Assembly (NCBI GenBank): GCA_964035545.1
Contig: OZ037771.1
Coordinates: forward strand, 9,800,480 to 9,864,479
From: Bugula neritina
Lineage: Eukaryota > Animalia > Bryozoa
Reading direction: 5' to 3'
Length of the DNA stretch: 64,000 bases
Positions 1-64,000 of this stretch are shown here, one piece after another. The stretch's first letter is position 1. Each line of letters begins with the position of its first letter. Position numbers and translations under genes: made by a program. The notes beneath the pieces are model-generated. The model did not search any database, was not told the DNA's origin, and saw only the letters and a list, made by a program, of their open reading frames with translations.

Positions 1-280
1 ATACTGCAAAATACCCAAATAACTGGTAATATACTGAAATATACTGAAATACACTGTAACACATTGAAAAAGACTGCAACATACTGAAAGACACTACAAC
101 TCACTGAAGTATAGTGTATTATACGGAAATGTACTGTAACATACTGATATTTACTGCAACACACTGAAATATACTGCAACATACTGAAATACACTGTAAC
201 ATACCATAAAAAACTGCAACATACTGCAACATACTGAAATACACTGCAACATACTAAAATACACTGCAACATTCTGCAAC

Positions 281-3200
281 ATACTTCAACATACTGAAAT
301 ACACTGTAACATAATGAAATACACTGCAGCACATTGAAATATACTGCAACATACTGAAATGTACTGCAACATACTGAAATACACTGCAACATATTGAAGT
401 ATATTGTAATATGCGGACATGTACTGTAACATACTGAAACACACTGAAACATACTGAAACATACTGAAACATACTTCAACACACTGAAATATACTAAAAC
501 ATACTGAAATATACTGCAACATACTGCAACATACTGAAATACACTGAAACATACTGAAATATACTGAAACATACTGAAATACACTGTAACAAACTGAAAT
601 ACACTGCAACAAGTTGGAATATACTGCAACATACCCAAATAAATGGTAATATACTGAAACATACTGAAATACATTGTAACACATTGAAAAATACTGCAAC
701 ACACTGAAAGACACTACAACTCACTGAAGTATAGTGCAATATACAGAAATGTACTTTAACATACTGATATTTAATGTTACACACTGAAATATACTACAAC
801 ATACTGAAATACACTGTAACATACCGATATAAGCTGCAACATACTGCAACATACTGAAACATACTGTAACATTATGAAATACACTGCAACACATTGAAAT
901 ATACTGCGACAAACTGAAATATACTGCAACATACTGAAACGTACTGCAACATACTGAAATTAATTGCAACATATCGAAGTATATCGTAGTAAACGGACAT
1001 GTACTGTAACATACTGAAGCACACTGAAACAGACTGAAACATACTGAAACATACTGAAATACACTGCAACATACTGCAACATACTGAAGCATACTGTAAC
1101 ATTATGAAATACACTGCAATACATTGAAATATACTGCAACAAACTGAAATATACTGCAACATACTAAAATGCACTGCAACATACTGAAATACATTGCAAT
1201 ATATCGAAGTATATCGTAATATACGGACATGTACTGTAGCATACTGAAACACACTGAAACATACTGAAACATACTGAAATATACTGAAAGATACTGAAAC
1301 ATACTGAAACATACTGAGATACGCTGCAACATACTGCAACATACTGAAATACACTGTAACATGATGAAATACACTGCAACACATTGAAAAATACTGCAAC
1401 GTACTGAAAGACACTTCAACTCACTGAAGTATAGTGTAATATACGGAAATGTACTGTAACATACTGATATTCACTGTAACACACTGAAATATACTGCAAC
1501 ATACTGAAATACACTGTAACATACCGAAATAAACTGCAACATAATGAAACATACTGAATTACACTGTAACATACTAAAATACACTGCAACGTTCTGCAAC
1601 ATACTTCAACATACTGAAAGACACTGTAACATAATGAAATACACTGCAACACATTAAAATATACCGCAACAGACTGGAATATACTGCAACACATCCAAGT
1701 ACATCGTAATATACGGACATGTACCGTAACATACTGAAACATACTGAAACATACTGCAACATTCTGAAGTACACTGTAAAATATTGAAATACACTGCAAC
1801 AAACTGCAACATACTGAAGTACACTGTACATATTGAAAAACACTGCAACACACTGAAATATACTGCAACACACTGAAATATACTGCAAAATACTGAATTA
1901 TACTTCAACATACTGCAACATACTGAAAGACACTACAACTCACTGAAGTATAGTGCAATATACAGAAATGTACTCTAACATACTGATATTTAATGCTACA
2001 CACTGAAATATACTACAACATACTGAAATACACTGCAACATACCGAAATAAGCTGCAACATACTGCAACATACTGAAATACACTGTAACATGATGTAGTA
2101 CACTGCAACACATTGAGATATACTGCAAAAAACTGAAATACATTGCAACATATCAAAGTATATCGTAATAAACGAACATGTACTGTAACATACTGAAACA
2201 CACTGAAACATACTGAAACATACTGAAACATACTGAAACATACTGAAATACACTGCAACATACTGCAACATACTGAAACATACTGTAACATTATGAAATA
2301 CACTGCAACACATTGAAATATACTGCAACAAACTGAAATATACTGCAACATACTAAAACGTACTGCAACATACTGAAATACATTGCAACATATCGAAGTA
2401 TATCGTAATATACGGACATGTACTGTAACATACTGAAACACACTGAAACATACTGAAGCATACTGAAACATACTGAAACATACTAAAACATTCTGAGATA
2501 TACTGCAACATACTGCAACATACTGAAATACACTGTAACATGATGAAATACACTGCAACACATCGAAATATACTGCAACATACTGAAATATACTGTAACA
2601 TACCATAAAAAACTGCAACATACTGCAACATACTGAAATACACTGTAACATACTAAAATACACTGCAACATTCTGCAACATTCTTCTACATACTGAAAGA
2701 CACTGTAACATAATGAAATACACTGCAACACATTGAAATATACCGCAACGCACTGGAATATACTGCAACACCTCCAAGTACATCGTAATATACGGACATG
2801 TACTGTAACATACTGAAACATACTGAAACAAACTGCAACATTCTGAAGTTCACTGTAAAATAATGAAATACAATGCAACACATTGGAATATACTGCAACA
2901 CACTGAAATTTACTGCAACATACTGAAATATACTGCAACATACTGCAACATACTGAAATACACTGTAACATACTGTAACATACTGAAATACACTGCAACA
3001 TACTGAAATACACTGTAACACATTGAAATATATTGCAACATACTGAAACACACTACAACTCACTGAGGTATAGTGCAATATACAAAAATGTACTGTAACA
3101 TACTGATATTTACTGTAACACACTGAAATATACTGCAACATACTGAAGTACACTGTAACATTCGGAAATAAGCTGCAACATACTGCAACATACTGAAATA

Positions 3201-6200
3201 CACTGTAACATACTAAAATACACTGCAACATACTAAAATACACTGCAACATTCTGCAACATACTTCAACATACTGAATCACACTGTAACATAATGAAATA
3301 CACTGCAGCACATTGAAATATACTGCAACATACGGAAATGTACTGCAACATACTGAAATACACTGCAACATATTGAAGTATATTGTAATATGCGGACATG
3401 TACTGTAACATACTGAAACACACTGAAACATACTGAAACATACTGAAACATACTTCAACACACTGAAATATACTAAAACATACTGAAATATACTGCAACA
3501 TACTGCAACGTACTGAAATACACTGAAACATACTGAAATATACTGAAACATACTGAAATACACCGTAACAAACTGAAATACACTGCAACAAGTTGGAATA
3601 TACTGCAACATACCCAAATAAATGGTAATATACTGAAATATGCTGAAATACACTGTAACACATTGAAAAATACTGCAACATACTGAAACACACTACAACT
3701 CACTGAAGTATAGTGTAACTTACTGAAATGTACTGTAACATACTGATATTTACTGCAACACACTGAAACATACTGCAACATACTGAAATACACTGTTACA
3801 TGCCAAAATAAACTGCAACATACTGCAACATACTGAAATACACTGTAACATAATGAAATACACTGCAAAATACTGCAACATACTGAAGTACACTGTGAAA
3901 TATTGAAATACACTGCAACACATTGGAATATACTGCAACACACTGAAATATACTGCAACATACTGAAATGTAGTGCAACATACTGCAACATACTGAAATA
4001 CCCTGTAACATACTGCAACATACTGAAATACACTGTAGCAAACTGAAATACCCTGCAACACATTGGAATATACTGCAACATACCCAAATATATGGTAACT
4101 TAATGAAATACCCTGCAACATACTGCAACATACTGAAGTACACTGTAAAATATTGAAATACACTGCAACACATTGGAATATACTGCAACATGCCCAAATA
4201 ACTGGTAATATACAGAAATATACTGAAATACACTGTAACACATTGAAAAAGACTGCAACATACTGAAAGACACTACAACTCACTGAAGTATAGTGTATTA
4301 TACGGAAATGTACTGTAACATACTGATATTTACTGCAACACACTGAAATATACTGCAACATACTGAGATACACTGTAACATACCATAAAAAACTGCAACA
4401 TACTGCAACATACTGAAATACACTGTAACATACTAAAATACACTGCAACATTCTGCAACATTCTTCTACATACTGAAAGACACTGTAACATAATGAAATA
4501 CACTGCAACACATTGAAATATACCGCAACGCACTGGAATATACTGCAACACATCCAAGTACATCGTAATATACGGACATGTACTGTAACATACTGAAACA
4601 TACTGAAACAAACTGCAACATTCTGAAGTACACTGTAAAATATTGAAATACAATGCAACACATTGGAATATACTGCAACACACTGAAATTTACTGCAACA
4701 TACTGAAATATACTGCAACATACTGCAACATACTGAAATACACTGTAACATACTGTAACATACTGAAATACACTGCAACAAACTACAACATACTGAAATA
4801 CACTGTAACACATTGAAATATATTGCCACATACTGAAACACACTACAACTCACTGAGGTATAGTGCAATATACAAAAATGTACTGTAACATACTGATATC
4901 TACTGTAACACACTGAAATATACTGCAACATACTAAAATACACTGCAACATTCTGCAACATACTTCAACATACCGAATCACACTGTAACATAATGAAATA
5001 CACTGCAGCACATTGAAATATACTGCAACATACTGAAATGTACTGCAACATACTGAAATACACTGCAACATATTGAAGTATATTGTAATATGCGGACATG
5101 TACTGTAACATACTGAAACATACTGAAACATACTTCAACACACTGAAATATACTAAAACATACTGAAATAAACTGCAACATACTGCAACATACTGAAATA
5201 CACTGAAACATACTGGAATATACTGCAACATACTGAAATACACTGTAACATATTCAAATACCCTGCAATATTCTGCAACATGTTGAAATATACTGAAACA
5301 CACTGAAATATACTGCAACACACTGAAATATACTGCAAAATACTGAAATATACTTCAACATACTGCAACATACTGAAAGACACTACAACTCACTGAAGTA
5401 TAGTGCAATATACAGAAATCTACTCTAACATACTGATATTTAATGTTACACACTGAAATATACTACAACATACTGAAATACACTATAACATACCGAAATA
5501 AGCTGCAACATACTGCGACATCCTGAAATACACTGTAACATGATGAAGTACACTGCAGCACATTGAAATACACTGCAAAAAACTGAAATATACTGCAACA
5601 TACTGAAATGTACTGCAACATACTGAAATACATTGCAACATATCGAAGTATATCGTAATAAACGGACATGTACTGTAACATACTGAAACACACTGAAACA
5701 TACTGAAACTTACTGAAACATACTGAAACATACTGAAATCCACTGCAACAAACTGCAACGTACTGAAACATACTGTAACACGATGAAATACACTGCAACA
5801 CATTGAAATATACTGCAACAAACTGAAATATACTGCAACATACTGAAACGTACTGCAACATACTGAAATTAATTGCAACATATCGAAGTATATCGTAGTA
5901 AACGGACATGTACTGTAACATACTGAAACACACTGAAACACACTGAAACATACTGAAACATACTGAAATCCACTGCAACATACTGCAACATACTGAAGCA
6001 TACTGTAACATTATGAAATACACTGCAATACATTGAAATATACTGCAACAAACTGAAATATACTGCAACATACTAAAATGCACTGCAACATACTGAAATA
6101 CATTGCAATATATCGAAGTATATCGTAATATACGGACATGTACTGTAGCATGCTGAAACACACTGAAACATACTGAAACATACTGAAATATACTGAAATA

Positions 6201-9200
6201 TACTGAAATACACTGTAACACATTGGAAAATACTGCAACATACTGAAAGCCACTTCAACTCACTGAAGTATAGTGTAATATACTGAAATGTACTGCAACA
6301 TACTGAAATACATTGCAACATATCGAAGTATATCGTAATAAACGGACATGTACTGTAACATACTGAAACACACTGAAACATACTGAAACATACTGAAACA
6401 TACTGAAACATACTGAAACATACTGAAACATACTGAAATCCACTGCAACAAACTGCAACGTACTGAAACATACTGTAACATGATGAAATACACTGCAACA
6501 CATTGAAATATACTGCAACAAACTGAAATATACTGCAACATACTGAAACGTACTGCAACATACTGAAATTAATTGCAACATATCGAAGTATATCGTAGTA
6601 AACGGACATGTACTGTAACATACTGAAACACACTGAAACATACTGAAACATACTGAAACATACTGAAATACACTGCAACATACTGCAACATACTGAAGCA
6701 TACTGTAACATTATGAAATACACTGCAATACATTGAAATATACTGCAACAAACTGAAATATACTGCAACATACTAAAATGCACTGCAACATACTGAAATA
6801 CATTGCAATATATCGAAGTATATCGTAATATACGGACATGTACTGTAGCATACTGAAACACACTGAAACATACTGAAACATACTGAAATATACTGAAATA
6901 TACTGAAATACACTGTAACACATTGGAAAATACTGCAACATACTGAAAGCCACTTCAACTCACTGAAGTATAGTGTAATATACGGAAATGTACTGTAACA
7001 TACCGAAATAAACTGCAACATAATGCAACATACTGAATTACACTGTAACATACTAAAACACACTGCAACATTCTGCAACATACTGCAACATACTGAAATA
7101 CACTGTAACATGATGAAGTACACTGCAACACATTGAAATATACTGCAACAAATTGAAATACACTGCAACGTACTGAAATGTACTGCAACATACTGAAATA
7201 CATTGCAACATATCGAAGTAAATCGTAATAAACGGACATGTACTGTAACATACTGAAACACACTGAAACATACTGAAACCTACTGAAACATACTGAAACA
7301 TACTGAAACATACTCAAACACACTGCAACATACTGCAACTTACTGAAACATACTGTAACATGATGAAATACACTGCAACACATTGAAATATACTACAACA
7401 AACTGAATTATACTGCAACATGCTGAAACGTACTGCAACATACTGAAATTAATTGCAACATATCGAAGTATATCGTAATATACGGACATGTACTGTAACA
7501 TACTGAAACACACTGAAAGATACTGAAACATACTGAAAGATACTGAAACATACTGAAACATACTGAGATACACTGCAACATACTGCAACATACTGAAATA
7601 CACTGTAACATGATGAAATACACTGCAACACATTGAAATATACTGCAACAAACTGAAATATACTGCAACATACTGAAACGTGCTGCAACATACTGAAATA
7701 CATTGCAATATATCGAAGTATATCGTAATATACGGACATGTACTGTAACATACTGAAACGCACTGAAACATACTGAAACATACCGAAATATACTGAGATA
7801 TACTGAAATACACTGTAACACATTGAAAAATACTGCAACGTACTGAAAGACACTTCAACTCACTGAAGTATAGTGTAATATACGGAAATGTACTGTAACA
7901 TACTGATATTTACTGTAACACACTGAATTATACTGCAACATACTGAAATACACTGTAACATACCGAAATAAACTGCAACATAATGAAACATACTGAATTA
8001 CACTGTAACATACTAAAATACACTGCAACATTCTGCAACATACTTCAACGTACTGAAAGACGCTGTAACATAATGAAATACACTGCAACACATTGAAATA
8101 TACCGCAACAGACTGGAATATTCTGCAACACATCCAAGTACATCGTAATATACGGACATGTACTGTAACATACTGAAACACGCCGAAACATACTGAAACA
8201 TACTGAAACATACTGAAACATACTGAAACATTCTGAGATACACTGCAACATCCTGCAACATACTGAAATACACTGTAACATGATGAAATACACTGCAACA
8301 CATTGAAAAATACTGCAACATACTGAAAGCCACTTCAACTCACTGAAGTATAGTGTAATATACGGAAATGTACTGTAACATACTGAAACACACTGAAACA
8401 TACTGAAACATACTGAAACACACTGAAACACACTGAAACATACTGAAACATGCTGAAATCCACTGCAACATACTGCAACATACTGAAGCATACTGTAACA
8501 TTATGAAATACACGGCAATACATTGAAATATACTGCAACAAACTGAAATATACTGCAACATACTAAAATGCACTGCAACATACTGAAATACATTGCAATA
8601 TATCGAAGTATATCGTAATATACGGACATGTACTGTAGCATGCTGAAACACACTGAAACATACTGAAACATACTGAAATATACTGAAATATACTGAAATA
8701 CACTGTAACACATTGGAAAATACTGCAACATACTGAAAGCCACTTCAACTCACTGAAGTATAGTGTAATATACTGAAATGTACTGCAACATACTGAAATA
8801 CATTGCAACATATCGAAGTATATCGTAATAAACGGACATGTACTGTAACATATTGAAACACACTGAAACATACTGAAACATACTGAAACATACTGAAACA
8901 TACTGAAACATACTGAAATCCACTGCAACAAACTGCAACGTACTGAAACATACTGTAACATGATGAAATACACTGCAACACATTGAAATATACTGCAACA
9001 AACTGAAATATACTGCAACATACTGAAACGTACTGCAACATACTGAAATTAATTGCAACATATCGAAGTATATCGTAGTAAACGGACATGTACTGTAACA
9101 TACTGAAACACACTGAAACATACTGAAACATACTGAAACATACTGAAATACACTGCAACATACTGCAACATACTGAAGCATACTGTAACATTATGAAATA

Positions 9201-12200
9201 CACTGCAATACATTGAAATATACTGCAACAAACTGAAATATACTGCAACATACTAAAATGCACTGCAACATACTGAAATACATTGCAATATATCGAAGTA
9301 TATCGTAATATACGGACATGTACTGTAGCATACTGAAACACACTGAAACATACTGAAACATACTGAAATATACTGAAATATACTGAAATACACTGTAACA
9401 CATTGGAAAATACTGCAACATACTGAAAGCCACTTCAACTCACTGAAGTATAGTGTAATATACGGAAATGTACTGTAACATACTGATCTTTACTGTAACA
9501 TACCGAAATAAACTGCAACATAATGCAACATACTGAATTACACTGTAACATACTAAAACACACTGCAACATTCTGCAACATACTGCAACATACTGAAATA
9601 CACTGTAACATGATGAAGTACACTGCAACACATTGAAATACACTGCAACAAATTGAAATACACTGCAACGTACTGAAATGTACTGCAACATACTGAAATA
9701 CATTGCAACATATCGAAGTAAATCGTAATAAACGGACATGTACTGTAGCATACTGAAACACACTGAAACATACTGAAACATACTGAAACATACTGAAACA
9801 TACTGAAACATACTCAAATACACTGCAACATACTGCAACATACTGAAACATACTGTAACATGATAAAATACACTGCAACACATTGAAATATACTACAACA
9901 AACTGAATTATACTGCAACGTGCTGAAACGTACTGCAACATACTGAAATTAATTGCAACATATCGAAGTATATCGTAATATACGGACATGTACTGTAACA
10001 TACTGAAACACACTGAAAGATACTGAAACATACTGAAAGATACTGAAACATACTGAAACATACTGAGATACACTGCAACATACTGCAACATACTGAAATA
10101 CACTGTAACATGATGAAATACACTGCAACACATTGAAATATACTGCAACAAACTGAAATATACTGCAACATACTGAAACGTGCTGCAACATACTGAAATA
10201 CATTGCAATATATCAAAGTATATCGTAATATACGGACATGTACTGTAACATACTGAAACGCACTGAAACATACTGAAACATACCGAAATATACTGAGATA
10301 TACTGAAATACACTGTAACACATTGAAAAATACTGCAACGTACTGAAAGACACTTCAACTCACTGAAGTATAGTGTAATATACGGAAATGTACTGTAACA
10401 TACTGATATTTACTGTAACACACTGAAATATACTGCAACATACTGAAATACACTGTAACATACCGAAATAAACTGCAACATAATGAAACATACTGAATTA
10501 CACTGTAACATACTAAAATACACTGCAACATTCTGCAACATACTTCAACGTACTGAAAGACGCTGTAACATAATGAAATACACTGCAACACATTGAAATA
10601 TACCGCAACAGACTGGAATATTCTGCAACACATCCAAGTACATCGTAATATACGGACATGTACTGTAACATACTGAAACACACCGAAACATACTGAAACA
10701 TACTGAAACATACTGAAACATACTGAAACATTCTGAGATACACTGCAACATCCTGCAACATACTGAAATACACTGTAACATGATGAAATACACTGCAACA
10801 CATTGAAAAATACTGCAACATACTGAAAGCCACTTCAACTCACTGAAGTATAGTGTAATATACGGAAATGTACTGTAACATACTGATATTTACTGTAACA
10901 CACTGAAATATACTGCAACATACTGAAATACACTTTAACATACCAAAATTAACTGCAACATAATGCAACATACTGAATTACACTGTAACATACTAAAATA
11001 CACTGCAACATTCTGCAACATACTGCAACATACTGAAATACACTGTAACATGATGAAGTATAGTGCAATATACAGAAATGTACTCTAACATACTGATATT
11101 TAATGTTACACACTGAAATATACTGCAACACACTGAATTATACTGCAAAATACTGAATTTAACTTCAACATACTGCAACATACTGAAAGACACTACAACC
11201 CACTGAAGTATAGTGCAATATACAGAAATGTACTCTAACATACTGATATTTAATGTTACACACTGAAATATACTACAACATACTGAAATACACTGCAACA
11301 TACCGAAGTAAGCTGCAACATGCTGCAACATACTGAAATACACTGTAACATGATGTAGTACACTGCAACACATTGAAATATACTGCAACAAACTGAAATA
11401 TACTGCAACATACTGAAATGTACAGCAACATACTGAAATACATTGCAACATATCGAAGTATATCGTAGTAAACGGACATGTACTGTAGCATACTGAAACA
11501 CACTGAAACATACTGAAACATACTGAAACATACTGAAACATACTGAAATACACTGCAACATACTGCAGCATACTGAAACATACTGTAACATTATGAAATA
11601 CACTGCAACACATTGAAATATACTGCAACAAACTGAAAAATACTGCAACATACTAAAACGCACTGCAACATACTGAAATACATTGCAATATATCGAAGTA
11701 TATCGTAATATACGGACATGTACTGTAACATACTGAAACACACTGAAACATACTGAAGCATACTGAAACATACTGAAACATACTGAAACATTCTGAGATA
11801 CACTGCAACATACTGCAACATACTGCAACATACTGAAATACACTGTAACATGATGAAATACACTGCAACACATTGAGATACACTGCAACAAACTGAAATA
11901 TACTGCAACATACTGAAATGTACTGCAACATGCTGAAACGTACTGCAACATACTGAAATTAATTGCAACATATCGAAGTATATCGTAATATACGGACATG
12001 TACTGTAACATACTGAAACACACTGAAACATGCTGAAACATACTGAAACACCCTGAAACATACTGAAATACACTGCAACATACTGCAACATACAAAAACA
12101 TACTGTAACATGATGAAATACACTGCAACACATTGAAATATACTGCAACAAACTGAAATATACTGCAACATACTGAAACGTACTGCAACATACTGAAATT

Positions 12201-15200
12201 AATTGCAACATATCAAAGTATATCGTAATATACGGACATGTACTGTAACATACTGCAACGTACTGAAATACACTGAAACATACTGAAATATACTGAAACA
12301 TACTGAAATACACTGTAACAAACTGAAATACACTGCAACAAGTTGGAATATACTGCAACATACCCAAATAAATGGTAATATACTGAAATATACTGAAATA
12401 CACTGTAACACATTGAAAAATACTGCAACATACTGAAACACACTACAACTCACTGAAGTATAGTGTAACTTACTGAAATGTACTGTAACATACTGATATT
12501 TACTGCAACACACTGAAACATACTGCAACATACTGAAATACACTGTTACATGCCAAAATAAACTGCAACATACTGCAACATACTGAAATACACTGTAACA
12601 TACTCAAATACCCTGCAATATTCTGCAACATATTGAAATATACTGCAACACACTGAAATATATTGCAACACACTGAAATATACTGCAACATACTGAAATG
12701 TACTGCAACATACTGAAATACATTGCAACATATCGAAATATATCGTAATAAACGGACATGTACTGTAACATACTGAAACACACTGAAACATACTGAAACA
12801 TACTGAAACATACTGAAACATACTGAAACATACTGAAATCCACTGCAACAAACTGCAACGTACTGAAACATACTGTAACATGATGAAATACACTGCAACA
12901 CATTGAAATATACTGCAACAAACTGAAATATACTGCAACATACTGAAACGTACTGCAACATACTGAAATACATTGCAATATATCGAAGTATATCGTAATA
13001 TACGGACATGTACTGTAACATACTGAAACACACTGAAACATACTGAAGCATACTGAAACATACTGAAACATACTGAAACATTCTGAGATACACTGCAACA
13101 TACTGCAACATACTGAAAGCCACTTCAACTCACTGAAGTATAGTGTAATATACGGAAATGTACTGTAACATACTGATATTTACTGTAACACACTGAAATA
13201 TACTGCAACATACTGAAATACACTGTAACATACCGAAATAAACTGCAACATAATGCAACATACTGAATTACCCTGTAACATACTAAAATACACCGCAACA
13301 TTCTGCAACATACTGCAACATACGGAAATACTCTGTAACATGATGAAGTATAGTGCAATATACAGAAATGTACTCTAACATAATGATATTTAATGTTACA
13401 CACTGAAATATACCGCAACACACTGAAATATACTGCAAAATACTAAATTATACTTCAACATACTGCAACATACTGAAATACACTGTAACATGATGTAGTA
13501 CACTGCAACACATTGAAATATACTGCAACAAACTGAAATATACTGCAACATACTGAAAGGTACTGCAACATACTGAAATACATTGCAACATTTCGAACTA
13601 TATCGTGGTAAACGGACATGTACTGTAACATACTGAAACACACTGAAACATACTGAAACATACTGAAACATACTGAAACATACTGAAATACACTGTAACA
13701 TGATGTAGTACACTGCAACACATTGAAATATACTGCAACAAACTGAAATATACTGCAACATAGTGAAAGGTACTGCAACATACTGAAATACATTGCAACA
13801 TTTCGAAGTATATCGTAGTAAACGGACATGTACTGGAACATACTGAAACACACTGAAACATACTGAAACATACTGAAACATACTGAAACATACTGAAACA
13901 CACTACAACTCACTGAGGTATAGTGCAATATACAAAAATGTACTGTAACATACTGATATTTACTGTAACACACTGAAATATACTGCAACATACTGAAATA
14001 CACTGTAACATACTGCAGCATACTGAAACATACTGTAACATTATGAAATACACTGCAACACATTGAAATATACTGCAACAAACTGAAAGATACTGCAACA
14101 TACTGAAACGTGGTGCAACATACTGAAATACATTGCAATATATCGAAGTATATCGTAATTTACGGACATGTACTGTAACATACTGAAACACACTGAAACA
14201 TACTGAAACATACTGAAATATACTGATATATACTGAAATACACTGTAACACATTGAAAAATACTGCAACATACTGAAAGACTCTTCAACTCACTGAAGTA
14301 TAGTGTAATAGACGGAAATGTACTGTAACATACTGATATTTACTGTAACACACTGAAATATACTGCAACATACTGAAATACACTGTAACATACCGAAATA
14401 AACTGCAACATAATGCAACATACTGAATTACACTGTAACATACTAAAATACACTGCAACATTCTGCAACATACTTCAACGCACTGAAAAACACTGTAACA
14501 TAATGAAATACACTGCAACACATTGAAATATACCGCAACAGACTGGAATATACTGCAACACATCCAAGTACATCGTAATACACGGACATGTACTGTAATA
14601 TACTGAAACACACTGAAACATACTGAAACATACTGAAATATACTGAAATATACTGAAATACACTGTAACACATTGAAAAATACTGCAACATACTGAAAGC
14701 CACTTCAACTCACTGAAGTATAGTGTAATATACGGAAATGTACTGTAACATACTGATATTTACTGTAACACACTGAAATATACTACAACATACTGAAATA
14801 CACTGTAACATACCGAAATAAACTGCAACATAATGCAACATACTGAATTATCCTGTAACATACTAAAATATACTGCAACATTCTGCAACATACTGCAACA
14901 TACGGAAATACTCTGTAACAAGATGAAGTATAGTGCAATATACAGAAATGTACTCTAACATACTGAAATACACTGTAACATGATGTAGTACACTGCAACA
15001 CATTGAAATACACTGCAACAAACTGAAATATACTGCAACATACTGAAATGTACTGCAACATACTGAAATACATTGCAACATATCGAAGTAAATCGTAATA
15101 AACGGACATGTACTGTAACATACTGAAACACGCTGAAACATACTGAAACATACTGAAACATACTGAAACATACTGAAACATACTCAAATACACTGCAACA

Positions 15201-18200
15201 TACTGCAACATACTGAAACATACTGTAACATGATGAAATACACTGCAACACATTGAAATATACTGCAACAAACTGAATTATACTGCAACATACTGAAACG
15301 TACTGCTACATACTGAAATTAATTGCAACACATCGAAGTATATCGTAATATACGGACATGTACTGAAACATACTGAGATACACTGCAACATACTGCAACA
15401 TACTGAAATACACTGTAACATGATGAAATACACTGCAACACATTGAAATATACTGCAACAAACTGAAATATACTGCAACATACTGAAACGCGCTGCAACA
15501 TACTGAAATACATTGCAATATATCGAAGTATATCGTAATATACGGACATGTACTGTAACATACTGAAACGCACTGAAACATACTGAAACATACCGAAATA
15601 TACTGAGATATACTGAAATACACTGTAACACATTGAAATATATTGCCACATACTGAAACATACTTCAACATACTGAAATACACTGTAACATAATGAAATA
15701 CACTGCAGCACATTGAAATATACTGCAACATACTGAAATGTACTGCAACATACTGAAATACACTGCAACATATTGAAGTATATTGTAATATGCGGACATG
15801 TACTGTAACATACTGAAACACACTGAAACATACTGAAACATACTGAAACATACTTCAACACACTGAAATATACTAAAACATACTGAAATATACTGCAACA
15901 TACTGCAACATACTGAAATACACTGAAACATACTGAAATATACTGAAACATACTGAAATACACTGTAACAAACTGAAATACACTGCAACAAGTTGGAATA
16001 TACTGCAACATACCCAAATAAATGGTAATATACTGAAACATACTGAAATACATTGTAACACATTGAAAAATACTGCAACACACTGAAAGACACTACAACT
16101 CACTGAAGTATAGTGCAATATACAGAAATGTACTTTAACATACTGATATTTAATGTTACACACTGAAATATACTACAACATACTGAAATACACTGTAACA
16201 TACCGATATAAGCTGCAACATACTGCAACATACTGAAACATACTGTAACATTATGAAATACACTGCAACACATTGAAATATACTGCGACAAACTGAAATA
16301 TACTGCAACATACTGAAACGTACTGCAACATACTGAAATTAATTGCAACATATCGAAGTATATCGTAGTAAACGGACATGTACTGTAACATACTGAAGCA
16401 CACTGAAACAGACTGAAACATACTGAAACATACTGAAATACACTGCAACATACTGCAACATACTGAAGCATACTGTAACATTATGAAATACACTGCAATA
16501 CATTGAAATATACTGCAACAAACTGAAATATACTGCAACATACTAAAATGCACTGCAACATACTGAAATACATTGCAATATATCGAAGTATATCGTAATA
16601 TACGGACATGTACTGTAGCATACTGAAACACACTGAAACATACTGAAACATACTGAAATATACTGAAAGATACTGAAACATACTGAAACATACTGAGATA
16701 CGCTGCAACATACTGCAACATACTGAAATACACTGTAACATGATGAAATACACTGCAACACATTGAAAAATACTGCAACGTACTGAAAGACACTTCAACT
16801 CACTGAAGTATAGTGTAATATACGGAAATGTACTGTAACATACTGATATTCACTGTAACACACTGAAATATACTGCAACATACTGAAATACACTGTAACA
16901 TACCGAAATAAACTGCAACATAATGAAACATACTGAATTACACTGTAACATACTAAAATACACTGCAACGTTCTGCAACATACTTCAACATACTGAAAGA
17001 CACTGTAACATAATGAAATACACTGCAACACATTAAAATATACCGCAACAGACTGGAATATACTGCAACACATCCAAGTACATCGTAATATACGGACATG
17101 TACCGTAACATACTGAAACATACTGAAACATACTGCAACATTCTGAAGTACACTGTAAAATATTGAAATACACTGCAACAAACTGCAACATACTGAAGTA
17201 CACTGTACATATTGAAAAACACTGCAACACACTGAAATATACTGCAACACACTGAAATATACTGCAAAATACTGAATTATACTTCAACATACTGCAACAT
17301 ACTGAAAGACACTACAACTCACTGAAGTATAGTGCAATATACAGAAATGTACTCTAACATACTGATATTTAATGCTACACACTGAAATATACTACAACAT
17401 ACTGAAATACACTGCAACATACCGAAATAAGCTGCAACATACTGCAACATACTGAAATACACTGTAACATGATGTAGTACACTGCAACACATTGAGATAT
17501 ACTGCAAAAAACTGAAATACATTGCAACATATCAAAGTATATCGTAATAAACGAACATGTACTGTAACATACTGAAACACACTGAAACATACTGAAACAT
17601 ACTGAAACATACTGAAACATACTGAAATACACTGCAACATACTGCAACATACTGAAACATACTGTAACATTATGAAATACACTGCAACACATTGAAATAT
17701 ACTGCAACAAACTGAAATATACTGCAACATACTAAAACGTACTGCAACATACTGAAATACATTGCAACATATCGAAGTATATCGTAATATACGGACATGT
17801 ACTGTAACATACTGAAACACACTGAAACATACTGAAGCATACTGAAACATACTGAAACATACTAAAACATTCTGAGATATACTGCAACATACTGCAACAT
17901 ACTGAAATACACTGTAACATGATGAAATACACTGCAACACATCGAAATATACTGCAACATACTGAAATACACTGTAACATACCATAAAAAACTGCAACAT
18001 ACTGCAACATACTGAAATACACTGTAACATACTAAAATACACTGCAACATTCTGCAACATTCTTCTACATACTGAAAGACACTGTAACATAATGAAATAC
18101 ACTGCAACACATTGAAATATACCGCAACGCACTGGAATATACTGCAACACCTCCAAGTACATCGTAATATACGGACATGTACTGTAACATACTGAAACAT

Positions 18201-21200
18201 ACTGAAACAAACTGCAACATTCTGAAGTTCACTGTAAAATAATGAAATACAATGCAACACATTGGAATATACTGCAACACACTGAAATTTACTGCAACAT
18301 ACTGAAATATACTGCAACATACTGCAACATACTGAAATACACTGTAACATACTGTAACATACTGAAATACACTGCAACATACTGAAATACACTGTAACAC
18401 ATTGAAATATATTGCAACATACTGAAACACACTACAACTCACTGAGGTATAGTGCAATATACAAAAATGTACTGTAACATACTGATATTTACTGTAACAC
18501 ACTGAAATATACTGCAACATACTGAAGTACACTGTAACATTCGGAAATAAGCTGCAACATACTGCAACATACTGAAATACACTGTAACATACTAAAATAC
18601 ACTGCAACATACTAAAATACACTGCAACATTCTGCAACATACTTCAACATACTGAATCACACTGTAACATAATGAAATACACTGCAGCACATTGAAATAT
18701 ACTGCAACATACGGAAATGTACTGCAACATACTGAAATACACTGCAACATATTGAAGTATATTGTAATATGCGGACATGTACTGTAACATACTGAAACAC
18801 ACTGAAACATACTGAAACATACTGAAACATACTTCAACACACTGAAATATACTAAAACATACTGAAATATACTGCAACATACTGCAACGTACTGAAATAC
18901 ACTGAAACATACTGAAATATACTGAAACATACTGAAATACACCGTAACAAACTGAAATACACTGCAACAAGTTGGAATATACTGCAACATACCCAAATAA
19001 ATGGTAATATACTGAAATATGCTGAAATACACTGTAACACATTGAAAAATACTGCAACATACTGAAACACACTACAACTCACTGAAGTATAGTGTAACTT
19101 ACTGAAATGTACTGTAACATACTGATATTTACTGCAACACACTGAAACATACTGCAACATACTGAAATACACTGTTACATGCCAAAATAAACTGCAACAT
19201 ACTGCAACATACTGAAATACACTGTAACATAATGAAATACACTGCAAAATACTGCAACATACTGAAGTACACTGTGAAATATTGAAATACACTGCAACAC
19301 ATTGGAATATACTGCAACACACTGAAATATACTGCAACATACTGAAATGTAGTGCAACATACTGCAACATACTGAAATACCCTGTAACATACTGCAACAT
19401 ACTGAAATACACTGTAGCAAACTGAAATACCCTGCAACACATTGGAATATACTGCAACATACCCAAATATATGGTAACTTAATGAAATACCCTGCAACAT
19501 ACTGCAACATACTGAAGTACACTGTAAAATATTGAAATACACTGCAACACATTGGAATATACTGCAACATGCCCAAATAACTGGTAATATACAGAAATAT
19601 ACTGAAATACACTGTAACACATTGAAAAAGACTGCAACATACTGAAAGACACTACAACTCACTGAAGTATAGTGTATTATACGGAAATGTACTGTAACAT
19701 ACTGATATTTACTGCAACACACTGAAATATACTGCAACATACTGAGATACACTGTAACATACCATAAAAAACTGCAACATACTGCAACATACTGAAATAC
19801 ACTGTAACATACTAAAATACACTGCAACATTCTGCAACATTCTTCTACATACTGAAAGACACTGTAACATAATGAAATACACTGCAACACATTGAAATAT
19901 ACCGCAACGCACTGGAATATACTGCAACACATCCAAGTACATCGTAATATACGGACATGTACTGTAACATACTGAAACATACTGAAACAAACTGCAACAT
20001 TCTGAAGTACACTGTAAAATATTGAAATACAATGCAACACATTGGAATATACTGCAACACACTGAAATTTACTGCAACATACTGAAATATACTGCAACAT
20101 ACTGCAACATACTGAAATACACTGTAACATACTGTAACATACTGAAATACACTGCAACAAACTACAACATACTGAAATACACTGTAACACATTGAAATAT
20201 ATTGCCACATACTGAAACACACTACAACTCACTGAGGTATAGTGCAATATACAAAAATGTACTGTAACATACTGATATCTACTGTAACACACTGAAATAT
20301 ACTGCAACATACTAAAATACACTGCAACATTCTGCAACATACTTCAACATACCGAATCACACTGTAACATAATGAAATACACTGCAGCACATTGAAATAT
20401 ACTGCAACATACTGAAATGTACTGCAACATACTGAAATACACTGCAACATATTGAAGTATATTGTAATATGCGGACATGTACTGTAACATACTGAAACAT
20501 ACTGAAACATACTTCAACACACTGAAATATACTAAAACATACTGAAATAAACTGCAACATACTGCAACATACTGAAATACACTGAAACATACTGGAATAT
20601 ACTGCAACATACTGAAATACACTGTAACATATTCAAATACCCTGCAATATTCTGCAACATGTTGAAATATACTGAAACACACTGAAATATACTGCAACAC
20701 ACTGAAATATACTGCAAAATACTGAAATATACTTCAACATACTGCAACATACTGAAAGACACTACAACTCACTGAAGTATAGTGCAATATACAGAAATCT
20801 ACTCTAACATACTGATATTTAATGTTACACACTGAAATATACTACAACATACTGAAATACACTATAACATACCGAAATAAGCTGCAACATACTGCGACAT
20901 CCTGAAATACACTGTAACATGATGAAGTACACTGCAGCACATTGAAATACACTGCAAAAAACTGAAATATACTGCAACATACTGAAATGTACTGCAACAT
21001 ACTGAAATACATTGCAACATATCGAAGTATATCGTAATAAACGGACATGTACTGTAACATACTGAAACACACTGAAACATACTGAAACTTACTGAAACAT
21101 ACTGAAACATACTGAAATCCACTGCAACAAACTGCAACGTACTGAAACATACTGTAACACGATGAAATACACTGCAACACATTGAAATATACTGCAACAA

Positions 21201-24200
21201 ACTGAAATATACTGCAACATACTGAAACGTACTGCAACATACTGAAATTAATTGCAACATATCGAAGTATATCGTAGTAAACGGACATGTACTGTAACAT
21301 ACTGAAACACACTGAAACACACTGAAACATACTGAAACATACTGAAATCCACTGCAACATACTGCAACATACTGAAGCATACTGTAACATTATGAAATAC
21401 ACTGCAATACATTGAAATATACTGCAACAAACTGAAATATACTGCAACATACTAAAATGCACTGCAACATACTGAAATACATTGCAATATATCGAAGTAT
21501 ATCGTAATATACGGACATGTACTGTAGCATGCTGAAACACACTGAAACATACTGAAACATACTGAAATATACTGAAATATACTGAAATACACTGTAACAC
21601 ATTGGAAAATACTGCAACATACTGAAAGCCACTTCAACTCACTGAAGTATAGTGTAATATACTGAAATGTACTGCAACATACTGAAATACATTGCAACAT
21701 ATCGAAGTATATCGTAATAAACGGACATGTACTGTAACATACTGAAACACACTGAAACATACTGAAACATACTGAAACATACTGAAACATACTGAAACAT
21801 ACTGAAACATACTGAAATCCACTGCAACAAACTGCAACGTACTGAAACATACTGTAACATGATGAAATACACTGCAACACATTGAAATATACTGCAACAA
21901 ACTGAAATATACTGCAACATACTGAAACGTACTGCAACATACTGAAATTAATTGCAACATATCGAAGTATATCGTAGTAAACGGACATGTACTGTAACAT
22001 ACTGAAACACACTGAAACATACTGAAACATACTGAAACATACTGAAATACACTGCAACATACTGCAACATACTGAAGCATACTGTAACATTATGAAATAC
22101 ACTGCAATACATTGAAATATACTGCAACAAACTGAAATATACTGCAACATACTAAAATGCACTGCAACATACTGAAATACATTGCAATATATCGAAGTAT
22201 ATCGTAATATACGGACATGTACTGTAGCATACTGAAACACACTGAAACATACTGAAACATACTGAAATATACTGAAATATACTGAAATACACTGTAACAC
22301 ATTGGAAAATACTGCAACATACTGAAAGCCACTTCAACTCACTGAAGTATAGTGTAATATACGGAAATGTACTGTAACATACCGAAATAAACTGCAACAT
22401 AATGCAACATACTGAATTACACTGTAACATACTAAAACACACTGCAACATTCTGCAACATACTGCAACATACTGAAATACACTGTAACATGATGAAGTAC
22501 ACTGCAACACATTGAAATATACTGCAACAAATTGAAATACACTGCAACGTACTGAAATGTACTGCAACATACTGAAATACATTGCAACATATCGAAGTAA
22601 ATCGTAATAAACGGACATGTACTGTAACATACTGAAACACACTGAAACATACTGAAACCTACTGAAACATACTGAAACATACTGAAACATACTCAAACAC
22701 ACTGCAACATACTGCAACTTACTGAAACATACTGTAACATGATGAAATACACTGCAACACATTGAAATATACTACAACAAACTGAATTATACTGCAACAT
22801 GCTGAAACGTACTGCAACATACTGAAATTAATTGCAACATATCGAAGTATATCGTAATATACGGACATGTACTGTAACATACTGAAACACACTGAAAGAT
22901 ACTGAAACATACTGAAAGATACTGAAACATACTGAAACATACTGAGATACACTGCAACATACTGCAACATACTGAAATACACTGTAACATGATGAAATAC
23001 ACTGCAACACATTGAAATATACTGCAACAAACTGAAATATACTGCAACATACTGAAACGTGCTGCAACATACTGAAATACATTGCAATATATCGAAGTAT
23101 ATCGTAATATACGGACATGTACTGTAACATACTGAAACGCACTGAAACATACTGAAACATACCGAAATATACTGAGATATACTGAAATACACTGTAACAC
23201 ATTGAAAAATACTGCAACGTACTGAAAGACACTTCAACTCACTGAAGTATAGTGTAATATACGGAAATGTACTGTAACATACTGATATTTACTGTAACAC
23301 ACTGAATTATACTGCAACATACTGAAATACACTGTAACATACCGAAATAAACTGCAACATAATGAAACATACTGAATTACACTGTAACATACTAAAATAC
23401 ACTGCAACATTCTGCAACATACTTCAACGTACTGAAAGACGCTGTAACATAATGAAATACACTGCAACACATTGAAATATACCGCAACAGACTGGAATAT
23501 TCTGCAACACATCCAAGTACATCGTAATATACGGACATGTACTGTAACATACTGAAACACGCCGAAACATACTGAAACATACTGAAACATACTGAAACAT
23601 ACTGAAACATTCTGAGATACACTGCAACATCCTGCAACATACTGAAATACACTGTAACATGATGAAATACACTGCAACACATTGAAAAATACTGCAACAT
23701 ACTGAAAGCCACTTCAACTCACTGAAGTATAGTGTAATATACGGAAATGTACTGTAACATACTGAAACACACTGAAACATACTGAAACATACTGAAACAC
23801 ACTGAAACACACTGAAACATACTGAAACATGCTGAAATCCACTGCAACATACTGCAACATACTGAAGCATACTGTAACATTATGAAATACACTGCAATAC
23901 ATTGAAATATACTGCAACAAACTGAAATATACTGCAACATACTAAAATGCACTGCAACATACTGAAATACATTGCAATATATCGAAGTATATCGTAATAT
24001 ACGGACATGTACTGTAGCATGCTGAAACACACTGAAACATACTGAAACATACTGAAATATACTGAAATATACTGAAATACACTGTAACACATTGGAAAAT
24101 ACTGCAACATACTGAAAGCCACTTCAACTCACTGAAGTATAGTGTAATATACTGAAATGTACTGCAACATACTGAAATACATTGCAACATATCGAAGTAT

Positions 24201-27200
24201 ATCGTAATAAACGGACATGTACTGTAACATATTGAAACACACTGAAACATACTGAAACATACTGAAACATACTGAAACATACTGAAACATACTGAAATCC
24301 ACTGCAACAAACTGCAACGTACTGAAACATACTGTAACATGATGAAATACACTGCAACACATTGAAATATACTGCAACAAACTGAAATATACTGCAACAT
24401 ACTGAAACGTACTGCAACATACTGAAATTAATTGCAACATATCGAAGTATATCGTAGTAAACGGACATGTACTGTAACATACTGAAACACACTGAAACAT
24501 ACTGAAACATACTGAAACATACTGAAATACACTGCAACATACTGCAACATACTGAAGCATACTGTAACATTATGAAATACACTGCAATACATTGAAATAT
24601 ACTGCAACAAACTGAAATATACTGCAACATACTAAAATGCACTGCAACATACTGAAATACATTGCAATATATCGAAGTATATCGTAATATACGGACATGT
24701 ACTGTAGCATACTGAAACACACTGAAACATACTGAAACATACTGAAATATACTGAAATATACTGAAATACACTGTAACACATTGGAAAATACTGCAACAT
24801 ACTGAAAGCCACTTCAACTCACTGAAGTATAGTGTAATATACGGAAATGTACTGTAACATACTGATCTTTACTGTAACATACCGAAATAAACTGCAACAT
24901 AATGCAACATACTGAATTACACTGTAACATACTAAAACACACTGCAACATTCTGCAACATACTGCAACATACTGAAATACACTGTAACATGATGAAGTAC
25001 ACTGCAACACATTGAAATACACTGCAACAAATTGAAATACACTGCAACGTACTGAAATGTACTGCAACATACTGAAATACATTGCAACATATCGAAGTAA
25101 ATCGTAATAAACGGACATGTACTGTAGCATACTGAAACACACTGAAACATACTGAAACATACTGAAACATACTGAAACATACTGAAACATACTCAAATAC
25201 ACTGCAACATACTGCAACATACTGAAACATACTGTAACATGATAAAATACACTGCAACACATTGAAATATACTACAACAAACTGAATTATACTGCAACGT
25301 GCTGAAACGTACTGCAACATACTGAAATTAATTGCAACATATCGAAGTATATCGTAATATACGGACATGTACTGTAACATACTGAAACACACTGAAAGAT
25401 ACTGAAACATACTGAAAGATACTGAAACATACTGAAACATACTGAGATACACTGCAACATACTGCAACATACTGAAATACACTGTAACATGATGAAATAC
25501 ACTGCAACACATTGAAATATACTGCAACAAACTGAAATATACTGCAACATACTGAAACGTGCTGCAACATACTGAAATACATTGCAATATATCAAAGTAT
25601 ATCGTAATATACGGACATGTACTGTAACATACTGAAACGCACTGAAACATACTGAAACATACCGAAATATACTGAGATATACTGAAATACACTGTAACAC
25701 ATTGAAAAATACTGCAACGTACTGAAAGACACTTCAACTCACTGAAGTATAGTGTAATATACGGAAATGTACTGTAACATACTGATATTTACTGTAACAC
25801 ACTGAAATATACTGCAACATACTGAAATACACTGTAACATACCGAAATAAACTGCAACATAATGAAACATACTGAATTACACTGTAACATACTAAAATAC
25901 ACTGCAACATTCTGCAACATACTTCAACGTACTGAAAGACGCTGTAACATAATGAAATACACTGCAACACATTGAAATATACCGCAACAGACTGGAATAT
26001 TCTGCAACACATCCAAGTACATCGTAATATACGGACATGTACTGTAACATACTGAAACACACCGAAACATACTGAAACATACTGAAACATACTGAAACAT
26101 ACTGAAACATTCTGAGATACACTGCAACATCCTGCAACATACTGAAATACACTGTAACATGATGAAATACACTGCAACACATTGAAAAATACTGCAACAT
26201 ACTGAAAGCCACTTCAACTCACTGAAGTATAGTGTAATATACGGAAATGTACTGTAACATACTGATATTTACTGTAACACACTGAAATATACTGCAACAT
26301 ACTGAAATACACTTTAACATACCAAAATTAACTGCAACATAATGCAACATACTGAATTACACTGTAACATACTAAAATACACTGCAACATTCTGCAACAT
26401 ACTGCAACATACTGAAATACACTGTAACATGATGAAGTATAGTGCAATATACAGAAATGTACTCTAACATACTGATATTTAATGTTACACACTGAAATAT
26501 ACTGCAACACACTGAATTATACTGCAAAATACTGAATTTAACTTCAACATACTGCAACATACTGAAAGACACTACAACCCACTGAAGTATAGTGCAATAT
26601 ACAGAAATGTACTCTAACATACTGATATTTAATGTTACACACTGAAATATACTACAACATACTGAAATACACTGCAACATACCGAAGTAAGCTGCAACAT
26701 GCTGCAACATACTGAAATACACTGTAACATGATGTAGTACACTGCAACACATTGAAATATACTGCAACAAACTGAAATATACTGCAACATACTCAAATGT
26801 ACAGCAACATACTGAAATACATTGCAACATATCGAAGTATATCGTAGTAAACGGACATGTACTGTAGCATACTGAAACACACTGAAACATACTGAAACAT
26901 ACTGAAACATACTGAAACATACTGAAATACACTGCAACATACTGCAGCATACTGAAACATACTGTAACATTATGAAATACACTGCAACACATTGAAATAT
27001 ACTGCAACAAACTGAAAAATACTGCAACATACTAAAACGCACTGCAACATACTGAAATACATTGCAATATATCGAAGTATATCGTAATATACGGACATGT
27101 ACTGTAACATACTGAAACACACTGAAACATACTGAAGCATACTGAAACATACTGAAACATACTGAAACATTCTGAGATACACTGCAACATACTGCAACAT

Positions 27201-30200
27201 ACTGCAACATACTGAAATACACTGTAACATGATGAAATACACTGCAACACATTGAGATACACTGCAACAAACTGAAATATACTGCAACATACTGAAATGT
27301 ACTGCAACATGCTGAAACGTACTGCAACATACTGAAATTAATTGCAACATATCGAAGTATATCGTAATATACGGACATGTACTGTAACATACTGAAACAC
27401 ACTGAAACATGCTGAAACATACTGAAACACCCTGAAACATACTGAAATACACTGCAACATACTGCAACATACAAAAACATACTGTAACATGATGAAATAC
27501 ACTGCAACACATTGAAATATACTGCAACAAACTGAAATATACTGCAACATACTGAAACGTACTGCAACATACTGAAATTAATTGCAACATATCAAAGTAT
27601 ATCGTAATATACGGACATGTACTGTAACATACTGCAACGTACTGAAATACACTGAAACATACTGAAATATACTGAAACATACTGAAATACACTGTAACAA
27701 ACTGAAATACACTGCAACAAGTTGGAATATACTGCAACATACCCAAATAAATGGTAATATACTGAAATATACTGAAATACACTGTAACACATTGAAAAAT
27801 ACTGCAACATACTGAAACACACTACAACTCACTGAAGTATAGTGTAACTTACTGAAATGTACTGTAACATACTGATATTTACTGCAACACACTGAAACAT
27901 ACTGCAACATACTGAAATACACTGTTACATGCCAAAATAAACTGCAACATACTGCAACATACTGAAATACACTGTAACATACTCAAATACCCTGCAATAT
28001 TCTGCAACATATTGAAATATACTGCAACACACTGAAATATATTGCAACACACTGAAATATACTGCAACATACTGAAATGTACTGCAACATACTGAAATAC
28101 ATTGCAACATATCGAAATATATCGTAATAAACGGACATGTACTGTAACATACTGAAACACACTGAAACATACTGAAACATACTGAAACATACTGAAACAT
28201 ACTGAAACATACTGAAATCCACTGCAACAAACTGCAACGTACTGAAACATACTGTAACATGATGAAATACACTGCAACACATTGAAATATACTGCAACAA
28301 ACTGAAATATACTGCAACATACTGAAACGTACTGCAACATACTGAAATACATTGCAATATATCGAAGTATATCGTAATATACGGACATGTACTGTAACAT
28401 ACTGAAACACACTGAAACATACTGAAGCATACTGAAACATACTGAAACATACTGAAACATTCTGAGATACACTGCAACATACTGCAACATACTGAAAGCC
28501 ACTTCAACTCACTGAAGTATAGTGTAATATACGGAAATGTACTGTAACATACTGATATTTACTGTAACACACTGAAATATACTGCAACATACTGAAATAC
28601 ACTGTAACATACCGAAATAAACTGCAACATAATGCAACATACTGAATTACCCTGTAACATACTAAAATACACCGCAACATTCTGCAACATACTGCAACAT
28701 ACGGAAATACTCTGTAACATGATGAAGTATAGTGCAATATACAGAAATGTACTCTAACATAATGATATTTAATGTTACACACTGAAATATACCGCAACAC
28801 ACTGAAATATACTGCAAAATACTAAATTATACTTCAACATACTGCAACATACTGAAATACACTGTAACATGATGTAGTACACTGCAACACATTGAAATAT
28901 ACTGCAACAAACTGAAATATACTGCAACATACTGAAAGGTACTGCAACATACTGAAATACATTGCAACATTTCGAACTATATCGTGGTAAACGGACATGT
29001 ACTGTAACATACTGAAACACACTGAAACATACTGAAACATACTGAAACATACTGAAACATACTGAAATACACTGTAACATGATGTAGTACACTGCAACAC
29101 ATTGAAATATACTGCAACAAACTGAAATATACTGCAACATAGTGAAAGGTACTGCAACATACTGAAATACATTGCAACATTTCGAAGTATATCGTAGTAA
29201 ACGGACATGTACTGGAACATACTGAAACACACTGAAACATACTGAAACATACTGAAACATACTGAAACATACTGAAACACACTACAACTCACTGAGGTAT
29301 AGTGCAATATACAAAAATGTACTGTAACATACTGATATTTACTGTAACACACTGAAATATACTGCAACATACTGAAATACACTGTAACATACTGCAGCAT
29401 ACTGAAACATACTGTAACATTATGAAATACACTGCAACACATTGAAATATACTGCAACAAACTGAAAGATACTGCAACATACTGAAACGTGGTGCAACAT
29501 ACTGAAATACATTGCAATATATCGAAGTATATCGTAATTTACGGACATGTACTGTAACATACTGAAACACACTGAAACATACTGAAACATACTGAAATAT
29601 ACTGATATATACTGAAATACACTGTAACACATTGAAAAATACTGCAACATACTGAAAGACTCTTCAACTCACTGAAGTATAGTGTAATAGACGGAAATGT
29701 ACTGTAACATACTGATATTTACTGTAACACACTGAAATATACTGCAACATACTGAAATACACTGTAACATACCGAAATAAACTGCAACATAATGCAACAT
29801 ACTGAATTACACTGTAACATACTAAAATACACTGCAACATTCTGCAACATACTTCAACGCACTGAAAAACACTGTAACATAATGAAATACACTGCAACAC
29901 ATTGAAATATACCGCAACAGACTGGAATATACTGCAACACATCCAAGTACATCGTAATACACGGACATGTACTGTAATATACTGAAACACACTGAAACAT
30001 ACTGAAACATACTGAAATATACTGAAATATACTGAAATACACTGTAACACATTGAAAAATACTGCAACATACTGAAAGCCACTTCAACTCACTGAAGTAT
30101 AGTGTAATATACGGAAATGTACTGTAACATACTGATATTTACTGTAACACACTGAAATATACTACAACATACTGAAATACACTGTAACATACCGAAATAA

Positions 30201-31039
30201 ACTGCAACATAATGCAACATACTGAATTATCCTGTAACATACTAAAATATACTGCAACATTCTGCAACATACTGCAACATACGGAAATACTCTGTAACAA
30301 GATGAAGTATAGTGCAATATACAGAAATGTACTCTAACATACTGAAATACACTGTAACATGATGTAGTACACTGCAACACATTGAAATACACTGCAACAA
30401 ACTGAAATATACTGCAACATACTGAAATGTACTGCAACATACTGAAATACATTGCAACATATCGAAGTAAATCGTAATAAACGGACATGTACTGTAACAT
30501 ACTGAAACACGCTGAAACATACTGAAACATACTGAAACATACTGAAACATACTGAAACATACTCAAATACACTGCAACATACTGCAACATACTGAAACAT
30601 ACTGTAACATGATGAAATACACTGCAACACATTGAAATATACTGCAACAAACTGAATTATACTGCAACATACTGAAACGTACTGCTACATACTGAAATTA
30701 ATTGCAACACATCGAAGTATATCGTAATATACGGACATGTACTGAAACATACTGAGATACACTGCAACATACTGCAACATACTGAAATACACTGTAACAT
30801 GATGAAATACACTGCAACACATTGAAATATACTGCAACAAACTGAAATATACTGCAACATACTGAAACGCGCTGCAACATACTGAAATACATTGCAATAT
30901 ATCGAAGTATATCGTAATATACGGACATGTACTGTAACATACTGAAACGCACTGAAACATACTGAAACATACCGAAATATACTGAGATATACTGAAATAC
31001 ACTGTAACACATTGAAATATATTGCCACATACTGAAACA
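281..31039. repeat. 15,379-bp tandem duplication (two near-identical copies, ~281-15660 and ~15660-31039)
   Basis: The ORF track recurs at a constant +15,379 offset (286/15665, 3750/19129, 9435/24814, 14955/30334). I found only three substitutions by eye (2591 vs 17970, 8514 vs 23893, 11415 vs 26794). The match breaks at 15661/31040. Confidence 0.95.
5900..10840. repeat. ~2.5-kb internal duplication within the higher-order repeat, itself containing a ~700-bp duplication
   Basis: ORF offsets 6011/8501 (2,490), 7855/10355 (2,500) and 5869/6569 (700). Shared rare variants such as cattggaaaa and aaagccacttc. Boundaries are approximate. Confidence 0.8.
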
Positions 31040-34000
31040 CACTACAACTCACTGAGGTATAGTGCAATATACAAAAATGTACTGTAACATACTGATATCT
31101 ACTGTAACACACTGAAATATACTGCAACATACTAAAATACACTGCAACATTCTGCAACATACTTCAACATACTGAATCACACTGTAACATAATGAAATAC
31201 ACTGCAGCACATTGAAATATACTGCAACATACTGAAATGTACTGCAACATACTGAAATACACTGCAACATATTGAAGTATATTGTAATATGCGGACATGT
31301 ACTGTAACATACTGAAACATACTGAAACATACTTCAACACACTGAAATATACTAAAACATACTGAAATAAACTGCAACATACTGCAACATACTGAAATAT
31401 ACTGAAACATACTGGAATATACTGCAACATACTGAAATACACTGTAACATATTCAAATACCCTGCAATATTCTGCAACATGTTGAAATATACTGAAACAC
31501 ACTGAAATATACTGCAACACACTGAAATATACTGCAAAATACTGAAATATACTTCAACATACTGCAACATACTGAAAGACACTACAACTCACTGAAGTAT
31601 AGTGCAATATACAGAAATCTACTCTAACATACTGATATTTAATGTTACACACTGAAATATACTACAACATACTGAAATACACTATAACATACCGAAATAA
31701 GCTGCAACATACTGCGACATCCTGAAATACACTGTAACATGATGAAGTACACTGCAGCACATTGAAATACACTGCAAAAAACTGAAATATACTGCAACAT
31801 ACTGAAATGTACTGCAACATACTGAAATACATTGCAACATATCGAAGTATATCGTAATAAACGGACATGTACTGTAACATACTGAAACACACTGAAACAT
31901 ACTGAAACATACTGAAACATACTGAAACATACTGAAACATACTGAAATCCACTGCAACAAACTGCAACGTACTGAAACATACTGTAACACGATGAAATAC
32001 ACTGCAACACATTGAAATATACTGCAACAAACTGAAATATACTGCAACATACTGAAACGTACTGCAACATACTGAAATTAATTGCAACATATCGAAGTAT
32101 ATCGTAGTAAACGGACATGTACTGTAACATACTGAAACACACTGAAACACACTGAAACATACTGAAACATACTGAAATCCACTGCAACATACTGCAACAT
32201 ACTGAAGCATACTGTAACATTATGAAATACACTGCAATACATTGAAATATACTGCAACAAACTGAAATATACTGCAACATACTAAAATGCACTGCAACAT
32301 ACTGAAATACATTGCAATATATCGAAGTATATCGTAATATACGGACATGTACTGTAGCATGCTGAAACACACTGAAACATACTGAAACATACTGAAATAT
32401 ACTGAAATATACTGAAATACACTGTAACACATTGGAAAATACTGCAACATACTGAAAGCCACTTCAACTCACTGAAGTATAGTGTAATATACTGAAATGT
32501 ACTGCAACATACTGAAATACATTGCAACATATCGAAGTATATCGTAATAAACGGACATGTACTGTAACATACTGAAACACACTGAAACATACTGAAACAT
32601 ACTGAAACATACTGAAACATACTGAAACATACTGAAACATACTGAAATCCACTGCAACAAACTGCAACGTACTGAAACATACTGTAACATGATGAAATAC
32701 ACTGCAACACATTGAAATATACTGCAACAAACTGAAATATACTGCAACATACTGAAACGTACTGCAACATACTGAAATTAATTGCAACATATCGAAGTAT
32801 ATCGTAGTAAACGGACATGTACTGTAACATACTGAAACACACTGAAACATACTGAAACATACTGAAACATACTGAAATACACTGCAACATACTGCAACAT
32901 ACTGAAGCATACTGTAACATTATGAAATACACTGCAATACATTGAAATATACTGCAACAAACTGAAATATACTGCAACATACTAAAATGCACTGCAACAT
33001 ACTGAAATACATTGCAATATATCGAAGTATATCGTAATATACGGACATGTACTGTAGCATACTGAAACACACTGAAACATACTGAAACATACTGAAATAT
33101 ACTGAAATACACTGTAACACATTGGAAAATACTGCAACATACTGAAAGCCACTTCAACTCACTGAAGTATAGTGTAATATACGGAAATGTACTGTAACAT
33201 ACCGAAATAAACTGCAACATAATGCAACATACTGAATTACACTGTAACATACTAAAACACACTGCAACATTCTGCAACATACTGCAACATACTGAAATAC
33301 ACTGTAACATGATGAAGTACACTGCAACACATTGAAATATACTGCAACAAATTGAAATACACTGCAACGTACTGAAATGTACTGCAACATACTGAAATAC
33401 ATTGCAACATATCGAAGTAAATCGTAATAAACGGACATGTACTGTAACATACTGAAACACACTGAAACATACTGAAACATACTCAAATACACTGCAACAT
33501 ACTGCAACTTACTGAAACATACTGTAACATGATGAAATACACTGCAACACATTGAAATATACTACAACAAACTGAATTATACTGCAACATGCTGAAACGT
33601 ACTGCAACATACTGAAATTAATTGCAACATATCGAAGTATATCGTAATATACGGACATGTACTGTAACATACTGAAACACACTGAAAGATACTGAAACAT
33701 ACTGAAAGATACTGAAACATACTGAAACATACTGAGATACACTGCAACATACTGCAACATACTGAAATACACTGTAACATGATGAAATACACTGCAACAC
33801 ATTGAAATATACTGCAACAAACTGAAATATACTGCAACATACTGAAACGTGCTGCAACATACTGAAATACATTGCAATATATCGAAGTATATCGTAATAT
33901 ACGGACATGTACTGTAACATACTGAAACGCACTGAAACATACTGAAACATACCGAAATATACTGAGATATACTGAAATACACTGTAACACATTGAAAAAT

Positions 34001-37000
34001 ACTGCAACGTACTGAAAGACACTTCAACTCACTGAAGTATAGTGTAATATACGGAAATGTACTGTAACATACTGATATTTACTGTAACACACTGAATTAT
34101 ACTGCAACATACTGAAATACACTGTAACATACCGAAATAAACTGCAACATAATGAAACATACTGAATTACACTGTAACATACTAAAATACACTGCAACAT
34201 TCTGCAACATACTTCAACGTACTGAAAGACGCTGTAACATAATGAAATACACTGCAACACATTGAAATATACCGCAACAGACTGGAATATTCTGCAAAAC
34301 ATCCAAGTACATCGTAATATACGGACATGTACTGTAACATACTGAAACACACCGAAACATACTGAAACATACTGAAACATACTGAAACATACTGAAACAT
34401 TCTGAGATACACTGCAACATCCTGCAACATACTGAAATACACTGTAACATGATGAAATACACTGCAACACATTGAAAAATACTGCAACATACTGAAAGCC
34501 ACTTCAACTCACTGAAGTATAGTGTAATATACGGAAATGTACTGTAACATACTGAAACACACTGAAACATACTGAAACATACTGAAACATACTGAAACAT
34601 ACTGAAACATACTGAAACATACTGAAATCCACTGCAACAAACTGCAACGTACTGAAACATACTATAACACGATGAAATACACTGCAACACATTGAAATAT
34701 ACTGCAACAAACTGAAATATCCTGCAACATACTGAAACGTACTGCAACATACTGAAATTAATTGCAACATATCGAAGTATATCGTAGTAAACGGACATGT
34801 ACTGTAACATACTGAAACACACTGAAACACACTGAAACATACTGAAACATACTGAAATCCACTGCAACATACTGCAACATACTGAAGCATACTGTAACAT
34901 TATGAAATACACTGCAATACATTGAAGTATACTGCAACAAACTGAAATATACTGCAACATACTAAAATGCACTGCAACATACTGAAATACATTGCAATAT
35001 ATCGAAGTATATCGTAATATACGGACATGTACTGTAGCATGCTGAAACACACTGAAACATACTGAAACATACTGAAATATACTGAAATATACTGAAATAC
35101 ACTGTAACACATTGGAAAATACTGCAACATACTGAAAGCCACTTCAACTCACTGAAGTATAGTGTAATATACTGAAATGTACTGCAACATACTGAAATAC
35201 ATTGCAACATATCGAAGTATATCGTAATAAACGGACATGTACTGTAACATATTGAAACACACTGAAACATACTGAAACATACTGAAACATACTGAAACAT
35301 ACTGAAACATACTGAAATCCACTGCAACAAACTGCAACGTACTGAAACATACTGTAACATGATGAAATACACTGCAACACATTGAAATATACTGCAACAA
35401 ACTGAAATATACTGCAACATACTGAAACGTACTGCAACATACTGAAATTAATTGCAACATATCGAAGTATATCGTAGTAAACGGACATGTACTGTAACAT
35501 ACTGAAACACACTGAAACATACTGAAACATACTGAAACATACTGAAATACACTGCAACATACTGCAACATACTGAAGCATGCTGTAACATTATGAAATAC
35601 ACTGCAATACATTGAAATATACTGCAACAAACTGAAATATACTGCAACATACTAAAATGCACTGCAACATACTGAAATACATTGCAATATATCGAAGTAT
35701 ATCGTAATATACGGACATGTACTGTAGCATACTGAAACACACTGAAACATACTGAAACATACTGAAATATACTGAAATATACTGAAATACACTGTAACAC
35801 ATTGGAAAATACTGCAACATACTGAAAGCCACTTCAACTCACTGAAGTATAGTGTAATATACGGAAATGTACTGTAACATACTGATCTTTACTGTAACAT
35901 ACCGAAATAAACTGCAACATAATGCAACATACTGAATTACACTGTAACATACTAAAACACACTGCAACATTCTGCAACATACTGCAACATACTGAAATAC
36001 ACTGTAACATGATGAAGTACACTGCAACACATTGAAATACACTGCAACAAATTGAAATACACTGCAACGTACTGAAATGTACTGCAACATACTGAAATAC
36101 ATTGCAACATATCGAAGTAAATCGTAATAAACGGACATGTGCTGTAGCATACTGAAACACACTGAAACATACTGAAACATACTGAAACATACTGAAACAT
36201 ACTGAAACATACTCAAATACACTGCAACATACTGCAACATACTGAAACATACTGTAACATGATAAAATACACTGCAACACATTGAAATATACTACAACAA
36301 ACTGAATTATACTGCAACGTGCTGAAACGTACTGCAACATACTGAAATTAATTGCAACATATCGAAGTATATCGTAATATACGGACATGTACTGTAACAT
36401 ACTGAAACACACTGAAAGATACTGAAACATACTGAAAGATACTGAAACATACTGAAACATACTGAGATACACTGCAACATACTGCAACATACTGAAATAC
36501 ACTGTAACATGATGAAATACACTGCAACACATTGAAATATACTGCAACAAACTGAAATATACTGCAACATACTGAAACGTGCTGCAACATACTGAAATAC
36601 ATTGCAATATATCGAAGTATATCGTAATATACGGACATGTACTGTAACATACTGAAACGCACTGAAACATACTGAAACATACCGAAATATACTAGATATA
36701 CTGAAATACACTGTAACACATTGAAAAATACTGCAACGTACTGAAAGACACTTCAACTCACTGAAGTATAGTGTAATATACGGAAATGTACTGTAACATA
36801 CTGATATTTACTGTAACACACTGAAATATACTGCAACATACTGAAATACACTGTAACATACCGAAATAAACTGCAACATAATGAAACATACTGAATTACA
36901 CTGTAACATACTAAAATACACTGCAACATTCTGCAACATACTTCAACGTACTGAAAGACGCTGTAACATAATGAAATACACTGCAACACATTGAAATATA

Positions 37001-38600
37001 CCGCAACAGACTGGAATATTCTGCAACACATCCAAGTACATCGTAATATACGGACATGTACTGTAACATACTGAAACACACCGAAACATACTGAAACATA
37101 CTGAAACATACTGAAACATACTGAAACATTCTGAGATACACTGCAACATCCTGCAACATACTGAAATACACTGTAACATGATGAAATACACTGCAACACA
37201 TTGAAAAATACTGCAACATACTGAAAGCCACTTCAACTCACTGAAGTATAGTGTATTATACGGAAATGTACTGTAACATACTGATATTTACTGTAACACA
37301 CTGAAATATACTGCAACATACTGAAATACACTTTAACATACCAAAATTAACTGCAACATAATGCAACATACTGAATTACACTGTAACATACTAAAATACA
37401 CTGCAACATTCTGCAACATACTGCAACATACTGAAATACACTGTAACATGATGAAGTATAGTGCAATATACAGAAATGTACTCTAACATACTGATATTTA
37501 ATGTTACACACTGAAATATACTGCAACACACTGAAATATACTGCAAAATACTGAATTTAACTTCAACATACTGCAACATACTGAAAGACACTACAACCCA
37601 CTGAAGTATAGTGCAATATACAGAAATGTACTCTAACATACTGATATTTAATGTTACACACTGAAATATACTACAACATACTGAAATACACTGCAACATA
37701 CCGAAGTAAGCTGCAACATGCTGCAACATACTGAAATACACTGTAACATGATGTAGTACACTGCAACACATTGAAATATACTGCAACAAACTGAAATATA
37801 CTGCAACATACTGAAATGTACAGCAACATACTGAAATACATTGCAACATATCGAAGTATATCGTAGTAAACGGACATGTACTGTAACATACTGAAACACA
37901 CTGAAACATACTGAAACATACTGAAACATACTGAAACATACTGTAACATTATGAAATACACTGCAACACATTGAAATATACTGCAACAAACTGAAAAATA
38001 CTGCAACATACTAAAACGCACTGCAACATACTGAAATACATTGCAATATATCGAAGTATATCGTAATATACGGACATGTACTGTAACATACTGAAACACA
38101 CTGAAACATACTGAAGCATACTGAAACATACTGAAACATACTGAAACATTCTGAGATACACTGCAACATACTGCAACATACTGAAATACACTGTAACATG
38201 ATGAAATACACTGCAACACATTGAAATACACTGCAACAAACTGAAATATACTGCAACATACTGAAATGTACTGCAACATGCTGAAACGTACTGCAACATA
38301 CTGAAATTAATTGCAACATATCGAAGTATATCGTAATGTACGGACATGTACTGTAACATACTGAAACACACTGAAACATGCTGAAACATACTGAAACACC
38401 CTGAAACATACTGAAATACACTGCAACATACTGCAACATACAAAAACATACTGTAACATGATGAAATACACTGCAACACATTGAAATATACTGCAACAAA
38501 CTGAAATATACTGCAACATACTGAAACGTACTGCAACATACTGAAATTAATTGCAACATATCAAAGTATATCGTAATATACGGACATGTACTGTAACATA
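30990..38600. repeat. Third, more diverged partial copy of the 4.8-12.2 kb segment (offset 10,820 from the copy starting ~20170)
   Basis: ORFs at 4850/20229/31049 and 4965/20344/31164 are near-identical. The copy differs by gains or losses of whole monomers, scattered SNPs and one 1-bp deletion at ~36694. Confidence 0.85.
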
Positions 38601-39969
38601 CTGAAACACACTGAAACATACTGAAACATACTGAAATATATTGAAATATACTGAAATACACTGTAACACATTGAAAAATACTGCAACATACTGAAAGACA
38701 CTTCAACTCACTGAAGTATAGTGTAATTTATGGAAATGTACTGTAACATACTGATAATTACTGCAACACACTGAAATATACTGCAACATACTGAAATACA
38801 CTGTAACATACCAAAATAAACTGCAACATAATGCAACATACTGAATTACACTGTAACATACTAAATTACACTGCAACATTCTGCAACATACTTCAACGTA
38901 CTGAAATACACTGTAACATAATGAAATACACTGCGACATACTGCAACATACTGAAGTACACTGTAAAACATTGAAATACACTGCAACACATTGGAATATA
39001 CTGCAACATACCCAAATAACTGGTAATATACAGAAATATACTGAAATACACTGTAACACATTGCAAAAGACTGCAACATACTGAAAGACACTACAACTCA
39101 CTGAAGTACAGTGTATTATACGGAAATGTACTGTAACATACTGATATTTACTGCAACACACTGAAATATACTGCAACATACTGGAATACACTGTAACCTA
39201 CCATAAAAAACTGCAACATACTGCAACATAGTGAAATACACTGTAACATACTAAAATACACTGCAACATTCTGCAACATTCTTCTACATACTGAAAGACA
39301 CTGTAACATAATGAAATACACTGCAACACATTGAAATATACCGCAACACACTGGAATATACTGCAACACATCCAAGTACATCGTAATATACGGACATGTA
39401 CTGTAACATACTGAAACATACTGAAACAAACTGCAACATTCTGAAGTACACTGTAAAATATTGAAATACAATGCAACACATTGGAATATACTGCAACACA
39501 CTGAAGTTTACTGCAACAAACTGAAATATGCTGCAACATACTGAAACGTACTGCAACATACTGAAATTAATTGCAACATATCAAAGTATATCGTAATATA
39601 CGGACATGTACTGTAACATACTGAAACACACTGAAACATACTGAAACATACTGAAATATACTGAAATATACTGAAATACACTGTAACACATTGAAAAATA
39701 CTGCAACATACTGAAAGACACTTCAACTCACTGAAGTATAGTGTAATTTACGGAAATGTACTGTAACATACTGATAATTACTGCAACACACTGAAATATA
39801 CTGCAACATACTGAAATACACTGTAACATACCAAAATAAACTGCAACATAATGCAACATTCTGAGTTACACTGTAACATACTAAATTACACTGCAACATT
39901 CTGCAACATACTTCAACGTACTGAAATACACTGTAACATAATGAAATACACTGCAACATACTGCAACAT

Positions 39970-40135
39970 CACAGTTAGTTTAAGGTCATTACTTTCCAGA
40001 TTCAAGCACTGCTTTATGTTATATATAAACGGTTTCCAGGGGATAGCTCGAACAGTTTTTGTCTCACATTAATAAATTTTACATGAAAAGATGGCTCTTG
40101 CATTCCTCTTTCATATACTTTTTTAATTTTTCAAT
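39970..40135 (+). repeat. Left imperfect terminal inverted repeat of copy 1
   Basis: Blocks shared with the reverse complement of the right end, in order: terminal 20-mer, tgctttatgtt-tatat-aac, gatagctcgaacag (40042-40055), atgaaaagat, atatactttttta-ttttt. Confidence 0.85.
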
Positions 40136-40865
40136 AAAAAATTTTCTGAGAAAGTTGTTGCATAATAAGTAAAATTTTACACCCTCCATGTTCCACTGCT
40201 GTAGCACAGGGGATTTATTTTATAAAGTCTAAAAGTGAAACTTGACATTCCTTGATATGTTTTCTCTAATATACTTTCTTTGTTTTTTGAAATTCTGTTT
40301 ATGCTCTTCACAATTTGGTAAAAACATACACCATTATGCAAGTTTCACTGCAATTTTCTAAATTCTTCATATGGTGGTTCTAGCTACGCTCCTGTGACTA
40401 ATTATAACATCCCTAGTACGTTTGCTGCTCTGCGCGCTATCACAATAACATATAGTACCCTCTCGCACAAATTGGCAATCTATTGGATTTCTGCCAATAT
40501 AATGTTCCCTGTTTTACATTAGCACTTAGCTGAATCATCTCATTATGTTACAATCTATTGACAATGCCTCAGCACAACATAATTCTTTGTTTGTTTGGCA
40601 GAGTTAATTTCAGCTAAATCACTTCACTTTGCAGTCTTGTCAGTAAAGGTCTGTCTATATTGCAGCAGGTGTACTTCCAGTTTCTCTAATTCACATATGA
40701 TTATTTCAAGTACATTGTATTCTATAAGATCAATTTAAAGTTTAGCCCAGTGTTCAGTAGCTAAGTATTATGCATGTATGTTGTCTTACTGTTGAACAAA
40801 AGTTAAAAAACCTTTAAAATTATAGCCATATTTATTATACATGCATAGGATTTGCATAAGTTGAC

Positions 40866-40873
40866 AAAAAAAA
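40866..40873 (-). terminator. Oligo-dT (T8) Pol III terminator
   Basis: A8 on the + strand lies immediately 3' of the minus-strand tRNA-like unit and is conserved in copy 2. Confidence 0.6.
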
Positions 40874-40946
40874 TTGCAACATACTGGGATTGAACCATGA
40901 CCAACCAACTTCTCGCCGCCGCCTATAACCTCTGGACCACGCAGTC
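40874..40946 (-). ncRNA. tRNA-like Pol III unit inside transposon copy 1 (degenerate tRNA or SINE-head-like)
   Basis: Minus strand reads GACTGCG-TGGTCCAGAGG(A box)-TTATAGGCGGCGGCGAGAAGTTGGTTGGTCAT-GGTTCAATCCC(B box)-AGTATGTTGCAA-TTTTTTTT. It is 73 nt with tRNA-like box spacing. Acceptor and anticodon stems pair poorly, so it is not a functional tRNA. Confidence 0.7.
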
Positions 40947-41884
40947 ATCGTTAATAAATTGCCAACTATATGAGTAACTATCATTACATAAATATTTCGC
41001 GGCAAATGGGTTATAATTATTAGGCTGTCAATTCATGTTGATTAGCAGTGAACTGTTGCAATAGCCTCTGGTTACTAGCAAAGCTAATGGTTTTGAACAA
41101 ATAACCCAACAGTTTAAAAATAAGTAGCTTGCGTATTACTAGCTACAAAAACAGGTCTGAAATAGACTAATAAAGCAAGGTCTTATTGTAGAGTTTGCCG
41201 ATGTGCTCTAAAATAAAACTTAAACTGTATGGTATTACATGAGTATTTGTATGCGAGAGATAAATCAACAATACTGAGTTTCTGGAAAACAACATACTTG
41301 AAGTTAACTTTGACAATGGTGTGTTATTTTCATCATGCACTAGCACAGGTAGGGCCTATAGCATAAATCTCTAATCATATGAATCTTTATGAAGCCCACA
41401 GCTCATGTAAGGGTGGCAATGTAATTTGAAACTAAAAATTATGTTGCTGCATTGTGTCTAAGGTATATTAGAGAGCAGAATTTAATTTTACTAGCCTACC
41501 CCAACGGCATTCTACAATGCAGCTTATATGCTGGCAGTTGTAATAAGTACTGTCAACAGCAAGGTTACTATCACTGCTAGCTCTGTGCAGTATGTAACCT
41601 CTTGAATAATTGCGCCAATTTTAAACTCTTGGAAGTTGGCCAAGTTATCATATCGCAGCCAGCCACCGGAGACAAAGCATCAGAGCTATTCATATAATAT
41701 TATACTGATGCACTTGGTAGCAAATGTGGCTAATCTAATATAGTTCATAGTTCAACACCCTTTACTTTGGGAATACAGCCTCTTTTTTTAGGTTTACCTA
41801 ACAAAGCATGAAAATATCTAAACTGATATTCTGATAATTTAGAGGTAAATTTTGAAAACTAGGTTAATTGCACTTGTTTGCACA

Positions 41885-41980
41885 ACAACAATAATAAAAT
41901 ATATATTATGCAGTATAATAAAAACACACATAATACTATAATATAATATATTATAATGATAATAATATAATATTATAAGT
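41885..41980. repeat. AT-rich (AAT)n-like low-complexity tract inside the element
   Basis: ataataaaat...ataatgataataatataatattataag; also present in copy 2 at ~45460-45550. Confidence 0.6.
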
Positions 41981-42369
41981 ACCATTACTGCATTTTATAA
42001 CTAGGATGGTTGCCGAAAAAATGTTTCACAAATTCTGTAATTATACATCAAAAATAGAACTAGCTAGGCAGCAGGTTAGAATAGAGTAAATTTTTAAAAC
42101 ATGAAATCATGATTTGACTATCGTTTTATTTAGGCCAACCAACCTAGGAATACAAGATTGGGTTTTAGCTGACAGTTTATAACATTTAGCTTTTGAGCCA
42201 GCAGCACTGGCACTTGTAAAGTATAGGCAAAGTTAGTGAAGCGAGACTAACGAGCACTCAAATACAAGGCATATTGAGACACAATAACAAGTCAGGAGCG
42301 TATAAATTAAAAAGAATGTGGAAGGGGGACTATATTTTTCAACACGCTATAACTTAAACATGAATTGGC

Positions 42370-42545
42370 TTTTGAAAAAAATAAAAAAGTATATTGGAGA
42401 ACATAAGTTTCTTTATCTTTTCATATTTTTTTTGTTCTTGTGACATTCAACCTGTTCGAGCTATCAGTGGAACATTGTTCATATAGAACATAAAGCACCT
42501 GGCAAAGAGCCAGAAAATGAAAAGTATGACCTTAAACCAACTGTG
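42370..42545 (-). repeat. Right imperfect terminal inverted repeat of copy 1
   Basis: ctgttcgagctatc (42452-42465) is the exact reverse complement of 40042-40055. Ends in gaccttaaaccaactgtg. Confidence 0.85.
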
Positions 42546-43543
42546 ATACTGAAGTACACTGTAAAATATTAAAATACACTGCAACACATTGGAATATACT
42601 GCAACACACTGAAATATACTGTAACATACTGAAACATGAGCAATATACTGAAAGATGCCTCAACATACTCAAATACACTGCAACACATTGAAATACACTG
42701 CAACATACTGAAATATACTGCAACATACTGAAATGTACTTCAACATAATGAAAAACACTGCAACATATCAAAGTATGTTGTAATATACAGACATGTACTG
42801 AAACATACTGAAACATACTGAAATACACTGCAACAAGTTGGAATATACTGCAACATACCCAAGTATATGGTAATATAATGAAATATACTGCAACATACCG
42901 CAGCATACTGAAAAACACTGTAACAAACTGAAATACGCTGCAACACATTGGAATATACTGCAACATACCCAAATAAATGGTAATATACTGAAATATACTG
43001 AAATACACTGTAACACATTGAAAAATACTGCAACATACTGAAACACACTACAACTCACTGAAGTATAGTGTAACTTACCGAAATGTACTGTAACATACTG
43101 ATATTTACTGCAACACACTGAAACATACTGCAACATACTGAAATACACTGTTACATACTAAAATCCACTGCAACATACTAAAATACACTGCAACATTCTG
43201 CAACATTCTGCAACATACTTCAACATACTGAAATACACTGTAACAAACTGAAATACGCTGCAATACATTGGAATATACTGCAACAAACCCAAATAAATGG
43301 TAACATACTGAAATATACTGAAATACATTGTAACACATTGAAAAATACTGCAACACACTGAAAGACACTACAACTCACTGAAGTATAGTGTAATATACGA
43401 AAATGTACTGTAACATACTGATATTTACTGCAACACACTGAAATATACTGCAACATACTGTATACACTGTTACATGCCAAAATAAACTGCAACATACTGC
43501 AACATACTGAAATACACTGTAACATACTCAAATACACTGCAAC
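42546..43543. repeat. 998-bp satellite segment between the two transposon copies
   Basis: Same 10-bp monomers. Near-identical to 47091-48088 (offset 4,545; ORFs 42740/47285 and 43105/47650). Confidence 0.97.
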
Positions 43544-46118
43544 CACAGTTGGTTTAAGGTCATTACTTTCCAGATTCAGGCACTGCTTTATGTTATATAT
43601 AAACGGTTTCCAGGGGATAGCTCGAACAGTTTTTGTCTCACATTAACAAATTTTACATGAAAAGATAGCTCTTGCATTCCTCTTTCATATACTTTTTTAA
43701 TTTTTCAATAAAATTTTTTTTGAAAAAGTTGTTGCATAATAAGTAAAATTTTACACCCTCCATGTTCCACTGCTGTAGCACAGGGGATTCATTTTATAAA
43801 GTATAAAAGTGAAACTTGACATTCCTTGATATGTTTTCTCTAATATACTTTCTTTGTTTTTTGAAATTCTGTTTATGCTCTTCACAATTTGGTAAAAACA
43901 TACACCATTTTGCAAGTTTCACTGCAATTTTCTAAATTCTTCATATGGTGGTTCTAGCTACGCTCCTGTGACTAATTATAACATTCCTAGTACGTTTGCC
44001 GCTCTGCGCTATCACAATAACATATAGTACCCTCTCGCACAAATTGGCAGTCTATTGGATTTCTGCCAATATAATGTTCCCTGTTTTACATTAGCACTTA
44101 GCTGAATCATCTCACTATGTTACAATAATATATTGAAAATGCCTCAGCACAACATAATTCTTTGTTTGTTTGGCAGAGTTAATTTCAGCTAAATCACTTC
44201 ACTTTGCAGTCTTGTCAGTAAAGGTCTGTCTATAGAGCAGCAGGTGTACTTTCAGTTTCTCTAATTCACATATGATTATTTTAAGTACATTGTATTCTAT
44301 AAGATCAATTTAAGGTTTAGTCCAGTGTTCAGTATCTAATTATTATGCATGTATGTTGTCTTACTGTTGAACAAAAGTTAAAAAAAAACTTTACAATTAT
44401 AGCCATATTTATTATACATGCGTAGGATTTGCATAAGTTGACAAAAAAAATTGCGACAAAACAGGGTTGAACCATAACCAACGAACTCCTCGCTGACGCC
44501 TCTAACCTCTAGACCACGCAGTCATCGTTAATAATACGCGCACTATATGAGTAACTATCATTACATAAATATTTCGCGGCAAAAGGGTTATAATTATTAG
44601 GCTGTCAATTCATGTTGATAGCAGTCAACTGTTGCAATAGTCTCGGGTTACTAGCAAAGCTAATGGTTTTGAACAAATAACCCAAAAGTTTAAAAATAAG
44701 TAGCTTGCGTATTACTAGCTACAAAAACAGGTCTGAAATAGACTGGTAAAGCAAGCTCTTATTGTAGAGTTTGCAGATGTGCTCTAAAATAAAACTTAAA
44801 CTGTATGGTATTACATAAGTATTTGTATGCGAGAGATAAATGGACATTACTGAGTTTCTGGAAAACAACATACTTGAAGTTAACTTTGACAATGGTGTGT
44901 TATTTTCATCATACACTAGCACAGATAGGGCCTATAGCATAAATCTCTAATCATATGAATCTTTATGAAGCCCACAGCTCATGTAAGGGTGGCAAATGTA
45001 ATTTGAAACTAAAAATTATGTTGCTGCATTTTGTCTAAGGTATATTAGAGAGCAGAATTTGGTTTTACTAGCCTGCCCCAACGGCATTCTACAATGCAGC
45101 TTATATGCTGGCAGTTGTAATAAGTACTGCCAATAGCAAGGTTACTATCACTGCTAGCTCTGTGCAGTATGTAACCTCTTGAATAATTGCGCCAATTTTA
45201 AACTCTTGGAAGTTGGCCAAGTTATCATATCGCAGCCAGCCACCGGAGACAAAGCATCAGAGCTATTCATATAATATTATACTGATGCACTTGGTAGCAG
45301 AGTGGCTAATCTAATATAGTTCATAGTTCAACACCCTTTACTTTGGGAATACAGCCTCTTTTTTTAGGTTTACCTTACAAAGCATGAACATATCTAAACT
45401 GATATTCTGATAATTTAGAGGTACATTTTGAAAACTAGGTTAATTGCACTTGTTTGCACAACAACAATAATAAATTAGATATTATGCAGGATAATAAAAA
45501 CACACATAATACTATATAATATATTATAATGATAATAATATAATATTATAAGTACCATTACTGCATTTTATAAATTACATGGTTGCCAAAAAAATGTATC
45601 ACAAATTTTGTAATTATACATCAAAAATAGAACTAGCTAGGCAGCAGGTTAGAATAGAGTAAATTTTTAAAACATGAAATCATGATTTGACTATTGTTTT
45701 ATTTAGGCCAACCAACCTAGGAATACAAGATTGGGTTTTAGCTGACAGTTTATAACATTTAGCTTTTGAGCCAGCAGCACTGGCACTTGTGAAGTATAGG
45801 CAAAGTTAGTGAAGCGAGACTAACAAGCACTCAAATACAAGGCATATTGAGACACAATAACAAGTCAGGAGCGTATAAATTGAAAAGAATGTGGAAGGGG
45901 GACTATGTTTTTCAACAAGCTATAACTTAAACATGAATTGGCTTTTGAAAAAAATAAAAAAGTATATTGGAGAACATAAGTTTCTTTATCTTTTCATATT
46001 TTTTTTGTTCCTGTGACATTCAACCTGTTCGAGCTATCAGTGGAACATTGTTCATATAGAACATAAAGCACCTGGCAAAGAGCCAGAAAATGAAAAGTAT
46101 GACCTTAAACCAACTGTG
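43544..46118 (+). mobile_element. Non-autonomous TIR DNA transposon, copy 2 (2,575 bp), same family and orientation, 2-bp TSD AC
   Basis: Begins CACAGTTGGTTTAAGGTCAT and ends ATGACCTTAAACCAACTGTG (20/20). Flanks are ctgcaAC|element|ACattctgcaac, and the empty site actcaaatacactgcaACattctgcaac is present at ~48071-48098 and ~63771-63798. Colinear with copy 1 over the full length. Confidence 0.93.
44451..44523 (-). ncRNA. tRNA-like Pol III unit inside transposon copy 2
   Basis: Minus strand reads GACTGCG-TGGTCTAGAGG-TTAGAGGCGTCAGCGAGGAGTTCGTTGGTTAT-GGTTCAACCC-TGTTTTGTCGCAA-T8. A D-stem GTCT/AGGC can pair, as can a central hairpin TCAGCGA/TCGTTGG. T8 is at 44443-44450. Confidence 0.7.
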
Positions 46119-48569
46119 ACATTCTGCAACATATTGAAATATACTGCAACACACTGAAATATACTGCAACACACTGAAATATACTGCAAAATACTGAAAT
46201 ACACTTCAACATACTGCAACATACTGAAAGACACTACAACTCACTGAAGTATAGTGCAATATACAGAAATGTACTCTAACATACTGATATTTAATGTTAC
46301 ACACTGACATATACTACAAAATAATGAAATACACTGTAACATACCGAAATAAGCTGCAACATACTGCAACATACTGAAATACACTGCAACATTCTGCAAC
46401 ATACTTCAACATACTGAAATATACTGTAACATAATGAAATACACTGCAGCACATTGAAATATACTGCAACATACTGAAATGTACTGCAACATACTGAAAT
46501 ACACTGCAACATATTGAAGTATATTGTAATACGCGGACATGTACTGTAACATACTGAAACACACTGAAACAATCTGAAACATACTGAAACATACTGAAAC
46601 ATACTGAAATACACTGCAACATACTGCAACATACTGAAACGTACTGTAACATTATGAAATACACTGCAACACATTGAAATATACTGCAACAAACTGAAAT
46701 ATACTGCAACATACTAAAACGTACTGCAACATACTGAAATACATTGCAACATATCGAAGTATATCGTAATATACGGACATGTACTGAAACATACTGAAAC
46801 ACACTGAAACATACTGAAACATACTGAAATATACTGAAACATACTGAAATACACTGTAACACATTGAAAAATACTGCAACATACTGAAAGACACTTCAAC
46901 TCACTGAAGTATAGTGTAATTTACGGAAATGTACTGTAACATACTGATAATTACTGCAACACACTGAAATATACTGCAACATACTGAAATACACTGTAAC
47001 ATACTAAATTACACTGCAACATTCTGCAACATACTTCAACGTACTGAAATACACTGTAACATAATGAAATACACTGCAACATACTGCAACATACTGAAGT
47101 ACACTGTAAAATATTAAAATACACTGCAACACATTGGAATATACTGCAACACACCGAAATATACTGTAACATACTGAAACATGAGCAATATACTGAAAGA
47201 TGCCTCAACATACTCAAATACACTGCAACACATTGAAATACACTGCAACATACTGAAATATACTGCAACATACTGAAATGTACTTCAACATAATGAAAAA
47301 CACTGCAACATATCAAAGTATGTTGTAATATACAGACATGTACTGAAACATACTGAAACATACTGAAATACACTGCAACAAGTTGGAATATACTGCAACA
47401 TACCCAAGTATATGGTAATATAATGAAATATACTGCAACATACCGCAGCATACTGAAAAACACTGTAACAAACTGAAATACGCTGCAACACATTGGAATA
47501 TACTGCAACATACCCAAATAAATGGTAATATACTGAAATATACTGAAATACACTGTAACACATTGAAAAATACTGCAACATACTGAAACACACTACAACT
47601 CACTGAAGTATAGTGTAACTTACCGAAATGTACTGTAACATACTGATATTTACTGCAACACACTGAAACATACTGCAACATACTGAAATACACTGTTACA
47701 TACTAAAATCCACTGCAACATACTAAAATACACTGCAACATTCTGCAACATTCTGCAACATACTTCAACATACTGAAATACACTGTAACAAACTGAAATA
47801 CGCTGCAATACATTGGAATATACTGCAACAAACCCAAATAAATGGTAACATACTGAAATATACTGAAATACATTGTAACACATTGAAAAATACTGCAACA
47901 CACTGAAAGACACTACAACTCACTGAAGTATAGTGTAATATACGAAAATGTACTGTAACATACTGATATTTACTGCAACACACTGAAATATACTGCAACA
48001 TACTGTATACACTGTTACATGCCAAAATAAACTGCAACATACTGCAACATACTGAAATACACTGTAACATACTCAAATACACTGCAACATTCTGCAACAC
48101 ACTTCAACGAACTGAAAGACACTGTAACATAATGAAATACACTGCAACACATTGAAATATACCGCAACAGACTGGAATATACTGCAACACAACCAAGTAC
48201 ATCGTAATATACGTACATGTACTGTAACATACTTGAACATACTGAAACATACTGCAACATTCTGAAGTACACTGTAAAATATTGAAATACACTGCAACAA
48301 ACTGCAACATACTGAAGTGCACTGTACATATTGAAAAACACTGCAACACACTGAAAAATACTGCAACACACTGAAATATACCGCACAATACTGAATTATA
48401 CTTCAACATACTGCAACATACTGAAAGACACTACAACTCACTGAAGTATAGTGCAATATACAGGAATGTACTCTAACATACTGATATTTAATGTTACACA
48501 CTGAAATATAGTACAGCATACTGAAATACACTGCAACATACCGAAATAAGCTGCAACATTCTGCAACAT

Positions 48570-49900
48570 ACTGAAGTACACTGTAACATGATGTAGTACA
48601 CTGCAACACATTGAAATATACTGCAACAAACTGAAATATACTGCAACATACTGAAATGTACTGCAACATACTGAAATACATTGCAACATATCGAAGTATA
48701 TCGTAATAAACGAACATGTACTGTAACATACTGAAACACACTGAAACAATCTGAAACATACTGAAACATACTGAAACATACTGAAATACACTGCAACATA
48801 CTGCAACATACTGAAACATACTGTAACATTATGAAATACACTGCAACACATTGAAATATACTGCAACAAACTGAAATATACTGCAACATACTAAAACGTA
48901 CTGCAACATACTGAAATACATTGCAACATATCGAAGTATATCGTAATATACGGACATGTACTGAAACATACTGAAACATACTGAAACATACTGAGATACA
49001 CTGCAACATACTGCAACATACTGAAGTACACTGTAACATGATGAAATACACTGCAACACATTGAATTATACTGCAACAAACTGAAATATACTGCAACATA
49101 CTGAAATGTACTGCAACATACTGAAATACATTGCAACATATCGAAGTATATCGTAATAAACGAACATGTACTGTAACATACTGAAACACACTGAAACAAT
49201 CTGAAACATACTGAAACATACTGAAACATACTGAAATACACTGCAACATACTGCAACATACTGAAACATACTGTAACATTATGAAATACACTGCAACACA
49301 TTGAAATATACTGCAACAAACTGAAATATACTGCAACATACTAAAACGTACTGCAACATACTGAAATACATTGCAACATATCGAAGTATATCGTAATATA
49401 CGGACATGTACTGAAACATACTGAAACATACTGAAACATACTGAGATACACTGCAACATACTGCAACATACTGAAGTACACTGTAACATGATGAAATACA
49501 CTGCAACACATTGAATTATACTGCAACAAACTGAAATATACTGCAACATACTGAAATGTACTGCAACATGCTGAAATACATTGCAACATATCGAAGTATA
49601 TTGTAATAAACGGACATGTACTGTAACATACTGAAACACACTGAAACATACTGAAACATACTGAAACATACTGAAACATACTGAAATACAGTGCAACATA
49701 CTGAAACATACTGTAACATTATGAAATGCACTGCGACACATTGAAATATACTGCAACAAACTGAAATATACTGCAACATACTAAAACGTACTGCAACATA
49801 CTGAAATACATTGCAACATATCGAAGTATATCGTAATATACGGACATGTACTGAAACATACTGAAACATACTGAAACATACTGAGATACACTGGAACATA
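48570..49900. repeat. ~450-bp higher-order unit, about 3 tandem copies
   Basis: ORF offsets 48829/49279 and 48891/49341 (450). Boundaries are approximate. Confidence 0.75.
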
Positions 49901-49909
49901 CTGCAACAT

Positions 49910-52900
49910 ACTGAAATACACTGCAACACATTGAAATATACTACAACAAACTGAAATATACTGCAACATACTGAAACGTACTGCAACATACTGAAATACA
50001 TTGCAATATATCGAAGTATGTCGTAATATACGGACATGTACTGTAACATACTGAAACACACTGAAACATACTGAAACATACTGAAATATACTGAAATATA
50101 CTGAAATACACTGTAACACATTGAAAAATACTGCAACATACTGAAAGACACTTCAACTCACTGAAGTATAGTGTAATTTACGGAAATGTACTGTAACATA
50201 CTGATAATTACTGCAACACACTGAAATATACTGCAACATACTGAAATACACTGTAACATACCGAAATAAACTGCAACATAATGCAACATACTGAATTACA
50301 CTGTAACATACTAAATTACACTGCAACATTCTGCAACATACTTCAACGTACTGAAATACACTGTAACATAATGAAATACACTGCAACATACTGCAACATA
50401 CTGAAGTACACTGTAAAATATTAAAATACACTGCAACACATTGGAATATACTGCAACACACTGAAATATACTGTAACATACTGAAACATGAGCAATATAC
50501 TGAAAGATGCCTCACCATACTCAAATACACTGCAACACATTGAAATACACTGCAACACACTGAAATATACTGCAACATACTGAAATGTACTTCAACATAA
50601 TGAAAAACACTGCAACATATCAAAGTATGTTGTAATATACAGACATGTACTGAAGCATACTGAAACATACTGAAATACACTGCAACAAGTTGGAATATAC
50701 TGCAACATACCCAAGTATATGGTAATATAATGAAATATACTGCAACATACCGCAACATACTGAAAAACACTGAAACAAACTGAAATACGCTGCAACACAT
50801 TGGAATATACTGCAACATACCCAAATAAATGGTAATATACTGAAATATACTGAAATACACTGTAACACATTGAAAAATACTGCAACATACTGAAACACAC
50901 TACAACTCACTGAAGTATAGTGTAACTTACTGAAATGTACTGTAACATACTGATATTTACTGCAACACACTGAAACATACTGCAACATACTGAAATACAC
51001 TGTTACATACTAAAATACACTGCAACATACTAAAATACACTGCAACATTCTGCAACATTCTGCAACAAACTTCAACATAATGAAATACACTGTAACAAAC
51101 TGAAATACGCTGCAACACATTGGAATATACTGCAACATACCCAAATAAATGGTAACATACTGAAATATACTGAAATACACTGTAACACATTAAAAAATAC
51201 TGCAACATACTGAAAGACACTTCAACTCACTGAAGAATAGTGTAATATACAGAAATGTACTGTAACATACTGATATTTACTGTAACACACTGAAATATAC
51301 TGCGACATACTGAAATACACTGTAACATACCGAAATAAACTGCAACATAATGCAACATACTGAATTACACTGTAACATACTAAAATACACTGCAAAATTC
51401 TGCAACACACTTCAACGAACTGAAAGACACTGTAACATAATGAAATACACTGCAACACATTGAAATATACTGCAACAAACTGAAATACGCTGCAACACAT
51501 TGGAATATACTGCAACATATCCCAATAAATGGTAATATACTGAAATATATTGAAATACACTGTAACACATTGAAAAATACTGCAACATACTGAAACACAC
51601 TACAACTCACTGAAGTATAGTGTAACTTACTGAAATGTACTGTAAAATACTGATATTTACTGCAACACACTGAAACATACTGCAACATACTGAAATACAC
51701 TGTTACATACTAAAATACACTGCAACATACTAAAATACACTGCAACAATCTGCAACATTCTGCAACATACTTCAACATACTGAAATACACTGTAACAAAC
51801 TGAAACACGCTGCAACACATTGGAATATACTGCAACATACCCAAATAAATGGTAACATACTGAAATATACTGAAATACAATGTAACACATTGAAAAATAC
51901 TGCAACACACTGAAAGACACTACAACTCACTGAAGTATAGTGTAATATACAAAAACGTACTGTAACATAGTGATATTTACTGCAACACACTGAAATATAC
52001 TGCAACATACTGAAATACACTGTTACATGCCAAAATAAACTGCAACATACTGCAACATACTGCAACATACTGAAATACACTGTAACATACTAAAATACAC
52101 TGCAAAATTCTGCAACACACTTCAACGAACTGAAAGACACTGTAACATAATGAAATACACTGCAACACATTGAAATATACTGCAACAAACTGAAATATAC
52201 TGCAACATACTAAAACGTACTGCAACATACTGAAATACATTGCAACATATCGAAGTATATCGTAATATACGGACATGTACTGAAACATACTGAAACATAC
52301 TGAAACATACTGAGATACACTGCAACATACTGCAACATACTGAAGTACACTGTAACATGATGAAATACACTGCAACACATTGAAATATACTGCAACAAAC
52401 TGGAATATACTGCAACATACTGGATCGTACTGCAACATACTGAAAAACATTGCAATATATCGAAGTATGTCGTAATATACGGACATGTACTGTAACATAC
52501 TGAAACACACTGATACATACTGAAACATACTGAAATATACTGAAATATACTGAAATACACTGTAACACATTGAAAAATACTGCAACATACTGAAAGACAC
52601 TTCAACTCACTGAAGTATAGTGTAATTTATGGAAATGTACTGTAACATACTGATAATTACTGCAACACACTGAAATATACTGCAACATACTGAAATACAC
52701 TGTAACATACCGAAATAAACTGCAACATAATGCAACATACTGAATTACACTGTAACATACTAAATTACACTGCAACATTCTGCAACATACTTCAACGTAC
52801 TGAAATACACTGTAACATAATGAAATACACTGCAACATACTGCAACATACTGAAGTACACTGTAAAATATTAAAATACACTGCAACACATTGGAATATAC

Positions 52901-53915
52901 TGCAACACACTGAAATATACTGTAACATACTGAAACATGAGCAATATACTGAAAGATGCCTCACCATACTCAAATACACTGCAACACATTGAAATACACT
53001 GCAACACACTGAAATATACTGCAACATACTGAAATGTACTTCAACATAATGAAAAACACTGCAACATATCAAAGTATGTTGTAATATACAGACATGTACT
53101 GAAGCATACTGAAACATACTGAAATACACTGCAACAAGTTGGAATATACTGCAACATACCCAAGTATATGGTAATATAATGAAATATACTGCAACATACC
53201 GCAACATACTGAAAAACACTGTAACAAACTGAAATACGCTGCAACACATTGGAATATACTGCAACATACCCAAATAAATGGTAATATACTGAAATATACT
53301 GAAATACACTGTAACACATTGAAAAATACTGCAACATACTGAAACACACTACAACTCACTGAAGTATAGTGTAACTTACTGAAATGTACTGTAACATACT
53401 GATATTTACTGCAACACACTGAAACATACTGCAACATACTGAAATACACTGTTACATACTAAAATACACTGCAACATACTAAAATACACTGCAACATTCT
53501 GCAACATTCTGCAACATACTTCAACATACTGAAATACACTGTAACAAACTGAAATACGCTGCAACACATTGGAATATACTGCAACATACCCAAATAAATG
53601 GTAACATACTGAAATATACTGAAATACACTGTAACACATTAAAAAATACTGCAACATACTGAAAGACACTTCAACTCACTGAAGAATAGTGTAATATACA
53701 GAAATGTACTGTAACATACTGATATTTACTGTAACACACTGAAATATACTGCAACATACTGAAATACACTGTAACATACCGAAATAAACTGCAACATAAT
53801 GCAACATACTGAATTACACTGTAACATACTAAAATACACTGCAAAATTCTGCAACACACTTCAACGAACTGAAAGACACTGTAACATAATGAAATACACT
53901 GCAACACATTGAAAT
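49910..53915. repeat. Duplicated block at 2,449-bp offset (~49910-51465 and ~52360-53915)
   Basis: ORF pairs 50153/52602, 50592/53041, 50957/53406 and 51222/53671. Confidence 0.8.
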
Positions 53916-56551
53916 ATACCGCAACAGACTGGAATATACTGCAACACATCCAAGTACATCGTAGTATACGGACATGTATCGTAACATACTTGAACATACT
54001 GAAACATACTGCAACATTCTGAAGTACACTGTAAAATATTGAAATACACTGCAACAAACTGCAACATACTGAAGTGCACTGTACATATTGAAAAACACTG
54101 CAACACACTGAAAAATACTGCAACACACTGAAATATACCGCACAATACTGAATTATACTTCAACATACTGCAACATACTGAAAGACACTACAACTCACTG
54201 AAGTATAGTGCAATATACAGAAATGTACTCTAACATACTGATATTTGATGTTACACACTGAAATATAGTACAGCATACTGAAATACACTGCAACATACCG
54301 AAATAAGCTGCAACATTCTGCAACATACTGAAATACACTGTAACATGATGTAGTACACTGCAACACATTGAAATATACTGCAACAAACTGAAATATACTG
54401 CAACATACTGAAATGTACTGCAACATACTGAAATACATTGCAACATATCGAAGTATATCGTAATAAACGAACATGTACTGTAACATACTGAAACACACTG
54501 AAACAATCTGAAACATACTGAAACATACTGAAACATACTGAAATACACTGCAACATATTGCAACATACTGAAACATACTGTAACATTATGAAATACACTG
54601 CAACACATTGAAATATACTGCAACAAACTGAAATATACTGCAACATACTAAAACGTACTGCAACATACTGAAATACATTGCAACATATCGAAGTATATCG
54701 TAATATACGGACATGTACTGAAACATACTGAAACATACTGAAACATACTGAGATACACTGCAACATACTGCAACATACTGAAGTACACTGTAACATGATG
54801 AAATACACTGCAACACATTGAAATATACTGCAACAAACTGAAATATACTGCAACATACTGAAACGTACTGCAACATACTGAAATTAATTGCAACATATCG
54901 AAGTATATCGTAATATACGGACATGTACTGTAACATACTGAAACACACTGAAACATACTGAAACATACTGAAACATACTGAAACATACTGAGATACACTG
55001 CAACATACTGCAACATACTGAAAAACACTGTAACATGATGAAATACGCTGCAACACATTGAAATATACTGCAACAAACTGAATTATACCGCAACATACTG
55101 AAACGTGCTGCAACATAATGAAATACACTGCAACACATTGAAATATACCGCAACAGACTGGAATATACTGCAACACATCCAAGTACATTGTAATATACGG
55201 ACATGTACTGTAACATACTGAAACACACTGAAACATACTGAAACATACTGAAATGTACTGAAATATACTGAAATACACTGTAACACATGGAAAAATACTG
55301 CAACATACTGAAAGCCACTTCAACTCACTGAAGTATAGTGTAATATACGGAAATGTACTGTAACATACTGATATTTGCTGTAACACACTGAAATATACTG
55401 CAACATACTGAAATACACTGTAACATACCGAAATAAACTGCAACATAATGCAACATACTGAATTACGCTGTAACATACTAAAATACACTGCAACATTCTG
55501 CAACATACTGCAACATACTGAAATACACTGTAACATGATGAAGTATAGTGCAATATACAGAAATGTACTCTAACATAATGATGTTTAATGTTACACACTG
55601 AAATATACTGCAACACACTGAAATATACTGCAAAATACTGAATTATACTTCAACATACTGCAACATACTGAAAGACACCACAACCCACTGAAGTATAGTG
55701 CAATATACAGAAATGTACTCTAACATACTGATATTTAATGTTACACACTGAAATATACTACGACATACTGAAATACACTGCAACATACCGAAATAAGCTG
55801 CAACATACTGCAACATACTGAAATACACTGTAACATGATGTAGTACACTGCAACACATTGAAATATACTGCAACAAACTGAAATATACTGCAACATACTG
55901 AAATGTACTGCAACATACTGAAATACATTGCAACATATCGAAGTATATCGTAATAAACGGACATGTACTGTAACATACTGAAACACACTGAAACATACTG
56001 AAACATACTGAAACATACTGAAACATACTGAAATACACTGCAACATACTACAACATACTGAAACATACTGTAACATTATGAAATACACTGCAACACATTG
56101 AAATATACTGCAACAAACTGAAATATACTGCAACATACTAAAACGTACTGCAACATACTGAAATACATTGCAATATATCGAAGTATATCGTAATATATGG
56201 ACATGTACTGTAACATACTGAAACACACTGAAACATACTGAAACATACTGAAATATACTGAAATATACTGAAATACACTGTAACACATTGAAAAATACTG
56301 CAACATACTGAAAGACACTTCAACTCACTGAAGAATAGTGTAATATACAGAAATGTACTGTAACATACTGATATTTACTGTAACACACTGAAATATACTG
56401 CAACATACTGAAATACACTGTAACATACCGAAATAAACTGCAACATAATGCAACATACTGAATTACACTGTAACATACTAAAATACACTGCAACATTCTG
56501 CAACATACTTCAACGAACTGAAAGACACTGTAACATAATGAAATACACTGC

Positions 56552-59500
56552 AACACATTGAAATATACCGCAACAGACTGGAATATACTGCAACACATCC
56601 AAGTACATCGTAATATACGGACATGTACTGTCACATACTGGAACATACTGAAACATACTGCAACATTCTGAAGTACTCTGTAAAATATTGAAATACACTG
56701 CAACAAACTGCAACATACTGAAGTACACTGTACATATTGAAAAACACTGCAACACACTGAAATATACTGCAACACACTGAAATATACCGCACAATACTGA
56801 ATTATACTTCAACATACTGCAACATACTGAAAGACACTACAACTCACTGAAGTATAGTGCAATATACAGAAATGTACTCTAACATACTGATATTTAATGT
56901 TACACACTGAAATATACTACAACATACTGAAATACACTGCAACATACCGAAATAAACTGCAACATAATGCAACATACTGAATTACGCTGTAACATACTAA
57001 AATACACTGCAACATTCTGCAACATACTGCAACATGCTGAAATACACTGTAACATGATGAAGTATAGTGCAATATATAGAAATGTACTCTAACAAAATTA
57101 TATTTAATGTTACACACTGAAATATACTGCAACACACTGAAATATACTGCAAAATACTGAATTATACTTCAACATACTGCAACATACTGAAAGACACCAC
57201 AACCCACTGAAGTATAGTGCAATATACAGAAATGTACTCTAACATACTGATATTTAATGTTACACACTGAAATATACTACAACATACTGAAATACACTGC
57301 AACATACCGAAATTAGCTGCAACATACTGCAACATACTGAAATACACTGTAACATGATGTAGTACACTGCAACACATTGAAATATACTGCAACAAACTGA
57401 AATATACTGCAACATACTGAAATGTACTGCAACATACTGAAATACATTGCAACATATCGAAGTATATCGTAATAAACGGACATGTACTGTAACATACTGA
57501 AACACACTGAAACATACTGAAACATACTGAAACATACTGAAACATACTGAAATACACTGCAACATACTACAACATACTGAAACATACTGTAACATTATGA
57601 AATACACTGCAACACATTGAGATATACTGCAACAAACTGAAATATACTGCAACATACTAAAACGTACTGCAACATACTGAAATACATTGCAATATATCGA
57701 AGTATATCGTAATATACGGACATGTACTGTAACATACTGAAACACACTGAAACATACTGAAACATACCGAAATATACTGAAATGTACTGAAATACACTGT
57801 AACACATTGAAAAACACTGCAACATACTGAAAGACACTTCAACTCACTGAAGAATAGTGTAATATACAGAGATGTACTGTAACATACTGATATTTACTGT
57901 AACACACTTAAATATACTGCAACATACTGAAATACACTGTAACATACCGAAATAAACTGCAACATAATGCAACATACTGAATTACACTGTAACATACTAA
58001 AATACACTGCAACATTTTGCAACATACTTCAACGAACTGAAAGACACTGTAACATAATGAAATACACTGCAACACATTGAAATATACCGCAACAGACTGG
58101 AATATACTGCAACACATCCAAGTACATCGTAATATACGGACATGTACTGTAACATACTGGAACATACTGAAACATACTGCAACATTCTGAAGTACACTGC
58201 AAAATATTGAAATACACTGCAACAAACTGCAACATACTGAAGTACACTGTACATATTGAAAAACACTGCAACACACTGAAATATACTGCAACACACTGAA
58301 ATATACCGCACAATACTGAATTATACTTCAACATACTGCAACATACTGAAAGACACTACAACTCACTGAAGGATAGTGCAATATACAGAAATGTACTGTA
58401 ACATACTGATATTTAATGTTACACACTGAAATATACTACAACATACTGAAATACACTGCAACATACCGAAATAAGCTGCAACATTCTGCAATATACTGAA
58501 ATACACTGTAACATGATGTAGTACACTGCAACACATTGAAATATTCTGCAACAAACTGAAATATACTGCAACATACTGAAATGTACTGCAACATACTGAA
58601 ATACATTGCAACATATCGAAGTATATCGTAATAAACGAACATGTACTGTAACATACTGAAACACACTGAAACAAACTGAAACATACTGAAATATACTGAA
58701 ATATACTGTAACACATTGAAAAATACTGCAACATACTGAAAGACACTTCAACTCACTGAAGTATAGTGTAATTTACGGAAATGTACTGTAACATACTGAT
58801 AGTTACTGCAACACACTGAAATATACTGCAACATACTGAAATACACTGTAACATACCGAAATAAACTGCAACATAATGCAACATACTGAATTACACTGTA
58901 ACATACTAAATTACACTGCAACATTCTGCAACATACTTCAACGTACTGAAATACACTGTAACATAATGAAATACACTGCAACATACTGCAACATACTGAA
59001 GTACACTGTAAAATATTAAAATACACTGCAACACATTGGAATATACTGCAACACACTGAAATATACTGTAACATACTGAAACATGAGTAATATACTGAAA
59101 GATGCCTCAACATACTCAAATACACTGCAACACATTGAAATACACTGCAACACACTGAAATATACTGCAACACACTGAAATGTACTTCAACATAATGAAA
59201 AACACTGCAACATATCAAAGTATGTTGTTATATACAGACATGTACTGAAACATACTGAAACATACTGAAATACACTGCAACAAGTTGGAATATACTGCAA
59301 CATACCCAAGTATATGGTAATATAATGAAATATACTGCAACATACCGCAACATATTGAAAAACACTGTAACAAACTGAAATACGCTGCAACACATTGGAA
59401 TATACTGCAATATACCCAAATAAATGGTAATATACTGAAATATACTGAAATACACTGTAACACATTGAAAAATACTGCAACATACTGAAACACACTACAA

Positions 59501-62500
59501 CTCACTGAAGTATAGTGTAACTTACTGAAACATACTGCAACATACTGAAATACACTGTTACATACTAAAATACACTGCAACATACTAAAATACACTGCAA
59601 CATTCTGCAACATTCTGCAACATACTTCAACATACTGAAATACACTGTAACAAACTGAAATACGCTGCAACACATTGGAATATACTGCAACATATCCCAA
59701 TAAATGGTAATATACTGAAATATATTGAAATACACTGTAACACATTGAAAAATACTGCAACATACTGAAACACACTACTACTCACTGAAGTATAGTGTAA
59801 CTTACTGAAATGTACTGTAAAATACTGATATTTACTGCAACACACTGAAACATACTGCAACATACTGAAATACACTGTTACATACTAAAATACACTGCAA
59901 CATACTAAAATACATTGCAACAATCTGCAACATTCTGCAACATACTTCAACATACTGAAATACACTGTAACAAACTGAAACACGCTGCAACACATTGGAA
60001 TATACTGCAACATACCCAAATAAATGGTAACATACTGAAATATACTGAAATACAATGTAACACATTGAAATATACCGCAACAGACTGGAATATACTGCAA
60101 CACATCCAAGTACATCGTAATATACGGACATGTACTGTCACATACTGGAACATACTGAAACATACTGCAACATTCTGAAGTACTCTGTAAAATATTGAAA
60201 TACACTGCAACAAACTGCAACATACTGAAGTACACTGTACATATTGAAAAACACTGCAACACACTGAAATATACTGCAACACACTGAAATATACCGCACA
60301 ATACTGAATTATACTTCAACATACTGCAACATACTGAAAGACACTACAACTCACTGAAGTATAGTGCAATATACAGAAATGTACTCTAACATACTGATAT
60401 TTAATGTTACACACTGAAATATACTACAACATACTGAAATACACTGCAACATACCGAAATAAACTGCAACATAATGCAACATACTGAATTACGCTGTAAC
60501 ATACTAAAATACACTGCAACATTCTGCAACATACTGCAACATGCTGAAATACACTGTAACATGATGAAGTATAGTGCAATATATAGAAATGTACTCTAAC
60601 AAAATTATATTTAATGTTACACACTGAAATATACTGCAACACACTGAAATATACTGCAAAATACTGAATTATACTTCAACATACTGCAACATACTGAAAG
60701 ACACCACAACCCACTGAAGTATAGTGCAATATACAGAAATGTACTCTAACATACTGATATTTAATGTTACACACTGAAATATACTACAACATACTGAAAT
60801 ACACTGCAACATACCGAAATTAGCTGCAACATACTGCAACATACTGAAATACACTGTAACATGATGTAGTACACTGCAACACATTGAAATATACTGCAAC
60901 AAACTGAAATATACTGCAACATACTGAAATGTACTGCAACATACTGAAATACATTGCAACATATCGAAGTATATCGTAATAAACGGACATGTACTGTAAC
61001 ATACTGAAACACACTGAAACATACTGAAACATACTGAAACATACTGAAACATACTGAAATACACTGCAACATACTACAACATACTGAAACATACTGTAAC
61101 ATTATGAAATACACTGCAACACATTGAGATATACTGCAACAAACTGAAATATACTGCAACATACTAAAACGTACTGCAACATACTGAAATACATTGCAAT
61201 ATATCGAAGTATATCGTAATATACGGACATGTACTGTAACATACTGAAACACACTGAAACATACTGAAACATACCGAAATATACTGAAATGTACTGAAAT
61301 ACACTGTAACACATTGAAAAACACTGCAACATACTGAAAGACACTTCAACTCACTGAAGAATAGTGTAATATACAGAGATGTACTGTAACATACTGATAT
61401 TTACTGTAACACACTTAAATATACTGCAACATACTGAAATACACTGTAACATACCGAAATAAACTGCAACATAATGCAACATACTGAATTACACTGTAAC
61501 ATACTAAAATACACTGCAACATTTTGCAACATACTTCAACGAACTGAAAGACACTGTAACATAATGAAATACACTGCAACACATTGAAATATACCGCAAC
61601 AGACTGGAATATACTGCAACACATCCAAGTACATCGTAATATACGGACATGTACTGTAACATACTGGAACATACTGAAACATACTGCAACATTCTGAAGT
61701 ACACTGCAAAATATTGAAATACACTGCAACAAACTGCAACATACTGAAGTACACTGTACATATTGAAAAACACTGCAACACACTGAAATATACTGCAACA
61801 CACTGAAATATACCGCACAATACTGAATTATACTTCAACATACTGCAACATACTGAAAGACACTACAACTCACTGAAGGATAGTGCAATATACAGAAATG
61901 TACTGTAACATACTGATATTTAATGTTACACACTGAAATATACTACAACATACTGAAATACACTGCAACATACCGAAATAAGCTGCAACATTCTGCAATA
62001 TACTGAAATACACTGTAACATGATGTAGTACACTGCAACACATTGAAATATTCTGCAACAAACTGAAATATACTGCAACATACTGAAATGTACTGCAACA
62101 TACTGAAATACATTGCAACATATCGAAGTATATCGTAATAAACGAACATGTACTGTAACATACTGAAACACACTGAAACAAACTGAAACATACTGAAATA
62201 TACTGAAATATACTGTAACACATTGAAAAATACTGCAACATACTGAAAGACACTTCAACTCACTGAAGTATAGTGTAATTTACGGAAATGTACTGTAACA
62301 TACTGATAGTTACTGCAACACACTGAAATATACTGCAACATACTGAAATACACTGTAACATACCGAAATAAACTGCAACATAATGCAACATACTGAATTA
62401 CACTGTAACATACTAAATTACACTGCAACATTCTGCAACATACTTCAACGTACTGAAATACACTGTAACATAATGAAATACACTGCAACATACTGCAACA

Positions 62501-63577
62501 TACTGAAGTACACTGTAAAATATTAAAATACACTGCAACACATTGGAATATACTGCAACACACTGAAATATACTGTAACATACTGAAACATGAGTAATAT
62601 ACTGAAAGATGCCTCAACATACTCAAATACACTGCAACACATTGAAATACACTGCAACACACTGAAATATACTGCAACACACTGAAATGTACTTCAACAT
62701 AATGAAAAACACTGCAACATATCAAAGTATGTTGTTATATACAGACATGTACTGAAACATACTGAAACATACTGAAATACACTGCAACAAGTTGGAATAT
62801 ACTGCAACATACCCAAGTATATGGTAATATAATGAAATATACTGCAACATACCGCAACATATTGAAAAACACTGTAACAAACTGAAATACGCTGCAACAC
62901 ATTGGAATATACTGCAATATACCCAAATAAATGGTAATATACTGAAATATACTGAAATACACTGTAACACATTGAAAAATACTGCAACATACTGAAACAC
63001 ACTACAACTCACTGAAGTATAGTGTAACTTACTGAAACATACTGCAACATACTGAAATACACTGTTACATACTAAAATACACTGCAACATACTAAAATAC
63101 ACTGCAACATTCTGCAACATTCTGCAACATACTTCAACATACTGAAATACACTGTAACAAACTGAAATACGCTGCAACACATTGGAATATACTGCAACAT
63201 ATCCCAATAAATGGTAATATACTGAAATATATTGAAATACACTGTAACACATTGAAAAATACTGCAACATACTGAAACACACTACTACTCACTGAAGTAT
63301 AGTGTAACTTACTGAAATGTACTGTAAAATACTGATATTTACTGCAACACACTGAAACATACTGCAACATACTGAAATACACTGTTACATACTAAAATAC
63401 ACTGCAACATACTAAAATACATTGCAACAATCTGCAACATTCTGCAACATACTTCAACATACTGAAATACACTGTAACAAACTGAAACACGCTGCAACAC
63501 ATTGGAATATACTGCAACATACCCAAATAAATGGTAACATACTGAAATATACTGAAATACAATGTAACACATTGAAA
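56552..63577. repeat. 3,507-bp tandem duplication (two essentially identical copies)
   Basis: Constant offset of 3,507 (56917/60424, 58748/62255, 59627/63134) with identical translations. The junction is near 60059-60070. Confidence 0.92.
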
Positions 63578-64000
63578 AATACTGCAACACACTGAAAGAC
63601 ACTACAACTCACTGAAGTATAGTGTAATATACAAAAACGTACTGTAACATAGTGATATTTACTGCAACACACTGAAATATACTGCAACATACTGAAATAC
63701 ACTGTTACATGCCAAAATAAACTGCAACATACTGCAACATACTGCAACATACTGAAATACACTGTAACATACTCAAATACACTGCAACATTCTGCAACAT
63801 ATTGAAATATACTGCAACACACTGAAATATACTGCAACACATCCAAGTAGACTGTAATATACGGACATGTACTGTAACATACTGAAACAAAATGAAATAT
63901 ACTGTAACACTCTGAGTAATACTGCAAAATGCTGAAATATACGGTAACACAGTGAAGTATACTGCAAAATTCTGAAACATACTGCAACATAGTAAAACAT

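Follow-up and report, generated by a model that had tools for sequence, protein, structure and literature searches.

Two copies of a non-autonomous DNA transposon in the window, which is the whole 64-kb stretch of Bugula neritina DNA analysed here, carry on the minus strand a 73-nt unit with the anatomy of a type-2 RNA polymerase III (Pol III) promoter, followed immediately by a run of eight T. We consider it probable, at roughly 0.6, that Pol III factors bind this cassette and that many of its copies are transcribed in the germline. The signs of transcription are indirect and comprise a hypermutation footprint like that of tRNA genes, a strand asymmetry and one RNA-like chimera.

The features of the two copies and of their surroundings are given below in window coordinates. 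Positions in the cassette are counted along the minus strand from +1, and -1 is the base preceding +1.

28 to 39969, then 42546 to 43543 and 46119 to 63991, no strand: satellite array with a 10-bp basic unit, ACTGCAACAT and ACTGAAATAT types
39968 to 39969, no strand: target site duplication (TSD) of copy A, AT, 2 bp; second copy at 42546 to 42547
39970 to 42545, plus strand: copy A, a non-autonomous DNA transposon of 2,576 bp, with sharp ends common to 20 further full-length copies
39970 to 39989, plus strand: left terminal inverted repeat (TIR), beginning CACAG; a perfect 20 bp with its partner at 42526 to 42545
40866 to 40873, minus strand: T8, Pol III terminator-like, adjoining the unit, +74 to +81
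40874 to 40946, minus strand: copy A, body of the putatively tRNA-derived cassette, 73 nt, with +1 at 40946
40886 to 40896, minus strand: B box, GGTTCAATCCC, +51 to +61
40929 to 40939, minus strand: A-box-like sequence (A box), TGGTCCAGAGG, +8 to +18
40947 to 40965, minus strand: hypervariable 5' flank, -1 to -19, with its peak at -14 to -10
40966 to 40972, minus strand: TATA-like CATATAG, -26 to -20, a cold island between two hot stretches
43542 to 43543 and 46119 to 46120: TSD of copy B, AC
43544 to 46118, plus strand: copy B of the same transposon, 97% identical to copy A
44443 to 44523, minus strand: cassette of copy B (unit 44451 to 44523, A box 44506 to 44516, B box 44463 to 44473, T8 44443 to 44450)

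The window is composed largely of satellite DNA. Tandem Repeats Finder gives periods of 10, 20, 30, 230 and 250 across 28-63991, and the strong, uniform GC and AT skew of the satellite is broken solely at 39970-42545 and 43544-46118, the positions of the two transposon copies. The ends of the transposon read CACAG...CTGTG, with imperfect inverted similarity reaching to about 120 bp, past the perfect 20-bp TIR, and the list of open reading frames contains none of 60 or more amino acids inside it. Twenty further genomic copies were fetched with wide flanks, giving 22 with copies A and B. Each of the 20 spans the full element (positions 1-2576), with 95-99.7% identity to copy A. The flanking dinucleotides are identical in 20 of the 22 copies, which indicates a 2-bp TSD; its sequence varies (TA, CA, AA, TT, AT, AC, TG, TC, AG and CG) and is thus non-specific. 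The DNA-transposon carrier that had been proposed from the sequence-only reading is confirmed by this combination of TIR, TSD and uniform full length. Because their TSDs differ (AT and AC), we read copies A and B as separate insertions. Tandem duplication is an unlikely origin for the pair, as both the TSDs and the registers of the flanks differ.

CACTA/Mirage/Chapaev (CMC) elements, in the classification of Yuan and Wessler from 2011, are said to have TIRs beginning with CAC and TSDs of 2-4 bp. We place the family with CMC because its termini start with CAC and its TSD is 2 bp, and these features mark the carrier as a real non-autonomous cut-and-paste transposon of CMC type. A search for an autonomous partner with the Pfam RAG1 family (PF12940) gave no match in the genome and none in 14 control genomes either, and is uninformative. 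A 25-mer in the flank adjoining the cassette has 210 matches in the genome and a 17-mer over the A box has at least 313; the family comprises at least 300 copies.

The left flank can be read in 31 copies. Seven of these sit in the ACTGNAA-type 10-bp satellite that makes up the window, in both orientations (the copies at 39970 and 43544 of the window, together with L002, L012, L022, L025 and L028). They could reflect a target preference or better survival in satellite DNA. The other 24 copies lie outside this satellite, which leaves little support for the earlier suggestion of a role specific to the satellite array.

Both copies in the window show type-2 Pol III anatomy, with an A box at about +8, a B box 30-60 nt downstream and a terminator of at least four T. 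The layout noted previously (A box at +8, B box at tRNA spacing, T8, all on the minus strand) is identical in copies A and B. The absence of a poly-A tail, a SINE body and a TSD belonging to the 73-nt unit itself, also noted previously, agrees with the sequence at the copy A locus, where none of the three is seen. The strict B-box pattern GGTTCRANNCC has one match in the 64-kb window against 0.00 expected from 100 shuffles, and the cassette recurs in all of the approximately 130 copies examined, which together rule out a chance motif. In an alignment of 110 copies the A box, the B box and a run of at least six T are all intact in 96, and the T-run is kept at this length in all 110.

The unit is not a tRNA gene. 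ARAGORN finds no tRNA gene in the window or at six other loci, and the Rfam tRNA model (RF00005) has no match, even at E<=10, to either unit of the window or to 20 further copies from other subfamilies. By our own reading of the sequence, the acceptor stem can pair at one of its seven positions. The minimum free energy is no better than that of shuffled sequences, with z of +1.8 for copy A and -0.8 for copy B. The consensus from alifold over 73-78 distinct versions of the unit has an energy of -6.8 kcal/mol and a single weak helix of 8 bp; neither a convincing conserved RNA fold nor real covariation was found among these versions. This helix, the sole kept pairing, joins +6..+14 with +44..+51 (window 40941-40933 with 40903-40896). 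Its two common variants, C13T and C48T, both change a G-C pair to a G-U wobble, which is weak evidence for the helix because C>T is also the commonest change. The description of the unit as tRNA-like therefore stands as regards promoter anatomy and fails as regards tRNA structure, for which ARAGORN, Rfam and the fold are all negative. On present sequence evidence the unit is best described as a putative tRNA-derived type-2 Pol III promoter and terminator cassette that has lost its cloverleaf. Its D-arm presumably resembles that of several tRNAs.

An abundant tRNA-derived SINE of about 220-240 bp is present in the genome, with at least 3,177 first-look candidates. Examples are found at L024:2860-3110 (minus strand) and L024:2590-2815 (plus strand), and neither receives an ARAGORN call. 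The cassette and the SINE head have in common an A-box segment (19 of 22 bases, with one gap) and a GGTCAT-GGTTC segment. The middle of the cassette does not align with the SINE, and the SINE body and tail are absent from the cassette. The similarity is confined to sequence adjacent to the boxes, and a fragment of the abundant SINE is ruled out as a recent origin. We also sampled 24 A-box matches that lack the flank 25-mer, of which 20 were fetched and four were checked by coordinates alone. Older copies of the element account for 19 of the 20 fetched matches, at 91-94% identity and in one case with an internal deletion, and for 23 of the 24 when those checked by coordinates are counted. The cassette is thereby shown to be a fixed internal part confined to this transposon family. 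The alternative that a SINE fragment had been caught in the founder element, raised by the sequence-only reading, is not borne out as far as a recent SINE piece is concerned.

The pattern of mutation around the cassette is the main evidence for its activity. From the family of at least 313 copies, 110 were aligned over the unit and 400 nt on each side. Changes were counted by Fitch parsimony on maximum-likelihood trees built from all columns or from the flanks only, with the caveat that trees of transposon copies are imperfect. The numbers of changes per site are as follows.

Flanks: 0.5-0.8
-41 to -28: 2.4-2.7
8-site window with the TATA-like heptamer: 1.0
-19 to -1: 6-8, with a five-site peak of 10.2 at -14 to -10
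+1 to +7: about 3
A box: 0.7-1.0
+20 to +51: 2.5-3.0
B box: 2.4 (1.3 minus its N position)
+63 to +73: 2.5-3.3
T8: 0.6, the background level
Downstream of the T-run: an immediate return to 0.6-0.8, with 0.7-0.8 over the first 40 nt

The unit outside the boxes has about 2.7 changes per site. When 19-nt windows are compared, the maximum is 33 changes outside the patch and 115 inside it. Between copies A and B the segment that bears the cassette is 91% identical, against 96-98% for most other segments. The hot stretch begins upstream of the TATA-like element, peaks 10-14 nt before +1, takes in the body apart from the internal promoter and ends at the T-run. Very hot single sites are also present at about -29, -31, -35 and -37 (window 40976-40984), with 4-15 independent changes each; they are non-CpG sites and lie upstream of the TATA-like heptamer amid otherwise invariant sequence. 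The element has other variable windows, at 41275-41400 and 41965-42070. These consist of subfamily indels and fixed differences, which rules out hypermutation there.

Over the whole element, CpG sites take about five times as many changes as other sites, and no part of it is richer in CpG than the unit. Non-CpG sites are nevertheless raised 12-fold at -19..-1 and 3.5-5.5-fold elsewhere in the patch outside the A box and T-run, so CpG decay is ruled out as the sole cause. Terminal and internal branches show an equally large excess of changes in the patch. For this reason we reject a reading in which the patch evolves neutrally and the remaining element is constrained, a reading that would also need purifying selection on 2.5 kb of non-coding sequence in dead-end copies. 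Gene conversion from SINE heads is likewise ruled out; the hottest stretch is the 5' flank, which is absent from SINEs, and the 19 sites at -19..-1 hold 41 minor alleles, most hot sites having several different ones. The changes differ between the strands. On the sense strand C>T occurs 3.2 times per C and G>A 1.5 times per G, whereas in the flanks the two are equal (0.54 and 0.53).

The boxes behave differently from the sequence that surrounds them in the unit. Positions +7..+21 form the coldest 12-15-nt window of the patch, with 0.7 changes per site, and per site the A box has fewer changes than the rest of the unit (Mann-Whitney p 2.5e-4), at a level no different from that of the flanks. 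For the A box, the B box and the remainder of the unit, inherited changes (those on internal branches) come to 0.13, 0.40 and 1.38 per site, respectively. The terminal-branch values are 0.53 per site for the A box and 1.6 for the B box, against 1.35 for the neighbours of the latter. Singletons make up 14 of the 19 minor alleles in the boxes compared with 17 of the 70 found elsewhere in the unit (Fisher p 2e-4, independent of any tree), a contrast that is inflated because recurrent hits at hot sites raise alleles above singleton frequency. Set against the flanks, where 125 of 291 minor alleles are singletons, the difference is weaker (roughly p 0.01, our own estimate). The common variants in the boxes are confined to two positions that the box consensus leaves free. 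The sequence-only reading had named neutral decay of the boxes as the outcome that would tell against it, and this is not what the copies display, the A box being the coldest part of the patch and the box variants being mostly singletons. Compared with the flanks across the 110 copies, the A box and T8 sit at the background rate. On terminal branches the B box changes at the rate of its neighbours.

Transcribed nuclear tRNA genes show a closely similar footprint. The inner 5' flank is their most divergent part, and in each of the species studied the peak falls 12-15 nt upstream. The effect scales with transcriptional activity, and an excess of transitions typical of deamination of the non-template strand persists when CpG sites are set aside (Thornlow et al. 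2018, PMC6130373). It is because the footprint of the cassette fits that of such genes that we read the cassette as probably transcribed. Like active tRNA genes it has A and B boxes at tRNA spacing, a T-run, a hypermutable 5' flank with its peak 10-15 nt upstream, an excess of transitions and a conserved internal promoter. It differs from them in having no cloverleaf, no tRNA-model score and no anticodon arm, and its body varies outside the boxes, whereas the bodies of tRNA genes are conserved.

At one locus (L131:1989-3245, G000:C4:4950234-4951490) the unit stands on its own, joined to a LINE. The unit part, with the solitary copy at C4:4950246, begins at about -8 and stops at the first T4 run (+66), where it joins the last 1,185 nt of the LINE with a TT overlap. 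A reverse-transcriptase ORF lies in the LINE part, whose 3' end (L131:3245) is established from about 40 other copies. Sequence of the transposon continues on neither side of this locus. The TSD is ambiguous (possibly TAGAT), and weak collinear similarity further upstream is non-significant (p about 0.07). The locus looks like a template-switch chimera of the U6/L1 type, as a single case, and it fits a Pol III primary transcript that would start a few bases before +1 and end at the first oligo-T. As in U6/L1 chimeras, a small piece the size of a Pol III-type RNA ends in oligo-T and is joined head-to-tail to a 5'-truncated LINE. Unlike them it is known from one instance with an ambiguous TSD, and it bears on the expression of the unit and not on its nature.

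The strongest competitor to transcription is an inert relic, a tRNA pseudogene or an old SINE head that was caught once in the founder element. The hot spot would then be unrelated to Pol III and could arise, for example, from sequence context, from error-prone gap-repair synthesis during transposition or from non-B DNA, and the boxes would merely be cold sites. The lack of a tRNA-model match and of a stable fold agrees with such a relic, as do the heat of CpG sites throughout the element, the CpG richness of the unit and a B box that is no colder than its neighbours on terminal branches. A relic does not account for the 3.5-12-fold rise at non-CpG sites outside the A box and T-run, nor for a patch that begins upstream of the TATA-like element, stops exactly at the T-run and peaks where tRNA genes peak. 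The C>T excess is specific to one strand, the one predicted to be sense; subfamily indels explain the element's other variable windows; and the box variants are skewed towards singletons. We therefore think this explanation unlikely, and a transcribed cassette the better account of the same observations.

The cassette could instead be a binding site for TFIIIC, with or without TFIIIB, that is not productively transcribed and resembles the ETC, B-box and tDNA barriers; pausing of replication forks would then cause the local mutagenesis, and the site would form a chromatin boundary, much like the barrier suggested in the sequence-only reading. That the A and B boxes are the constrained parts, and that seven of the 31 copies with a readable flank are satellite insertions of either orientation, would suit such a site. 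A pure TFIIIC site has no need of the T8 and the TATA-like element, however, and both are held at the background rate, and actual transcription is indicated both by the C>T asymmetry of the sense strand and by the RNA-like chimera at L131, which makes a site of this kind quite improbable. An origin from a second mobile element nested in the founder, as the head of the abundant SINE or as the solo LTR of a Helenus-type TRIM, would be compatible with any functional reading and appears slightly less probable still. The segments shared with the SINE would be expected of it, and TG...CA can be read at -1 and +72 of the unit. Against this origin, the middle of the unit has no alignment to the SINE, and neither a SINE body, tail or TSD nor a 4-5-bp direct repeat flanking the unit is seen. 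Two LTRs would leave A-box matches in pairs separated by a few hundred bases, and no such pairs occur among the matches listed. A distant common origin with the SINE, or with a Helenus-type solo LTR, is conceivable from the sequence.

We favour the following account of a cassette transcribed by Pol III. The cassette keeps what would be its working parts, namely the TATA-like element at about -25, the A box, the B box at tRNA spacing and the T8 terminator. TFIIIC and TFIIIB would assemble on many copies in the germline, and Pol III would transcribe an RNA of 70-85 nt from about -12 or -8 to the first T-run. The unwound and transcribed stretch would mutate 5-20 times faster than the remaining element, and those lineages that were still transposing would have kept the A box, the B box and the terminator intact. 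Since inherited changes in the boxes are in deficit, transposing lineages seem to have needed intact boxes, and this suggests that the binding of Pol III factors, or transcription, may aid propagation of the element. Our leading guess for the benefit is open or insulated chromatin around the element, in keeping with the sequence-only reading, and another candidate at which we can guess is replication-fork pausing that couples transposition to S phase. More tentatively, the Pol III cassette may be an adaptive organ of the transposon. TFIIIC, TFIIIB and Pol III would keep the chromatin open or insulated, or would time replication-coupled transposition, and copies with intact boxes would out-propagate others and could settle in satellite DNA. 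We regard this extension as possible and clearly less secure than transcription itself.

Several other mobile elements are associated with Pol III promoters. The Cassandra, Helenus and Ajax TRIMs are LTR retroelements that contain Pol III modules derived from 5S or tRNA genes (PMC10886601). In common with the cassette carrier they are non-SINE mobile elements with a Pol III promoter derived from a small-RNA gene, in which boxes and terminator are kept and the fold is non-functional. They differ in being retroelements, in which the transcript is the transposition intermediate and the module is present in both LTRs, whereas the carrier transposes as DNA by cut and paste and has just one module, in its interior. 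We know of no need for a Pol III transcript in a cut-and-paste element. The heads of tRNA-derived SINEs, like the cassette, are degenerate tRNAs that keep Pol III promoter function alone; the cassette differs from them in having no LINE-derived tail, poly-A or TSD, and it is a passenger spread by a DNA transposase.

Non-autonomous CMC elements, including CACTA elements that carry gene fragments, are similar to the carrier in having CAC termini, a 2-bp TSD, no transposase of their own and foreign internal sequence. The cargo of the gene-fragment carriers is a decaying piece of a Pol II gene, whereas the cargo here appears to be a complete small transcription unit with signs of both activity and constraint. 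MITEs are usually viewed as being without a Pol III promoter, as one paper on them states (PMC3879986). A full-text literature search returned no cut-and-paste DNA transposon family with a conserved, apparently active internal Pol III unit.

tDNA and B-box sites act as heterochromatin barriers in fission-yeast centromeres and at budding-yeast HMR. The cassette resembles the tDNA, B-box and ETC barriers in having a TFIIIC-binding box architecture in or beside repetitive, heterochromatin-like DNA. It is unlike them in that most of its copies lie outside satellite DNA.

The components of this system are each known, namely CMC transposons, tRNA-derived Pol III promoters and the hypermutation of tRNA genes. 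If the cassette is transcribed, its more than 300 near-identical Pol III units, placed in different chromatin contexts that include satellite, would constitute a natural experiment on Pol III-linked mutagenesis, on the boundary function of TFIIIC and on position effects. It would also mean that DNA transposons, and not retroelements alone, can recruit Pol III promoters for their own benefit, and that Pol III activity in non-model animals could be predicted from this footprint with nothing more than a genome sequence. Were the cassette in addition an adaptive organ, it would be a cut-and-paste counterpart of Cassandra and Helenus, and its spread would have given the genome over 300 additional Pol III units active in the germline, and mutation hot spots with them.

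Two further loci are of note. One copy of the transposon (L111, G000:C1:1867909-1869125) has an internal deletion of element positions 433-892, which puts the left end of the element beside the T-run of the cassette and cuts the T-run to five. A small contig contains at least nine tRNA genes in 4.2 kb (G000:C214:41188-45349), and this group may derive from an organelle or a contaminant, or may be a nuclear tRNA cluster.
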